Positions 1 to 64,000 of a stretch of DNA of 64,000 nt are shown piece after piece. Position 1 is the stretch's first letter. Each line of letters begins with the position of its first letter. Made by a program: the position numbers and the translations under genes. Source of the DNA: Desulfomicrobium sp. (GTDB lineage Bacteria > Desulfobacterota > Desulfovibrionia > Desulfovibrionales > Desulfomicrobiaceae); contig JAXGMI010000003.1 of assembly GCA_040768745.1 (NCBI GenBank), positions 192,001-256,000 of the forward strand, written 5' to 3'. The notes under the pieces are model-generated. The model did not search any database. It was not told the origin of the DNA and worked only from the letters and a program-made list of their open reading frames with translations.

Positions 1-827
1 AGCGCGATGACGCCCTCGGCGATCATGGAGCCGTAGAACACGCTGCGCCCGTATTTCTCGTTGGGCAGGCAGCGGGCCATCATCGGCGACTGGGTGGCGT
101 GGAACCCGCTGACCGCGCCGCAGGCGATGGTGATGAACATCAGCGGCCACATGGGCAGGCCCTCGGGGTTGATGTTCTCGAAGGTCTTCTGGGGGAAGAA
201 TTCGTAGCCCTTGATGATGAGCATGGTGATTGTCCCCAGGGCCATGAAGATGAGGACCGCTCCGAAAACCGGGTAGATGCGCCCGATGATCTTGTCGATG
301 GGCAGGATCGTGGCCAGGAAATAGTAGGCGATGATGATGCCGATGAGCACGTTGCGGTCGATGCCGGTCAGGCTCTCCAGCAGTTCGGCGGGCCCGAGGA
401 AGAATACCACCCCGACGAGGATCAGGAGGACGATGGAGAACACGCGCATGAGCTGCTTGAAGGCGTTGCCGAGGTTCTGGCCGACGATGTCCGGTACGCC
501 GCGGCCCTCGAAGCGCACGGACAGCATGCCCGAAAAGTAGTCGTGCACCGCCCCGCCGAAGATGCAGCCGAAGACGATCCAGATCAGGGCCACGGGCCCG
601 TAGAGGGCGCCGAGGATGGGACCGTAGATGGGCCCCAGGCCGGCGATGTTCAGAAGCTGGATGAGGAAGATCTTCCAGTTCGGCATGACCATGTAGTCCA
701 CGCCGTCCGCCATGGTCACGGCCGGAGTCGGCCTGGACGGGTCGACGCCGAAGGCCCGGTCCACGATTGCGCCGTAGATGAAATAGCCGAGCAGCAAGAG
801 CCCCACGCTGGAGAAAAAGAGTATCAT
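1..827 (-). CDS. cstA: Carbon starvation protein A family transporter (3' end runs off window)
   Basis: Translated by hand (not in ORF track): MILFFSSVGLLLLGYFIYG...RPTPAVTMADGVDYMVMPNWKIFLIQLLNIAGLGPIYGPILGALYGP...IFGGAVHDYFSGMLSVR, typical CstA motifs; GGAAGGA upstream. Confidence 0.9.
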   Translation of the reverse strand, partial: MILFFSSVGLLLLGYFIYGAIVDRAFGVDPSRPTPAVTMADGVDYMVMPNWKIFLIQLLNIAGLGPIYGPILGALYGPVALIWIVFGCIFGGAVHDYFSGMLSVRFEGRGVPDIVGQNLGNAFKQLMRVFSIVLLILVGVVFFLGPAELLESLTGIDRNVLIGIIIAYYFLATILPIDKIIGRIYPVFGAVLIFMALGTITMLIIKGYEFFPQKTFENINPEGLPMWPLMFITIACGAVSGFHATQSPMMARCLPNEKYGRSVFYGSMIAEGVIA

Positions 828-949
828 GGTGCCATCCTTCCTGATTTGATTGAAACGGAACCCGCCCGTTCAGCGGTGGTCGCCTCCCGCGCTTCGAAGC
901 GGACAGCTACGGGTGCGACCGGTCTGCCCTATGCATCCCTGGACACCGC

Positions 950-1822
950 TCAATAGCCCGGCGGGGGACCGCTGATCATGTAGACGACGTTGCCGCCCTG
1001 ATACCCGCGGTTGTACCAGGTCGTCCCGCACTGGTAGTAGCTGACGCCGTTGACGATGACTTCGTTGCCGGCGCAGGGCAGGGCCGTGACATAGGTCACG
1101 TTGGTCACGTGCGTGACGTCCGGCTGCGACGCCGCCCCGGCGATGACCCCGACGGTCGCTCCGATGGCCGCGCCGACGACGAAGGCTCCGAGCTCGTCGT
1201 CATCGTCGTCCCAACCATCGTCATAATGATGGTGGTCCCAATCGTCCTCGGCGAAGTCCTGCCAATCCTCGCGGGAGTCGTCCATGTGCTCCTGCCAGTC
1301 TTCGCGGGCGTCGTCGCGGTTTTCCAGCCGCTGCTCCTGACCCTCGAGCCGGTCGTCGCGGGCCGCGTCGCGATTCTCGCCCCGCTGGGCCTGACGGTCC
1401 GTCGACGTCTCCTGGCGCTGGCCTTGCCGTTCCGAGGAGGCCTGCTGACGCGTCCCCTGCCGTTGGGTCGCGCCTTCCTGGCGAGTCGCCTGCCGCGTGG
1501 ACGGGCTGGCGGCCTGCTGCCGGGTACCGGACTGGGTCACGCGTTGCGCCGGGCCGGCCTGACGGGTTTCAGGCCGGGCCTGTCGCTGCACCGATCCGGA
1601 CTGCCGGGTCGACGGACGGGCGGCGCTTCTGGACCCGGAGGAAAATCCTCCTCCCCTGGCCGGGCTGGACCGCGTGAAATCGCTCCCGCCGCTGCGGCCT
1701 CCTCCGCTGCGTCCTCCGCCGCTTCGGGCTCCGCCCCGGGCTTCGACAAATCCCGTCATGGCCGTCGAAAGCAGAAACATGAGCGCCACGATGATGGCTG
1801 CCACTCGATTCAAGCCACTCAT
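950..1822 (-). CDS. Secreted low-complexity hypothetical protein (Gly/Arg/Gln-rich, Asp/Trp-rich block, hydrophobic helix, C-terminal Cys/Tyr-rich domain)
   Basis: Real start within ORF 950..2809 is MSGLNRVAAIIVALMFLLSTA (signal peptide); ATG overlaps the upstream gene's TGA. Confidence 0.7.
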   Translation of the reverse strand: MSGLNRVAAIIVALMFLLSTAMTGFVEARGGARSGGGRSGGGRSGGSDFTRSSPARGGGFSSGSRSAARPSTRQSGSVQRQARPETRQAGPAQRVTQSGTRQQAASPSTRQATRQEGATQRQGTRQQASSERQGQRQETSTDRQAQRGENRDAARDDRLEGQEQRLENRDDAREDWQEHMDDSREDWQDFAEDDWDHHHYDDGWDDDDDELGAFVVGAAIGATVGVIAGAASQPDVTHVTNVTYVTALPCAGNEVIVNGVSYYQCGTTWYNRGYQGGNVVYMISGPPPGY

Positions 1823-2649
1823 TGTGCACCCCCTTCCTGCATGGGGAGGGCCCCCTTCTTCCTGGCGGGAGCCAGAAGCGGGATCTTTTCGGCGCCCGCC
1901 GGAGGCGTGAAGGAAAAGCTCGCGTCCGTGACCGCGGGCGAAAGATCCCAATCGGACAGCTCGGCCCAGAACTGCGGCTGGCCCGGTTCCTTCTTGTAGG
2001 TGATGACGGCCCTGCGCGGCAGGGGCCGTTCGCCCTGGGCGACCCAGACCTGCAGATCGACATTTTCGGAACGGACCGCCAGATGATCCGTGGGAACGTC
2101 GAACAGGAAATTCTCCTCGACGAAACTGACCAAGGTGACCATCTTCTCCAGGCTGCCCCGGAAGCCGGTGTGGAACATCCTGGCCAGGGGCAAGGTCAGG
2201 CGAAGGTCCCGGACCATGTACACGAGCATCTCGTCGACGGTGGCATTCCTGTCCACCTGGGCAAAAACGTTGTCGTCGGCCTTGAAGGCGGTCAGCACCT
2301 TGCCGTCGAACAGGATCAGCCCCCGGTCGCCGTCGCTGCGTTCGGCCTCGACCCGCATGCGGTCGGGGCGCTGGAGCGTGACCCTGCGCTTCTCGCCGAA
2401 CTCGATCCGCTGGCCGTCGGCCTGGATCGCGTCGTACCCGCTGCGGATGGTCACGCTGAAGGCCTGTGCGCCGCCGATGAGTCCGGCCATGTCCAGCAGG
2501 CGCGCCCTGAATTCCTGGTTTTGCACCGCGACGCCCTGAGCCGTCGCGTTCTCGGCGGACCAGGCCGCAGGGGTGAAGAACGTCGTCAGCGCCGCCATCA
2601 ACGCAAGGCAAAATAAGAGAAAAATCCGCCATGCTCCGAAAATTTCCAT
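1819..2649 (-). CDS. DUF2092-like periplasmic protein
   Basis: Signal peptide; RPDRMRV, LIxFDGK, TDHLAVRSENVDLQVWVAQGERPLP motifs; GGAGGAG RBS. Confidence 0.75.
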   Translation of the reverse strand: MEIFGAWRIFLLFCLALMAALTTFFTPAAWSAENATAQGVAVQNQEFRARLLDMAGLIGGAQAFSVTIRSGYDAIQADGQRIEFGEKRRVTLQRPDRMRVEAERSDGDRGLILFDGKVLTAFKADDNVFAQVDRNATVDEMLVYMVRDLRLTLPLARMFHTGFRGSLEKMVTLVSFVEENFLFDVPTDHLAVRSENVDLQVWVAQGERPLPRRAVITYKKEPGQPQFWAELSDWDLSPAVTDASFSFTPPAGAEKIPLLAPARKKGALPMQEGGAQ

Positions 2650-3365
2650 GACTCCTCCTTCTTCCACATGAGCGCCCTTGGCCGAATCGTCCCTGCGCAA
2701 GGCGCCAAATACGACCAGCCGGAAAGCCTCCGTGCACGCATCGTGCGGGACAGGTTGACACGGTGCAGATCAAGAAACGCACCAACCCGTCTCGCAGCGA
2801 CAGAAACACGTATCAGCAAGAATTGAATGATGATTTCTGGACCAGCCCAACAGCAGGCAAGCTGGCAGGTTGCAGAGGAGACGAAATAGGAATTGCGGGA
2901 CGGCATTTCGCCCTCGGCGCTGCGCATCCCCGACGGCACTGGACAGGAATCGTGGCGGGCATCCCTGCCGGAGTGGTGTCCCGGAAGCTGATAGTTTCAT
3001 GGCACCCCACCAGATCATCGTCCGTGCACGCTTCAAGTTTTTTGATTCGTCAGCGGATTGGGGACTGCGATTGGATCACCCTGAGTACAGCGGGATCGGC
3101 TGGCTTGCTGCCATGAATCATCCGTGCGGCGCAGAATTCAGGTCCGCCAAGTGTCCGGCCGCATTCCCGCCACATCGTCTGTTTGCGCATTTCCCCGGCA
3201 TGGGAGGGCAGTGGCGTGCATCAGGGAGGTCTCCAGGGATGCGCTCTGTCCGGAAAAAATGTACTGGAATGCATCACTGCACCACATTCTCCCCAACATG
3301 GCAGGAACCCAGCACAGATACGGATGGCCCCACGCAAACGCACGTTTTTGTCCGGAGCACGCACC

Positions 3366-4700
3366 ATGAGTTATGCAAGAAAAATTTCCTTGAAAACATT
3401 CGCCTATCGGATTCTGGTGGCCCGATTGGCCATGATGACGGTGGCCATAGCCCTGCTTCTGGCCGTGGCTGTCTACATGATGGAGCAGACTCGCCTGGAG
3501 CAGGCCTTTGTGGCGGAAACCAGGAAAGACCTGCTGCAGCTTGTGGCGCGCACCCAGATGATCCAGTCTGAACGCAAGGGGAATTTCTCTTCTGCATTCC
3601 ACCAGGCCATCGAGGAGTCGGCCGCCCTGCGGCAGAAAGACGAACTGGGGGATGTCGTCTATATCCGGTTCTATCTCCCGGGGATACCCGGAGCCGAGGA
3701 ATACACGGACTCCTCCCTTGGCTACCATGAAGCCGTTCGGAACCATATGCGCGCCCTTCCACGACCAGAGCCCGGGGCCAAGCAGCAGGTGTCGGAAACC
3801 ATGAAAATCGACGGACATTTGCTCTTGCATGCCGTCCTGCCCATCACAAACATCAAACAGGACGTTTCTCTTTACACACAGGTTGTCTATGCTCCGTCAG
3901 AACCTGTTATCAAAAGCATGAACAAATCAGTATTGAGGGCAGCTTTAGGTGTCATTGCTGTGGTATTCATGACGACAATATTGCTTTACCCAGTCATAGT
4001 ACGACTTGTGAACAGACTTACTGCATTTTCTCAAAATCTCATCACTGCGAATCTGGAGACTCTTTCTTTGCTCGGATGCGTCATTGCAAAGCGGGACAGC
4101 AGCACGGATGAACACAACTACCGGGTGACCCTCTATGCAGTGCGCATTGCCGAAAAACTGGGAATGGATGCAGGAGAAATGCGGTCCCTCGTGAAGGGGG
4201 CATTCCTGCATGACATCGGTAAAATCGCCATTCAAGACAATATCCTGCGCAAGAAGGACCAGCTCACGGCAGAAGAATTCGAAATCATGAAGACGCACGT
4301 CAACCATGGACTGGATGTGGTGACCCGCTCAACGTGGCTTCGCGACGCCGAGGCAGTCGTCGGTGGTCATCACGAAAAATACGACGGGAAAGGCTACCCG
4401 CAGGGGACTTCTGGAAAGGACATCCCTTTGCTGGCCCGGATCTTTGCCGTGGCCGATGTCTTCGATGCCCTGACATCGGTCCGGCCGTACAAGGAACCCA
4501 TGGGCTGCGAAGCGGCCCTGGAGATCCTTCACCACCGCCGCAACACCCATTTCGACCCTGAAATCCTGGATGTCTTCATGGGTCAGGCAAAGTCGCTGTA
4601 CCAGCGCTACGCCAACCGACTCAGCGACGAATTACGCTCCGAATTGCTGGATGTTGCCGGGCAGTATTTTCATGACGGCGCGGATGGTTTGACCTACTAG
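3366..4700 (+). CDS. Membrane-bound HD-GYP cyclic-di-GMP phosphodiesterase
   Basis: Two TM helices around a periplasmic domain; LHDIGK, HHEKYDGKGYP, ADVFDAL..RPYK. Confidence 0.88.
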   Translation: MSYARKISLKTFAYRILVARLAMMTVAIALLLAVAVYMMEQTRLEQAFVAETRKDLLQLVARTQMIQSERKGNFSSAFHQAIEESAALRQKDELGDVVYIRFYLPGIPGAEEYTDSSLGYHEAVRNHMRALPRPEPGAKQQVSETMKIDGHLLLHAVLPITNIKQDVSLYTQVVYAPSEPVIKSMNKSVLRAALGVIAVVFMTTILLYPVIVRLVNRLTAFSQNLITANLETLSLLGCVIAKRDSSTDEHNYRVTLYAVRIAEKLGMDAGEMRSLVKGAFLHDIGKIAIQDNILRKKDQLTAEEFEIMKTHVNHGLDVVTRSTWLRDAEAVVGGHHEKYDGKGYPQGTSGKDIPLLARIFAVADVFDALTSVRPYKEPMGCEAALEILHHRRNTHFDPEILDVFMGQAKSLYQRYANRLSDELRSELLDVAGQYFHDGADGLTY

Positions 4701-4830
4701 GCAGGGCGTTGACGGTCGTGATGGCCCCGGCCGGATTCGCCGGCGTGACCTTCTTTCCGGTCAGTTCCTCAACCTTGCCCATGTAGCGCAGCACCTCGGC
4801 CTTCCACATTTCCCGGTACCCTTTGCTTGT
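4700..4830 (-). pseudogene. Short internal remnant resembling 2-hydroxyacyl-CoA dehydratase / double-cubane reductase family
   Basis: GYREMWKAEVLRYMGKVEELTGKKVTPANPAGAITTVNA resembles the family's 'EELTGxxITxExL..AI..N' segment (from memory); flanks do not continue the similarity. Confidence 0.4.
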
Positions 4831-5026
4831 CACCACTTCCTCCGTGTCAAATTTTCCATTCTTGGCGGGAAAGCGGATCAGGAAGCAAATCAAAATATTG
4901 GATTCATCCTTCTTGAAGACATTGACTTTGCCGTTTCCAGTCACGGGGAACGGCCGGGGCCGAATATACAATCCGACGAATGCGATGGCCTGGATGAAAT
5001 CGTCCGACAGATCGACAAAATTCATC

Positions 5027-5055
5027 TTTACTCGTTATTTCGTTCGGAATACTTT
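5027..5055 (+). promoter_or_regulatory. Putative sigma-70 promoter for the riboswitch-MFS transcript
   Basis: TTTACT-N17-TACTTT ending about 7 nt before the aptamer. Confidence 0.45.
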
Positions 5056-5062
5056 TCGATTC

Positions 5063-5109
5063 GGGGATGGAGTCCCCCTTGAACCGCGACAGCCGCCGAT
5101 GACTCCTAC
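5063..5109 (+). ncRNA. Fluoride (crcB-motif) riboswitch aptamer
   Basis: GGGGATGGAGTCCCCC...AACCGC...GCCGATGACTCCTAC matches the GGnGAUGGnGUUC..AACCGC..GCUGAUGACnCCUAC pattern. Confidence 0.88.
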
Positions 5110-5173
5110 TTTCGCAACAGCGATGGTAGGAATTTTGCGGTCAAATGAAACCACGCTCAGACGTGGTTTTTTT
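5104..5173 (+). terminator. Expression-platform hairpins / intrinsic terminator in the MFS leader
   Basis: TCCTAC..GTAGGA stem overlaps the aptamer 3' end; second hairpin AAACCACG-CTCAGA-CGTGGTTT followed by T tract. Confidence 0.65.
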
Positions 5174-5213
5174 ATTGGGCCGACTTGTCCGCCCCCAACC
5201 CAAGGAGAACAAT

Positions 5214-6422
5214 ATGGGATTCATATATGACACGTTTAAAGCTCGCGCGGCTCTGCCCGAGGAGGTCAAGCGCCTCGGCTGGGTCAGTTTCTTCATGGAT
5301 GTGGCCTCGGAAATGGTCTATCCCGTGGTCCCGCTCTTCCTGACCTCCGTGCTCGGCGCTCCCGTGGCCGTGCTCGGCGCCATCGAAGGTCTGGCCGAGG
5401 TCATCGTCAGCGTGATGAAGGGCGCCTCCGGCTGGCACTGCGACAAGCTGGGCCGGCGTGTGCCGTACATCCGCTGGGGCTACGGACTGGGGGCCATATC
5501 CAAGCCGCTCATGGCCCTGGCCTTTTCCTGGCCCATGATCCTGCTGTCCCGGGCCATGGACCGCACCGGCAAGGGGTTGCGCACCACGGCCCGGGACGCC
5601 CTGATCGCCGACGCCGTGGACGCCTCCCAGGGCGGCCAGGCCTTCGGCTTCCACCGCATGATGGATACGGCCGGGGCCATGATCGGCGTGCTGCTGGCCA
5701 CGATGCTCCTTTTTCTGCTTCCCGGCCACTACCGGACCAGCTTCCTCATCGCGACTGTGCCGGGCCTTGCCGCCGTGTGGCTGACCTTCCGTCTGCACGA
5801 AGCAGCCAAGACCCCGGCCTACGCGCCTTCCCAGGCCCGCGTCCCGTTGGCCGGCAAGCCCTGGTCCGGACTGCCCAAGGCCTTCTGGCTGACCCTGGCC
5901 CCGCTGCTGGTCTTCGCCTTCGCCAATTCCTCGGACACCTTCCTCATCCTGCGCGCCAAGGACCTTGGCCTGTCCGACACGCAGTCCATCATGGCCTACC
6001 TGCTCTTCAACCTCGTCTACGCGCTCAGCGCCTACCCCCTCGGGATCCTGAGCGACCGGGTGGGCCGCTGGCGGATGGTCCTCGGGGGCTGGATGCTGTA
6101 CGGTTTCGTCTATCTCGGCGTGGCCAATGCGGGCATGGGCGACGTGTGGTGGCTTTTCGCCCTGTACGGGCTGTTCATGGGGCTGACCGAAGGCGTGGGC
6201 CGCGCGCTCATCCGCGACCGCATACCCGAGGACCGCAAGGGCACGGCCATGGGCATCTTCCACATGGGCGTGGGGCTCATGATGCTGGCCGGGAGCGTCA
6301 CCGCCGGCCTGTGCTGGGACCTGATCGGTTCGCGCGCGCCGTTCGTGCTCGGCGGCACGGTTGCCTTCCTGGCCGTCATCGTCGCACTGGCGGTGCGCCC
6401 GAAAATCAGAGCCGCGACATAG
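5214..6422 (+). CDS. MFS transporter
   Basis: About 12 TM segments; DxASEM..P, GILSDRVGR MFS motif; AAGGAG RBS. Confidence 0.9.
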   Translation: MGFIYDTFKARAALPEEVKRLGWVSFFMDVASEMVYPVVPLFLTSVLGAPVAVLGAIEGLAEVIVSVMKGASGWHCDKLGRRVPYIRWGYGLGAISKPLMALAFSWPMILLSRAMDRTGKGLRTTARDALIADAVDASQGGQAFGFHRMMDTAGAMIGVLLATMLLFLLPGHYRTSFLIATVPGLAAVWLTFRLHEAAKTPAYAPSQARVPLAGKPWSGLPKAFWLTLAPLLVFAFANSSDTFLILRAKDLGLSDTQSIMAYLLFNLVYALSAYPLGILSDRVGRWRMVLGGWMLYGFVYLGVANAGMGDVWWLFALYGLFMGLTEGVGRALIRDRIPEDRKGTAMGIFHMGVGLMMLAGSVTAGLCWDLIGSRAPFVLGGTVAFLAVIVALAVRPKIRAAT

Positions 6423-6525
6423 CGGGAAGGGGGTGGAAACCTTGGGTACCATAGAGTTGCGGGAAATTACGGTCGAACTGCATTTTTCCGTGAACCGCAG
6501 GCGGGACGAAACGGCCGTAATCAGA

Positions 6526-6813
6526 CTAGGAGGCAGAACAGGCCTTCCTTTTCTCGCGTCGAATAAGAAAAAGGTTGCGGAAGTAAATGATGAAACCGGT
6601 CGATTGGCCGACAATGAATACAATATCGCGGCGTAATATTGCATAAGCCAAAAGAAATACGCTTCCAATTAGGCTGAAATACCAAAAATTCGTTGGTATG
6701 ACACTTTTTTTGTTTTTTTCAGAGACAATCCACTGCCAGAAAAAACGCATGAAGAAAAAGAATTGTCCGCAAAACCCTATCATGAGCAACAGCCACTGCG
6801 ACGAATAATTCAT
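6526..6813 (-). CDS. Lipid A biosynthesis N-terminal (LAB_N) domain membrane protein
   Basis: GFCGQFFFFMRFFWQWIVSEK..SVIP..FWYFSLIG...RRDIVFIVGQ. Confidence 0.85.
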   Translation of the reverse strand: MNYSSQWLLLMIGFCGQFFFFMRFFWQWIVSEKNKKSVIPTNFWYFSLIGSVFLLAYAILRRDIVFIVGQSTGFIIYFRNLFLIRREKRKACSAS

Positions 6814-6826
6814 GGGACTCCTTGAA

Positions 6827-7828
6827 TCAGCTATTCTTAAAAATACGATTCTTTGCGGCAAAAAGGATAATCGCCGTTATTATATTGAGTAGAATGAACA
6901 CAATGTGGTGCTTCAAAATAAATGGTCCGACATGTACGGTCAGGTTCATGTCCAACCATTCATGCACCTTGAAATGCGCCGAAGCGGGGATGATGCGCTC
7001 GGAAACCATGCCGGGTCCAACGGTCAGCCCCACGGCATGATGGAACTGCCTGCCTCGCGACTCGTGCAGCCGAGCGCCTCCCCCACCCGTGACAATGTAC
7101 TCGACGTTGCCCAAGCTGGTCCGGTTGTAGCCGTGAAAGTCCGCGGCCAGGACGTAATCGATCCCGAGGGCTTCGAAAGCCCGTTCGAACTCCTTTTCGT
7201 CGGCCGTATGCCGCTCCTGGATGTCCGGGGAAACGCAGGGCGGAATGTGCATGAAGACGAAACGATTGCGGTATGCGGCGAGTTCCCTCTGATCGAAAGA
7301 ACCCAGGTATTCCAGGGATTGGCGGTTTGAGAAGCGCTTGTCGAGATGGCTGATGAAAATGAACAGGTCGCCGTTGTGTGCAAAGGAAAAATTGCTCGGC
7401 CCGTACTCCTTCTCGAAATGTTCCAGGGGAAAGCCCTTCGGGTCCACGTCGTGGTTGCCCGGCGTGAAAAAAACTGGGCAGGCAAATCCGAAACCAGCCG
7501 CCCTCTGACGGTAATACGCATGCCAATCGCCGCTGGCCCCATCGACCCAATCCCCGAGGATGACGACAAAGGCCGGATGCGCCACGTGGATATCCCGCGC
7601 CAGGTCCTCGAATGTCCCGGGGCTGCGAGGATCGCCGACTACCACGAAGGTGTACGGCCTCCCGTCGCCGGAATTTTCAAGGACGGCGCGAACCTCTATG
7701 AAGTTCCCGAAATTCGGCGGAAATTCGGACATCCGCGCATGATGGGCCGACAAGCACGCGAAGATCTGCGCTCCCAGGACGAACGCGAACAAGGTCAGCG
7801 TCCCAACAAATATGTTTCGCTTGTTCAT
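6827..7828 (-). CDS. Membrane-anchored metallophosphoesterase (calcineurin-like)
   Basis: VVGD, LGDWV, PGNHD, MHIPP, FHGY, VTGGGGA motifs; N- and C-terminal TM segments. Confidence 0.82.
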   Translation of the reverse strand: MNKRNIFVGTLTLFAFVLGAQIFACLSAHHARMSEFPPNFGNFIEVRAVLENSGDGRPYTFVVVGDPRSPGTFEDLARDIHVAHPAFVVILGDWVDGASGDWHAYYRQRAAGFGFACPVFFTPGNHDVDPKGFPLEHFEKEYGPSNFSFAHNGDLFIFISHLDKRFSNRQSLEYLGSFDQRELAAYRNRFVFMHIPPCVSPDIQERHTADEKEFERAFEALGIDYVLAADFHGYNRTSLGNVEYIVTGGGGARLHESRGRQFHHAVGLTVGPGMVSERIIPASAHFKVHEWLDMNLTVHVGPFILKHHIVFILLNIITAIILFAAKNRIFKNS

Positions 7829-7894
7829 GATGCTCACGACTTGATTTCTTACGACTCCTCTACGCACTTCCTTCCTGATCCAAACCACGGCGAA

Positions 7895-9511
7895 TCATTT
7901 CTCGTCACGGCGTTCGAGTTTGACCAGGTGTATGACGTCCCCGGACAAATCGGAGACGTGCAGGCTATTTTCCGACGTATAGCCATTCAGTGCATCCGGC
8001 ATGACCAGATATTTTTTTCGCGAAACAAAACAAAGCGATTCTGGAAGTCCGTTTGCGCCGCAATCTGCCTGCGCGAGCGGTTTTTTCCCGATGATCCACG
8101 AATCCTGTAATTTCAGGAATCCGTCGGCAATAACCGGCCGCTCCGCCACGAAAGAGCGGATTTCGGTCAACGGCACGGACAAATTCCCGGCATTCGGGCG
8201 GACAAAGGCTGGCAATGCCAGGAGGCACAACCCAAGAATCACGAACTTGACCGCGAAAAGGGCGGTCAGACGCTGGCGGCGATGCAGCAGGAAGAGGACC
8301 GCAGCCCCAAGGGCGAACAATGTGGCCACAGCTGCAACCCCAGGGCCGTCCAGGGCAGGAAATCGCGGCCGCAGCCAGAGCAGCGCAGTCGGAATTCCAA
8401 TGCACGCAAGCCCGAAAATCACGGTGTTCGCCTGAACGAGCACGCGCCCAAAGCGTCCGCCTTTTTCCGGATCGCGCAGCAAACCCGTCATGTACACGCC
8501 CATGAGCTGGCTCAGGGGGACAAGAACGGGCAGCAGATACCGGTCCTTCTTTTCCGGGACGAGCATGAGCAGCAGGACGCAGCCGAGGCTCCACAGCACA
8601 GGACGCCAGTACGGCATCAGCGGCTCGACCAGTGGACGCGCATGCCCCGGCCACAGCGCGGCGCACGCAAGCAGGGCCCAGATGCCCGTCATGAGCGGAA
8701 ATTGCAGATAAAACCAGAAGGGCTTGGTGTGCTCCGTGAACCAGGCGCCCTGCTCCGTGACAAGCATGCGTGAGAAATCGTGCGGCATGGCCAGCCAAGC
8801 GGCCGCGAACCAGACGGATGACAGCGTGATTCCGATCCCCAGCGCCAGCCCCAGTTCCTTGCCGTGGGTCCGGACCCCTTTCCAGCCGCCTGTCGAGAGG
8901 AGGGATACGGCAAAGGGCAGCAGCAGGGCGTAATAGCCGACAGGCCCCTTGCTCAAGCCCGACAAACCGAGAAGCAGCCCTGTTCCCACGGCCAACTTCC
9001 TTCTGGGCGAGGAGGATTCGACGATCACCGCCAGCCCCCATATCGCGGCCAACATGAAAGCATGGCAATAAATGTCCCAACTGTTGCGTCGGGCCATGAG
9101 CACGAACATGTAGCTGGTGGTCAAAAAGGCCGTGGCCCACGCAGCGGCAGTCGTGCTTCTGGTCCAGAAACGGGTCAGCCCGAAGAGCGAAGCGGCGAGA
9201 AGCACGCCGGCCAGGGCCGAGGGGATGCGGTTCACCGTCAGATCCGTGTCCTGCCCGTGGTTGCCGATCAGCATGGCCGCCGCCGTGAGCCATGTCGGCA
9301 ACGGCGGCTTGGCCAAGCGCGGCTCCCCGTGCAGAGTGGGCAGGAACCAGTGTCCCGTCTCGATCATTTCCCGGGCCGTGATGAGGTTGCGGGCCTCCAT
9401 GATATCCACGCCGAGCACGCCGCGGTGCGCGAACACTGTGGCGTACAGCAGGATGGTCAGGCCGATCAGGCCTCCCAGCACAGGGAGGATTCGAGCGCGT
9501 CCGGAGATCAT
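7895..9511 (-). CDS. ArnT/PMT-family (GT-C) glycosyltransferase
   Basis: EARNLITAREM...PTLHGEPRLAKPPLPTW, LSKGPV, KKDRYLLP; many TM segments. Confidence 0.85.
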   Translation of the reverse strand: MISGRARILPVLGGLIGLTILLYATVFAHRGVLGVDIMEARNLITAREMIETGHWFLPTLHGEPRLAKPPLPTWLTAAAMLIGNHGQDTDLTVNRIPSALAGVLLAASLFGLTRFWTRSTTAAAWATAFLTTSYMFVLMARRNSWDIYCHAFMLAAIWGLAVIVESSSPRRKLAVGTGLLLGLSGLSKGPVGYYALLLPFAVSLLSTGGWKGVRTHGKELGLALGIGITLSSVWFAAAWLAMPHDFSRMLVTEQGAWFTEHTKPFWFYLQFPLMTGIWALLACAALWPGHARPLVEPLMPYWRPVLWSLGCVLLLMLVPEKKDRYLLPVLVPLSQLMGVYMTGLLRDPEKGGRFGRVLVQANTVIFGLACIGIPTALLWLRPRFPALDGPGVAAVATLFALGAAVLFLLHRRQRLTALFAVKFVILGLCLLALPAFVRPNAGNLSVPLTEIRSFVAERPVIADGFLKLQDSWIIGKKPLAQADCGANGLPESLCFVSRKKYLVMPDALNGYTSENSLHVSDLSGDVIHLVKLERRDEK

Positions 9512-11511
9512 CAGCCCTCCTTGCGTGCCTGTGGCGGGGACATTGCTGTGACTGATGGTGACGCGTCTCCGTCGTCCCCCTTCAGCGGGGTCTCTGACGA
9601 CCAGCGCAGGAGGCCATGCTGGAACATGTGGCTCGCGCCCTGATAGTAGGCGATGTCGCGGCGCACGAGGGCGTCACGGGCGCTGCCGGCCGACTCGTCG
9701 CTCAGGCCCAGGGCGTCGTCGTGGCGGCGCATCCCTTTTTTCGGACTCAGGATGGCGAGATCATGCCCGTCGAAGAGGCCCAGGTGCTGGAAGTTGCCGA
9801 TGAGCGCCCGTCCCCCGGCCGCATCCTCGCGCAGCACGTCCCGGCCGAAGAAGGTCGAGGTGTAGTCGAGGTTCAGCAGTCCGAGCAGGGTCGGGGCCAA
9901 GTCGATCTGGCTTGCCAGCGTCGGCACTTCACGCGGTTCGACAATCCCTGGTGCGAAAATGAAAAGGGGAATGCGGTACTTCTCCACGGGCAGGTCCTCC
10001 TTGCCGGCGCTGTTCGCCGTGTGGTCCGCAACGATGACGAAAACCGTGGACCCGAACCAGGGCCTGCGCCGCGCCTCTTCCAGGAAAGCGCCGATGGCGT
10101 GGTCTGTGTATTTGACGGCCCCCTCCCGACCGTACCCCGACGGGATGACGATGCGGCCTTCGGGATAGGTGAAGGGACGGTGGTTGGATGTGGTCATGAG
10201 CTGGAGGAAAAACGGCTTGCCCACGGCGTGGTCGATGTCCGCCTGCCGCAGGGCCTGGGCGTAGAGGTCCTCGTCGCACATGCCCCAGACGTTCTTGAAG
10301 GTGATCTCCTCCTCGGGAACACTCGTCTGGTCGATGATGCGGTACCCGTTGCCGCCGAAGAACGCGTTCATGTTGTCGAAATAGCCGCGTCCGCCGTACA
10401 GGAAGACACTGTCGTAGCCCCGCGCCTCCAGCTGCCGGCCGAGGCTCGCGTACCCGGTTTCCCGGCCCAGGCGTTTGACGATGGACCGTCCGGGAGTCGG
10501 GGGCACGGACAGGGTGATGGCCTCCAAGCCCCGGTCCGTGCGCGTGCCTGTCGCGAAGAAATTGCTGAAAAAGAGGCTCTCGGGCTTCAGTCGGTCCAGA
10601 TTCGGGGTCAGGTTGCGTGTATCGCCGAAACAGCCGAGATATTTCGCGCTCAAGCTCTCGATCGTGACGACGATGACGTTGAGCCGCCGAAAGGCACCCG
10701 GATTGTCGATTTCACGGCGGATGTCCTGGGGGTCGTCGCCGACGAAGCGGGCGCCGGGTTCGGCCACCTCCCGGCGAAGCAGCGCCCCGACTTCCTCACC
10801 TGGCAGCGTGGCGTAGAGCTGGGAGTAGTCGAGTTCGTTGTTGCGAAACGCCGCAAAGAACTGGAACGGGCCGTTGGCCGCGAGTTCGCGTTGCGTGGTG
10901 CTTCCGCCTGCGGCGAAGTCCTGCCCCGCGAAAACGGTCACGAGCAGGCTCGCCCCGGCCACGGCCGCGAAAAGCAGGCCGCGGCCGCGCCGCGACAGCA
11001 GGGGCGCCCCAATGGCCCGGTCCATGACCTTGCCCGACAGGGCGACCCCGGCCGCCGAGAGCACGACGAGCATGGCCAGGAGGGGATAGACGGGGTACGA
11101 TTCCAGAATGTTGTTGATGACTTCGTTCGAATAGACGAGGTAGTCGACGGCGATGAAGTTGAAGCGGACGCCGAACTCGTCCCAGAACAGCCATTCCGAG
11201 ACGGCCGTGAAGAGCATGACGAAGAGGCTGAGCCCCATCAGGCCTCGCAGCAGGCCCCGGTGCCACCCGGATTCCCAGGCCGATGCCGGGCACAGGGCGA
11301 AATGCAGGGCCACGGGCAGCGCCGCGTAGCTGAGAAAACTCAGGTCGTGGACCAGGCCGAGGCCGAAGATACCCAGCATGCCGAGCACGCCGGTATTGAC
11401 ATCGCCTAGGTGACTTGCCAGCAAGACGAGGCGTGTCAGAAAAAAAACGGCCAGCCAGGCGCCCAGGATGATGGCCAAACAGCGAACCTGGGCATATCGT
11501 GAAAGGGACAT
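9511..11511 (-). CDS. LTA synthase family / phosphoglycerol transferase-like sulfatase
   Basis: N-terminal TMs; IESLS, GTRTDRGLEA, TTSNHRPFTYP, ADH; GGAGG 7 nt before ATG at 11511. Confidence 0.88.
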   Translation of the reverse strand: MSLSRYAQVRCLAIILGAWLAVFFLTRLVLLASHLGDVNTGVLGMLGIFGLGLVHDLSFLSYAALPVALHFALCPASAWESGWHRGLLRGLMGLSLFVMLFTAVSEWLFWDEFGVRFNFIAVDYLVYSNEVINNILESYPVYPLLAMLVVLSAAGVALSGKVMDRAIGAPLLSRRGRGLLFAAVAGASLLVTVFAGQDFAAGGSTTQRELAANGPFQFFAAFRNNELDYSQLYATLPGEEVGALLRREVAEPGARFVGDDPQDIRREIDNPGAFRRLNVIVVTIESLSAKYLGCFGDTRNLTPNLDRLKPESLFFSNFFATGTRTDRGLEAITLSVPPTPGRSIVKRLGRETGYASLGRQLEARGYDSVFLYGGRGYFDNMNAFFGGNGYRIIDQTSVPEEEITFKNVWGMCDEDLYAQALRQADIDHAVGKPFFLQLMTTSNHRPFTYPEGRIVIPSGYGREGAVKYTDHAIGAFLEEARRRPWFGSTVFVIVADHTANSAGKEDLPVEKYRIPLFIFAPGIVEPREVPTLASQIDLAPTLLGLLNLDYTSTFFGRDVLREDAAGGRALIGNFQHLGLFDGHDLAILSPKKGMRRHDDALGLSDESAGSARDALVRRDIAYYQGASHMFQHGLLRWSSETPLKGDDGDASPSVTAMSPPQARKEG

Positions 11512-11575
11512 GTACATTCCTCCGTGGTGTTGTCCCGTGCTATGCCCCTGGCCGTGAGCCGAATGTCGTGCTGTC

Positions 11576-11591
11576 GTGAAAAATTCGTGAA
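11576..11591 (-). promoter_or_regulatory. ColR-type operator box
   Basis: Minus strand reads TTCACGAATTTTTCAC, close to the recalled P. putida ColR consensus YYNASNNYTTTTTSAC; lies between divergent genes. Confidence 0.65.
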
Positions 11592-11614
11592 TCCCCAATC
11601 CAAGGTCCGCATCC

Positions 11615-12298
11615 ATGCGCATCCTGATCGTTGAAGACAACCCCGACATCCTCGCCAACGTGCTCGATTACCTCCAGCTCAAGGGCTACACCGTCGACTG
11701 CGCCCAGGACGGGCTCGGAGGCCTGCACCTGGCCGTGACCCAGGCCTACGACCTGATCGTGCTGGACGTCATGCTGCCCGGCATCGACGGCTACCAGATC
11801 TGCAAACGTCTGCGCGAGGATGCCCGGCTCGACGTCCCGATCATCATGCTCACCGCCCGCGACACGCTGGACGACCGCATCCGCGGGTTCAGCACCGGCG
11901 CCGACGACTACCTCGTCAAACCCTTCGCCCTGTCAGAGCTCCACGCGCGCATCCAGGCCGTGCTGCGTCGGGCCAGGGGGGGACGGGGCCATGAATTGCG
12001 GGTCGGCGACCTTTCCTTCGACGTGGAGACCCTGCAGGTGCGGCGTGCGGACAGAACGCTCAAACCGCACCCTTTCGGGCTGAAGCTCCTGGAGATCCTG
12101 ATGCGCAAAAGCCCGGCCGTGGTCCGCCGCGAGGAACTGGAGCGCGAACTCTGGGGCGACGATTGCCCGGACAGCGACAGCCTGCGCAGCCACATCCACC
12201 AGCTGCGCCAGGTCGTGGACAAGCCCTTCAATTCTCCGTTGCTGCACACGGTGCACGGCATCGGGTACCGTCTGGCGGAGAAGGCCGATGACCTCTAG
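11615..12298 (+). CDS. colR: OmpR-family response regulator, ColR-like
   Basis: Receiver plus winged helix; KGYTVDCAQDG..GLHLA and LWGDDCPDSDSLRSH..QLRQ..DKPF..PLLHTVHG closely match Pseudomonas ColR as recalled. Confidence 0.8.
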   Translation: MRILIVEDNPDILANVLDYLQLKGYTVDCAQDGLGGLHLAVTQAYDLIVLDVMLPGIDGYQICKRLREDARLDVPIIMLTARDTLDDRIRGFSTGADDYLVKPFALSELHARIQAVLRRARGGRGHELRVGDLSFDVETLQVRRADRTLKPHPFGLKLLEILMRKSPAVVRREELERELWGDDCPDSDSLRSHIHQLRQVVDKPFNSPLLHTVHGIGYRLAEKADDL

Positions 12299-13547
12299 AC
12301 TCCCCTTCTCCCAGCGCATCGTCATCGCCTTCGTGCTCATGACGATGGTCGTCAGCGGCTCCTTTTCCCTGGGGATCGTGGCCGTCGTCCATTTTGTCGA
12401 AGATCAGCTCATCTCAAAAGAGCTGTACGGCAAACTGAACATGGTCCTCCACGAGGACATCAAGGCCGGCAGGGAGCCGCGGCTCGACGCCCGAACCCGC
12501 TTTTTTGCCTCGAACTCGGCCAGTCACCCCATCCCGGAGCGTTTCTCGGACTATCCCGATGGGTTCACGGAGATCGAGGAAGAGGACGAGGCTGCCTACA
12601 TCTATGTCCTGGAGGTCAACGGTTCGCGGTACATGCTCCTGCAGGACCAGCGGGAGTTTGAAAACAGGGAGGAGATTCTTTTCTCGGTGGTTCTGGCGGG
12701 CTTTCTGCTCTGCATCGTCTGCGCCTGGGGGATCGGCGTGGTCATGGCCAGACAGGTCATGGAGCCGGTGGCACGGCTCGCCGGACAGGTCCGGCACCCC
12801 GACCAGCTCGCCACCCGCACTGCCCCCCTGGCCCCGGGCTATGCGGACGACGAGATCGGGCATCTGGCCGCCGCCTTCGACACGACCCTCGGCCAGCTCC
12901 GCAGGTCCATCGAACGCGAGCGCCTCTTCACCAGCGATGTCAGCCATGAGCTGCGCACACCGCTGATGGTCATCTCCACATCGTGCGAGCTGCTGCTCGA
13001 AAACCCGCTGCAGGTCGCCCAGCGCGGGCAGGTCGAACGCATCGCCCGGGCCGCGCGGGACATGAACGACCTGGTCCGGACGTTTCTGCTCCTCGCGCGG
13101 TCAGGCCCGGCCGAAACCGCCGAGACGACCACGCTGGCCGAGGTCGCGCGGGAACAGGCCGAACTGTGGGGGCCGTCGATCCGCGCCAAGGGGCTCGCTT
13201 TCGAGTTGATTGACGAAGGGGCTGGCACGGCCGGCCACAACCCGACGTTCCTGCGCACGGCCATGGCCAACCTGTTGCGCAACGCGCTGCACTACACGGC
13301 CAGTGGAACGGTGCGCGTCATCCTGGAGCGGGACGGGTTCCGGGTCGAAGACACGGGCATGGGCATTCCCGCCCACGAGCGGGACCACATCTTCGAGCCC
13401 TTTGTGCGCGGTACGGCCACCAGGGGGCTGGGACTGGGGCTCGGACTGTCACTGGTGAAACGCATCTGCGAGCGCAACGGCTGGACGATTACCGCCTCTG
13501 AAATGCAGCCGAAAGGGAGCTGTTTCAAGGTTTCGTTCTCGGCGTAG
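12288..13547 (+). CDS. colS: Sensor histidine kinase, ColS-like
   Basis: TM-periplasm-TM, HAMP, FTSDVSHELRTPL, NLLRNA, GLGLGL; overlaps the regulator gene. Confidence 0.75.
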   Translation: MTSRLPFSQRIVIAFVLMTMVVSGSFSLGIVAVVHFVEDQLISKELYGKLNMVLHEDIKAGREPRLDARTRFFASNSASHPIPERFSDYPDGFTEIEEEDEAAYIYVLEVNGSRYMLLQDQREFENREEILFSVVLAGFLLCIVCAWGIGVVMARQVMEPVARLAGQVRHPDQLATRTAPLAPGYADDEIGHLAAAFDTTLGQLRRSIERERLFTSDVSHELRTPLMVISTSCELLLENPLQVAQRGQVERIARAARDMNDLVRTFLLLARSGPAETAETTTLAEVAREQAELWGPSIRAKGLAFELIDEGAGTAGHNPTFLRTAMANLLRNALHYTASGTVRVILERDGFRVEDTGMGIPAHERDHIFEPFVRGTATRGLGLGLGLSLVKRICERNGWTITASEMQPKGSCFKVSFSA

Positions 13548-13702
13548 AGCTGATATGTGGAATATGGCGGCTGACATCCTTCCCTGCGACGACTGACTTG
13601 GGTCGGCAAAACGTTCAGCCCGCCGGGCCGGCTCCATTGGACGCCCCGGCGTTAGACATCTATCCAACCTCGACCTGCAACCCGCATCAGGGAGATACAG
13701 TC

Positions 13703-14008
13703 ATGTTTGTTGTCATTGTCGATGTCCTGGTCAGAGCCCAATTCGTGAACCAATTCCGCGAAGCGGTCATCCGTCAGGGCGAGAACTCCCTGGCCCTCGA
13801 GCCCGGCTGCCTGGGCTTTGACATCCTGCAGGACCCTGACAACCCTGCGCTCTTCACCCTGGTGGAAACGTATGAAGACGCGCCGGCGTTCTACGAAACG
13901 CACCGCCGCACGCCGCATTTTCAGGCCTACGCCACAACCACGGCCCCCTGGGTGGAAACGAAAAACCTGCGCCCCTTGGCCAGAATCTGGCCAAGTCTGA
14001 AGAAATGA
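13703..14008 (+). CDS. Antibiotic-biosynthesis-monooxygenase (ABM/LsrG-like) protein
   Basis: EPGCLGFDILQDPDNP..FTLVETY...HRRTPHF; GGAG RBS. Confidence 0.85.
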   Translation: MFVVIVDVLVRAQFVNQFREAVIRQGENSLALEPGCLGFDILQDPDNPALFTLVETYEDAPAFYETHRRTPHFQAYATTTAPWVETKNLRPLARIWPSLKK

Positions 14009-14058
14009 GAACATGGCAGGAGGTTCGGAGCGCGGAGGCCCGATACCCGAGGTAGGCC

Positions 14059-14712
14059 TTATTTGAGATACTTGATGGCGAAAAAACCCAGAATGGCGAG
14101 CAGGACCAGGGCTGAGGCCGCCAACTCGAAGTGCTTGTCCAGAAAGGGCCTGATCCTGGCTCCGAACAGACGGATGAGGCCGGCCACGAGAAAAAACCGG
14201 AAGCCCCTGCCCAGCACCGAAGCCAGCAGAAAAGGGGCCACATCAAAACGCATCATGCCAGAGGCGATGGTGAATACCTTGTAGGGGATGGGAGTCACGG
14301 CCGCGATGAGTACGCCCCAGAAACCGTAGTCCCGGTACCAGACCCGGACGGCTTCGACCACGGACTCGCCGTGGTAGAAACGGACAATGGCTTGCCCCAC
14401 GACATCCCACAGGCCCCAGCCGATGGAGTAGCCCAGCACCCCTCCGGCTACCGAGGCCACGGTGCACCACAGCGCCAGACGGAACCACCGCGTGGGCGTG
14501 GAAAAACAGAGGGCAATGAGCAGCACATCCGGGGGGACCGGGAAAAAAGAGCTCTCGGCGAAGGACAGAACCACCAGGGCGGGCAGGGCATAGGGCGTGG
14601 CGGCCCAATGCAGGGTCCAGTAGTAGAGTTTACGCAGGGGATTTCGTGTGCCGCGGGCCTGCGCATCCAGGCCTTCCTCGACCGGAATCTCAAAAGGTGC
14701 TTGGTGTGTCAT
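14059..14712 (-). CDS. YqaA/DedA family membrane protein
   Basis: SFAESSFFPVPPD, TPIPYKVFTIASG, GRGFRFF. Confidence 0.85.
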   Translation of the reverse strand: MTHQAPFEIPVEEGLDAQARGTRNPLRKLYYWTLHWAATPYALPALVVLSFAESSFFPVPPDVLLIALCFSTPTRWFRLALWCTVASVAGGVLGYSIGWGLWDVVGQAIVRFYHGESVVEAVRVWYRDYGFWGVLIAAVTPIPYKVFTIASGMMRFDVAPFLLASVLGRGFRFFLVAGLIRLFGARIRPFLDKHFELAASALVLLAILGFFAIKYLK

Positions 14713-14832
14713 GACGCCGGCAGACCAGCACAAATCCGAGCGGATCACAACAGAAAAGTCATGTCTCGGCATCAACGAGCCCCAATGTTGTCTCCTTAAC
14801 CTCATGGGCAGTCGTCCACATCCAAACCAACC

Positions 14833-15681
14833 ATGCCCCAGCCAAATGCGAAAACTGTTCCCTCCCCTGCACAGGCGTTCAAAACCGAACCCCCTGGCGC
14901 CATGTTCTGGCCTGTACCAGCACTTCTGGCCTGGGTGGGAGCCTGGGGGATTTTTTCTGGTCTGTACATCCTGGGCGCCCCTGTCTGGCTTTGCGCCATT
15001 CTGGCCACTGGATTTGGACTGGGGGCAGGCCGGAGGGGTACCACACCCTGGAGACGACTCTGCGTTGCCGGAGGCTTTCCCCTCTCCTTCTGCGCCACGC
15101 AGATTGGTTCCCAAATGCCGGCCTGGGTCTGGCTCGTGGCCATGGTTTTTTTGATTCTCTGCTATCCATTAAATATATGGAAGGATGCGCCCCTTTTCCC
15201 CACGCCCAAAGGCATTCTGGACGGAATCCAAACCTTCGCACCCTTGCCCCGCGGGGCACGCATTCTCGACGCCGGATGCGGCCTGGGAGACGGTCTTCGC
15301 GAGTTGCACCGAATCTTCCCCGAGGCACGGCTCATCGGGTGGGAATGGAGCTGAGCTCTGCGTCTTCTGTGCGGGATACGTTGCCCCTTCGCCACGGTGC
15401 GCAGGGCGGATATGTGGAGCGGGGACTGGAGCGATTTCGAGATGGTCTATATGTTCCAGCGGCCTGAGAGCATGGAGCGGGCGGCCCGCAAGGCCCAGGC
15501 TGAACTCCGCCCCGGGGCGCTCCTGCTCAGTCTTGAATTCCAGGCTGTCGGCCTCACGCCCGTGGCAGTGTTGAAAAACCGGATCGACAAGCCGGTTTGG
15601 ATCTACCGCATGACAGATGAACTCTCGGGCCAACGGCATGGGGCAGGAAATTCTGGCCCATGCACTCAGGAAACCGGCTGA
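14833..15681 (+). pseudogene. Class I SAM-dependent methyltransferase interrupted by in-frame TGA (15352-15354)
   Basis: ORFs 14833..15354 and 15397..15681 share a frame: ILDAGCGLGDG...GWEWS*ALRLLC...ADMWSGDWSDFEMVYMFQRPESM; start may be 14902. Confidence 0.75.
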
Positions 15682-15685
15682 CAAC

Positions 15686-15798
15686 GCGGGGAAAAAGATC
15701 CCCGCGCATGGCAAGTTATTTTTTTATCCATATTTACGGAGCATTGGAGCAGAATCCAGCATACGGGGCGAAATGCTCCTGTGGGGAAAAACACCCCA
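15686..15798. promoter_or_regulatory. Putative enhancer (bEBP-binding) palindromes
   Basis: GCGGGG-AAAAAGAT-CCCCGC (15686-15705), TGGGG-AAAAACA-CCCCA (15782-15798), degenerate copy near 15765. Confidence 0.55.
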
Positions 15799-15885
15799 GC
15801 CCAACTCAATTTTTTTTCCGGATTTGACATCGTCCGGCCCCCTGCCCTGACCCGCCAAAAATTCTATATTTATTTTTATACATAA

Positions 15886-15898
15886 AATCAAATAGTTA
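15886..15898 (+). promoter_or_regulatory. IHF site
   Basis: AATCAA-ATAG-TTA fits WATCAANNNNTTR, with an AT tract upstream. Confidence 0.7.
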
Positions 15899-15952
15899 AA
15901 AAATACCATCCGCACGTATGCGAGACGATTCCGCCACGCAGTCCTGCTCTGT

Positions 15953-15968
15953 TGGCACGGGCGTTGCT
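15953..15968 (+). promoter_or_regulatory. Sigma-54 (-24/-12) promoter
   Basis: TGGCAC-GGGCG-TTGCT, exact consensus spacing. Confidence 0.85.
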
Positions 15969-16049
15969 TTTGAGGTCCGGAGTCCGAGAGCCCGGGGTGT
16001 ATGACCGAGGGGGATCGGCCTCAGGCCAGATCGTCAAGGAGGATGGAGT

Positions 16050-16481
16050 GTGACCGACGCCAATATTTTGCTGGTCGATGACGATGCGCAGTTCATCGAC
16101 GTCATGAAGAAACGCCTGACCATGCGCCAGATGGAGGTGTTTCACGCAAGCAGTGGCGAGGAGGCCATGCATAAGCTTGCGATGCACGGCGAAATCGAGG
16201 TGGTCATCCTTGACGTGAAGCTTCCCGGTCAGAGCGGTATCGAGATTTTGCGGATCATCAAGCAGCAGCATCCCCTGGTGGAGGTCATCATGCTCACCGG
16301 GCACGGCACCCTTGAGTCCGCCATAGACGGAATGCGCCTGGGTGCAGCAGACTATCTGATGAAACCCTGTAACATCGATGTGCTGGTGGAAAAGGTCAAG
16401 GAAGCAGTGGAGAAAAAGCGTCGGCATGAAGAAAAAATCGTCGACGCGCGCGTTCGCGAATTCGCCAGCCGCAGAGGCTGA
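16050..16481 (+). CDS. Single-domain response regulator
   Basis: LVDDD, LDVKLPG, MLTGHG, YLMKP; GTG start after AGGAGG. Confidence 0.85.
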   Translation: MTDANILLVDDDAQFIDVMKKRLTMRQMEVFHASSGEEAMHKLAMHGEIEVVILDVKLPGQSGIEILRIIKQQHPLVEVIMLTGHGTLESAIDGMRLGAADYLMKPCNIDVLVEKVKEAVEKKRRHEEKIVDARVREFASRRG

Positions 16482-16494
16482 CAGGGTTGGCCAG

Positions 16495-16911
16495 ATGAGC
16501 GCGGGCACAATCAGGGTTCTTCTTGTCGATGACGAAACCCAGTTTGCGGCGATCCTGGCCAAGCGACTGCGCAGAAAAGGGTTTGTGGTGACGATGGCAG
16601 GCAGCGGCCCGGAAGGTTTGGGCCAGCTCGAAACCGATCCGGTCGATGTGGTGGTCCTGGACGTGAACATGCCCGGCATGGATGGAATTCAGGTCCTGCG
16701 CGAGATCAGAATGCGCCATCCTCTGGTCCAGATTCTCATGCTGACGGGCCATGCGGACATGGAATCGGCCATCTCGGGCATGGCCATGGGAGCCTACGAC
16801 TACTTGATGAAGCCAGCGGACCTGGAAGACCTGGTCCGCAAGCTCCGCGATGCTGGCGATCGGAGCAGACAATTGGATGAGGAAAGCGGGTTGGATGTGC
16901 CACCTGCATGA
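16495..16911 (+). CDS. Single-domain response regulator
   Basis: LVDDE, LDVNMPGMDG, LTGHA, YLMKP. Confidence 0.85.
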   Translation: MSAGTIRVLLVDDETQFAAILAKRLRRKGFVVTMAGSGPEGLGQLETDPVDVVVLDVNMPGMDGIQVLREIRMRHPLVQILMLTGHADMESAISGMAMGAYDYLMKPADLEDLVRKLRDAGDRSRQLDEESGLDVPPA

Positions 16912-16951
16912 ATTCTTAAGGACTTGAGAAAAAGAGGAGGCGGTAACACGT

Positions 16952-18229
16952 ATGGGATTCTTCAAACAATGGGGTTCATTCATGGTAGAGGGCTCTCGGT
17001 CCTTTGCCCGGTGGGAAGTGGAAAACGCCCGCGTGATTCTAGGCGATAAACGGCGGATCTGGCTGCTCGCCCTGCTGCTCATCCCCTGTGTCCTGGGCGG
17101 ATGGGCCTTTGCGGATGAAATCGGCAAAGCCCTGCCCAGCGCCATTGGCGGCAAGGAAGCCTACAGCCCGTCCTACTACAGCATGTTCATCTTTCTGGTG
17201 TCCATCTTCGTCGGCGTCGGCGCGGGACTGATCTCCGGCTGCATCGGTGCGGGCGGCGGCTTCATCATCGCCCCGGCCCTTATGAGCGCCGGCGTCAAGG
17301 GTATTCTGGCCGTCGGCACGGACCTCTTCCATATCTTCGCCAAGGCTATCATGGGTTCGGTCCTGCACCGCAAGATGGGCAACGTCTCGGTGCCTCTGGC
17401 CTTCGTCTTCCTGATCGGCGCCATCGTCGGCACGACGGTGGGCGCAGGCATCAACCGTTTTCTGTACAACGTCAACCCGGTGCTGAGCGACACATTCATT
17501 ACCGTCGTGTACACGATCATGCTCGGCTTTCTGGGTTTCTATGGCATGTATGACTATTTCAGCGCCAAGAAGGCCGGGGTCAAGGGTGGCGCCCACGACG
17601 CCAAAGAAGGCGCGTCCATGACGGGCATCGCCCAGAAACTGCAGAGCATCACCCTGCCGCCCATGGTCACCTTCGACCAGGGCCTTATCCCGGGCGGCCG
17701 CAAGATTTCCTGGCTGTTCCTGGTCCTGTCCGGCGCCCTGGTCGGCATGGCCGCGGGCATCATGGGTGTGGGCGGGGGCTTTCTGACCTTCCCCATCTTC
17801 GTCTATATCCTGGGCGTGTCCTCCCTGACCACCGTCGGCACGGACATCTTCCAGATCGTGTTCACCGCCGGCTACGGGGCCATCACCCAGTACGCCATCT
17901 ACGGATTCATCTTCTACACCCTGGCCATGGGCATGCTGCTCGGGTCCCTGGTTGGCATCCAGATCGGGGCACTGGTGACCAAGGTCGTGCCAGGTATCAC
18001 CATTCGCGGCTTCTTCGCCGTCTCGGTCATGGCTGGCTTCGTGAACCGGTTCTTCGCCCTGCCCAAGAAACTGGTCAGCATGGAAATCCTGCCTGCCTCC
18101 TGGGCTGGCCTGGCCAAGGGCATGGACACCGTTGGCATGTACCTGTTCTTCATCGTCATCGCCCTGTTCGGCATCTGGGTGTTTAGTGCGTTTTTCAAGA
18201 ATATCAAGACACTGAAGTATAAGGATTGA
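16952..18229 (+). CDS. TauE/SafE (TSUP) sulfite exporter family permease
   Basis: GCIGAGGGFIIAP, AVGTDL, GIMGVGGGFLTFP repeats; GAGGAGG RBS. Confidence 0.88.
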   Translation: MGFFKQWGSFMVEGSRSFARWEVENARVILGDKRRIWLLALLLIPCVLGGWAFADEIGKALPSAIGGKEAYSPSYYSMFIFLVSIFVGVGAGLISGCIGAGGGFIIAPALMSAGVKGILAVGTDLFHIFAKAIMGSVLHRKMGNVSVPLAFVFLIGAIVGTTVGAGINRFLYNVNPVLSDTFITVVYTIMLGFLGFYGMYDYFSAKKAGVKGGAHDAKEGASMTGIAQKLQSITLPPMVTFDQGLIPGGRKISWLFLVLSGALVGMAAGIMGVGGGFLTFPIFVYILGVSSLTTVGTDIFQIVFTAGYGAITQYAIYGFIFYTLAMGMLLGSLVGIQIGALVTKVVPGITIRGFFAVSVMAGFVNRFFALPKKLVSMEILPASWAGLAKGMDTVGMYLFFIVIALFGIWVFSAFFKNIKTLKYKD

Positions 18230-18233
18230 TCAT

Positions 18234-18935
18234 ATGATTCATAACAAGAAGGAATTCAACCTGGGCATTGCCCTCCTTGTGCTCTTCTTCATCGTCCTCT
18301 TCGCCATGTTCCAGCCGCTTTTCGACGGGCATAACGCCATGGCCTACCTGGACAACCTGTACAACTCCATCTCCAAGGGGTCGGCCCACTACGTGGATGC
18401 CCTGAAGGAGGAGGCCAAGACACTGGCTGGCTACAATGTCAAGGTAACCATGAACATGGAAGATGAAGCCCAGGCCGCCGACAGCGTGGCCCTCATCACT
18501 GCCGCCGGAGGGACGGCCTCGGCCCAGGGCAAGGCACTGACCATCAACGGCGACTATGTTGCCATCCTCAACGCATGTCTGAATGATGCGGACAAGCTGT
18601 ACAACAACGACAGCGCGGCCCTGAAGGCCAAGTATCCGGCATTGGCGGGCAAGGACGACAGGCAGGCCGTGTACAACTGGTACAAGATCCTCGGCGGCTT
18701 CGACAAGGAATTGAAAAAACAGGAGGCCTTTGCCCAGGCCAAAGTCGCCTTCAATGTCAATTCCAAGGTGGTGGAAACGGCCTACAACTATTACAAGGTC
18801 GTGCCGGAACAGATCAAAAACAAGATTGGCATCGTCATCTTTTCCCTGGTGTTCTATGTCATCTATACCATGTGGTATGGCTTCGCCATCCTGTTCGTCT
18901 TCGAAGGCTGGGGCCTGAAGATCAGCGGGCATTAG
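18234..18935 (+). CDS. Membrane protein partner of TauE (2 TM with periplasmic domain)
   Basis: Starts 4 nt after the TauE stop; N- and C-terminal TM helices. Confidence 0.7.
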   Translation: MIHNKKEFNLGIALLVLFFIVLFAMFQPLFDGHNAMAYLDNLYNSISKGSAHYVDALKEEAKTLAGYNVKVTMNMEDEAQAADSVALITAAGGTASAQGKALTINGDYVAILNACLNDADKLYNNDSAALKAKYPALAGKDDRQAVYNWYKILGGFDKELKKQEAFAQAKVAFNVNSKVVETAYNYYKVVPEQIKNKIGIVIFSLVFYVIYTMWYGFAILFVFEGWGLKISGH

Positions 18936-18962
18936 GCCACAGAAACCTGTTCCCCGTTTTGC

Positions 18963-18993
18963 AACGCGGTCCCCTTGGGGGCCGCGTTTTTTT
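18963..18993 (+). terminator. Rho-independent terminator
   Basis: AACGCGGTCCC..GGGGCCGCGTT followed by T tract. Confidence 0.75.
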
Positions 18994-19046
18994 GTTTGGA
19001 CCCATGCACAAGCCTTTGCTAGGAAGGCCAGGAGCCTGGGGGGCAC

Positions 19047-20546
19047 ATGAACCTTTCCGAATACTACAATGCCGTGATGGAATTGAGCCACGGCATCGTC
19101 ATCACCCTGGACGAAACCGGGCGGATCATCCACGGCAATTCCCGGTTCGAGGTGGTTTCCGGATACTTGACCAGCCAGATCGCCGGATTGGACTGGTTTG
19201 AAACCTGCGTAGATCAGAGACATCGGGCCAAGGCCAAGGCCGAATTCGCCGGCATTGCCGAACGGGGGCGCCTGTCCCTCATGAAGGGTTCTCTGCGGAC
19301 CAAGGATGGCCGCACGGTCTATATCGACTGGAACATGAAGCCCTTGTTCGATTCCCAACGCCGACTGGTCAGCGTCCTGTGCGTAGGTCAGGACGTGACC
19401 GCCCACGTCGAACGCCAACGAAAGCTGATGCATGAACAGGACCGCCTCATGGCCCTGAACAAAGAGCTCTCCTGCCTGCACGCCATGAACAGGATCGTGG
19501 CCAACATGGACAGCGACCTGCCGGACATTCTGCACGAGATCCTGGCCCTCATCCCCCCCTCTTTCCAGTATCCCGAATTCACGGGAGTACGCCTGGTTTT
19601 GGACGGCCATTCCCTATTCAGCGGACAATACGCCCCCGAGGCCCATTCCCGCATGGAGCAGAGCGTGATGGTGCACAAGGTCAAACGGGGACATCTGAGC
19701 GTCAGCCTCCAAGGTGCCACCCAGGACGGGATTTCCCATGCCTTTCTGCCCACTGAATGTGAGCTCCTTTCAGCCCTGGCCAAGCACGTGGGCTGGATCA
19801 TCACCAAGCGCGAGGCCATGGACACCAAAAGAAACCTGGAGCGCCAACTTCAGCATGCCGACCGTCTGGCCAAGATCGGCCAGTTTGCGGCGGGCGTGGC
19901 CCATGAACTGAACGAACCCCTGGCCAATATTTTGGGATTCGCGCAACTGGCCGCGCAGACCCCCGACCTGCCCTCCCAAGTGTCCAGGGATCTGGACAAT
20001 ATCGTCAAGTCCGCCCTGCACAGCCGGGAAATCATCAAGAAGCTGATGATCTTTGGCCGCCAGGTTCCGCTGCAGAAGAGCATGGTCGACATGAATCAGG
20101 TCATCCGGGACACCCTGTATTTCATCGAAACGGGTGCGGCGAGGAACAACATTGGCATCCATTTGGACCTGAGCGAGGACTTGCCGGACATTATGGGCGA
20201 CCCCCAGCACCTGAAACAGGTCATGGTCAACCTCATGGTCAACGCCATTCATGCCATGCCCGACGGGGGAACCTTGACCATCCGCACTCTGTCCTTCAAC
20301 CACGACGTCTATCTCCTGGTGGAAGACTCCGGCGTGGGCATGGAGACCGAGGTGCTGCGGCAGATCTTCAATCCCTTCTTCACCACCAAGGATTCTGACC
20401 AGGGAACCGGATTGGGTCTGGCCGTGGTGCACGGCATAGTCTCCGCCCATGGCGGGATCATCGACGTGGTCAGCGAACCGGGTCGGGGAACGCGGTTCGA
20501 GATCACGTTTCCCTGCGCCGATCCTGCCTCGGCGGCACAGGATTGA
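19047..20546 (+). CDS. PAS-domain sensor histidine kinase (NtrB-like)
   Basis: PAS/PAC, GVAHELNEPL, NAIHAM, PFFTTK..GTGLGL. Confidence 0.88.
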   Translation: MNLSEYYNAVMELSHGIVITLDETGRIIHGNSRFEVVSGYLTSQIAGLDWFETCVDQRHRAKAKAEFAGIAERGRLSLMKGSLRTKDGRTVYIDWNMKPLFDSQRRLVSVLCVGQDVTAHVERQRKLMHEQDRLMALNKELSCLHAMNRIVANMDSDLPDILHEILALIPPSFQYPEFTGVRLVLDGHSLFSGQYAPEAHSRMEQSVMVHKVKRGHLSVSLQGATQDGISHAFLPTECELLSALAKHVGWIITKREAMDTKRNLERQLQHADRLAKIGQFAAGVAHELNEPLANILGFAQLAAQTPDLPSQVSRDLDNIVKSALHSREIIKKLMIFGRQVPLQKSMVDMNQVIRDTLYFIETGAARNNIGIHLDLSEDLPDIMGDPQHLKQVMVNLMVNAIHAMPDGGTLTIRTLSFNHDVYLLVEDSGVGMETEVLRQIFNPFFTTKDSDQGTGLGLAVVHGIVSAHGGIIDVVSEPGRGTRFEITFPCADPASAAQD

Positions 20547-20562
20547 ACGGGAAGAACACGAC

Positions 20563-21897
20563 ATGCAAGAACAAAGAATGACGATTCTGGCCGTGGATGA
20601 CAGTCCGGCAACCCTGGAAGTCATCTCGCGTCATCTCAACGGAGCCGGCTATCAGATCCATACCTGCGGCAGCGTGGAGGAGGCCGGGGACTTCCTCGAT
20701 GCCGTGAGCGTCGATCTGGTCATTACAGACTTCAAGATGCCAAAATCCAGCGGCCTGGACCTGATCAAATACGTGCGCGAGAACTTCAAGGATACGGAAA
20801 TCATGATGATCACTGGCTATCCGTCCATTTCCGGAGCCGTGGAGGCCATGCGCGACGGGGCAGGTGAATATCTGGCAAAGCCCTTCACCGGGGAGGAACT
20901 CCTCGCCGTGGTGCGGCGGATCCTGGACAAGCAGGCCAGGCGACGGGCGGTGCACGCCGGAACACAGGAGATTGCCACCCACGGTATCATCGGGGAGTGT
21001 CCGGAAATGCGCACGGTCTTCGACCTGATCCGCAAGGCCTCCCAGACCAGCGCCAACGTCTTCATCTCCGGGGAGTCGGGCACGGGCAAGGAGCTGGTGG
21101 CCCGGGCCGTGCACTACAACAGCGACCGCCGAGCCTCGGCCTTCGTGCCTGTCAACTGCACGGCCATCCCGGACACGCTCCTGGAAAGCGAGCTCTTTGG
21201 CCACGTCAAGGGCGCCTTCACTGGCGCCAGGGACAGCCGGGCCGGATTTTTCGAGATCGCCAACGGAGGGACCATTTTTCTGGACGAGATCGGGGATGCC
21301 AGCCCCAGTCTGCAGGCCAAGCTGCTGCGGGTCATGCAGAGCAAGGAGTTCTGCATGGTCGGATCGTCGCGGACCCGCACCGTGGATACCCGCATCATTG
21401 CGGCCACGCACCAGAATCTGCGCCAGCTGGTCCAGCAGGGTCTGTTCCGGGAAGATCTCTTCTACCGCATTCATGTCATCGAAATCCGCCTGCCATCCCT
21501 GGCTGAGCGTGGGAACGACATCCTGCTCCTGGCCAATCATTTTCTGAATAAATTCGCTTCGGACATGGGCCGGCCCGCACCGCGCCTGACCGACGAAGCC
21601 CTGACGGCCCTTATGCACTACCCCTGGCCGGGAAACGTGCGGGAACTGGAAAATCTGCTGCAACGGCTTGTCATCATCGGGGAAGGGGATGACATCGACA
21701 TCACCGACCTGCCGGAAACCATGCGCTTCACCATCAGCCGACACCGCTTCGGGGAAAAGACCCTGGCCGAAGTGGAGGCCGAACATATCCGCTGCGTCCT
21801 GGCCGGAACAGGGGACAACAAGACCCGCGCCGCCGAGATCCTGGGTATCGACCGCAAGACCCTGCGCGAAAAGCTCAAGCGCCTGGGGTTGGGCTGA
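20563..21897 (+). CDS. Sigma-54-dependent response regulator (NtrC family)
   Basis: Receiver; GESGTGKE, GAFTGA, LDEIG, WPGNVREL; Fis-type HTH. Confidence 0.92.
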   Translation: MQEQRMTILAVDDSPATLEVISRHLNGAGYQIHTCGSVEEAGDFLDAVSVDLVITDFKMPKSSGLDLIKYVRENFKDTEIMMITGYPSISGAVEAMRDGAGEYLAKPFTGEELLAVVRRILDKQARRRAVHAGTQEIATHGIIGECPEMRTVFDLIRKASQTSANVFISGESGTGKELVARAVHYNSDRRASAFVPVNCTAIPDTLLESELFGHVKGAFTGARDSRAGFFEIANGGTIFLDEIGDASPSLQAKLLRVMQSKEFCMVGSSRTRTVDTRIIAATHQNLRQLVQQGLFREDLFYRIHVIEIRLPSLAERGNDILLLANHFLNKFASDMGRPAPRLTDEALTALMHYPWPGNVRELENLLQRLVIIGEGDDIDITDLPETMRFTISRHRFGEKTLAEVEAEHIRCVLAGTGDNKTRAAEILGIDRKTLREKLKRLGLG

Positions 21898-22029
21898 CCC
21901 CACTCCCACACGCTTTTTTATCTGGCTTCACTCCGACTCAACCCAAAAAACCGTTCATGGGAAGTGATTCGAACCGCGGTCGGGTATACAGGTCCTCCAC
22001 ATCCACGGACGTGGCATATGGGAAAACAA

Positions 22030-22072
22030 GAGATCCGATCATGGCTGGACGTGCTGACCATGATCGGATCTC
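22030..22072. repeat. Perfect 15-bp inverted repeat between convergent genes
   Basis: GAGATCCGATCATGG-N13-CCATGATCGGATCTC. Confidence 0.8.
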
Positions 22073-22127
22073 CTTCATCCACCGTTGGCGGTCGAATGGG
22101 CCGGCCCATGAAAGATCGACCCCCTGA

Positions 22128-23546
22128 TCAATATGCCGAAAGGCCTCCTTTCTCCTCCCAGCCTCCGCCCAGGGCAGCGAAGAGCTCCACCAGGGTGAAC
22201 TTCCGGGCCAGACGGACGGACAGCAGGTCCTGGCGGGCCGCAAACAGGGTCCGTTCGGCGTCATGCACCGCAAAAGCGCTTTCGAGTCCCGCCTGATAGC
22301 GCTGATCAACCAGGATTCTGCTCTGCCCGGCGCTGTGCACGCGCCGGGCTTGGGCCTCGACCTGTCCCGCGTACCCCTGATTTTTGGCCAGGGCATCGGC
22401 CACTTCCCGGAACGCGTTTTGAATGATTTGCTCGTACCGGGCAATGCGGATCTTCTGTTCCGCCTTGGCTGCGTCCAGCCTGGCCCTGTTCCGCCCCGCG
22501 TCAAAGATGGGCATGGTCACACTTGGCACGAAAGCCCAGGTCCGTTGGGCCGAGTCAAAGAGATCTGTCAGCTCCAGACTGACCAGGCCGGCCGTGGTGG
22601 TCAGACCGATGCGCGGGAAAAAAGCGGCCCTGGCCGCCCCGATCTCGGCCCCGGCGGCCCAGAGCAGATGTTCTGTTTCCAGAATGTCCGGCCGTCGGGT
22701 CAGCAGATCCGAGGGCAGACCAGGGGCGATGGATTCCCTGACGGCCACGTCGTCGATGACCTGGGCCGGCAGCTTCAGACCCGATACCGGAACCCCGACC
22801 AGGACGGCCAGGGCGTTTTCATCCATGGCCACCTGGGCCTTCAGACGGGCGACCTCGGCTTGGGCCACGGCCACGACTTCCTCCGCCTGATGGCGTTCCA
22901 GTTCCGTGGCCAGACCGTTGGCCAGCTTGGCCATGGTCAGGTCAAGGCTCGCCTGACGGCTTCTGAGGGTATCCCGGGACAAGGCCAGATTCTCGCGATC
23001 CCCGGCCAAGGCCAAATACACCCGGGCGATCTGCGATACCAGACTGATGTGTACCGCCCGTCGGGCTTCTTCCGTGGCCAGATACTGTTCCAGGGCCGAC
23101 TCCTCCAGGTTCCTCACCCGCCCGAAGAAATCCAGTTCAAAGGACGTGACCCCCAGACCCACACTCCACTGCCGGTCGATACCCTCGATCCCGCTGCGCA
23201 AATCAGCAGGGAACCGGGTCGTCGATGTCCGGCCCGAAGCGTCCACGTTTGGAATACGGTCGGCGCGGGCGATTCCGAACTGGGCCATGGCCTTGTCCAT
23301 GGCCAGGGCAGCCTGCCTGAGGCTTCTGTTCTCGTTCAGGGCAGTGCTGATGAGTTCCTGCAGGGCCGGGTCCAGGAAAACGTCACGCCAGCCCAGTTGC
23401 CCCACGTCACTCCCGGTGGCGTTGAATTGGGCCCGCTCGAGCCAGTCACCAGGCACCGGCATGTCCGGACGCTCCCGCTCAGGGGCCAAACTGGCGCAAC
23501 CAGTCAGAATCATGAGCATAAGGATCAGAATCAGTCTTCTTCGCAT
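22128..23546 (-). CDS. RND efflux outer-membrane lipoprotein (OprM/NodT family)
   Basis: Lipobox [33 protein letters not shown]. Confidence 0.9.
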
Positions 23547-26500
23547 GGGTGGCCTCCCGGAATGATGGCTCGGCATGTGGTGTTTTTCGGATTCCTGCGG
23601 GAGATGCCCAGCCGGGCCACAATGACAAAGAAGACCGGAATGAGCAGGGAACCGACGATGGTGGAGGCGATGGTGCCGCCGATGACACCCGTCCCGATGG
23701 AGTTCTGCCCTCCGGATCCCGCCCCGGAACTGAGGGCCAGGGGCAGCACGCCCAGAGCAAAGGCCAGGGAGGTCATGAGAATGGGCCGCAGGCGCTGCCG
23801 GGCCGCCTCGACCACGGCCTGCATGAGCTCCATGCCGGATTCGGTCAGGCTTTTGGCGAACTCGACGATGAGGATGGCGTTTTTGGCCGCCAAGCCCATG
23901 GTCGTCAGCAGTCCGACCTGGAAGTACACGTCGTTGGTCAGACCGCGCAGGCTGACGGCCGCCAGGGCGCCGAGCACGCCGATGGGTATGACCAGGATGA
24001 CCGACGCGGGCAGACTCCAGCTTTCGTACAGAGCCGCCAGACACAAGAAGACCACGACGATGGAGAGCGTGTAGAGCATGAGTGTTTGCGATCCGGCCTG
24101 GCGTTCCTGAAAGGACAGGCCGGTCCAGGAATAGCCGATGCCCTCGGGTAGCTGTTCGGCCAGACTCTCCATGGTCGCCATGGCCTGGCCCGAGCTCTTG
24201 CCCGGAGCTGGCATGCCGAGGATCTGCATGGCCGGAACGCCGTTGTAGCGTTCCAGACGGGGCGAGCCTGATGTCCAGTGGGCCGTGGCAAAGCTGGACA
24301 TGGGCACCATCTGGCCTTCACGACCGCGCACGTGCCAGCGGCCAAGATCCTCCGGCATCATGCGGTAGGGCGCCTCGCCCTGCATGATGACTTTTTTCAC
24401 GCGGCCCTTGTCCAGAAAATCGTTCACATAGGAACTGCCCCAGGCCGTGGCGATGACGCTGGTTACGTCGGACACGGCCAGACCCAGGGCGCTGGCCTTG
24501 TCCCAGTCGATATCGATGCGGTACTGCGGCGTGTCGTCCAGGCCGTTGGGCCGGACCATGGCCAGATCTGGATGCTGGCTGGCCATGCCCAGGAGTTGGT
24601 TGCGGGCGGCCGTGAGCTTTTCATGGCCCAGGCCCGCCCTGTCCTGCAGTTCGAAATCGAAACCCTGTGCGTTGCCAAGTTCCAGGACAGCGGGTGGTGA
24701 AAACGCGAAAACTTGTGCGTCACGGAACTGTGAGAATACGGCCATAGCCCGCCCTGCAACGGCTTTGACCCTGAGACCGGGGCTCTTGCGCTGGCTCCAG
24801 TCCTTGAGACGAACAAAACACATGGCCGTGTTCTGGCCGCTGCCTGCAAAACTGAAGCCGGCCACGGCCATGAGTGATTCGATGGCATCCTTTTCACTTT
24901 CCAGGAAGTGATGTTCAATGCGCTCCAACACATCCAGGGTGCGCTCCTGGGTCGAACCGATGGGCAACTGGACCTGCACGAAGAGGATGCCTTGATCCTC
25001 GTCGGGCAAAAATCCCGTGGGCAGGCGCTGAAAAAGGAAGATCATGCCGCCCAGGATGAGGGCGAACAGAACCAGGGATCGTCCCCAATTCCGGGTCATA
25101 CCGCCGACCAGTCCCTGATAGCCTTTGGCCGTGCGGTCAAAACCACGGTTGAACCACCCGAAAAAGCCGCGCTTGCCTTGTCCGGACTTGGCCGGCTTGA
25201 GCATGGTCGCGCACAGGGCCGGGGTCAGGATCAAGGCCACCAGAACCGAAAGCACCATGGCCGAGACGATGGTGATGGAAAACTGCCTGTAAATCACGCC
25301 GGTAGAGCCGCCGAAGAAGGCCATGGGCACGAAGACTGCCGAGAGCACCAGGGCGATGCCCACCAGGGCCCCGGAGATCTGGGTCATGGACAGGTGGGTT
25401 GCGTCCCTGGCCGAGAGGCCGTCCTCGTGCATGATGCGCTCCACGTTCTCGACCACGACGATGGCGTCGTCCACCAGCAGGCCGATGGCCAGGACCATGG
25501 CGAACATGGTCAGGGTGTTGATGGAGAAGCCGAAGGCCGCCAGCACCCCGAAGGTGCCCAGGAGCACCACGGGCACGGCGATGGTCGGAATGAGGGTGGC
25601 GCGCAAGTTCTGCAGGAAGAGGTACATGACCAGAAAGACCAGGGCCACGGCTTCGAGCAGGGTGCGCACCACCTCCTCGATGGAGATGCGTACGAAGGGT
25701 GTGGTGTCGAAGGCAACCACCGCCTTCATGCCGACCGGGAAGGTCGGACTGATACTTTTAATATAGTTGTCAACGGCTTGCACGGTTTTGAGGGCGTTGG
25801 CCCCGGTGGCCAGCTTGATGGCCGTGGCTGCAGCCGGCTGGCCGCTGAATCGGGACACGACTTGGGAGTTTTCGGCTCCCAGCTCCACCTTGGCCACGTC
25901 GCCCAGCCGCACGGTGGATCCGTCTGTGTTCACCTTCAGCAGAATGTCCCGGAACTGCTCCGGGGTCTGCAGGCGGTCCTGGACGCTGACCGTGAAGTTG
26001 ATGCGCTGGTCCTCCACCGAGGGCAGGCCGCCCAGCTGCCCGGCCGAGACCTGGGCGTTCTGGGCCCTGATGGCCGCGGCCACGTCGGTTGGGGTCAGGC
26101 TGTAGGTGTGCAGTTTGTCGGGGTTGAGCCAGATGCGCATGGCGTGCTGGGACCCGAACAGGGTGACCTCGCCCACGCCCTCGACGCGACTCAGGCCGTC
26201 CAGGACATTGGCGGCCACGTAGTCGGCCAGCTGCGCCCTGGACATGGACCCGTCCTCGGACACGAAGCCCAGGACCTGCACGAAGTTCTTGACCGCCTTG
26301 GTGACCTGCACGCCCTGGGCCTGCACTTCCTGGGGCAGCAGGGCCATGGCCAGCTGCAGCTTGTTCTGCACCTGGACCTGGGCGATGTCGGGGTTGGTGC
26401 CGGCCTTGAAGGTCAGGGTGATGGTGGCCTGGCCCGAAGATTCGCTGGTCGAGGACATGTAGTCGAGGTTGTCGATGCCCTTCATCTTCTGCTCGATGAC

Positions 26501-26689
26501 CTGGGTCACCGCGTCTTCGAGCGTCTTGGCCGACGCGCCGGGATAGGTCGCGCTGATGGCCACGGACGGCGGGGCGATGGGCGGGTACTGCGAGATGGGC
26601 AGGCCGAAGATGGACAGGACGCCGGCCAGCATGGTGGTGATGGCCAGAACCCAGGCGAAGACCGGCCGGTTGATGAAAAAATGAGCCAT
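23531..26689 (-). CDS. acrB: RND efflux permease, HAE1 family
   Basis: [39 protein letters not shown]; 1052 aa. Confidence 0.93.
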
Positions 26690-26785
26690 GATATCTCCTT
26701 CTCTTTCCGGCTGGGGGCGCGGAATCCGTTCCCGTCCCGGCTGGGCCGGGGCAACGGGGAGCGGGTTCAGTAGCCTGAAGTAAAA

Positions 26786-27934
26786 CTAGTTGGCGGACTG
26801 GCGAATACGGACCTGGGTGCCCGGACGGGCCTTCTGCAGACCCTCGACCACCACGCGGTCGCCGGCGGCCAGGCCCTGACGCACGATCCAGTCACCGCCC
26901 ACGGCGCGGTCCAGCTGCAGGGGGCGGGCGGCGATGATATCCCCGGCGTCCACGACCATGGCCATGGCCTGACCCTGGGCGTTGCGGACCACGGCCTGCT
27001 GCGGGATGAGCATGGCTGCGGACAGCACACCCTCCTCGACAATGGCCCGCACGTACATGCCGGGCAGCAGGTCCCGCTTGGGGTTGGGAAAAACGGCCCG
27101 CAGGGTTACGGATCCGGTCCCCTGATCCACGCTGGCCTCGGCCAGCTGCAGGGTGCCATCATGCGCATAGTCCGTGCCGTCCTCGAGGATGAGGCGGACC
27201 TTTGTTGCCGACGTCCCGGAGGCCTGTACAGCTCCGGATTCCAGAGCCCTCTTCAGGCGTAAGAGTTCCACGTTGGATTGGGTCAGGTCGACATAGATGG
27301 GGTCGAGCTGCTGTACCGTGGCCAGGGCCTGAGCCTGATTGGCGGTGACCAGGGCCCCGGGGGTCACGGCTGAACGGCCGATGCGTCCACTGATGGGCGA
27401 GACCACCTTGGTCCGCTGCAGATCGATGCGGGTTGCTTCCAGTTCGGCTTGGGCCGAGGAGACATTGGCCTTGGCCAGGGCCAGGGCGGCCTGGACCTCG
27501 TCATGGTCCTGCTGGCTGACGGCTTTGGTCCGGATCAGTTCGGCATAGCGGACAGCCTTGAGGCGGGCAGGCTCCAGTTCGGCCTTGGCCTTGGCCACCG
27601 CGGCCGTGGCCCGGGCCACGGCCACCTCGTAGGTGTCGGGATCGATCTGGTACAGGAGTTGTCCGCTTTTGACTTCCGTGCCCTCGGCGAAGACCCGCTT
27701 CTGGATGATGCCGCCGACCTGGGGCCGGATTTCAGCCACCTGGTACACAGCCGTGCGTCCAGGCAGTTCAGACGTCAGCCGGACCTCCCGCTCCTGCATG
27801 GTCACCACGACCACCTCGGGGACTGGTTTGGCCGCGGCCGGGGTGGGCTGATCGGCCTGGGATGGTTTGTTCCAGGCCAGATATCCAAGGGAGACGACTG
27901 CCAGCACGGCAACGGAGACAAGTATCTTTTTCAT
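26786..27934 (-). CDS. acrA: RND efflux membrane fusion protein
   Basis: LPGRT..AEIRPQVGGII, SPISGRIG, LLPGMYV. Confidence 0.9.
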   Translation of the reverse strand: MKKILVSVAVLAVVSLGYLAWNKPSQADQPTPAAAKPVPEVVVVTMQEREVRLTSELPGRTAVYQVAEIRPQVGGIIQKRVFAEGTEVKSGQLLYQIDPDTYEVAVARATAAVAKAKAELEPARLKAVRYAELIRTKAVSQQDHDEVQAALALAKANVSSAQAELEATRIDLQRTKVVSPISGRIGRSAVTPGALVTANQAQALATVQQLDPIYVDLTQSNVELLRLKRALESGAVQASGTSATKVRLILEDGTDYAHDGTLQLAEASVDQGTGSVTLRAVFPNPKRDLLPGMYVRAIVEEGVLSAAMLIPQQAVVRNAQGQAMAMVVDAGDIIAARPLQLDRAVGGDWIVRQGLAAGDRVVVEGLQKARPGTQVRIRQSAN

Positions 27935-27998
27935 TCTTTCCTTCCTGCGCTGATTGCTGCGAACGATGTGCGCACAACTTCACTTCTGGTCAAAAAAA

Positions 27999-28595
27999 TC
28001 AGGGAGAAACGGCCCGGAGGAACATTTTCCAGTTGGCCTCGGCCTGGGTCTTGGGGTCTATCATGTCTCCCCTCCGGCTGAAGAGGATGGCAATGGTCAG
28101 GAACTGACCCAGAAATTGGATGAAAATCTGGTCAGCGTCGATGTCACGACGGATTTCCCCGTCCTCCTGCCCTTGCCGGATGATTGCGGAAACCTGCGCC
28201 TGGTGCAGCATGTGGTCGGACTGCAATCTCTCCCGCAGGTGTGGCTCCTCAATCCACAACGAGTCGGAAAGGAGCAGGTTGGGCAATGCCCGATATCGCT
28301 GGATGACGCTGACATGCAGATCATAGCAGCGCCGCAATTTGGTCAACGCCGAACCCGGTTCCTTGATGGCCATGCCTATGGCCTTGGTTTTGACGTCATC
28401 CAGCAGATCCAGGACACTGGCCAGGATATCGGCCTTCCCCCCGGAAAAATGCCTGTACAGAGCCGGGGGTGTCAGGCCAACGGACCTGGCCACGTTCCGC
28501 GCGGTGAGAGCGCCGACGCCCTGCTCCGCCACCAGTGCGAGAGCTGCCTCGGCAATCTGTTCACGCCGAATTGTCGTTGTCATACGTTTTGCCAT
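27999..28595 (-). CDS. TetR/AcrR family regulator
   Basis: N-terminal HTH VARSVGLTPPALYRHF. Confidence 0.88.
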   Translation of the reverse strand: MAKRMTTTIRREQIAEAALALVAEQGVGALTARNVARSVGLTPPALYRHFSGGKADILASVLDLLDDVKTKAIGMAIKEPGSALTKLRRCYDLHVSVIQRYRALPNLLLSDSLWIEEPHLRERLQSDHMLHQAQVSAIIRQGQEDGEIRRDIDADQIFIQFLGQFLTIAILFSRRGDMIDPKTQAEANWKMFLRAVSP

Positions 28596-28603
28596 GGCGC
28601 GCT

Positions 28604-28621
28604 AGTTAACGATCGTTCACT
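28604..28621. promoter_or_regulatory. Putative TetR operator
   Basis: Near-perfect palindrome AGTTAACGATCGTTCACT, 8 nt upstream of the tetR start. Confidence 0.65.
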
Positions 28622-28826
28622 TTGTCGTCAAGACAATTTATCCACTTTTTCTGCTGGAATTTGCAGGCCTGCCTGCAGGGGATGGCCCGATGTGCTGGTG
28701 CGTGGAGTTGGAAAAATGGGAATTCCATTTTTCCGGGAATGATTTTTGTGGTGCTGTGATCGGAGGCGATGGGGACGGGGAAAAGCCAGGGTTTTCTCTT
28801 GCAAGGTCTGAAAAATTCTTTTATTA

Positions 28827-28845
28827 GTTAAGAATAATTCCTAAT
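28827..28845. promoter_or_regulatory. Putative PerR/Fur-family box upstream of rubrerythrin
   Basis: Reverse complement ATTAGGAATTATTCTTAAC resembles the recalled Desulfovibrio PerR box AwnAGGAAywrTTCCTnwT. Confidence 0.5.
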
Positions 28846-28867
28846 AAATAATAAAAGGAGAACATTG

Positions 28868-29362
28868 ATGAGTAAGACAACCGACAATCTGAAGACTGCC
28901 TTTGCCGGAGAATCCCAGGCCAACCGCAAATATCTCGCCTTTGCCAGGAAGGCTGAAGAGGACGGGCTGTCCCAGGTTGCCAAACTGTTCCGCGCCGCGG
29001 CAGAGGCGGAAACCATCCATGCCCATGCCCATTTGCGGCTCATGAAGGGGATCGGTACCACGGCCGAGAACCTGAAAGAGGCCGTGGCCGGGGAAACCTA
29101 CGAATTCAAATCCATGTATCCGGAAATGATCGCCGACGCCCAGGCCGAAGGCGAAAAAGCCGCCGAGCGCTATTTCGTCTTTGCCAACAAGGCCGAGGAG
29201 TGCCACGCCACCCTGTACGCCAAGGCGGCCAAGATGCTGGGGGACCTCCCGGCTGTGGACTACTATGTCTGCAGCGTGTGCGGCCATATTCACGAGGGTC
29301 AGCCCGCGGACAAATGCCCCATCTGCGGAGCTGCGCCCAAGGCGTACAACAAGGTGGCCTAG
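28868..29362 (+). CDS. rbr: Rubrerythrin
   Basis: AFAGESQANRKY, ETIHA, EECHA diiron motifs; CSVCG..CPICG rubredoxin domain. Confidence 0.93.
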   Translation: MSKTTDNLKTAFAGESQANRKYLAFARKAEEDGLSQVAKLFRAAAEAETIHAHAHLRLMKGIGTTAENLKEAVAGETYEFKSMYPEMIADAQAEGEKAAERYFVFANKAEECHATLYAKAAKMLGDLPAVDYYVCSVCGHIHEGQPADKCPICGAAPKAYNKVA

Positions 29363-29394
29363 ATACAGGCCTTTCCTCGGGCATTGGGTTCTGT

Positions 29395-29427
29395 CGCCGC
29401 ATCCCGGATCCGGGATGCGGCGTTTTT
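29395..29427 (+). terminator. Rho-independent terminator
   Basis: CGCCGCATCCCG..CGGGATGCGGCG followed by TTTTT. Confidence 0.75.
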
Positions 29428-29458
29428 CATGGATCGCCCAGAAAAATGCCCGGCCCGC

Positions 29459-31066
29459 TCAGGTGTGCTGCTCTTTTCTGACCGGAGGGGCGGTGGGTCT
29501 TCCCTTGGCCTTGGTGAAGACGAGGCCGCCGTCCTTGCCTCTGCGGTTGAACATGGAAAGCACCTTCTCCGCCTCCTGGAACGGCAGCGAGACAAAGGCG
29601 AACGTCTCCATGATCTGGATGTCCCAGACCTTGCGGGACGGAATATGACAGTTCTCGTCCAGGAAGGTCAGCAGGCGTTTGGGGGTCAGACCATCCTTGC
29701 GTCCCTGGGCCACGAAGAGCCTGGTCTTGCCCTTCTTGTCCACCACGAAGGCGTCTTCGATCTCCTTGTAGTTGGACTCGTCCAGCTCCTCCTGGAACAT
29801 GTACTGCAACAGCGCGGCCAGGGTTTCGCGCGGCTTGCTCTGCTCCAGCAGCTCCTGGGCCATACCCAGAAATTCCAGCTCAGGCTCGGTGGCCACGATG
29901 GCCCTGAGTTCCGTCCTGATGCGATCCTTCTTCATCTTGATGACATCGCTGACCTTGGGCAGACGCGCCTTGCGGATGTCGGTCTTGGCCTGCTTGCTGA
30001 TGAACTGCAGGCGCCTGTATTCCGACGGCGTGATGAAGGTGATGGCGATGCCCTCCTTCCCCGCCCTCCCCGTGCGACCCACGCGGTGCACATAGGATTC
30101 CGGATCATGGGGCAGGTCAAAGTTGATGACGTGGGTCAGGTCATGCACGTCGATGCCCCTGGCGGCCACGTCCGTGGCCACCAGGATGGTCACCAGCCGC
30201 TTCTTGAACTTGCCGAGAATTTTTTCGCGCAGGCTTTGGGAAATGTCCCCGTGCAGGGCGTCGGCGTCATAGCCCCGTTCCATCAGACGCTGGGCCACCG
30301 CATCGGCGTCGATCTTGGTCCGGGCGAAGACCAGCCCGTAGAAGTCCTCTTCCATGTCGATGATCCGGCAAAGGGCCTCGAACTTGTCGCTGGCGGAAAC
30401 CTCAAAATAGATCTGGTCGGTCTGGTCGGCCGTGAGCTGCTCGGACACGGCCCGGATGACCTGGTACTCGCCCATGTACTTTTTGGCGATGCGCAGGATC
30501 TCGGGCGGCATGGTGGCGGAGAAGAGCATGGTCCGCTTGTCGGCATTGGTCTGCTCCATGATCTCGCGCACGTCGTCGAGAAACCCCATGTTCAGCATTT
30601 CGTCTGCCTCGTCCAGGATCAAAAAGCGAATGCCTGAAAGATCCAGGCTGCCCCGGCGCAAATGGTCGAGCACCCGGCCCGGAGTGCCCACGACCACGGA
30701 CACACCCCTTTTGAGGTTGCGGAGCTGGATCTCCATGGACTGCCCCCCATAGATGGGGGCGATGTGCACGGCCCGCCCGCCGCGCAGGGAATTGACTTCC
30801 TCGGCCACCTGGATGGCCAACTCGCGGGTCGGGGTCAGGACAAGGGCCTGCACGCTGCGCAGGCCTTCATCCAGAAGTTCCAGCAGCGGCAAACCGAAGG
30901 CGGCTGTCTTGCCCGTCCCGGTCTGAGCCTGGGCCACGATGTCATTGACCCCGGCCAATACGGCCGGAATGGTCTTGATCTGAATGGGGGTGGGCTCTTC
31001 GAACCCCTTGCGGGACAGAGCCTGGATGGTCAGGTCGGACAGACCCAAATCGGAAAAACTGGTCAT
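29459..31066 (-). CDS. DEAD-box RNA helicase (DeaD/CshA-like, C-terminal DbpA-type RNA-binding domain)
   Basis: Q motif, AQTGTGKT, PTRELA, DEAD, SAT, HRVGRTGRAG. Confidence 0.93.
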   Translation of the reverse strand: MTSFSDLGLSDLTIQALSRKGFEEPTPIQIKTIPAVLAGVNDIVAQAQTGTGKTAAFGLPLLELLDEGLRSVQALVLTPTRELAIQVAEEVNSLRGGRAVHIAPIYGGQSMEIQLRNLKRGVSVVVGTPGRVLDHLRRGSLDLSGIRFLILDEADEMLNMGFLDDVREIMEQTNADKRTMLFSATMPPEILRIAKKYMGEYQVIRAVSEQLTADQTDQIYFEVSASDKFEALCRIIDMEEDFYGLVFARTKIDADAVAQRLMERGYDADALHGDISQSLREKILGKFKKRLVTILVATDVAARGIDVHDLTHVINFDLPHDPESYVHRVGRTGRAGKEGIAITFITPSEYRRLQFISKQAKTDIRKARLPKVSDVIKMKKDRIRTELRAIVATEPELEFLGMAQELLEQSKPRETLAALLQYMFQEELDESNYKEIEDAFVVDKKGKTRLFVAQGRKDGLTPKRLLTFLDENCHIPSRKVWDIQIMETFAFVSLPFQEAEKVLSMFNRRGKDGGLVFTKAKGRPTAPPVRKEQHT

Positions 31067-31297
31067 GATGCTTCCTCGCGAGCCGTGGGCCTCGCAGTCA
31101 GAATTGCCCGGCTCTGGAACCGGGCCCTCACCATGAGGCCGACTGTCCAAGACGGGAGATGCATTTCGGAAAAAACCGGATCTGGGGGCGAAAGCGCGTA
31201 AAAGACGGGTCGCAGAGGGGTAAAGCCCTTTGGGAAATGCCCAGGGCACATACGCGATGAACAGGGGCTTGGCAAGGTCAAAAAAACGGACGAATGG

Positions 31298-32272
31298 TCA
31301 GCGCTGCCAGGCGATAACGGCCAGACTCTCCAATTCCTCGGACAGGCCCAGGGCCTGGGTCATGGTTTCGCCCCAGCAGACCAAGCCGTGGTTGTCCATG
31401 AACACGGCCCCGAATTCCCGGCTGGCCAGGCCCACTGCCCTCCCCAGCTCGGACGTGCCGGGGGCGAACGCCGGGATGCGGGTCAACTTGGCGGCGAAAA
31501 CATGACCCTCGAAAAGCGGCAGGTTCAGCAACGGACCGTCCCCGCGCAGGGACAGCCCGATGAGCCTTGGGGGATGGGTATGCACAACCGCCTGGGCCTT
31601 GGGCTGGTTCCGGTACACTTCAAGATGCACTGCCAACTCCGAAGAGGGGCGGGCCGAGGACAGCGTCTTTCCGCTGTCCAGGTCGGCCACGGCCAGGTCC
31701 CGGGTTCCGAGATGCCCCTTGGCGCTGCCCGCGGCCGTGATGACCACGCGGCTTCCCTGGCGCATGCTGATGTTGCCGTTGAACCCTGCGAACAGGCCGC
31801 GCATCCAGCCGTCCCGCCCGGCCTGCAGGATGGCCTGTCCCATGTCCGGATTGACCAGGGCCGGAAAATCGCTCTGCCCTGGCCCACAGGCATTGTCCGG
31901 CTTGATGTCGATGACGGGCGTACCGTCGATGACCTCCAGGGGGTGGACCTGCAGGCGCAGACCCTCGCGGCCGGTGATGCGTACCGAGTGCAGCCCGATG
32001 GGCGTAGGCCGATCCGGGGAGCGGGTCGAGAAGATGCCGCGCAGGGGCAGGTCGCGGTTGCCCTTGGGATGACAGCGCAGGACGCTCTGGTCGGCCTGAT
32101 GCATCCAGGTCAGGACCAGGATCGCATCCCCGACCTGCAGATCCGTGGCGGCGGGTTCGAATTCGGGTCGCAGCTCGACCCACACCGGAGGCAACCCTGC
32201 CTCCCCGTATTTGGGGCATTCCTCCCGGGTCAGGAGGTGGGAACGGACGGTGCCGATAATGTGCGGGGTCAT
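31298..32272 (-). CDS. TrmO/TsaA-like SAM-binding domain fused to a class II aldolase domain
   Basis: N-terminal GIFSTRSPDRPTPIGL..IDGTPVIDIKP; C-terminal GNISMR, SSE..H, VHTHP, NHG. Confidence 0.82.
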   Translation of the reverse strand: MTPHIIGTVRSHLLTREECPKYGEAGLPPVWVELRPEFEPAATDLQVGDAILVLTWMHQADQSVLRCHPKGNRDLPLRGIFSTRSPDRPTPIGLHSVRITGREGLRLQVHPLEVIDGTPVIDIKPDNACGPGQSDFPALVNPDMGQAILQAGRDGWMRGLFAGFNGNISMRQGSRVVITAAGSAKGHLGTRDLAVADLDSGKTLSSARPSSELAVHLEVYRNQPKAQAVVHTHPPRLIGLSLRGDGPLLNLPLFEGHVFAAKLTRIPAFAPGTSELGRAVGLASREFGAVFMDNHGLVCWGETMTQALGLSEELESLAVIAWQR

Positions 32273-32492
32273 GAGGGGTCCTTGGTTCGCTGTTCTGCCC
32301 GAATCTGAACTTTACACGTATCCCCCGCGATTTTCTTCGTCAAACCCAGACCATGCCGCCGCGGCCGTGGAGTGCGGTCTTCCGGTCCAGGACGGTGTTC
32401 AGGCCCCTTGTGCATTCCGGTGCAACCCTTGAATTGACATCCAGCCGGTGCTAGCGTTGCCCAACATCACAACCCTCAACGCCGGAACGCAC

Positions 32493-33344
32493 ATGGACAG
32501 ATTTTCCACCAGCCTCCTGGGAGAGGCCAAGACCCTGCTCCTGTCCACGGACGGGTCCCGCTTCAGCGACGGAGCTTTGCAGGAAGCCATTTTCTTCGGC
32601 CAGTCCTGCTCCGCCCGCGTGGTTGTTCTGCATGTGGTCAAAATCGAGTCCGAATCCCTCAAATCAGCCAATTCCTTTGTCATCCGCAAGCAGCAGGAGA
32701 TCACTCCGTATCTTGAGCAGATCCGGAAAATGGCCAGGGACAGCGGGGTGGAGTGCGATACCGTGGTGGTGGGTTCCTCTGTCCCCGAACACGCCATCAT
32801 CGAGCAGGCCCGCTTGCGGGGGGCCGATGTCATTCTCATGGGCCGCCATGGCCGGGCCGGCCGTCTCTACCTGATGGTCGGCAGCATGACGGCCAAGGTC
32901 ATCGGGCTGGGCTTCCCCATGGTTCTGGTGGTCCCCAGCGAGGCCCTCATCACCGGGAGCCACGTGCTCGTGGCTGTCGACGACTCCCCCAGCAGCCGAT
33001 TGGCCGTCGAGGAGGCCATGAGCCTGGGAATGTGCTGCGTGACGCTGGAGCGGCTGACCTTCGTGGCTGTGGCCAAACGGCAAAGCGGGCTCGACGCGGC
33101 CCGGCGGATGGTCGGGGACATCTGCAGCCAGGGCCGGCAGAAATGGCCCCACCTCCACTTCGAGGCCGTGGCCGCCGTCGGCCACCCCTCGAATATCATC
33201 GTGCGCGCCGCCGAGGAGCGGGGTGTGGACATGATCATGATCGGGGGGGTGAACAGCAGCCCCCTGCCGAGGATGTTCACGGGCCGGGTGACCAAGGAGG
33301 TCTGCGGCTGGGCGCATTGCGCGGTGCTGGTGGTCACCGCCTAG
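32493..33344 (+). CDS. Tandem universal stress protein
   Basis: TDGS..S, ILMGRHGR..GSMT; second domain VDDSPSS..MIMIG..GRVT..CAVLVV. Confidence 0.88.
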   Translation: MDRFSTSLLGEAKTLLLSTDGSRFSDGALQEAIFFGQSCSARVVVLHVVKIESESLKSANSFVIRKQQEITPYLEQIRKMARDSGVECDTVVVGSSVPEHAIIEQARLRGADVILMGRHGRAGRLYLMVGSMTAKVIGLGFPMVLVVPSEALITGSHVLVAVDDSPSSRLAVEEAMSLGMCCVTLERLTFVAVAKRQSGLDAARRMVGDICSQGRQKWPHLHFEAVAAVGHPSNIIVRAAEERGVDMIMIGGVNSSPLPRMFTGRVTKEVCGWAHCAVLVVTA

Positions 33345-33496
33345 GAGCCCTTCCAAAATCCGTTCTGGACTGCGTTGCTCGCCGGAACGAATTTTGAACA
33401 GGCTCCGTTTTCAACAGGATAGTTTTCAGAAGAGGTTTGCAGGTGCGTTTCAGGGGCCTGGCCTCTTCTTCGAATCATCTGGCAAGGAACAGTCTC

Positions 33497-35617
33497 ATGT
33501 CGGTCAGGCTTCTGCGATTCTTTCCTTTTCTCGCTTGGTTTCCGCTCAGTGCGCTGACGCTGCGGGCCGACCTGATGGCCGGCGTCACCGGCGCCCTGGT
33601 CCTCGTGCCCAAGGCCATGGCCTATGCCCAGCTGTCGGGTCTGCCACTCTACTTCGGCCTGTACACGGCCTTCGTACCTGCCATCGTCGGGGCCCTGTGG
33701 GGATCTTCCAGACAGCTCGCCACGGGACCCGTGGCCATCGTTTCCCTCATGACCGCGGCAGCCGTCAGCCCCCTGGCCGTGTCCAACACCCCGGAGTACA
33801 TCGGCCTGGCCTTGCTGCTGACCTTCCTGGTCGGGCTCATCCAGCTCCTGCTGGGCGTGCTCAAGCTGGGGACCATCGTCAATTTCGTTTCCCACCCGGT
33901 CATCCTCGGTTTCATGAACGCTGCCGCCATCATCATCGGCCTGTCCCAACTGGATCAGCTCCTGGGCATCCCCAAAGGCCGCAGCGATTTTTTTCTGAAA
34001 GACGTCTGGGATATGCTCTGGCTCCTCCCGCATACGCATCTGCCGACCCTGGGCATGAGCGTGCTGGGCCTGACGCTCCTGATCGGCATCAAAAAGATCC
34101 CTGCCCTGTCCAAGGCCAGCGTCCTCGTCGCCGTGGTCATCGCCACCCTGGTCAGCGGTCTCGTCGGCTACGACCAGCGAGGCACGGCGGAGCTGTCGGA
34201 CATCGAAACGCCCCAGGCCCGCGAACTGGTCGCCCAGTACCAGGAGAGCCTGCAGAGGATGGAGTTGGTCGCGGCCGACATCTCCGCCCTTTCGTCGCTG
34301 CAGAGGCAGGCCGAGAAGCACGACCAGGCCTGGGTGGCCGCCGGGCTGCGGCACCGGGTCGAGCTGGCCCGCCTGGACATGCGCTCCCTGGAGAAACGGC
34401 ACAACGAGCTCCTGCGCGGGGTGCGGCAATTGCGCTTCGTGCGCCCAGAAGGCGAGGAGGCGGGAAGGCTCTACCAGCTGGGGGCCGTCCCGGTCGACAT
34501 GAAGACGGACAACCGGGCCTGGCACATCAAGGGCATCGAAGACGGGGTCATGAAGCTCACGGGCGGAGGCGAAGTGGTGGGCGTCGTCCCGGGGGGACTG
34601 CCTTCATTGCGCCTGCCGGCCATGAACCTCGATGCCGCCCTGCAGCTCATGTCCGCGGCCCTGATCATTGCCCTGGTGGCCTTCATGGAGTCCATTTCCA
34701 TGGCCAAGGCCATGGCCAGCAAGGCCAGGCAGCACGTCGATCCCAACCAGGAACTCATCGGCCAGGGGCTGGCCAACATCGGGGGCTCCCTGTTCCAGTC
34801 CTACCCGGCCTGCGGATCCTTCACCGGGTCGGCCATCAATCTGCAGGCCGGGGCCAAAACCGGCCTGGCCATGGTTTTCAACGGCCTCTTCGTGGGCATC
34901 ACCCTGCTCTTCTTCACGCCCTGGCTCTACCATCTGCCCAAGGCCGTGCTGGCTGTCATCATCGTCCTGGCCGTGACGGGCCTTCTCACCCCCCACGCCT
35001 TCATGCACAGCTGGAAGGCCAACCGCGGGGACGGGATCGTGGCTGCCGTGACTTTTGTCGTCACCCTGCTGGCCGCCCCGCACCTGGACCGCGGCATCAT
35101 GGTCGGTGCGGCCCTGTCCATCGGCCTCTACCTCTACCGGACCATGGCCCCGCGCGTGGCCATCCTCGGCCGCTACGCCGACGGCACCCTGCGCGACGTG
35201 CACGTCCATCCCACACTGGCCACCTCGGACCTGGTCACCGTCATGCGCTTCGACGGGTCCCTCTATTTTGCCAACGTGGCGCACTTCGAGGACGCGGTAC
35301 TCAAGGCCGTGGCCGACCACAAGGAAACCAAATTCCTGCTGGTGATCGGAGACGCCATCAATTTCCTGGATTCTTCCGGGGAAGAGATGCTGCAGAGCCT
35401 GGTCGGCCAGCTCAGGGAGGCTGGCGTGGAGCCCGTCTTTTCGGGCCTCAAGAAACAGGTCCTGGACGTCATGCGCGCCACCAGCCTGTACAAACGCATC
35501 GGTGACGAGAACATCTTCGCCACGGAATGCCAGGCTCTGAAAGCCATTCTGCACAGACTGGGGACGCAGGTCGAGGACGACGCCCTTTTCGCCCACGTCA
35601 AGGCCATGGTCTGCTGA
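33497..35617 (+). CDS. SulP/SLC26 anion permease with STAS domain
   Basis: ADLMAGVT..PKAMAYA..GLY, NQELIGQG, LYFAN STAS motif. Confidence 0.9.
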   Translation: MSVRLLRFFPFLAWFPLSALTLRADLMAGVTGALVLVPKAMAYAQLSGLPLYFGLYTAFVPAIVGALWGSSRQLATGPVAIVSLMTAAAVSPLAVSNTPEYIGLALLLTFLVGLIQLLLGVLKLGTIVNFVSHPVILGFMNAAAIIIGLSQLDQLLGIPKGRSDFFLKDVWDMLWLLPHTHLPTLGMSVLGLTLLIGIKKIPALSKASVLVAVVIATLVSGLVGYDQRGTAELSDIETPQARELVAQYQESLQRMELVAADISALSSLQRQAEKHDQAWVAAGLRHRVELARLDMRSLEKRHNELLRGVRQLRFVRPEGEEAGRLYQLGAVPVDMKTDNRAWHIKGIEDGVMKLTGGGEVVGVVPGGLPSLRLPAMNLDAALQLMSAALIIALVAFMESISMAKAMASKARQHVDPNQELIGQGLANIGGSLFQSYPACGSFTGSAINLQAGAKTGLAMVFNGLFVGITLLFFTPWLYHLPKAVLAVIIVLAVTGLLTPHAFMHSWKANRGDGIVAAVTFVVTLLAAPHLDRGIMVGAALSIGLYLYRTMAPRVAILGRYADGTLRDVHVHPTLATSDLVTVMRFDGSLYFANVAHFEDAVLKAVADHKETKFLLVIGDAINFLDSSGEEMLQSLVGQLREAGVEPVFSGLKKQVLDVMRATSLYKRIGDENIFATECQALKAILHRLGTQVEDDALFAHVKAMVC

Positions 35618-35677
35618 CCGGGAGAGGGCATTTTCACCGCATGAGAATGGGGCGCCGGCATGGCCGGGGCCCCTTTT

Positions 35678-37849
35678 TCATTCCAGCTCGACGAAATCCT
35701 CGATGATGAGTTTCAGGCCGAAGCCGGGGAAGTTGATCTTGTACTTGTTGGGTTCCACCCGCGAGACGACCTTGCCCCGGCCAAAGATCCTGTGCCTGCA
35801 GTACGTGCCCTGCACCGGGGTCTGGGCGCCGGGTCCGCTCCCCGCTTGGTCCTGGTCTGAGCCCCCGTTGGCGTCCGAAATCTGCTGCGGAGCGGAGAGA
35901 CCCGATGCGCGGCGGGGCGCAGGCTGTGTCTGCAGCCCGACCCCCCCGGTGAACTGTTCGCGGTAGCGGGCCAGCAAATGCGACGGGATGTCCTGCAGGA
36001 AGGGGCTGATCCGCGCCGGCGTGGTGCCCGCCAGTTCCCTGCTGTACAGGGTTTCAGGGGAAAAAAGACTCAGATGCTCCCTGGCCCGGGTGCAGGCCAC
36101 GTACAGAAGCCGTCGCTCCTCCTCGAAATCATCGCTGTCGTTCAAGGCATGCCGGGACGGGAAGCGGTCCTCCACCAGGTCGATGACCAGGACGGCGTCC
36201 CATTCCAAGCCTTTGGCCGAGTGGACCGTGGACAGGGTTATGGCCTGGCCGCGCGCCTCCTCGGCCTCGGGGCTGTCCAGGCTCAGATCCCCCAGGAAGC
36301 CCGCAATGTCCTCGTAGCCCAGTGCGATCTGGACCAGCTCTTCCAGCCCGGCTTCCCGGCGAGGGTAGTCGTCCGGGAATTTTTCCCTCAGAACCGGCAG
36401 GTAGTATTCCAGGATGAAGGTGATGGCCGTGGACGGCTGCATGGCCTGGGTCCGCAAGGTGTCCAGGACGCGGAACAGCCGTTCCAGTTCCGGTCTCCTG
36501 GCCCGCTGGGCCTTCAGAAAGGTTTGGTCGTTGAGCATGGCTGCCCGATAGAGTTTCTGGGCGCTCTTGGGACCGATGCCCGGCACGTTGCCGAGGATGC
36601 GCTGCCAGGCTGGGAGGTCAGCGGCGTTCTGGCTGATGCGCAGACAGGCCAGGACATCCTTGATATGCGCGGCTTCGGAAAATTTGATTCCCCCGTATTT
36701 GCGGAAAGCCAGGCCCATCTTGTTCAGCTCGACCTCCACATGGTATGATTGATATCCTGCCCGGAACAATACGGCGATCTGGTCCAGGGGATGGATCCGG
36801 GCCAGGTCCACGACCTTTGCCGTGACCAGCCTGGCCTGGCTGCGGTCCGAAAAGGGCAGGATGTGTTCGGGCAAGGTCGAGCCCGGCTTTTCCGAAAAAA
36901 GACGCTTGGTGAACTTGTCCCGGAATCCGTCCAGGATGGAATTGGTCAGCTCCAGGATGGGCTGCGTCGAGCGGTAGTTCTGCTCCAGCTTGATGATCCT
37001 GGCGCCGGGAAAAACCTTGGGAAAATCGAGGATGTTGCGCACATTGGCGCCGCGGAAGGCGTAGATGGACTGGGCGTCGTCGCCCACGGCCATGACGTTG
37101 GGGGCCGGGCTTTCGGGATCGGTCAACAACCCCACCAGTCTGGCCTGGACCAGGTTGGTGTCCTGGTACTCGTCGATCATGATGTGGGAAATGGACGCGG
37201 CCACGGTCTGGCGCACATGGGGGTGTCCGGCCAGCAGACGTTCCATCAGGAAGAGCAGGTCATCGTAGTCCAGCAGACCGCACTCCAGCTTGATGCGCTC
37301 GTACTCCTCCAGCAGCCTGACCAGGTCCCCCTCATAGACCCCGAGATGGTAGGCTTCCTGGCGCAGGACCTCGGACAGGGACAGCTCCTTGTTCCGGCTC
37401 TTGCTGTACAGCCCGAGGATGGTGGCCCGCTTGGGAAATTTGCGGTCGTGGCTGCCGATCTTGAGCCGGTCCTTGGCCTGGGCCAGGACGTCCTCGCCGT
37501 CGGCGCGGTCCATGACCGTCACCCCGCGCGAAAAGCCCAGCAGGCCGGCGTACTGCTTCAGCAGGGAGAAGGCGAAGCCGTGGAAGGTCCCGCCGCGCAC
37601 GCTGCCCAACCCCCGATGGCCCAACAGGCCCTGGGCCCTTTCGAGCATTTCCGACGAGGCCTTGCGGGTAAAGGTCAAAAGCAGAATTTCTTCCGGGGAC
37701 ACGCCGCGCTCCGCGAGGCGGGCCAAACGGTAGACAATGGTCCTGGTCTTCCCTGACCCGGCTCCGGCGATGACCAGGACCGGCCCGTCCAGGGTGGTGG
37801 CGGCCTCCAACTGGGCCGGATTCAAGTCATGTTCGTAGTCGATGCGCAT
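35678..37849 (-). CDS. UvrD/PcrA-family ATP-dependent DNA helicase
   Basis: AGAGSGKT, DEYQD, VGDDAQSIYAFRGA, NYRST, HSAKGLEW, YVACTRA. Confidence 0.92.
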   Translation of the reverse strand: MRIDYEHDLNPAQLEAATTLDGPVLVIAGAGSGKTRTIVYRLARLAERGVSPEEILLLTFTRKASSEMLERAQGLLGHRGLGSVRGGTFHGFAFSLLKQYAGLLGFSRGVTVMDRADGEDVLAQAKDRLKIGSHDRKFPKRATILGLYSKSRNKELSLSEVLRQEAYHLGVYEGDLVRLLEEYERIKLECGLLDYDDLLFLMERLLAGHPHVRQTVAASISHIMIDEYQDTNLVQARLVGLLTDPESPAPNVMAVGDDAQSIYAFRGANVRNILDFPKVFPGARIIKLEQNYRSTQPILELTNSILDGFRDKFTKRLFSEKPGSTLPEHILPFSDRSQARLVTAKVVDLARIHPLDQIAVLFRAGYQSYHVEVELNKMGLAFRKYGGIKFSEAAHIKDVLACLRISQNAADLPAWQRILGNVPGIGPKSAQKLYRAAMLNDQTFLKAQRARRPELERLFRVLDTLRTQAMQPSTAITFILEYYLPVLREKFPDDYPRREAGLEELVQIALGYEDIAGFLGDLSLDSPEAEEARGQAITLSTVHSAKGLEWDAVLVIDLVEDRFPSRHALNDSDDFEEERRLLYVACTRAREHLSLFSPETLYSRELAGTTPARISPFLQDIPSHLLARYREQFTGGVGLQTQPAPRRASGLSAPQQISDANGGSDQDQAGSGPGAQTPVQGTYCRHRIFGRGKVVSRVEPNKYKINFPGFGLKLIIEDFVELE

Positions 37850-37855
37850 GGTGGT

Positions 37856-39160
37856 TCAGAAGTCGAGGATGGTGGAAGAAATGCCGAAATACTCCAGGAT
37901 GGCCCGCCCCACATGGGTGGGCGTGCGGGCCGGGGCCGCGGCGGAGTCGAAAAAGAACACGTCGTCGGGGGTGTGCATGCCCTGACGGCCGAAATGGCCG
38001 AACATGGCCTGGCGGCCGAACTTGCCTTTCAGGTCGAACCCAGGCTCCGGGACCAGGACGAGGTCCGGGGCCAGATGAGCCTGGGGTCCGTGATACAGGT
38101 CCGCCCCCCTGTGGACCTGGCGGATGATCCGACGGCCCTGCCAGGTCAAGCCGCGCAGGGCCTCGCTCAGCTCTGTGGCAAGGTGCTTCGCATCGGACCG
38201 GGACAACTGCCCCCGGGCAAAGCGCTCCCTGGAGTGCATGTAGACGCGACCGGGGTCAAGGGCAAAGGCCCGCGTGGACGGCGCCATGGCCTCTGTGTCC
38301 CACTCGCTCTGGGGCGGTCGGGAAAAATGCAACAACCCTTGACCCTTGAGCCAGACGTTGAGATCCACCTCCTGCAGCAGCGCCGTGAACCCGTGATCAG
38401 CCATCACCATCAACCGCTTGGGTCCAGGGAGTTCCTCATACCGCTCCAGGGTCTGGCCGATGAGCCGGTCCCAGGTGGCCATGAGGTTCATGACCTCAGC
38501 GCGCCAGGGATGATGGGGTTCCACCAGGGCCGGGAAGAGGAAGTGGCCCAGACGATCTGTTTCCGTCAGCACGAGCATGAACATGTCCCAGGCCAGGTCC
38601 GGCCACAGGAGATCCACGGCCTTTCCGCGGCAGGCCAGGGTGCGGTGCAGCTCGGCCAGGAGAAAGCCGGGGTCCGTGGCTCCGGCCACGGTGTCCGCCT
38701 CGACGGTGTAGCCATGATCGGCCAGGATCCCTCCCAGGGCAGGCGGATGGACCGCACCGCACAGATCCCGGGCCGGGAAACCGGCCACCAGCAGGGCCCG
38801 CATGGGCCGCACGGGCGCGAGATTCGGCATGTTGACGACCTTGGCGAACAGGCCGGCATCGGCCATGCGTTCGAATATGGTCAGCCCATGCACATGGCTG
38901 AAATCCGTGAATTCGAGATGGTATGTCTGCGGGTTGATGCGGGTGAAGCCGAAAACCCCGTGGCCGCCGGGTGGGGCGGCGGTGAAGAGTGACGTCCAGT
39001 TCACGGGAGAGAGTTCGGGCAGTTCGGCCCGGATGGGCCGACACCCGGAGGCGTCCATGATCCTGGCCAGATGGGGCAACAGGCCTTGTTGGCAAAGGCT
39101 TTGGGCCACGGACCAGGGCAGGCCGTCCAGGCCAAGAAAAACCAGTCGGGAACCATGCAT
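37856..39160 (-). CDS. Alkaline phosphatase superfamily / nucleotide pyrophosphatase-phosphodiesterase
   Basis: GLDG, PELSPVNWTS, ETDRLGH, ADHGF, GMH. Confidence 0.82.
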   Translation of the reverse strand: MHGSRLVFLGLDGLPWSVAQSLCQQGLLPHLARIMDASGCRPIRAELPELSPVNWTSLFTAAPPGGHGVFGFTRINPQTYHLEFTDFSHVHGLTIFERMADAGLFAKVVNMPNLAPVRPMRALLVAGFPARDLCGAVHPPALGGILADHGYTVEADTVAGATDPGFLLAELHRTLACRGKAVDLLWPDLAWDMFMLVLTETDRLGHFLFPALVEPHHPWRAEVMNLMATWDRLIGQTLERYEELPGPKRLMVMADHGFTALLQEVDLNVWLKGQGLLHFSRPPQSEWDTEAMAPSTRAFALDPGRVYMHSRERFARGQLSRSDAKHLATELSEALRGLTWQGRRIIRQVHRGADLYHGPQAHLAPDLVLVPEPGFDLKGKFGRQAMFGHFGRQGMHTPDDVFFFDSAAAPARTPTHVGRAILEYFGISSTILDF

Positions 39161-39259
39161 GGAGGCCGTGTAGCAGGGGGGGGGATGGTTGACCAGTCCG
39201 GAATGGTCCAGGCAGCCGGAGACGCTGCACGAAACCATCCACGGCCCGAGCGGACCCCG

Positions 39260-39748
39260 TCAGGCCTGCAGCAGGGCCTGTTCCACGGCCTCGGCCACCT
39301 CGGTCCCGGTCAGGGTCTCCCCGGTCTCGAACAGGGCCCGCTGCACGTTGATCTCGCGCATGACCCCGATGTGGTCGCGGTCCACAAACCCCTTCCAGAC
39401 CGCCATGCATTTTTCCACCTGCCCCCTCCGGGCATAGGCCAATCCGAGGTACAGGCAGGCCAGGTATTCCCCCGGATGCTGTCTGGTGACCATGAGCAGG
39501 GTGTCCTTGGCCTGCACATACTCGCCCAGATGGTAATGGCACAGGCCCTGCCGCACGCGGGCCTCCTTGTGGGCCCGATTCTCCTTGAGCACTTCCTTGT
39601 AGAGGTCCCGGGCCTGGAGATAATCCTTGCGGACGTAGGCGGCATCGGCCGCGGCAATGTCCGCCCCAATGCCGGAAACCGGCTTGTCCCCGCCTGCCTC
39701 ACGCAAACGCCGGGCCATGCCGAAGAGAAGGTCGCGTCTGGAAATCAT
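39260..39748 (-). CDS. Tetratricopeptide repeat protein
   Basis: TPR-like helices (GLCHYHLGEY, LYLGLAYARRG); N-terminal SRRDLL. Confidence 0.75.
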   Translation of the reverse strand: MISRRDLLFGMARRLREAGGDKPVSGIGADIAAADAAYVRKDYLQARDLYKEVLKENRAHKEARVRQGLCHYHLGEYVQAKDTLLMVTRQHPGEYLACLYLGLAYARRGQVEKCMAVWKGFVDRDHIGVMREINVQRALFETGETLTGTEVAEAVEQALLQA

Positions 39749-39891
39749 GGATACCTCTATATATATTGATGAAGGTGCGCTGAATCTAGCATGGCGGCGA
39801 CGCCGTCCCGGTGTGGGCCGAGGCATGACGCCGTCCGTACGGCAGTCGACGCCGGAGACAAACGCGGCATGATCCAACCTACCCCAGTCAG

Positions 39892-40047
39892 GAAGATGGA
39901 TTCCCGCCTATCCTGACGGGCGCACGTTCGTGGGATGACGCGACGATGTGAAGGCTTGAGGTTTGCCTGCCGGACCAGCCAAGGCAGATGCCTGCCCTCG
40001 ACGTCATTCCCGCGCAGGCGGGCTTGTACCCGATAGGGTGAATCCAT
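39892..40047. repeat. Inverted pair of REP-like palindromes (family 1, ATTCCCGCG.AGGCGGGAAT), each with an 18-nt insert
   Basis: Copies 39892-39940 and 40002-40047 match the intact copy at 48411-48442 once 39909-39926 and 40023-40040 are removed. Confidence 0.75.
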
Positions 40048-40274
40048 GCCTTTCAAAGCCGCCCCCATTCGCCATGCCGAGCATGGGTGCGCAACGGATC
40101 AGCGAGCCTTTTTGCGCGGCAATCCGGCCTTTCGCCGGCCTGATCCAGACCCAGTTCCGGTGAACCGCGCCCTTCTCCCCGTGCTGTTGACATTCCAAAG
40201 ATTCCTTACCATGAAGAGCCACTTCAGAGTAAGAAAACCGGCACAGTCCGAAATCTGTATTCCCGGAGGGGACA

Positions 40275-41909
40275 ATGTTCAAGAGACTTCTCGTCAGCCT
40301 CGCATTCCTGCTGCTCTGCGCCGCACAGGTCTCGGCGGAGGTCAAGACCTTCGCGGTCCTGCCCTTTGGCGTGCACGGCCCGCAGGAATATCAATATCTG
40401 AGCCAGGGCATCCAGAGCATGCTGACCACCCGCCTGACCTGGCCCGACACCTTCACGCCGTTGGATGCCGGGACGGTCAAGAAGGCCGTGACTGCACCTC
40501 CCGCCGATGCCGCCGCTGCCACCAAAATCCGCCAGGCCCTGGGTACTGATTACCTGGTGTGGGGTTCCCTGACCGTCATGGGTCAGGAATGCAGCCTGGA
40601 CGTCAACACGCTGGATCCTGCGGGTCAGAACACTCCCCATCCGGTCCAGACCACCTTGAGCCAGGTCATCCCCAGTTTGGAAACCGTGTCCAAGAACATC
40701 AATGCGCAGGTCTTCGGCAAGCCCGAAACAGCCGTGGCCAAGGCCCAGCCCGCGGTCCAGCCCATGAACCAGGCCCTCATCGTCAACGAGACCCAGGGCG
40801 GTACGGCCTATGCCAACCCCTCCCTCAAGTATCAGGACATGGATGCGAGCATGGGCCGCTGGCGCAGTCAGACCCTGCCTGTTGCCTCGCGCGGCATGGT
40901 CGTCTGCGACGGGGACGGGGACGGCAAGAATGAAGTCTTCATGCTGACCGAGACCACCCTGTTCGCCTTTCGCATTCAGCAGAACGAGATGCGCGAGGTC
41001 GCAAAGCTGGAGCTGCCCAAACATGTCAACTTCGTGCGGCTGAACAGCATCGACCTGAACCGCGACGGTCGCCACGAACTGGTCATTGCCGGGGCCATGG
41101 ACAAGGACCCGCGGTCCCTTGTGGTGGGATTCGAAGGCGGGAAATTCTCCATGCAGGCCGACCGCATTCCCTACTTCCTGGGCGTTCTGAACATGCCGCC
41201 GGCCTTCACCCCCACCCTGGTGGGCCAGGGCGTGGGCCAGATGAAATACCTGGACAGCAAGATCCACCAGATGATCAAGGCCGAGGGCACGTATGCCCTC
41301 GGACCGGCCGTGGACCTGCCCATGGGCGGCACAGTCTTCAACACGACCTTCCTCCCTTTTGAAGACGGGCACCAGATCATCATGGTCGACGACTTCGACC
41401 GCATGCGCATCTACAGCTCCACGGGCGCCCTCCTGACCGTCACCGAAGAAACCTATGCCGGGTCCAACCTGGGTGTGGAATACAGCACCGCCCCTCTCGG
41501 GCTCAACCCCCCGCGCGCCACGGAGGTTCCGCCGGACAAGGTCTTCATCCCTCTGCGGGGCATTCCCACAAACCTGGACAAGGACAAACGTTATGAACTG
41601 ATCATCAGCCGGAACATCTCGGTCTCGGCCCAGATTTTCTCCAACTACCGCGACTACCCCCAGGGCGAGATCCATTCCCTGTACTGGGACGGGGTGGGCA
41701 TGAGCCTGCAATGGAAGACGGCCCGCATCAAGGGCACGGTGACCGACTATGCCCTGGCCGACCTGGACAATGACGGGACCCTGGATCTGGTGGTCAACAT
41801 CAACACCCACACCGGCATGGTCGGCACGGCCAAGAAAAAGACCATGATCGTGGCCTACCCCCTGGATTTGTCCCAGGCAGGGGGGACGATTCAAAAAAAT
41901 GTACCGTAA
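40275..41909 (+). CDS. Exported FG-GAP/VCBS repeat protein
   Basis: Signal peptide; DGDGDGKNE, DLNRDGRHEL, DLDNDGTLDL repeats. Confidence 0.8.
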   Translation: MFKRLLVSLAFLLLCAAQVSAEVKTFAVLPFGVHGPQEYQYLSQGIQSMLTTRLTWPDTFTPLDAGTVKKAVTAPPADAAAATKIRQALGTDYLVWGSLTVMGQECSLDVNTLDPAGQNTPHPVQTTLSQVIPSLETVSKNINAQVFGKPETAVAKAQPAVQPMNQALIVNETQGGTAYANPSLKYQDMDASMGRWRSQTLPVASRGMVVCDGDGDGKNEVFMLTETTLFAFRIQQNEMREVAKLELPKHVNFVRLNSIDLNRDGRHELVIAGAMDKDPRSLVVGFEGGKFSMQADRIPYFLGVLNMPPAFTPTLVGQGVGQMKYLDSKIHQMIKAEGTYALGPAVDLPMGGTVFNTTFLPFEDGHQIIMVDDFDRMRIYSSTGALLTVTEETYAGSNLGVEYSTAPLGLNPPRATEVPPDKVFIPLRGIPTNLDKDKRYELIISRNISVSAQIFSNYRDYPQGEIHSLYWDGVGMSLQWKTARIKGTVTDYALADLDNDGTLDLVVNINTHTGMVGTAKKKTMIVAYPLDLSQAGGTIQKNVP

Positions 41910-42031
41910 AAAAAATTTAACTTTGAGGGAAAATCGAGGGAAAAAAGCTTGCTTTTTGAACTCGAGTTGCCGTAGTTGAAACCCAAGCGTCAGGTAATTC
42001 GTTTGTTTTTTAATGCTAAAGGAGGAAGAGC

Positions 42032-43378
42032 ATGAAACGTTTTGCACTCGTAGCCCTGTTGGCCGCCATGATGTTTGGCATTGCCACCAGCGCTTCCGCG
42101 ACCGAACTGAAAGTGAAAGGCAATTTGGACGTCTACGGATTGTGGTCGGCCAACCTGCGTGATTTCGACTCCGATGTCAGCGACGGTGACAATTTCGGCG
42201 CCACCCAGCGTATGCGCACCTACTTCACCTTCCTGGCCAACGAGAACCTGAAGGCGGTCCTGGGCCTGGAAATCAACACCGATTGGGGCCAGGGCGCCGG
42301 CGGCGACTGGGGTACTGACGGCACGACCGACACCCGCGTCAAGCACGCCTATATCGATTTCAACTTTCCGGACACCAAGATCAACACCAAGGCCGGCCTG
42401 CAGGCTATCTCCCTGCCCGGCGTCTTCGGCAACCCTGTTTTCAGTGACGACGCCGCTTCCGTGGTGGTCAGCGCCCCCATCACCGACATGTTCGGCCTGG
42501 CCGTCGGGTATACCCGCGGCGCAGACCGCTACGACCCCAATGATGTCAGCTTCAACAGAAACACCGGCGAGTTTGCTGACTATCCCGACCAGGACGACAT
42601 GGACATGGTCTTCCTGCTCGCCCCCATCAAGCTGGAAGGTTTCGCGGTCACTCCGTACTTCGCCTATGCCATGGTTGGCGAGAACGTGTCCTTTGCTGGC
42701 CAGCAGGGCTTGGATACCGGCAATGCCGCCTATGGGAATTACCTCCTTGACGATTCCACCATCTGGGTTGCTGGCGCCAACGCCAAGCTGACCGTGTTCG
42801 ACCCGCTGACCTTTGCCGCTGACCTGATCTACGGCGTCGGCGAGAACGACGACTACGAGACCAAGGGCTGGTATGCCGCCCTGGCCGGGTCCTACAAGTT
42901 CTCCATGCTGACCGCCACCCTGTTCGGCACCTACGGCACCGGCGCGGACGACGAGGACGACGAGGACAACTTCCTGCCGACCCTGGCCGAAGCCTGGGAA
43001 ATCACCCCTTACCTGGGTGGCAAGCGCGCCTTCAACACCGGCTGGTCTGATACAGGCTTCTTCACCGGCACCACCGTCACCGGCCGGGATGGAACCGGTA
43101 TCTGGACCGTCGGCCTGAGCTTGGACAAGATCACCTTTGTGGACAAGCTGTCCCACAGCCTGACCTTCGCTTATGCCCAGGGCACATCCGATGAAGACGC
43201 CGACGTGCTTTTCGACGAAGACGACTCCGCCTGGGAAGTGTACATGGTCAACAAGTACATGATCTACGAAAATCTGGCCGCCATCAACGAACTGGGCTTC
43301 TTCGCCCCGGATCTCGAAGATGCCGACGATGCCGACAACTCCTACTTCGCCACCATCGGCTTCAAGTACGACTTCTAA
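42032..43378 (+). CDS. Outer-membrane homotrimeric porin (copy 1)
   Basis: Signal peptide, QRMRTYF..NENLKAVLGLEI, acidic beta strands, C-terminal Phe. Confidence 0.85.
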   Translation: MKRFALVALLAAMMFGIATSASATELKVKGNLDVYGLWSANLRDFDSDVSDGDNFGATQRMRTYFTFLANENLKAVLGLEINTDWGQGAGGDWGTDGTTDTRVKHAYIDFNFPDTKINTKAGLQAISLPGVFGNPVFSDDAASVVVSAPITDMFGLAVGYTRGADRYDPNDVSFNRNTGEFADYPDQDDMDMVFLLAPIKLEGFAVTPYFAYAMVGENVSFAGQQGLDTGNAAYGNYLLDDSTIWVAGANAKLTVFDPLTFAADLIYGVGENDDYETKGWYAALAGSYKFSMLTATLFGTYGTGADDEDDEDNFLPTLAEAWEITPYLGGKRAFNTGWSDTGFFTGTTVTGRDGTGIWTVGLSLDKITFVDKLSHSLTFAYAQGTSDEDADVLFDEDDSAWEVYMVNKYMIYENLAAINELGFFAPDLEDADDADNSYFATIGFKYDF

Positions 43379-43404
43379 GCAAAGCCTACACACCTGACGC
43401 CTGC

Positions 43405-43438
43405 GGGCCGGAGACGCAAAACTCCGGCCCTTTTTTTT
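43405..43438 (+). terminator. Rho-independent terminator
   Basis: GGGCCGGAG-ACGCAAAA-CTCCGGCCC followed by T8. Confidence 0.85.
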
Positions 43439-43535
43439 CCGGCGCATCCGGTTTGAGCGGACGCGCACAGATGGGCTCTTACAGCAATACTCCGAGCTTT
43501 CGACAGAACACAGCGGGTGAACATGACGTTTGATT

Positions 43536-43570
43536 CGTCTTCGCGAGGCGTCTGCGCCGTGGCGATCCAT
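43536..43570. repeat. REP-like element, family 2, uninterrupted copy
   Basis: CGTCTTCGCGAGGCGTCTGCGCCGTGGCGATCCAT aligns without gaps to 51765-51817 minus its insert. Confidence 0.6.
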
Positions 43571-43735
43571 GCGGATACCTCATCTCCTCCCTGCCCTTGC
43601 CGATCGGTCGGTACATTTTTTTTAACTTTCCCTGAAAATATGCCCAAAAAGGGATTGCTTTTTGTACCTTCTTTAATCTAGAAAATTGAGTTGGCGTCAG
43701 ATGTCATTCATTATTGCAAAAGGAGAAAGTGTTCT

Positions 43736-45037
43736 ATGAAACGTTGTGCACTCGTTGCTCTGCTGGCCGCCATGCTGTTCGGCCTTGCCTTCAGCGCTTC
43801 CGCCACCGAGCTGAAGGTCAAAGGCAATCTGGACGTTCACGGCCTGTGGTCAGCAAACCTGAGAGATTTTGATTCCGACACTGCTGATGGGGACAACTAC
43901 TACACCACCCAGCGCATGCGCACCTACTTCACCTTCCTGCAGAGCGAAAACCTGAAGGCGGTCCTGGGCCTGGAAATCAACACGGACTGGGGCCAGGGCT
44001 CCGGTGGCGACTGGGGTACCGACGGCACCCTCGACACCCGCGTCAAGCACGCCTACATCGATTTCAAGTTCCCGGACACGGCCATCAACGTCAAGGCCGG
44101 TTTGCAGGGAATCTCCCTGCCGAGCATCTTCGGCAACCCGGTTTTTGATGACGACGCCGCCGCCCTGGTGGTCAGCGCCCCCATCAACGATATGTTCGGC
44201 CTGACCGTCGGGTATACCCGCGGCGCAGACCGCAACGACAATAACGATGTCAGCTTCAACAGAATGACCGGGGAGTTCACAGATTATGCCGACCAGGACG
44301 ACATGGACATGGCTTTCCTGGCCGCCCCCATCACCCTGGACGCCTTTGCCCTGACCCCCTACTTCGCCTATGCCATGATCGGCGAGAACACGGGCTATTC
44401 CTACCAGAATAATGATGACTCCACTGTGTGGATCGTGGGTGCCAATGCGGAACTGACCGTGTTCGACCCCCTGACCTTTGCCGCTGACGTGATCTACGGC
44501 GTTGGCGAAAGCGACGACTACGAGACCAAGGGCTGGTATGCCGATCTGGCCGCGTCCTACAAGTTCTCCATGCTGACCGCCACCCTGTTCGGCACCTACG
44601 GCACCGGCGCGGACGACGAGGACGACGAAGACAACTTCCTGCCCACCCTGGCTGAAGGCTGGGAACTGACCCCCTACCTTGGCGGCCTCCGCGCCTTCAG
44701 CACCGCTGCCTCTGACGGCTTCTTCACCGACACCGTGGGCGTGGGCAACTCCGGAACCGGCCTGTGGACTGTCGGCGTGAAGCTGGCCGACATCACCTTT
44801 GTCGACAAGCTGTCCCACAACCTGACTGTGCTGTACGCCAGGGGCACCTCCGACGAAGACGCCGACGTGTGGTTCGACGAAGAAGACTCCGCCTGGGAAG
44901 TGTACATGGTCAACAAGTACATGATCTACGAGAACCTGGCCGCCATCAACGAACTGGGCTTCTTCGCCCTGGATCATGACGATGCGGATACCGACAACTC
45001 CTACTTCGGTTCTGTCGGCTTGTCCTACAAGTTCTAG
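43736..45037 (+). CDS. Outer-membrane homotrimeric porin (copy 2)
   Basis: Close paralog of 42032..43378; C-terminal Phe; AGGAG RBS. Confidence 0.85.
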   Translation: MKRCALVALLAAMLFGLAFSASATELKVKGNLDVHGLWSANLRDFDSDTADGDNYYTTQRMRTYFTFLQSENLKAVLGLEINTDWGQGSGGDWGTDGTLDTRVKHAYIDFKFPDTAINVKAGLQGISLPSIFGNPVFDDDAAALVVSAPINDMFGLTVGYTRGADRNDNNDVSFNRMTGEFTDYADQDDMDMAFLAAPITLDAFALTPYFAYAMIGENTGYSYQNNDDSTVWIVGANAELTVFDPLTFAADVIYGVGESDDYETKGWYADLAASYKFSMLTATLFGTYGTGADDEDDEDNFLPTLAEGWELTPYLGGLRAFSTAASDGFFTDTVGVGNSGTGLWTVGVKLADITFVDKLSHNLTVLYARGTSDEDADVWFDEEDSAWEVYMVNKYMIYENLAAINELGFFALDHDDADTDNSYFGSVGLSYKF

Positions 45038-45064
45038 TTCTGGTTTTTTCATCTGACGCCCCAA

Positions 45065-45098
45065 GGGCCGGAGACGCAAAACTCCGGCCTTTTTTTTT
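45065..45098 (+). terminator. Rho-independent terminator
   Basis: Same hairpin as after porin 1, followed by T tract. Confidence 0.85.
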
Positions 45099-45205
45099 GC
45101 CAGCAACCCGTTCATCGCTCATTAACCTGGCGTGTCCCGGTTCACGGCCGATGAAGGGTTTGACTTTTCAGGGGTTGGCGGCATAGAAAATGGCGTTGGA
45201 CAATA

Positions 45206-45251
45206 CGTCTCCCTTGGGGACGAGACGGATTCCCGCGAAGGCGGGAATCCA
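45206..45251. repeat. REP-like palindrome family 1 with 19-nt insert
   Basis: CGTC[TCCCTTGGGGACGAGACGG]ATTCCCGCGAAGGCGGGAATCCA. Confidence 0.7.
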
Positions 45252-45302
45252 AGTCTTTGCCCGGGCAATCCGCACGCCCGGAACAGCAACATGAGAACAT
45301 CG

Positions 45303-46604
45303 ATGCCCTTACATTCCATATCCTATTCTTCTTCCCAAGATTGGCCAGCCATCTCCTCCTGGCTGTCCCGCCGGGATGCATCCGCGGACAATGTCGAACC
45401 CCTGGTGCGCGACATCCTGGCCGCTGTCCGGGAACGCGGCGACGAAGCGGTCATCGGGTATGCCAGACGGTTCGACTGCCCGACCTTCTCCGCGGAACAG
45501 CTGGCCGTGTCCGGAAAGCAGATCGCCCGCGCCCTGGACCACATCCCAGCCGAGGATGCCGGGATCATCGCCGAGGCCGCCGGCAACATCCGCTCTTTTC
45601 ACGAGCATCAGAAACAGCGCTCCTGGATCACCACCCCCGCCCCCGGCACGACCCTGGGCCAGCTCATCCTGCCTGTGGACCGGGCCGGGCTGTATGTCCC
45701 CGGCGGTCAGGGCGGGGAGACGCCCCTCATCTCCAGCCTGATGATGAACGCCATCCCGGCGCAGGTGGCCGGGGTGAAGAGCATCTGCGTGGTCAGCCCC
45801 CCCCGCAAGGACGGTTCGTTGAATCCCTATATCCTTGCCACGGCGGCCATTCTCGGCATCGACACGGTCTTTCTGTGCGGGTCGGCCTGGGCCATTGCGG
45901 CCCTGGCCTACGGCACGGCCAGCATTCCGCGGGTCGATGTCATCGCCGGTCCTGGCAATATCTTCGTGACCACGGCCAAGCGCCTTCTGGTCGGCCAGGT
46001 CGGCATCGACATGATCGCCGGACCGAGTGAAATCGCCATCCTGGCCGACTCCTCGGCCAACCCGAAATGGCTGGCCGCTGACATGCTCTCCCAGGCCGAG
46101 CACGACCCCCTGGCTTCAAGCCTCCTGGTTTCGCCTGATGCCGCGTTGCTGCACGCCGTCAGGGATGAACTCGCGGTCCAGCTTTCCGCCCTGCCCCGGG
46201 CCGAGATCGCGGCCAAGGCCATGTCCGACTGGAGCGCGCTGATCCAGGTGCCCAGCCTGGAAGCCGGCATGGACCTGATCAACCTGCTCGCCCCTGAGCA
46301 TTTCGAGCTGTGCGTGTCCGACCCGTGGCCCCTGCTCGGCATGGTCCGCAATGCCGGCGCGGTGTTCATGGGCCACAGCACCCCCGAGCCCGTGGGCGAC
46401 TATTTCGCCGGGCCCAACCACGTCCTGCCGACCCTGTCCACGGCCCGCTTCTCCTCGGCCTTGTCCGTGGACACATTCTGCAAAAAAACAAGCCTCATCA
46501 GCACGGACATGCGGTACATGCAAACCCATGGCCGTAAAATTTCCCGTTTGGCCCGGCTGGAGGGCCTTGAAGCCCATGCCCGCAGCGTGGAGCAACGACT
46601 GTAA
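45303..46604 (+). CDS. hisD: Histidinol dehydrogenase
   Basis: GLYVPGG, GPGNIFV, DMIAGPSE, SQAEHD, APEH, GDYFAGPNHVLPT; start may be 45291. Confidence 0.95.
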   Translation: MPLHSISYSSSQDWPAISSWLSRRDASADNVEPLVRDILAAVRERGDEAVIGYARRFDCPTFSAEQLAVSGKQIARALDHIPAEDAGIIAEAAGNIRSFHEHQKQRSWITTPAPGTTLGQLILPVDRAGLYVPGGQGGETPLISSLMMNAIPAQVAGVKSICVVSPPRKDGSLNPYILATAAILGIDTVFLCGSAWAIAALAYGTASIPRVDVIAGPGNIFVTTAKRLLVGQVGIDMIAGPSEIAILADSSANPKWLAADMLSQAEHDPLASSLLVSPDAALLHAVRDELAVQLSALPRAEIAAKAMSDWSALIQVPSLEAGMDLINLLAPEHFELCVSDPWPLLGMVRNAGAVFMGHSTPEPVGDYFAGPNHVLPTLSTARFSSALSVDTFCKKTSLISTDMRYMQTHGRKISRLARLEGLEAHARSVEQRL

Positions 46605-46616
46605 CCCGGAGGTTGC

Positions 46617-47516
46617 ATGAACATCGTCACCAAGACCAATATCCGCGAATTCCCCCTCCTTTCGCGCGGAAAAGTTCGCGATATCTATGAAATCGATGCG
46701 CAGACCCTGCTCATCGTGACCACGGACCGCATGTCCGCCTTTGACGTGGTCATGAACGAGGCCATCCCGTACAAAGGCGTGGTCCTGAACCGGATCACCG
46801 TGTTCTGGATGGACACATTCAAGGATCTGGTCGCCAATCACCTCCTGGCCACGGATGTGCGCGACTTCCCGGCGGCCCTGACCCCGTATCACGACCAGCT
46901 GGAAGGGCGGGCAGTGCTGGTCCGACGGGCCAGGCCCCTGCCCATCGAATGCATCGTGCGCGGCTACCTGACCGGCTCGGGCTACAAGGACTATCTCGCC
47001 ACGGGCTCGGTCAGCGGCCACAAGCTCCCGGCCGGACTGGTCGACGCGGACAAGCTGGAAAAACCTCTGTTCACCCCGTCCACCAAGGCCGATCTTGGCC
47101 AGCACGACGAGAACATCAGCCTGGCCGACGCCAAATCCCGCATCGGCGAAGGACTGGTCAAAAAAGTGCAGGATCTGTCCTTGGCCATCTACTCCCGCGG
47201 CCGGGATCTGGCTGCCAGCCGTGGCATCATCATCGCCGACACCAAATTCGAGTTTGGTCTGGACGGCAAGGAACTTCTGCTCATCGACGAGGTGCTGACC
47301 CCGGATTCCTCCCGCTTCTGGCCGGCCGGCCAGTACGCGCCTGGGAAATCCCAGCCCAGCTTCGACAAGCAGTATCTGCGGGACTGGCTGAGCGGCACCG
47401 GGTGGGACAAGACCCCGCCTCCGCCGGCTCTCCCGGCCGAAGTCATCGCCGAGACACAGAAGAAATACCTGGAAGCCTACGAACTGCTGACTGGCGAACC
47501 CTTGCAATTGCCGTAA
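46617..47516 (+). CDS. purC: SAICAR synthetase
   Basis: GKVRDIY, TDRMSAFD, ECIVRGYL, ADTKFEFG, DEVLTPDSSR, SFDKQ. Confidence 0.96.
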   Translation: MNIVTKTNIREFPLLSRGKVRDIYEIDAQTLLIVTTDRMSAFDVVMNEAIPYKGVVLNRITVFWMDTFKDLVANHLLATDVRDFPAALTPYHDQLEGRAVLVRRARPLPIECIVRGYLTGSGYKDYLATGSVSGHKLPAGLVDADKLEKPLFTPSTKADLGQHDENISLADAKSRIGEGLVKKVQDLSLAIYSRGRDLAASRGIIIADTKFEFGLDGKELLLIDEVLTPDSSRFWPAGQYAPGKSQPSFDKQYLRDWLSGTGWDKTPPPPALPAEVIAETQKKYLEAYELLTGEPLQLP

Positions 47517-47529
47517 GGCGCAACCCAAC

Positions 47530-48306
47530 ATGGAGAAGCACATGCTCGTCCAAGGAAAAAAAGCTTTGATCTTCGGAGTGGCCAACGACAAGAGCATCGC
47601 CTACGCCATTGCCAAGGAACTCAAGGAGAATGGCGCATCCATTGCCCTTTCCTATGCCGGCGAGGCCCTCAAAAAACGGGTCGAACCGATTCACGAGGAA
47701 CTGAACGGGGACTTCCTCTTCCAGTGCGACGTGACCGACGACCAGGCCCTGGTCCAATCCGCCGAGCTGGTGAAGGAGAAATGGGGCAATTTCGATATCC
47801 TGGTCCATTCCATAGCCTTTGCCAACCGCGACGATCTGAAAGGCCGCTATGTCGACACGCCCCGGGCAGGGTTCCATTTGGCCATGGACATTTCGGCCTA
47901 TTCCCTGGTGGCCCTGTGTCAGGCCTTTGAGAAGATGATCAATGACCACGGCTCGATCATGGCCATGACCTATTACGGGTCCGAGAAAGTCATCCCCAAT
48001 TACAACATCATGGGCGTGGCCAAGGCCGCCCTGGAAACCAGCGTCCGCTATCTGGCCATGGACCTGGGCGAGCGGGGAATCCGGGTCAACGCCATCAGCG
48101 CCGGTCCCCTCAAGACCCTGGCCTCGTCCGGCATCTCCGGCTTCAAAACCATTCTGTCCACCATCGAGGAGCGCGCCCCCCTGCGCCGCAACATCGTGCA
48201 GGAAGACGTGGGCAAGACCGGACTGTTCCTGGCCTCGGACCTGTCCCTGTCCATCACCGGGGAAGTCATCCACGTGGACTCCGGCTACAACATCATGGGG
48301 ATCTGA
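47530..48306 (+). CDS. fabI: Enoyl-ACP reductase
   Basis: GVANDKSIA, HSIAFA, YNIMGVAKAALE, AISAGPLKTLA. Confidence 0.95.
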   Translation: MEKHMLVQGKKALIFGVANDKSIAYAIAKELKENGASIALSYAGEALKKRVEPIHEELNGDFLFQCDVTDDQALVQSAELVKEKWGNFDILVHSIAFANRDDLKGRYVDTPRAGFHLAMDISAYSLVALCQAFEKMINDHGSIMAMTYYGSEKVIPNYNIMGVAKAALETSVRYLAMDLGERGIRVNAISAGPLKTLASSGISGFKTILSTIEERAPLRRNIVQEDVGKTGLFLASDLSLSITGEVIHVDSGYNIMGI

Positions 48307-48332
48307 TCCATTCCCGGACATCAGACGACATC

Positions 48333-48361
48333 AAACCCCTTCCCGCGAAGGGGTTTTTTTT
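48333..48361 (+). terminator. Rho-independent terminator
   Basis: AAACCCCTTC-CCGC-GAAGGGGTTT followed by T tract. Confidence 0.8.
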
Positions 48362-48410
48362 CGCCTTCAATCCTCTTTCCGATTCATTGTTCACGACCCC
48401 GCCCCCCGAT

Positions 48411-48562
48411 GAAGATGGATTCCCGCCTTCGCGGGAATGACGCTTCCGGTCTCGTCAATTCTTCTTCCTATTCGGCCTTCCGATGAATAACGGACCGTCC
48501 GCGCAACATCCGGGCATTCCCGCGCACGTGTGCACAGCATGGGCAGGTGGGAATCCATCTTC
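48411..48562. repeat. Inverted pair of family 1 REP-like palindromes (one intact, one with a 19-nt insert)
   Basis: GAAGATGGATTCCCGCCTTCGCGGGAATGACG (48411-48442); CATTCCCGCGCA[19 nt]GGTGGGAATCCATCTTC (48515-48562). Confidence 0.8.
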
Positions 48563-48605
48563 CTGCAGCCAACCGCGACAACAATTCCGTCCTCCAGCGC
48601 CTCAA

Positions 48606-48779
48606 GGTCCGTTGGCGGCGGGGCATTCGACCCCGTCGGCTGTCTGACTGAGCCAGGCATCGTTTGTTGAATCGTTGTCTGACGCGCGGCCTGGATTTCG
48701 CACACGACACGCAACGATTCAACTCTAAGAGGCCAGCGAAGGAGTTCCGGCGGGTCGAATGCCCCGCCGCCAACGGACC
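48606..48779. mobile_element. MITE-like element with perfect 28-bp terminal inverted repeats
   Basis: GGTCCGTTGGCGGCGGGGCATTCGACCC (48606-48633) and its complement (48752-48779); inner 12-bp IR at 48666-48677 / 48712-48723. Confidence 0.6.
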
Positions 48780-48925
48780 GCCTCGCGCATACCTCACACC
48801 TCATGCCTCATACCGCTTGCATCTTCCGCAAGCCGCAGCCCCTTCCTTTCCAACCGCCACCTTGCGCCGCGCCCGAAGATGCTTATTTCCCAATACTTCA
48901 ACACCATAAACCGGAGGCCACCCTC

Positions 48926-49357
48926 ATGGAAAAAATACACGCCGTCTGTCCCAACTGCCAGGCCGTCAACGCCGTGCTGGCCGAGCGCATCCCCCAGCAA
49001 CCTGTCTGCGGGAAATGCGGGACCGCACTCCTGTCCGGCCATCCCGTGGATCTCACGGACCTGACCTTCGACCGCCTCATTTCCCGCTCCACCCTGCCCG
49101 TGGTGGTCGATTTCTGGGCGCCCTGGTGCGGGCCCTGCAAGATGATGGGCCCGGCCTTCGCGCAGGCCGCTGCCGCGCTGCAAGGGCAGGCGGTTCTGGC
49201 CAAACTGGACACCGAATCCCACGGAACAGTGGCGTCCAGGTTTGGAATCCAGTCCGTGCCCAGCATGATCCTGTTCCGTCAGGGCAGGGAAACAGCCCGT
49301 ACGGCCGGGGCCATGCCCCCCGGGCAGATCCTGTCCTGGGTGCGCCAGCATCTCTAG
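48926..49357 (+). CDS. trxC: Thioredoxin 2 with N-terminal zinc finger
   Basis: CPNC..CGKC followed by WCGPC; GGAGG RBS. Confidence 0.92.
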   Translation: MEKIHAVCPNCQAVNAVLAERIPQQPVCGKCGTALLSGHPVDLTDLTFDRLISRSTLPVVVDFWAPWCGPCKMMGPAFAQAAAALQGQAVLAKLDTESHGTVASRFGIQSVPSMILFRQGRETARTAGAMPPGQILSWVRQHL

Positions 49358-49447
49358 ACATTGTGCGGAAACGGAAATTGCGGCACCCCGACAATTTTCC
49401 ACTTGCCAAAGAAATTCGCGTGACATAGAGACGGATTTCTCTCGCGC

Positions 49448-49539
49448 GGAGAGGTGGCCGAGTCTGGCTTAAGGCGCACGCCTGGAAAGTGTGTGTACCT
49501 TAACGGGTACCGGAGGTTCAAATCCTCTCCTCTCCGCCA
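49448..49539 (+). tRNA. tRNA-Ser(GGA)
   Basis: GGAGAGG/CCTCTCC acceptor stem, CT-GGA-AA anticodon loop, long variable arm, GGTTCAAATCC, encoded CCA. Confidence 0.95.
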
Positions 49540-49555
49540 CTCCTACAAATTGAGC

Positions 49556-49638
49556 GAAGCCGGGTGGCGGAAACGCTGCCAACCCCGTCAGGTCTGAAAG
49601 GAAGCAGCGGTAACAGTTGTTTTCGGGTACCTGGCTTC
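49556..49638 (+). ncRNA. ffs: Signal recognition particle RNA (4.5S)
   Basis: TCAGGTCTGAAAGGAAGCAGC core in a long hairpin GAAGCCGGGT..ACCTGGCTTC; ends approximate. Confidence 0.9.
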
Positions 49639-49823
49639 CCTGGCAGGTGCGACATGTTCGTTCCTGCCTTTTCTTTTTTCTCCCCCCTTGACGCCGCCCT
49701 GAATCCATCCAATGAAGAATGGATGGCATATCGACATTGAATCCATCAATGCCCCCCATTTGTGTTTTCAGTTTCAATCTGAATACAATTTCAGGTACTG
49801 CCAAAATTCCTCAAGGAGGAGCC

Positions 49824-50672
49824 GTGAAGAAATTCTCGTTTATGGTTAGCTTGCTGATGGGGCTGGGTGTCCTGCTTCTGACCTGGCCAGACCACGCCTG
49901 TTCCGCCCGCATGGGTGGTGGGAAGTCCTTTGGGAGCAGGCCATCCTATTCCCAGAAATACCAGAAACCCGCTCCTGCGCCTGCTTCCCCGACCCAGCAG
50001 GCTGCGCCTGCCGGTTCCCCCATGGGAGGGCGCGGCATGTTCGGCGGCCTCCTGGGCGGCATGCTCATGGGCGGCCTCCTGGGATCCCTCTTTTTCGGCG
50101 GCCCGTTCACAGGCCCCTCCCTCGTGGACATCCTGCTCATCGGCGGCGGCCTGTTCCTGCTTTTTCGCTTTCTGCGCAGCCGGCAGCCGGCCATGCAGAC
50201 CCCGGGCAGTCCTGCGCGGGACAGGAGCCCTGGAGGGGCATGGGACACCTTGCGCTCGGCGCAGTCCTCCCCCCAGTCCCCGAGTTCTCGCGTCCCGGCG
50301 GGATTTGACGAACAGGAGTTCCTGGACGGCGCCAAGGCCGCCTACACCCGCCTGCAGGCAGCGTGGGACGCACGCGATCTGGAGGACATCCGCCAATTCA
50401 CCTCCGACGAGGTTTATGCGGAGATCCAAGCCCAGACTGCCACAGACCCCAATCCTGGCCGCACGGAAATTCTTCTGCTGGAAGCCCGGCTGCTGGAAGT
50501 GAACACCCTGGGCAACCAGACCGTGGCCACCGTTCTTTTTGACGCCATGCTGCGCGAAGGTTCTGCCCACAAGCAGGCCGAACAGGTCCGCGAGGCGTGG
50601 CATTTCAGCCGCTACGAAACAGGCGGCAGCTCGCACTGGGTCGTGGAAGGCATCCAGCAGCTGGAGCGGTAG
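49824..50672 (+). CDS. Tim44-like domain protein
   Basis: ARMGGGKSFGSR, Gly-rich TM region, FLDGAKAAYTRLQAAWD, WVVEGIQQ; GTG after AGGAGGAG. Confidence 0.85.
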   Translation: MKKFSFMVSLLMGLGVLLLTWPDHACSARMGGGKSFGSRPSYSQKYQKPAPAPASPTQQAAPAGSPMGGRGMFGGLLGGMLMGGLLGSLFFGGPFTGPSLVDILLIGGGLFLLFRFLRSRQPAMQTPGSPARDRSPGGAWDTLRSAQSSPQSPSSRVPAGFDEQEFLDGAKAAYTRLQAAWDARDLEDIRQFTSDEVYAEIQAQTATDPNPGRTEILLLEARLLEVNTLGNQTVATVLFDAMLREGSAHKQAEQVREAWHFSRYETGGSSHWVVEGIQQLER

Positions 50673-50674
50673 CC

Positions 50675-50902
50675 ATGCCTGAGGATACGATCAGCTGCCC
50701 GATCTGCGGCCATCCCGCACGCATCAGCGGCAGGTGAGCCACGGCGCGCATCTTGTGCGGGTTCTGCATGAGTGACGTCCTGGCCGCCCATCATCGGGAC
50801 GCCATCGAGGCCTACAAAGAAGCGCTTATTGCCGGCGCCAATCCTGACCAGACGCCGGAACATAGAATTGTCACACTCAATTGCGAAAGGGAGCAACCAT
50901 GA
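50675..50902 (+). pseudogene. Small CxxC...CxxC zinc-ribbon ORF with internal TGA (50735-50737)
   Basis: MPEDTISCPICGHPARISGR*ATARILCGFCMSDVLAAHHRDAIEAYKEAL...; starts 2 nt after the Tim44 stop and ends in an ATGA overlap with the next gene. Confidence 0.45.
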
Positions 50903-51651
50903 AACGCATCGTCACCCTGACCATCCTGTTCTGTTCCATTGCCTCCTCCGTACTGGCCGCAAATCCCGAGGATGCGCTCAAGGCCCTGAACCTTGGCAAC
51001 CAGAAGTACGTTCTGGAGCAATCCATGGAAGGCGGACCGCTGGCTGCCGTCATTGTCGATCCGACCGTAAGCGCATCTCCTGCTGCCCTGTTCGGGCTTG
51101 CGGGTACCCAGCTGATCGCGGCCAAAACCGATGGCACAGGGCTGGAACAGGCCCTGGGGGCCCCCCTGATTCTCATCCTCGGGACCGAGGAAAATGCCGT
51201 GTGGGCAGTCTATGCCGAAGTGCTGAAGTCCTCCGCAGATCTGATCCACGCAGTGCTCAAAGGAAAGACCGTCATCCAGGGCGCTGTCCTGACCCCTTCC
51301 ACTGGCGAGGTGAAAATCCTGGGCTCCCATCCCGATCTTGTGATCATGGCCGCCCAGCACGTCCTGGGCACCCCAGCCCAGCCTGCTCCAGCTGACGCGA
51401 CGCCCGCCCCCCCAGCAATGGAAAACCCCGCTGCCGGGGAATCCCCTGCAGCCCAAACCCAGGCCGATCCCGCACCGGAAGCGGCACAAGGTGAAAGCCA
51501 TGCGACGCCGGTCCAAGCCGACCAGAACGCTGCCACGGCAGAAAAGCACGAAGCGCCTGCCTCTGGCGGAGGGCCTGTCGGTGTCATCATTTTCATCCTG
51601 GCCCTCATCGCCGCCGTGGTTTTCATGGATAAAACCGTGCTGAAACCCTGA
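50899..51651 (+). CDS. Exported, C-terminally anchored degenerate beta-carbonic-anhydrase-like protein without zinc ligands
   Basis: Segment-by-segment similarity to 52068..53144, but CSDSR and HxxC are absent. Confidence 0.7.
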   Translation: MKRIVTLTILFCSIASSVLAANPEDALKALNLGNQKYVLEQSMEGGPLAAVIVDPTVSASPAALFGLAGTQLIAAKTDGTGLEQALGAPLILILGTEENAVWAVYAEVLKSSADLIHAVLKGKTVIQGAVLTPSTGEVKILGSHPDLVIMAAQHVLGTPAQPAPADATPAPPAMENPAAGESPAAQTQADPAPEAAQGESHATPVQADQNAATAEKHEAPASGGGPVGVIIFILALIAAVVFMDKTVLKP

Positions 51652-51696
51652 ACCAGCTCATTCGATTTCTAAATGAGAATGATGCCCGAAAAAGTC

Positions 51697-51817
51697 ATGG
51701 GTTGCCACGCGCCCTGCGGTCGCACCCTGAAGGGTATGGACTCGCAATGACGAGAAACGACTCTCGTCATCGCGCAGGGCTCGACTTTTGCGAGGAGTCT
51801 TCGACGAAGCAATCCAC
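51697..51817. repeat. Inverted pair of family 2 REP-like elements, each with an 18-nt insert
   Basis: ATGGGTTGCCACG..GC[51724-51741]TCGCAATGACG and CGTCATCGCG[51775-51792]AGGAG..GCAATCCAC. Confidence 0.7.
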
Positions 51818-52067
51818 GCCTTTTGAAATTACTGCTTTGATATAGAAATTGAATGACCAGCGGCGTGCAGGGACGACTTGCGCGCCGTTTTTTTTGGCAT
51901 GACGCCCATGGCCTCGCGAAAGATGCATTCTTCCGATAGGGGGACGCCTTGAAATGCGAGAGAGGTTAGGATAAGCTTGTGCAACTTTTCCCGAGCGGCA
52001 CGATGCGACGGCAGCGTCACACGCAGGGGGGGTGCACATCAATTTTCACAATTGCAGGGGGTTTCGC

Positions 52068-53144
52068 ATGTTCGTCAAACGTCTTGTCCTGATCGCGTTT
52101 TTCACCTTGGCGCCAATGGTGCTCATGGCCTCTTCCGAGGCAACCCATCCTGTCAGCCCGGAACAGGGGTTGCAGATGCTGGTTGACGGCAATCTTCGCT
52201 TTTCCCTGGGCCAGGCCGCCCGTCCCAATTCTGATTTCTCCCGCCGCCTGCTGACCGCGACCAAGGGGCAGGCCCCCTTTGCCACGATCATTGCATGCTC
52301 CGACTCCCGCGTTCCGGTGGAAATTCTGTTTGACCAGGGCGTTGGCGATCTTTTCGTCATCAAAGTCGCCGGCAATGTGGCCGACATCGATGAAATCGGG
52401 TCCGCCGAATACGGCGTGGACCATCTCGGCACGCCGGTGTTGATGGTTCTGGGTCATACCTACTGCGGCGCTGTCACGGCCGTGACAACGGGTGCCGAAG
52501 TCCATGGCGCCATTCCCCAGCTGGTGGACAACATCATTCCGGCCCTGGAGAAGGCAAAACATGAGCATCCCCAGGCTGAAGGCGCCGATCTCATTGCCAA
52601 GGTCACTGATGCGAACCTCTGGCAGGCGGTGGAGGATCTGCTGACCAAAAGCCATGCCATCTCTGCCCGCGCTGCGGCAGGCAAGGTTGCCGTTGTCGGG
52701 GCCATGTATGACATTTTGAGCGGCAAGGTCACAATTCTGGGAACGCACCCCAGGCAGGCTGAACTCCTTGCTGGCGCCAGCCATGCAGCCCCTGCTGGAC
52801 ATGGCGCCCATCCAGCTCCCGCCGCAGCCGCAGGCCACGCCGAACCGGCCAAGGCTGCCGCCCATGCAGAACCGGCCAAGGCTGCCGCCCATGCAGAACC
52901 GGCCAAGGCCGCGCAGGCCCCCAAGCATGCCGAACCAGCGGCCGCCCACGGCGAACAGAAAGCCGCTCCGGCCAAGGCTGTCCACGAAGCGCCAGCAGCT
53001 GAAAAAAAGGGTGATCATGCCCAGGCCGCGCAGGCCGAGGAAAAATCCGGCGGCTTCGGGTTCATGTCGTTCATCATCTTCGTTCTCCTGCTCATCGGCG
53101 CGGTCATTGTCCTGGACAAGAAGGTGCTGAACCCCGAAAAGTAG
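52068..53144 (+). CDS. Exported beta-carbonic anhydrase with His/Ala-rich linker and C-terminal TM anchor
   Basis: Signal peptide; ACSDSRVP, GDLFVIKVAGN, LGHTYCGAV. Confidence 0.9.
   Translation: MFVKRLVLIAFFTLAPMVLMASSEATHPVSPEQGLQMLVDGNLRFSLGQAARPNSDFSRRLLTATKGQAPFATIIACSDSRVPVEILFDQGVGDLFVIKVAGNVADIDEIGSAEYGVDHLGTPVLMVLGHTYCGAVTAVTTGAEVHGAIPQLVDNIIPALEKAKHEHPQAEGADLIAKVTDANLWQAVEDLLTKSHAISARAAAGKVAVVGAMYDILSGKVTILGTHPRQAELLAGASHAAPAGHGAHPAPAAAAGHAEPAKAAAHAEPAKAAAHAEPAKAAQAPKHAEPAAAHGEQKAAPAKAVHEAPAAEKKGDHAQAAQAEEKSGGFGFMSFIIFVLLLIGAVIVLDKKVLNPEK
52842..52909 (+). repeat. 27-bp coding tandem repeat, about 2.5 copies (EPAKAAAHA)
   Basis: GAACCGGCCAAGGCTGCCGCCCATGCA twice plus a partial copy. 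Confidence 0.9.
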
Positions 53145-53507
53145 CAGATCAGATCTCTCTTCATCCATCCGGGGAGGGCAACCTCCCCGGCCCCTTGACC
53201 GCCCCCCGCTGGGTGAGATCCGGCATGACCGCACCCGGTTTTCCAATTCAGAGGCTTTTTCAGCATTCTCGACCCCCAGGACCCGCCACCGCAGCGCGTC
53301 CTTTGTCGCGAGGCCGCGACCCGTGGACGTCCCCGCCCTGCGCTGGTCCCTTGCTGTTCCTCAATCGGGCGCAGGGACTGGTCCCGGGGAGAGAGGGGGC
53401 AGCCCCTGCCAAGACATTCCGCGTTGCGGGCGTACTGTTGGCAGGTGGACAAAATTCTAAACGCAAAAAGGCTTACAAGAAAATTTCCTGCAAGCCTTTG
53501 TTTTTCC

Positions 53508-53584
53508 TGGTCGGGGCGACTGGACTCGAACCAGCGACCCTCGGTTCCCAAAACCGATGCGCTACCAAACTGCGCTACGCCCCG
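53508..53584 (-). tRNA. tRNA-Pro(TGG)
   Basis: CGGGGCGTAGCGCAGTTTGGTAGCGCATCGGTTTTGGGAACCGA...GTTCGAGTCCAGTCGCCCCGACCA. Confidence 0.96.
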
Positions 53585-53686
53585 AAGAGCGAAATCACTA
53601 CACATCCCGGCTTTGCACTGTCAACAGCTTTCTCCTGGAGAAACCTGATCCTGGACAGTTTCTGATTCCGACCGTAGACCCCAGCC

Positions 53687-54469
53687 ATGCCACCCGTCAT
53701 CGCTCTGCTCACAGATTTCGGCCATGTGGACCCCTATGTCGGACAGATGAAAGGAACGATCCTCCAGCATGCCCCCGGGGCGGTCATCGTGGATCTTTGC
53801 CACGAGATCCTGCCGCACAATGCAGGACAGGCCGGATTCCTGCTCCAGGCCAGCCGCCACCACTTTCCCCGCAACGCCATTTTCGTCTGCGTCGTCGATC
53901 CGGAAGTGGGCTTTCAGCGCAACCTCCTCCTGGCCCGCCAGGCGGAGCAGCTTTTTCTGGCCCCCGACAACGGCCTGCTCAGCTTTCTTGGGGACCTGGA
54001 GACGTCCTGGTGGACGATCGAACCCGGCCCTGCAACCCCATGTCACACATTCCACGGCCGGGACATCCTGGCCCCGGCGGCTGGCAATCTGGCCATGGGC
54101 GCAGACCCTGCATCCCTGGGCAGACCCATGGCCCGGCCCGGAGTGAGGCGGTCTCCCATTTTCTGGGCAATCCCGGAAGACGACACCTTCCCTTGCCGCG
54201 TCCTGCATGTGGACCGGTTCGGCAACTGCCTGCTCAACCTGCGCAGTGCAGATTTTTCCATGACCGGACACCCCTGGCGCCTCGAAAACGGCACCCTTGT
54301 CAAGGAGGCCCGCACCTACGCCGACCTCGCTCCGGAGGAGTATGGCCTTCTGGCCGGCAGCCAGGGCGTCATGGAACTGGCCCTGAACCAGGATTCATGC
54401 GCGAGACGCCTCGGCCTCGCCCCCGGGGACGCGCTGCACCTGATCAGCACTCGACCGGGACGGCCATGA
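53687..54469 (+). CDS. SAM hydroxide adenosyltransferase (DUF62, fluorinase/chlorinase superfamily)
   Basis: LLTDFG..DPYVGQMKG, VVDPEVG, APDNGLL, TFHGRDI, DRFGN. Confidence 0.88.
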   Translation: MPPVIALLTDFGHVDPYVGQMKGTILQHAPGAVIVDLCHEILPHNAGQAGFLLQASRHHFPRNAIFVCVVDPEVGFQRNLLLARQAEQLFLAPDNGLLSFLGDLETSWWTIEPGPATPCHTFHGRDILAPAAGNLAMGADPASLGRPMARPGVRRSPIFWAIPEDDTFPCRVLHVDRFGNCLLNLRSADFSMTGHPWRLENGTLVKEARTYADLAPEEYGLLAGSQGVMELALNQDSCARRLGLAPGDALHLISTRPGRP

Positions 54470-55212
54470 AACCCCTGGCCGATTTCCATGTGGCCCTGAC
54501 CTTCCTGACCCGCCTGGGCCGCGCCCGCCTGGTCAGCCCGGCGGACATCAGCGGATCCATGTCCATGTATCCCCTGGTCGGCGCCCTCATCGGTCTCATC
54601 CTCGCACTTGCATCTTTCGCGCCCCTCTCTCCTGCTGTCCTGGCCTGGATTCTGACCGGACTGAACCTGTATGTGACCCGCGGACTGCACTGGGACGGCT
54701 GGGCCGACCTTTGGGATGGCTGGGGGAGCGGGACCGTGGGCGAGCGCTTCTGGTCCATTGTCAAGGACAGCCGCACCGGCGCCTTCGGGGTCATGGGGCT
54801 CGTCCTCGGCCTCGGGTTGCAATCCGCCCTTTTCGAACGCGCCCTGGCCAAAGGCGCATGGACGGCCCTGATCTGGGCACCGGTTTTCGGTCGTTTCTGC
54901 TGCCTGGTGCTGGCCCGCTGGGGCAGAGGCCTGGCCAGGCCGGGACTCGGCCAGAATGCGGCACACGGCGCGACGTCCCGGGCATTGTTCGGCGCGGGCG
55001 CCACCACCCTGCTGGCCGGCTGCCTCGTGCCCTGGCCGCAGGCCGCCGCAACCGTTGTGCTGGCAGTTTTCCCCCTGGTGGCCCTGATCCGCCTGGGCCG
55101 CCGTCAGAACGGCCTGAACGGCGATTTTCTGGGCGCTGCCATCATCGCCGGCGAACTTTGCGCCCTGCTGTCTCTCTGTCTCGTTTCCGACAGCGTTCAG
55201 GCGATCTTCTGA
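54466..55212 (+). CDS. cobS: Adenosylcobinamide-GDP ribazoletransferase (cobalamin synthase)
   Basis: FLTRL, GLHWDGWADLWDG, KDSRTGAFG, GLNGDFLGA; ATGA overlap with upstream gene. Confidence 0.88.
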   Translation: MKPLADFHVALTFLTRLGRARLVSPADISGSMSMYPLVGALIGLILALASFAPLSPAVLAWILTGLNLYVTRGLHWDGWADLWDGWGSGTVGERFWSIVKDSRTGAFGVMGLVLGLGLQSALFERALAKGAWTALIWAPVFGRFCCLVLARWGRGLARPGLGQNAAHGATSRALFGAGATTLLAGCLVPWPQAAATVVLAVFPLVALIRLGRRQNGLNGDFLGAAIIAGELCALLSLCLVSDSVQAIF

Positions 55213-55355
55213 TCCTGAATCCGCGAATCCCCCATTCACGACCGGGGGCCGGCCCCGGGCTTCATTGACCAGGATCCCTTTTTTTAGTAGCAGCGCCCGG
55301 AACGCTCGAACTAAGTGCGTACTCAGCGACGATTTAATTTCTACAGGAGAATGCA

Positions 55356-56438
55356 ATGGACTTCCCGCAACTCAAGATCGGAGATCTTGTAGCTAAAATT
55401 CCCATTATTCAAGGCGGCATGGGGGTCGGTATTTCCCTTTCCGGCCTGGCTTCAGCCGTGGCCAATGAAGGGGGAATCGGCGTCATCGCCGGAGCCATGA
55501 TCGGCATGGGCGAACCGGACATTGGCAGCAATTACCGCGAAGCGAACATCCGCGCCCTCCAGCGCGAGCTGCGCAGGGCCCGCGAATTGACCAGCGGCAT
55601 TCTGGGCGTGAACATCATGGTCGCCCTGACCAACTTCAGCGATCTGGTCAAAACCTCCATCAAGGAGGGCGCGGACATCATCTTCTCCGGCGCCGGGCTG
55701 CCCCTGGATCTGCCGTCCTACATCAAGGACGGAGCCAAAACCAAGCTTGTGCCCATTGTTTCCTCGGCCCGGGCCGCCACCATCATCTGCAAAAAGTGGC
55801 TGTCCAGGTTCAACTACCTGCCTGATGCCTTCGTGGTCGAAGGACCCAAGGCCGGCGGACATCTGGGATTCAAGCCCGAAGAGATCGACAACCCGCAGTT
55901 CGCCCTGGAGGAGATCGTGCCCCAGGTCATCGAGGCTGTGCGCGAATTCGAGGCCAAGGCCGAGAGGCCAATCCCTGTCATTGCCGCTGGCGGGATCTAC
56001 GACGGCGCCGACATCCACAAGTTCCTGAAGATGGGCGCGGCCGGCGTGCAGATGGGCACCCGTTTCGTGGCCACCCACGAGTGCGACGCGGACCTGAAAT
56101 TCAAGGAGACCTACATCAACGCCAAAGAAGAGGACATCCAGATCATCCAGAGCCCGGTGGGTCTGCCCGGCCGCGCGATCGTCGGCTCATTCCTGGAAGA
56201 TGTGCGGAAAGGCCTCAAAAAGCCTTTCAAATGCCCTTTCCATTGCGTTTCCTCCTGCGATCATACCAAAAGCCCGTATTGCATTGCCCTGGCCCTGGTG
56301 AATGCCAAGAAAGGGCTTTTGAAACACGGCTTCGCCTTTGCAGGGGAAAACGCCTACCGGGTAAGCGCCATCGTTTCCGTCAAGGAGCTGATCGAGTCCC
56401 TGCGCAAGGGGTATGTCGAAGCGGCCGGCGCAGCCTAG
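55356..56438 (+). CDS. Nitronate monooxygenase / FabK-like flavin oxidoreductase
   Basis: PIIQGGMGVG, EGPKAGGHLG, IAAGGI, GVQMGTRF. Confidence 0.88.
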   Translation: MDFPQLKIGDLVAKIPIIQGGMGVGISLSGLASAVANEGGIGVIAGAMIGMGEPDIGSNYREANIRALQRELRRARELTSGILGVNIMVALTNFSDLVKTSIKEGADIIFSGAGLPLDLPSYIKDGAKTKLVPIVSSARAATIICKKWLSRFNYLPDAFVVEGPKAGGHLGFKPEEIDNPQFALEEIVPQVIEAVREFEAKAERPIPVIAAGGIYDGADIHKFLKMGAAGVQMGTRFVATHECDADLKFKETYINAKEEDIQIIQSPVGLPGRAIVGSFLEDVRKGLKKPFKCPFHCVSSCDHTKSPYCIALALVNAKKGLLKHGFAFAGENAYRVSAIVSVKELIESLRKGYVEAAGAA

Positions 56439-56465
56439 ATTCTTTTCAGCTCCGCCCCCCTCAAG

Positions 56466-56490
56466 CCCGGTCCCCTGACCGGGTTTTTTT
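56466..56490 (+). terminator. Rho-independent terminator
   Basis: CCCGGTC-CCCT-GACCGGG followed by T7. Confidence 0.75.
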
Positions 56491-56517
56491 GTGCACGCTT
56501 TTTGCTTGCCCACACCC

Positions 56518-56961
56518 ATGGCGCGATCCTTTCATTTCAAGCTGGAAAAGATCCTGGACTACCGTCGCCAGGCCGAGGATCAGGCCAAGCTGGCCTTGAG
56601 CCAAGCCAGGGCAGCGGTTCGGGACCAGGTCCGCCTGCTCGACCGGGTGGAAAAGGAGCTGTCCGCCTGTGTGGCGGAAATGTCCGCACCCAGACAGATG
56701 AGCCAGGCCGACCTGTGGCTCTGGTCAGGGTGGCGCAGCAGCCTGGAACTTGACAAAAATCTGGCACAGGCAAAACTCACCCAACTGGAACTGCAGGCCG
56801 AGGCCCGGCACAAGGATCTGGTCACCAAATCCATGCAGCGAAAGCTCCTGGAAAAACTGAAGGCCAAACAGGCGGAAAAACATGAACACGAAGAACAGCG
56901 CGCGGAGCAGAACGCCTGCGACGAAGCCGCGACCCTCCGTCACGGGCGAACGTCTTTCTAG
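56518..56961 (+). CDS. fliJ: Flagellar export protein FliJ
   Basis: FHFKLEKILDYR..E..AK, coiled coil, KLLEKLK..EQ..DE. Confidence 0.82.
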   Translation: MARSFHFKLEKILDYRRQAEDQAKLALSQARAAVRDQVRLLDRVEKELSACVAEMSAPRQMSQADLWLWSGWRSSLELDKNLAQAKLTQLELQAEARHKDLVTKSMQRKLLEKLKAKQAEKHEHEEQRAEQNACDEAATLRHGRTSF

Positions 56962-57532
56962 GCTGGCCCAGGCAATGGCCGTGCTGGCCCTGATCAAGCT
57001 GACGGTCATCTCCTTCCTGTGGATCACTCCCCGCTTCCCGCCCAGTCCCATCCTCGAACCCATGGTCATTCGCCAGGCCATGGCCGCCACGAACCCTGCC
57101 CCAGCCGAACGTCCCGTGCCGGGGCCGGCACCGTCCCCCATGGACAATGCCACGTCCGCCCAGGCTCAGGGTCCTCAAAGCACGGAACAGGCCCTGGACA
57201 AACGTGAGCGGGATCTCAGGATCCTGGAGGCCGAAGTGAACCAGAAGCTGGAAACCCTGCGTGCCCTGGAGATCAAAGTTCAATCCCTCCTCGACTCGGC
57301 CAAAGCCCTCCGGGAGGAAAAAATGCAGCACCTCGTCGATGTCTACTCGAACATGAAGCCCAGACAGGCGGCCCAGGTACTGGAGAATCTGGAAGAATCC
57401 ATCGCTGTCAAGATCCTGGCAGGCATGACCGGGCGCAAGGCCGGTGAAGTCCTTTCCGCCGTCAGACCCGACAAGGCGGCCCAGCTCTCGACCGCCCTGA
57501 CCAGGCTCCAGACCACCGCCAAAGGAAACTAG
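56882..57532 (+). CDS. MotE/FlbB-like flagellar protein (MgtE-N-like C-terminus)
   Basis: TM helix, coiled coil, LVDVYSNMKPRQAAQVL..M..RKAGEVL; true start uncertain (possibly 56975). Confidence 0.72.
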   Translation: MNTKNSARSRTPATKPRPSVTGERLSRLAQAMAVLALIKLTVISFLWITPRFPPSPILEPMVIRQAMAATNPAPAERPVPGPAPSPMDNATSAQAQGPQSTEQALDKRERDLRILEAEVNQKLETLRALEIKVQSLLDSAKALREEKMQHLVDVYSNMKPRQAAQVLENLEESIAVKILAGMTGRKAGEVLSAVRPDKAAQLSTALTRLQTTAKGN

Positions 57533-57533
57533 C

Positions 57534-58274
57534 ATGCCGCGCATCCGCCTGACCCTGGCCTACGTCGGAACGCGCTACCGGGGATGGCAGATCCAGAACA
57601 ACGGGATGACCATCCAGGGCGTCCTGGAAGAGACCCTGTCCCGGATCTGCGAGGAGCCCATCCGGGTGCATGGATCAGGACGCACGGACTCGGGCGTGCA
57701 CGCCCTGGGCCAGGTGGCCCATTTCGACGCTCCAGGGGCCAAGGCCCGCATCCCATGGCAGAAGGCCCTCAACTCCATGCTTCCGGACGACATCGCCGTG
57801 CTGGATGCCCGTGAGGCAGGCCCCGAATTCCACGCCCGCTTTTCGGTCCGCTCCAAGCGCTACAGCTACACCATCTGGACAGAGCCGGGCTACGTCCTGC
57901 CCCAGCGCAGCCCCTTTGTCTGGCCAGTGCGGGGCATCGACCTGGAGGCCATGGACCTGGCCGCTGCGCACTTGGCCGGGACCCACGACTTCGCGGCCTT
58001 CCAGAACGCAGGAACCGAAATCAAGGGCACTGTGCGCACCCTGCAGCCCATCGTACGCACAAAGGGAATGTGGCCGTCGGAATGGGTTTTTGTCTTTCAG
58101 GCCGACGGATTTCTCAAGCAAATGGTCCGCAACCTGATGGGTCTTCTGGTGGAGATCGGGCGGGGCGGCATGGGTTCTGCCGATGCCCAGGCTGTCCTCA
58201 ATGGCCTCGACCGCCGGCGGGCCCCGGCCACGGCCCCGCCGCAGGGACTCTGCCTGGACGAAGTCATCTACTGA
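57534..58274 (+). CDS. truA: tRNA pseudouridine(38-40) synthase
   Basis: GWQIQ, GSGRTDSGVHALGQ, FHARF, GFLKQMVR, APPQGL. Confidence 0.95.
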   Translation: MPRIRLTLAYVGTRYRGWQIQNNGMTIQGVLEETLSRICEEPIRVHGSGRTDSGVHALGQVAHFDAPGAKARIPWQKALNSMLPDDIAVLDAREAGPEFHARFSVRSKRYSYTIWTEPGYVLPQRSPFVWPVRGIDLEAMDLAAAHLAGTHDFAAFQNAGTEIKGTVRTLQPIVRTKGMWPSEWVFVFQADGFLKQMVRNLMGLLVEIGRGGMGSADAQAVLNGLDRRRAPATAPPQGLCLDEVIY

Positions 58275-58304
58275 GACCGCCCTGTCCCTTCGGACGGGAC
58301 AACT

Positions 58305-58538
58305 TCATGCCGGGATCTTGGTCCCGGCAGAGGTGAAGGCCTTGGCGTTCATCTTGATGAACTGCCCCTTGTCGATGCCCACGGCCTTGCCGCACGGACA
58401 CCAGACCTTGCCGTCCCGCTCCTCCATGTTCCAGACCCGTTCGATCCGGTCCCGGTGGCACCGGAGCACCTCACCAGGCCCCAGCTTGCGATAGCGCCAC
58501 AACTTTCTGCGGCATGCGGCGCACTTGATGACCAGCAT
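58305..58538 (-). CDS. Small zinc-ribbon hypothetical protein
   Basis: MLVIKCAACRRKLWRY..GPGEVLRC..CPCG; directly follows the lactonase gene. Confidence 0.7.
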   Translation of the reverse strand: MLVIKCAACRRKLWRYRKLGPGEVLRCHRDRIERVWNMEERDGKVWCPCGKAVGIDKGQFIKMNAKAFTSAGTKIPA

Positions 58539-58540
58539 CG

Positions 58541-59287
58541 CTATTCCGGAACGCTTTCCATCCCGGCCCATTTGGGCTCGTGCAGAGGCAGGACGTGATC
58601 GGCCAGGGTCTTGGCCCGGACCAGGGTCTCGTAGGCCTGGTACGCATCAACATGGGTGCCCGGAGGAATCACCTCCATGTCCATGGCCCGGATGGCCTTG
58701 GGCGGATAGAGATTCTCCAGAATGGTGCAGAACCCGCAGATCAGCACGCTGCCCTTGTCCGTTTCCACCCGCACGGACATGCCCCCCTCGGTGTGCGCCG
58801 GGGTGTGGATCATGGTGATGCCGGGAACAATTTCCGTGTCCTGGGACAACGCGACGATCTGTCCCCTGTCTTCCACCTCTTCGATGTAGTCTTCCAGATA
58901 GCGGAAATCGAGGGGATGCGGATCGTGGATACGCGCAAGCTCCCGTTCGTGCACGTAGATCGTGGCGTTCTCGCACTTGAAGTCGTTCTCGCAGTGATCG
59001 TTGTGCAGATGGGTGTGCAGGATGATGTCGATGTCTGAGGGTGCGAGCCCGTATTGCGCCAGCCCGGACTCGAAGGTGTGGATCCTCCCGCCAATGGCCC
59101 TCTCCCGTTCCTCGGAAACCACCGGGTTCATCTCACCGGTATCGACGAGAATCTTCCTGGCCCCGCCCTCCAGGTACCAGCAGTAGATGGGGATGGTGTA
59201 CGAAGTGCCATAGTCGTGCTGATAGGTCATCATGCCCTTGTCAAAGACCTTGGTGCCCATGACGATGGGATGGATGCGATAGGTCAT
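58541..59287 (-). CDS. Metallo-beta-lactamase fold hydrolase (N-acyl homoserine lactonase family)
   Basis: LVDTG, HTHLHNDH, TPAHTEG, PLHEP; GGAGG RBS. Confidence 0.82.
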   Translation of the reverse strand: MTYRIHPIVMGTKVFDKGMMTYQHDYGTSYTIPIYCWYLEGGARKILVDTGEMNPVVSEERERAIGGRIHTFESGLAQYGLAPSDIDIILHTHLHNDHCENDFKCENATIYVHERELARIHDPHPLDFRYLEDYIEEVEDRGQIVALSQDTEIVPGITMIHTPAHTEGGMSVRVETDKGSVLICGFCTILENLYPPKAIRAMDMEVIPPGTHVDAYQAYETLVRAKTLADHVLPLHEPKWAGMESVPE

Positions 59288-59455
59288 GCGTGCCTCCGTG
59301 TTTGCACCTTGCCCGGAGCGGTGTCGCCACAGGCCAGTCCGGTACTGGTCCGGACCCCGGCCAGGCTGCCGGGGCGTCTGCATCGGCAAGGCGGAGCGGA
59401 AAGCGCTTGTTCGGCTCCGCCGCTCCGCCGCTCCGCTGTCAATCCCTCATAAACC

Positions 59456-60625
59456 CTAGATCCTGGCTGCGGTCTTCAGATCGGCGATGGCATCGGTCAC
59501 TTCCCAGGGGAAGACCACATCCTCGCGGCCGAAATGGCCGTAGCATGCGCTCTGTTTGTAGAAGGGCTGGATCAGGTTCAGCCGTTTGATGATGAAATAC
59601 GGGCGCAGGTCAAAGACCTCCCGCACGGCCCGGGTCAGGACCTCGTCGGGGACCACGCCCGTACCGCCCGTGGTGACCAGCACGGAAACCGGCTCGGCAA
59701 CGCCGATGGCATACGCGATCTGCACCTCACAGGTTCCTGCCAAGCCTGCGGCGACGATATTCTTGGCCACGTAGCGGGCCATGTACGCACCCGAGCGGTC
59801 CACCTTGGACGGATCCTTGCCCGAGAAAGCGCCGCCCCCATGGTTGCCCATGCCTCCGTAGGTGTCGTTGATGATCTTGCGACCCGTCAGGCCGCAGTCC
59901 GCCAGGGGCCCCCCGGCCACGAACCGGCCGGTGGTGTTGATGAAGATGCGGGTCTTTTGGTCCATCATCTCGGCGGGCATGACCCTGGCGATGACCTCGC
60001 GCTTGATGCCCTCGACGATCTCCTCGTAGGTAACGTCCGGGGTGTGCTGGGAGGACACGACCACGTTGTCGATGCGTACGGGCTTCCCCTTGCGGTATTC
60101 CACCGAGACCTGGGTCTTGCCATCGGGGCGCAGGAAGTCGAGGATTCCGGCCTTGCGGACTTCGGACAGCTTTCGGCTCAACCTGTGCGCAAAATAGATG
60201 GGCGCGGGCATCAGCGCGCTCGTTTCCGTGGTGGCGTAGCCGAACATCATGCCCTGGTCCCCGGCGCCCTGGTCCTCGGGCTTGCTGCGGTCAACGCCCA
60301 TGGCGATGTCCGGAGACTGTTTGCCGATGGATGAGAGCACCGCGCAGGTGTTGGCGTCAAAGCCCATGTCCGAACTGACGTACCCGATTTCACGCACTGT
60401 GGAGCGCACGATCTCCGGCAGATCTGCGTAGGCCTCGGTGGTGATCTCTCCGGCAATTATGGCCATTCCCGTGGTGACCAGGGTTTCGCAGGCCACCCGG
60501 GACCTGGGGTCCTGGGCGATGAGGCAGTCGAGGACGGCGTCGGAAATCTGGTCCGCAATCTTGTCCGGATGGCCCTCGGTCACGGATTCGGACGTGAACA
60601 GATAGTGGTCGGCATTGAGAATCAT
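59456..60625 (-). CDS. metK: S-adenosylmethionine synthetase
   Basis: [35 protein letters not shown]. Confidence 0.97.
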
Positions 60626-60651
60626 GCAAGTCTCCTTGTCTGGGGAGTGTG

Positions 60652-62073
60652 TTAATAGCGATAGTGGTCGGGCTTGAACGGGCCGGTCACGGCCACGCCG
60701 ATGTAGTCGGCCTGCTCCAGGGACAGGATTTCCAGCTCCACGCCCAGGCGCGCCAGATGAAGCCGGGCGACCTCCTCGTCCAAAACCTTGGGCAGGGTCA
60801 TGACCTGGGGAGGGTACTCGTTTTTGGCCAGGTCGAGCTGGGCCAGAACCTGGTTGGTGAAGGAATTTGACATGACGAAACTGGGATGACCCGTGGCACA
60901 GCCCAGATTCACCAGCCTCCCTTCGGCCAGGACCACGAGGCTCTTGCCATTGGGCAGCGCCCATTTGTCCACCTGGGGCTTGACCGGAATCTTGGTGCAT
61001 CCCGGGGTTTTTTCCAGGAAGCCCATGTCGATCTCGTTGTCGAAATGGCCGATGTTGCAGATGATGGCTTCATCCTTCATCTGCAGCATGTGCTCGCCGC
61101 GGATGACGTGATAGTTGCCCGTGGCCGTGACAAAGATGTCCGCCTCCAGACAGCCCTTGGCCATGGTCGTCACTTCGAAGCCTTCCATGGCAGCCTGCAG
61201 GGCGCAGATGGGATCGATCTCGGTCACCAGCACCCGGGCCCCAAATCCGCGCATGGACTGGGCGCAGCCCTTGCCCACGTCGCCATACCCGCAGACCAGG
61301 ACCACTTTCCCGGCCACCATGATGTCCGTGGCCCGCTTGATGCCGTCGGCCAGGGATTCACGGCAGCCGTAAAGATTGTCGAACTTGGACTTGGTCACCG
61401 AATCATTGACGTTGACGGCCGGAAACAGGAGTTCCCCCTTTCTGGCCATCTGGTAGAGGCGGTGCACGCCGGTGGTCGTCTCCTCGGACACGCCCCGGAT
61501 GCGGGAGGCGATTCTGGTCCACTTCTGGGTCCCTGTCCTGGCGCTCTCCTTCAGGCGATCCTGCACGCAGCGGAACTCCCTGTTGTCCGTGGGCAGGGAC
61601 AGCAAAGCGGGGTCCTTTTCGGCCTTGACGCCCTCGTGCACGAGCAGCGTGGCGTCCCCTCCGTCATCGACGATGAGGTCCGGGCCGCTCCCGTCGGGCC
61701 AGGTCAGGGCCATCTCCGTGCACCACCAGTAGTCTTCCAGGGTTTCACCCTTCCAGGCAAAGACCTTGGCCAGACCCTGGGCCACCACGGCGGCCGCGGC
61801 ATGATCCTGGGTGGAGAAGATGTTGCAGGAGGCCCAACGCACATCCGCGCCCAGGGCGTGCAAGGTCTTGATGAGCATGGCCGTCTGGATGGTCATGTGC
61901 AGGCTGCCGGTGATGCGCAGGCCCTTGAGGGGCTTCTCCCTCCCGTACTTGACGATGAGGGCCATCAGGCCGGGCATCTCCCGCTCGGACAGCTGCATCT
62001 CCTTGGCCCCCCAATCGGCCAGCCCCATGTCGGCGACCTTGTATTCCAGAGTGGGATCGATAGGTTGAATCAT
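60652..62073 (-). CDS. ahcY: Adenosylhomocysteinase
   Basis: [44 protein letters not shown]. Confidence 0.97.
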
Positions 62074-62105
62074 GAGAACTCCTGTGTAGGTGGCTCGCCC
62101 ACCGG

Positions 62106-63029
62106 TTAATTCGAATATTGTGTCCGTCGGGCCGTGACCAGCAAAACGGTCAGTCCCATGTTTACGGGATGCCGCTCGCAGGCCTGACCCTGAAACCCGG
62201 CCCGGGCCATCCATGCCTCCAGGTCGTCTGCTGCAAAGCCCAGCCAGCGGTCCCCGTACCGGGTGCGCATGATCTCGTTGCCGTGGATGCAGAAATCCGC
62301 CACCACGACCTGCCCGCCTGGGCGCACCACCCGGCCCATCTCGGCAATGCCGGCCTGTGGGGAGGACAAATGGTGCAGCACCATGGACATGATGACCGCG
62401 TCGGCCTCCCCGTCACGCAGGGGGAGATGCTCCAGGTCCCCGAGGCGCAGGCTCACTCCTTCCCCCTCGGGCAGATGCCTGGACGCGGCCTCGAGCATGC
62501 GCGGGGAATTGTCCACCCCGATGACCCGCCCAGTCCGGTCCGCCAGCTCCCCCAACAGGTGACCTGGCCCGCATCCCAGGTCGACCACGGTCCCACGCTC
62601 CCGCAGCTTAACCCTGATGGTTCCGTTCAGGTCGAACTCGCCGAGGACCTCCCGGCTCAGACGATTCCAGTCCGCGGCGATCTCGTCGAAAAAGCGGACC
62701 GTCGATGTTCTGCGATCGCTCAGGACCTGAGCCGCCAAGTCCAGGTCCCCCCGGTGCGCAGGCATTTCTGCAAGTCCGGCCAGGACCGCCTGCAAAAGAG
62801 GCTGCGTCCCATTGTCCGCTCTGGCGGAATAGAAGGCCCACAGACCGTTGCGCTGGCAAGTCACGAATCCGGCGTCCATGAGAATCTTCAGGTGGCGGGA
62901 AATGCGGGACTGGCCCATGCCCATGACCTGCACGACCTCTCCTACGTTGAGTTCGTGACGGGCCAGGACGCCCAGCAGGCGCAGCCTGGTTTCGTCGGCC
63001 AGGGCCTTGGTTTGGGTCAGCAGATTCAT
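62106..63029 (-). CDS. sahR: ArsR-HTH plus methyltransferase-domain repressor of the SAM cycle
   Basis: [33 protein letters not shown]-binding domain; heads the ahcY-metK operon. Confidence 0.88.
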
Positions 63030-63060
63030 GAACACCACGCCATGCGGCAGTTAATTCCTT

Positions 63061-63080
63061 ATATCAAGATATGTTGATAT
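63061..63080. promoter_or_regulatory. SahR operator
   Basis: 20-bp palindrome ATATCAAGATATGTTGATAT upstream of sahR. Confidence 0.8.
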
Positions 63081-63172
63081 ATCCGCTAACCGCATCCCTG
63101 TCTGGCGTCAAGGAACGAACTGCTCCGGGATGCGCCCTTGCCCCCGCCCTCCATGCCGATTAGGGGGGATGT

Positions 63173-63673
63173 ATGGGACAACGACAGCGTAAAATCTGCT
63201 CCACGGACGAGGCCATCTCGCTGGTCCTGGGCTCTCCCGAGGCGACCATGGAACTGGCCCTGGCCCGCCTGTGGCGCCATTGGCCCGAGGTCCTGGGCAA
63301 AAGTGTGGCCGCCATGGTCCGCCCCCTGGGACACCGCAAAGCCACCCTGCTCCTGGGCGCGGAAAACTCCCTGGTCATCCAGGAGTTCTCTTTTTTCGCC
63401 CCGCAGATCCTGGAAAAGGCCAACGCCTTCCTGGGCACCCGCTTCTTCCAGGAGGTGCACATCGAACTCTCCGGGGGACGCCCCACACTGGACCAGCCCC
63501 TCTTGCCGGCAGCCCCGGCAGGAGCCGTACCGCCTCGACCGGCCCCCCTGGGCAACCTGTTGCCATGCCTGCCGTCCCTGTCCCCGGTGGCCAACTGCTA
63601 CCGGGCCTATGTCAAACGCTTCATCCCTGAAATGGATACCGGAGAGGGCTTATGCGACTCGCACGACTCCTGA
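63173..63673 (+). CDS. DUF721/DciA-family protein
   Basis: LWRHWPEVLG..A...RP...LLLGAEN..QE..F....IL.KAN.FLG pattern. Confidence 0.72.
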   Translation: MGQRQRKICSTDEAISLVLGSPEATMELALARLWRHWPEVLGKSVAAMVRPLGHRKATLLLGAENSLVIQEFSFFAPQILEKANAFLGTRFFQEVHIELSGGRPTLDQPLLPAAPAGAVPPRPAPLGNLLPCLPSLSPVANCYRAYVKRFIPEMDTGEGLCDSHDS

Positions 63674-64000
63674 CCCTGCTGTGCGTGGTCTTCATCTGGC
63701 CCCTGGCCACCTACGCCGATGACGCCGGGATTCTGCTGGACTACGTGCCCCAGGGACGCATCGTCCGCTTCGAGGATCCCGTGCAGGTCTGGCTTGGGGG
63801 AGAGGACAGGCTGGAAGGAAAATTCTATGTGGAAACCGTGGTCTCCGAACTCCGCCGGATCATCCCAACCCTGTCCATTACCCAAACCAGTTCCAGAAGC
63901 CAGGCCAATGTCCGCGTCTACCTGACGGATTCCCAGCAGGAGTGGCGTGAGACAATCGCCAAAACCGCCGAAGGCATGGTCAACTGGCAGGAACAGGGGG
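63652..64000 (+). CDS. Exported hypothetical protein (partial; possibly DUF2927-like)
   Basis: Hand translation MRLARLLTLLCVVFIWPLATYADD...IVRFEDPVQVWL..., open to the window end; GGAGAGG upstream. Confidence 0.6.
   Translation, partial: MRLARLLTLLCVVFIWPLATYADDAGILLDYVPQGRIVRFEDPVQVWLGGEDRLEGKFYVETVVSELRRIIPTLSITQTSSRSQANVRVYLTDSQQEWRETIAKTAEGMVNWQEQG

Follow-up and report, generated by a model that had tools for sequence, protein, structure and literature searches.

Interrupted repeats in a Desulfomicrobium contig

What are the short blocks that interrupt palindromic repeats in a Desulfomicrobium sp. contig, each time at almost the same length? The window analysed here is a stretch of 64,000 nucleotides, and six such blocks, together with two families of host repeats, are present at its positions 39,892 to 51,817, the blocks lying exactly where a first-pass annotation had placed them. 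The features of this region are as follows:

39896..39940, minus strand: host repeat 1 (CGTC/NTS-type REP), loop interrupted; empty orthologues in G018, G014, G023, G008 and G009
39909..39926, minus strand: unit A, 18 nt, degenerate stem, after a GCGAA-type loop site
40002..40047, plus strand: host repeat 1, right arm interrupted at GCGGG^AATCC; empty in G018 and G014
40023..40040, plus strand: unit A, 18 nt, made of a 4-nt leader and a 5-bp stem with a 4-nt loop
43536..43570, plus strand: host repeat 2, intact
45207..45221, plus strand: small conserved hairpin 5' of hisD, no insert; collinear in G009, G020, G018 and other orthologues
45227..45250, no strand assigned: double-headed host-1 palindrome; relatives retain both copies
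48415..48442, minus strand: host repeat 1, intact
48512..48558, plus strand: host repeat 1, loop interrupted
48527..48545, plus strand: unit A, 19-nt variant, 5-nt loop; 13 of the 14 genus matches carry this variant at their loop site
51699..51752, minus strand: host repeat 2 (partner copy), interrupted after GCGAG
51723..51740, minus strand: unit B, 18 nt, stem A-like, leader different
51765..51817, plus strand: host repeat 2, interrupted; empty paralogous copy at C2:682770 with the same downstream flank
51770..51787, minus strand: unit D, 18 nt, stem with 1 internal mismatch, reverse orientation

Host repeat 1, with its CGTC tag, 8-bp stem, 4-nt loop and CCA tail, agrees with the NTS consensus; the accessible parts of PMC11893778 (published NTS consensus) and PMC3733652 (CGTC family description) served as references, and neither describes fixed-length inserts within CGTC/NTS repeats. 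The repeats of the known CGTC-1 REP/dRS3/NTS-SRM system with Ssn correspond to host 1, and not to the inserts.

Five of the six blocks are copies of units A/B (39909, 40023, 48527 and 51723) and D (51770), with a length of 18(-21) nt. The block previously placed at 51775 is indeed an insert, but a reading shifted by 5 bases to the left (51770-51787) is better, as it agrees with unit D and is in register with D copies of this genome and its relatives; taken alone, this copy gave no fold in ViennaRNA. The sixth block, 45210-45228, had been misparsed: orthologues show the same upstream hairpin, beside hisD (assigned by NCBIfam), and then an inverted repeat pair, of which the palindrome seen here is likely a collapsed form.

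In relatives, the same sites are either empty or filled by other units. The downstream flank matches in the empty orthologues of the 40002..40047 repeat in G018 and G014, while the site of the unit at 39909..39926 is occupied in G019 and G003 by a 19-nt A variant. Unit B has three more copies in host 2 of this genome, one of them with a compensatory stem change. Between 39000 and 52500, nothing but tRNA and SRP RNA passed the Rfam threshold. An assembly artefact was ruled out, the contigs of independent public runs crossing every site without a gap. The covering runs are X10, X12, X13, X14, X7 and X9, the last two marked as near-identical, and X15, which spans 39700-40204.

Anatomy of the units

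Read on the correct strand, the inserts, which had been taken for unrelated sequences, fall into two families recurring in the genome and its relatives. A unit consists of a 4-6-nt leader followed by a stem that closes on the last base. Of 54 distinct inserts, 42 have such a 3'-terminal stem, against a mean of 12 and a maximum of 22 in shuffles, and the stem covaries; in units D and C the closing pair is T-A in 8 cases and C-G in 3, with 0 mismatches. With 35 G-T against 1 A-C in the stems, one strand only folds, and the leader-first strand is the more stable one as RNA in 43 of the 54 inserts. Units A, B and most copies of D measure 18-19 nt, while a length of 20-21 nt is confined to C and some D.

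Since the last base of the insert is A in 36 cases and G in 18, following a fixed host G, there is no obligatory target duplication; a 1-base duplication, apparent in this genome, was ruled out on public data. Terminal inverted repeats, the other trait of MITEs and insertion sequences that we looked for together with target-site duplication, are also absent: the unit is asymmetric, and its last base is independent of the host base. Units show no replication-strand bias (12 versus 16).

Copies in the genome and the genus

A split alignment of the whole genome to host 1, with a cut-off of at least 20 bits and the reversed genome as control, gave 37 loci versus 0, of which 16 are ungapped and 21 gapped. 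Gaps of 17-19 nt account for 6 of these 21 and no other length for more than 2. About 28 unit copies were listed in the genome, every one selected inside repeats and hand-picked by host context. Profiles trained on other genomes separate units from chance weakly: the unit D profile gave 3 matches of at least 19 bits versus 0 in the control, the unit A profile none above control in this genome, and the matches of the unit C profile come from one IS coding stretch.

Within host 1, unit A is found in either arm and in the loop, some repeats being filled twice or three times. A third repeat family has 21 copies, 6 filled (each longer by 18 nt) and 15 empty, and unit D occupies several sites within host 2 and stands in tandem within a fourth family. 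Across the genus, the fixed stem site is interrupted in 49 of 58 matches, always by 18-21 nt, and the loop site holds unit A, 18 or 19 nt long, in 14 of 14. In G013, a filled repeat has kept bases specific to its locus as close as 5-6 nt to either junction. Filled and empty states are distributed patchily on the hisD tree. Among the matches listed for 7 covering runs (contigs only), there were no empty alleles within the species. Leader variants follow the insertion site within the genus; such tracking is also expected from subfamily inheritance.

Distribution across phyla, arrays and nesting

In GTDB, the same fixed site carries inserts of 18-21 nt at 66 of 119 loci from many phyla, the carriers being, by record title, Desulfomicrobium, Sulfuricurvum, Smithella, Gammaproteobacteria, Bacteroidetes and Patescibacteria. 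A phylum sample of 301 genomes yielded 35 matches, spread over 16 of them, versus 11 control matches, and only those of G206, G470, G325 and G414 lie clearly inside repeats; a loose unit pattern applied to five distant genomes gave 8 matches versus 8 in the control. Viral contigs contributed 1 filled repeat. Units were also inserted in GTAG-type and other repeats.

In metagenomes, units form head-to-tail arrays and nest in one another like Russian dolls, one of the two kinds also sitting within copies of itself. The period of the arrays is 18 in 86 of 120 loci, and neighbouring units are identical in 65 of 102 pairs and differ in the loop in 37. Nested units could be restored by peeling at 3 of 72 loci, compared with 26 of 14400 shuffles. 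At locus L232, nine units are surrounded by five hairpins that lack a leader and by six or seven surplus leaders. Upstream of the insertion point (n=68), position -1 is a purine in 60 cases, -2 a pyrimidine in 61 and -5 a G in 40, a profile inflated by degenerate earlier units.

Possible mechanism of movement

We consider it highly probable that the inserts are discrete mobile units. The earlier view that fixed-length pieces enter hairpin DNA by a precise, enzyme-like process holds, and slippage or random indels fail to explain the inserts. What has to be abandoned is the writing of unrelated oligonucleotides de novo, as the inserts turn out to be copies of two conserved units, which share their anatomy and occupy several host repeats of unrelated kinds in many phyla.

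The best explanation as a whole, which we advance tentatively and at somewhat less than even chances, is that leader-plus-hairpin units of 18-21 nt are moved in trans by an HUH-type enzyme. A unit would travel as single-stranded DNA and be cut and joined by an IS200/RAYT-like HUH enzyme supplied in trans, landing precisely and in fixed orientation in palindromic repeats and in other units. Each filled site would then represent an insertion event and not merely repeat-wide conversion. Family A would favour landing after G-N-N-Y-R, a mimic of its own 3' end, leader and loop, and the leader may be the counterpart of the guide that IS200/REP hairpins have at their foot.

Granted discrete mobile units, we put the HUH step itself just short of an even chance; the enzyme type suggested in the first-pass annotation is plausible. 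HUH enzymes recognise a tetranucleotide 5' of the hairpin foot, act on single strands and use a target similar to the right-end site (PMC6006769, PMC8266576); the accessible parts of these sources describe neither cutting at the very foot of the stem nor a circle of 18 nt. The genome has 7 Y1 matches, in support of such a step. Against it, the stem site of this genome conforms only in part to the GNNYR rule, from which unit D departs, and inspection by the IS608 guide rule revealed no consistent leader-target pairing. IS200/605 elements prefer the lagging-strand template, whereas the units show no strand preference.

A cognate enzyme was sought next to the units. None of the nine Y1/GIY-YIG genes of the genome is flanked by units, the nearest unit lying at least 5.5 kb away, and the Y1 gene that comes with a hairpin array of its own shows repeats that differ from the units. 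Near units, enzyme matches numbered 2 among the 120 array loci, 1 among the 119 loci with filled repeats and 0 in 10 more. RVT_1, IS110 and Cas1 gave no match in this 99.99%-complete genome. No ssnA-type gene is flanked by host 1: the repeats on either side of the small GIY-YIG gene at C1:900670 belong to another family, and the one at C2:627301 has no flanking repeat. A 98-aa GIY-YIG gene has its own repeat array, and tandem D sits in that repeat family.

The last gene bears on an alternative that we regard as possible, though unlikely, namely that a stalled 3' end or single-strand nick in a hairpin repeat anneals, over a microhomology of about 5 nt, to a unit or tandem junction already present, which DNA polymerase copies without excision. 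The nick could come from a small Ssn-type GIY-YIG nuclease, given that host 1 is the NTS substrate of Ssn in the accessible part of PMC11893778, and both the target's resemblance to the unit's own end and the many identical neighbours in arrays would fit. However, SsnA cuts a few bases 5' of the NTS and not within it, homology to the donor is absent at the return junction, GTAG-type and other repeats are entered too, and strict one-strand folding would be superfluous.

That folding has its place in a rather improbable alternative, in which the folded strand is RNA, reverse-transcribed into a nicked target; RNA-mediated mobility was reportedly proposed for the small dispersed repeats (SDRs) of cyanobacteria as well. 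The one-sided G-T (G-U) pairs, the stability of the leader-first strand as RNA, the fixed orientation and the intergenic hosts, which can be transcribed, are all consistent with it, and an RNA-run contig spans 39700-40204, which is no proof of transcription. Yet G-T pairs are usual in single-stranded DNA hairpins too, tails, truncations and duplications are absent, and the genome lacks an RVT_1 match, though the insertions may be old.

We strongly disfavour the reading in which units are not mobile alone, a few ancient fold-back accidents having produced longer subfamilies that spread whole by conversion or repeat mobilisation. Leader variants that follow the site, patchy states that could reflect conversion and the lack of polymorphism among the matches listed for conspecific runs speak for it, and constant parts of repeat subfamilies, which the earlier note had named as a way to refute its proposal, account in part for spread within one site. 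They leave unexplained the recurrence of one unit at many junctions and in many hosts that are not homologous, the locus-specific bases retained beside a junction, the non-identical tandem units and the nesting in several layers. Finally, the original version, in which an enzyme writes unrelated fixed-length oligonucleotides as in spacer acquisition, explains the narrow length range and is exceedingly improbable, random or captured oligonucleotides being ruled out by the recurrence of a few unit families with covarying 3'-terminal stems, in a genome without Cas1 or IS110 matches.

Comparison with known systems

By description, the closest known systems are the SDRs of Nostocaceae, which are also about 20 nt long. 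Elhai et al. are said to have reported in 2008 that SDRs are nested, share a common structure and measure 21-27 nt, unlike our units with mostly 18-19 nt. Precise insertion into other repeats, filled and empty sites, and tandem and nested self-insertion are shared. The accessible parts of PMC5861425, PMC4390886 and PMC2884548 describe SDR5 inserted precisely between bases 3 and 4 of HIP1, SDRs in tandem copies, and their limitation to Nostocaceae among HIP1-rich cyanobacteria. In contrast, our units use CGTC/NTS and GTAG repeats as hosts, not HIP1, and occur in many phyla far beyond Nostocaceae. On plasmids of Nostoc punctiforme, units with a similar leader-plus-terminal-stem look were seen by eye near HIP1-like ends.

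With REP/REPIN-RAYT (TnpA-REP) and IS200/IS605 ends, as the accessible parts of PMC6006769 and PMC8266576 describe them, the units share a tag 5' of the hairpin foot, strand specificity, a right-end-like target and the absence of target duplication. Unlike both, the unit is a single hairpin whose stem is the element end, and its junctions are not CT. Its tag is variable, GTAG occurring in 1 of 54 leaders as against the GT(A/G)G of REPs, and, unlike REPs with RAYT, unit copies flank no Y1 transposase gene. IS1397 and IS110-family elements are of kilobase size, carry their own transposase and land site-specifically inside palindromic repeats; the units share this landing at only 18-21 nt. Both are named as REP-targeting insertion sequences in the accessible parts of PMC3733652 and PMC3116915. 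Our literature search, which covered main texts and few subscription journals, found neither a description of these units nor a 20-nt hairpin motif that was looked for.

Significance

To our knowledge, 18-nt units are shorter than any described element, and they probably rank with the smallest pieces of mobile DNA observed so far, bringing the size floor for discrete mobile bacterial DNA to 18 bases. We give even chances to the broader reading of a cross-phylum superfamily of 18-nt single-hairpin units, with a five-base target that mimics their own end, arrays and nests, an enzyme acting on single strands in trans and SDRs as a branch, the travel of units between distant bacteria being part of this joint claim. 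SDR-like elements are not peculiar to cyanobacteria. A unit insertion disrupts the stem of an NTS-type repeat, which Ssn nucleases use as their substrate, and may therefore turn such a site off. The anatomy and the target rule define oligonucleotide substrates with which the movement of REP-sized repeats and SDRs becomes testable. If an enzyme cleanly inserts an 18-nt oligonucleotide at a short target, it would constitute a minimal DNA-writing system of a new kind.

Inserted Hairpin Units and Their Host Repeats

Hairpin units of 18–21 nt form a real, widespread family that behaves as discrete insertions. All six blocks that the first-pass annotation had described as inserts in palindromic repeats were located at their positions, and contigs of public runs cross every site without gaps. 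Five of them are inserts; they had been considered unrelated in sequence, but they are copies of two units. The sixth, at 45210, is not an insert: the same small upstream hairpin is collinear in the orthologous loci of relatives, where two host-1 repeats (the CGTC/NTS, dRS3-type REP) follow it as an inverted pair; in our Desulfomicrobium genome (G000; C1, C2 and C3 denote contigs) this pair is probably reduced to one double-headed palindrome. The apparent insert is ordinary upstream DNA.

The genome comprises 3.09 Mb; the window spans C3:192001–256000, and its repeat-bearing region includes genes for a porin, hisD and carbonic anhydrase. Features of the region, in window positions, are as follows.

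42032–45037: tandem pair of paralogous porin genes (~85% identity), a similar terminator after each
48606–48779: element whose 28-nt terminal inverted repeats are perfect and enclose an inner inverted repeat, present in single copy and directly adjoining the filled repeat at 48527; no second copy in the genome with up to 5 mismatches allowed
49448–49646: tRNA gene, then SRP RNA
51770–51787, minus strand: unit D (the block reported at 51775)

The host-1 consensus agrees with the Neisseria NTS consensus (PMC11893778) and with the CGTC-1 REP description (PMC3733652), as given in excerpts of these papers. Split alignment recovered 37 host-1 loci at ≥20 bits in the genome versus none in the reversed genome; 16 were ungapped and 21 gapped, with six gaps of 17–19 nt. 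The scan for host 2, the second palindromic family, was noisier, with 7 ungapped loci at ≥20 bits and few clear gapped copies.

A profile of unit A built from 7 seed copies gave nine matches at ≥19 bits, all within host 1, versus one in the control; three further host-embedded copies scored lower, amid chance matches. Unit A occupies GCGGG^AAT on either host-1 arm, in opposite orientations, as well as the loop. Three host-1 repeats combine an arm A with a loop A on the other strand, and one of these holds a third A. Unit B shares the stem of unit A and resides in host 2, while unit D has a different stem with an internal mismatch; a paralogous host-2 repeat at C2:682770 is the empty counterpart of the 51770 site. 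Since units this short stand out only weakly from chance matches by profile score alone, our hand-picked list of 28 units (16 A, 4 B and 8 D) was selected by host context, with two registers uncertain. At C1:906120–906159, a loop-site A is joined directly to the tail of its host-1 repeat, as if a doubly filled repeat had recombined between its two units.

Anatomy of the Units

The stem closes on the last base in 42 of 54 distinct 18–21-mers (1000 shuffles: mean 12, maximum 22); the mirror test at the 5' end gave 15. Closing pairs are T-A (26), T-G (10) and C-G (6), covarying in units D and C (T-A 8, C-G 3), and a G precedes the stem in 38 of 40 units parsed with a leader. Stem pairs include 173 Watson–Crick, 35 G-T, 1 A-C and 16 others; the excess of G-T over A-C indicates that only the leader-first strand folds well. 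On their own, the window copies at 39909 and 51770 fold poorly, their sequences being too degenerate. Target duplication was rejected as the origin of the last base, which is A in 36 and G in 18 inserts despite a fixed preceding host G and is thus part of the stem.

Filled and Empty Sites in Relatives

Among the 23 loci listed for 39909 and 40023, the repeats are empty in G018, G014, G023, G008 and G009 and absent altogether from many relatives; that of 39909 is filled by a 19-nt A in G019 and G003. Upstream of hisD, most relatives have an empty left repeat; in G013, G015 and G024 it is occupied by unit C (21 nt), and in G007 by a pair of A units of 18 nt each. The right one is filled in G013 and G007. 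In the hisD tree (21 rows), G013 clusters with G003 and G019, both empty (support 85/88), a placement that requires a precise gain or loss. In the filled right repeat of G013, bases specific to the locus persist to within 5–6 nt of both junctions, which speaks against whole-repeat conversion as the source of the filled state.

Insert Lengths and Taxonomic Spread

A stem-site pattern allowing gaps of 8–36 nt was applied to 25 genomes of the genus. Interrupted repeats made up 49 of 58 matches (18 nt in 9, 19 nt in 1, 20 nt in 22 and 21 nt in 17), while in the other nine the repeat was intact and the downstream match fortuitous. All 14 loop-site inserts were A (19 nt in 13, 18 nt in one). In a third repeat family from five genomes, 15 of 21 copies were empty and six filled, each with an 18-nt A. 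Unit D was found at several host-2 positions and in tandem within the repeat family flanking the 98-aa GIY-YIG gene described below.

A wider stem-site scan (one genome per species, any insert) returned at least 119 loci. Among the 119 matches listed, 66 inserts were 18–21 nt long (p 8e-21 versus a flat range, the loci not being independent), with titles covering Desulfomicrobium, Sulfuricurvum, Smithella, Gammaproteobacteria, Bacteroidetes and Patescibacteria. The stem site also holds other insert families (L106, L109, L117, L152; L090, L140, L149): a 19-nt AT-rich unit (Bacteroidetes), 24–26-nt units and 32–33-nt units (Patescibacteria). Three loci of one genome (L353–L355, G206) hold eight unit A copies on the opposite strand, each in the loop of an NTS-like repeat, the host stems being different and compensated. 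A filled NTS-type repeat also lies within a viral contig (L225:3001–3044), a possible route between hosts.

Arrays and Nesting

Scanning metagenomes for two tandem A units yielded at least 120 loci. Among the 120 listed, the period was 18 in 86; 72 with A-like leaders were retained and 48 dropped, many being simple coding repeats, and 68 remained after duplicate removal. The hosts, by eye, are GTAG-type, NTS-like and other repeats. Among the matches listed, 37 of the 102 pairs of neighbouring units have different loops, as expected if different copies inserted one after another; the 65 identical pairs are also compatible with slippage or rolling copying. Positions upstream of arrays resemble the unit's own end (purine at −1 in 60/68, pyrimidine at −2 in 61/68, G at −5 in 40/68), a profile inflated by leftover leaders. 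Upon peeling, a unit re-forms in 3 of 72 loci versus 26 of 14400 shuffles; L232 and L256 (two layers) show the nesting behind the leader, L337 within the loop. In L232, six or seven spare leaders precede nine units and five leaderless hairpins follow; in G199, one unit makes the difference between two paralogous loci.

Candidate Enzymes and Mechanism

The genome has seven Y1 and three GIY-YIG matches (one 636-aa frame, two short) and none to RVT_1, IS110 or Cas1. No unit lies within 5 kb of any of nine candidate enzyme genes, and neither arrays nor filled repeats, among the matches listed, show an enrichment of enzyme genes next to them. A 98-aa GIY-YIG gene (L011:2700–4400; C1 ~900670) lies within an extended array of another palindromic repeat type and has a pilin-like gene and a Y1 gene as neighbours; the layout is Ssn-like, the repeat being a different one. 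An IS200-like Y1 gene (L013:900–2200; C1 ~497650) has a flanking array of its own, made up of two types of hairpin. Five near-identical Y1 genes (C2:641506, C1:429691, C1:119130, C3:260978, C3:262107), two of them broken, lie at different sites between short terminal inverted repeats and, by sequence, look like a mobile TIR-Y1 element.

The units have in common with HUH systems a tag at the hairpin foot, folding on one strand, insertion in a set orientation with no duplication, and a target like the right end (PMC6006769, PMC8266576). Given these features, we tentatively rank first a scenario in which an HUH enzyme supplied in trans would cut and join them. Against it stand the lack of strand bias, inconsistent guide pairing and a cut at the stem foot without precedent in the excerpts examined. 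Nick-and-copy, ranked second, seems unlikely, and an RNA route, ranked third, rather improbable.

Relation to Known Systems

The closest known kind, by description in excerpts of citing papers (PMC5861425, PMC4390886, PMC2884548; further comparison literature, also in excerpt, PMC3116915, PMC2703918), is the SDR group of Nostocaceae. Our units appear to work like SDRs; given the differences in size and range, and a comparison made from descriptions, they count as SDR-like, not as established members of that group. Two Nostoc punctiforme plasmids carry units of similar look, by eye, among 150 listed of 333 matches. No description of these units was found in the literature searched, most subscription journals being outside its scope. 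Within that literature, the 18–21-nt units are a previously undescribed variant; the kind to which they belong is known but has been little studied.
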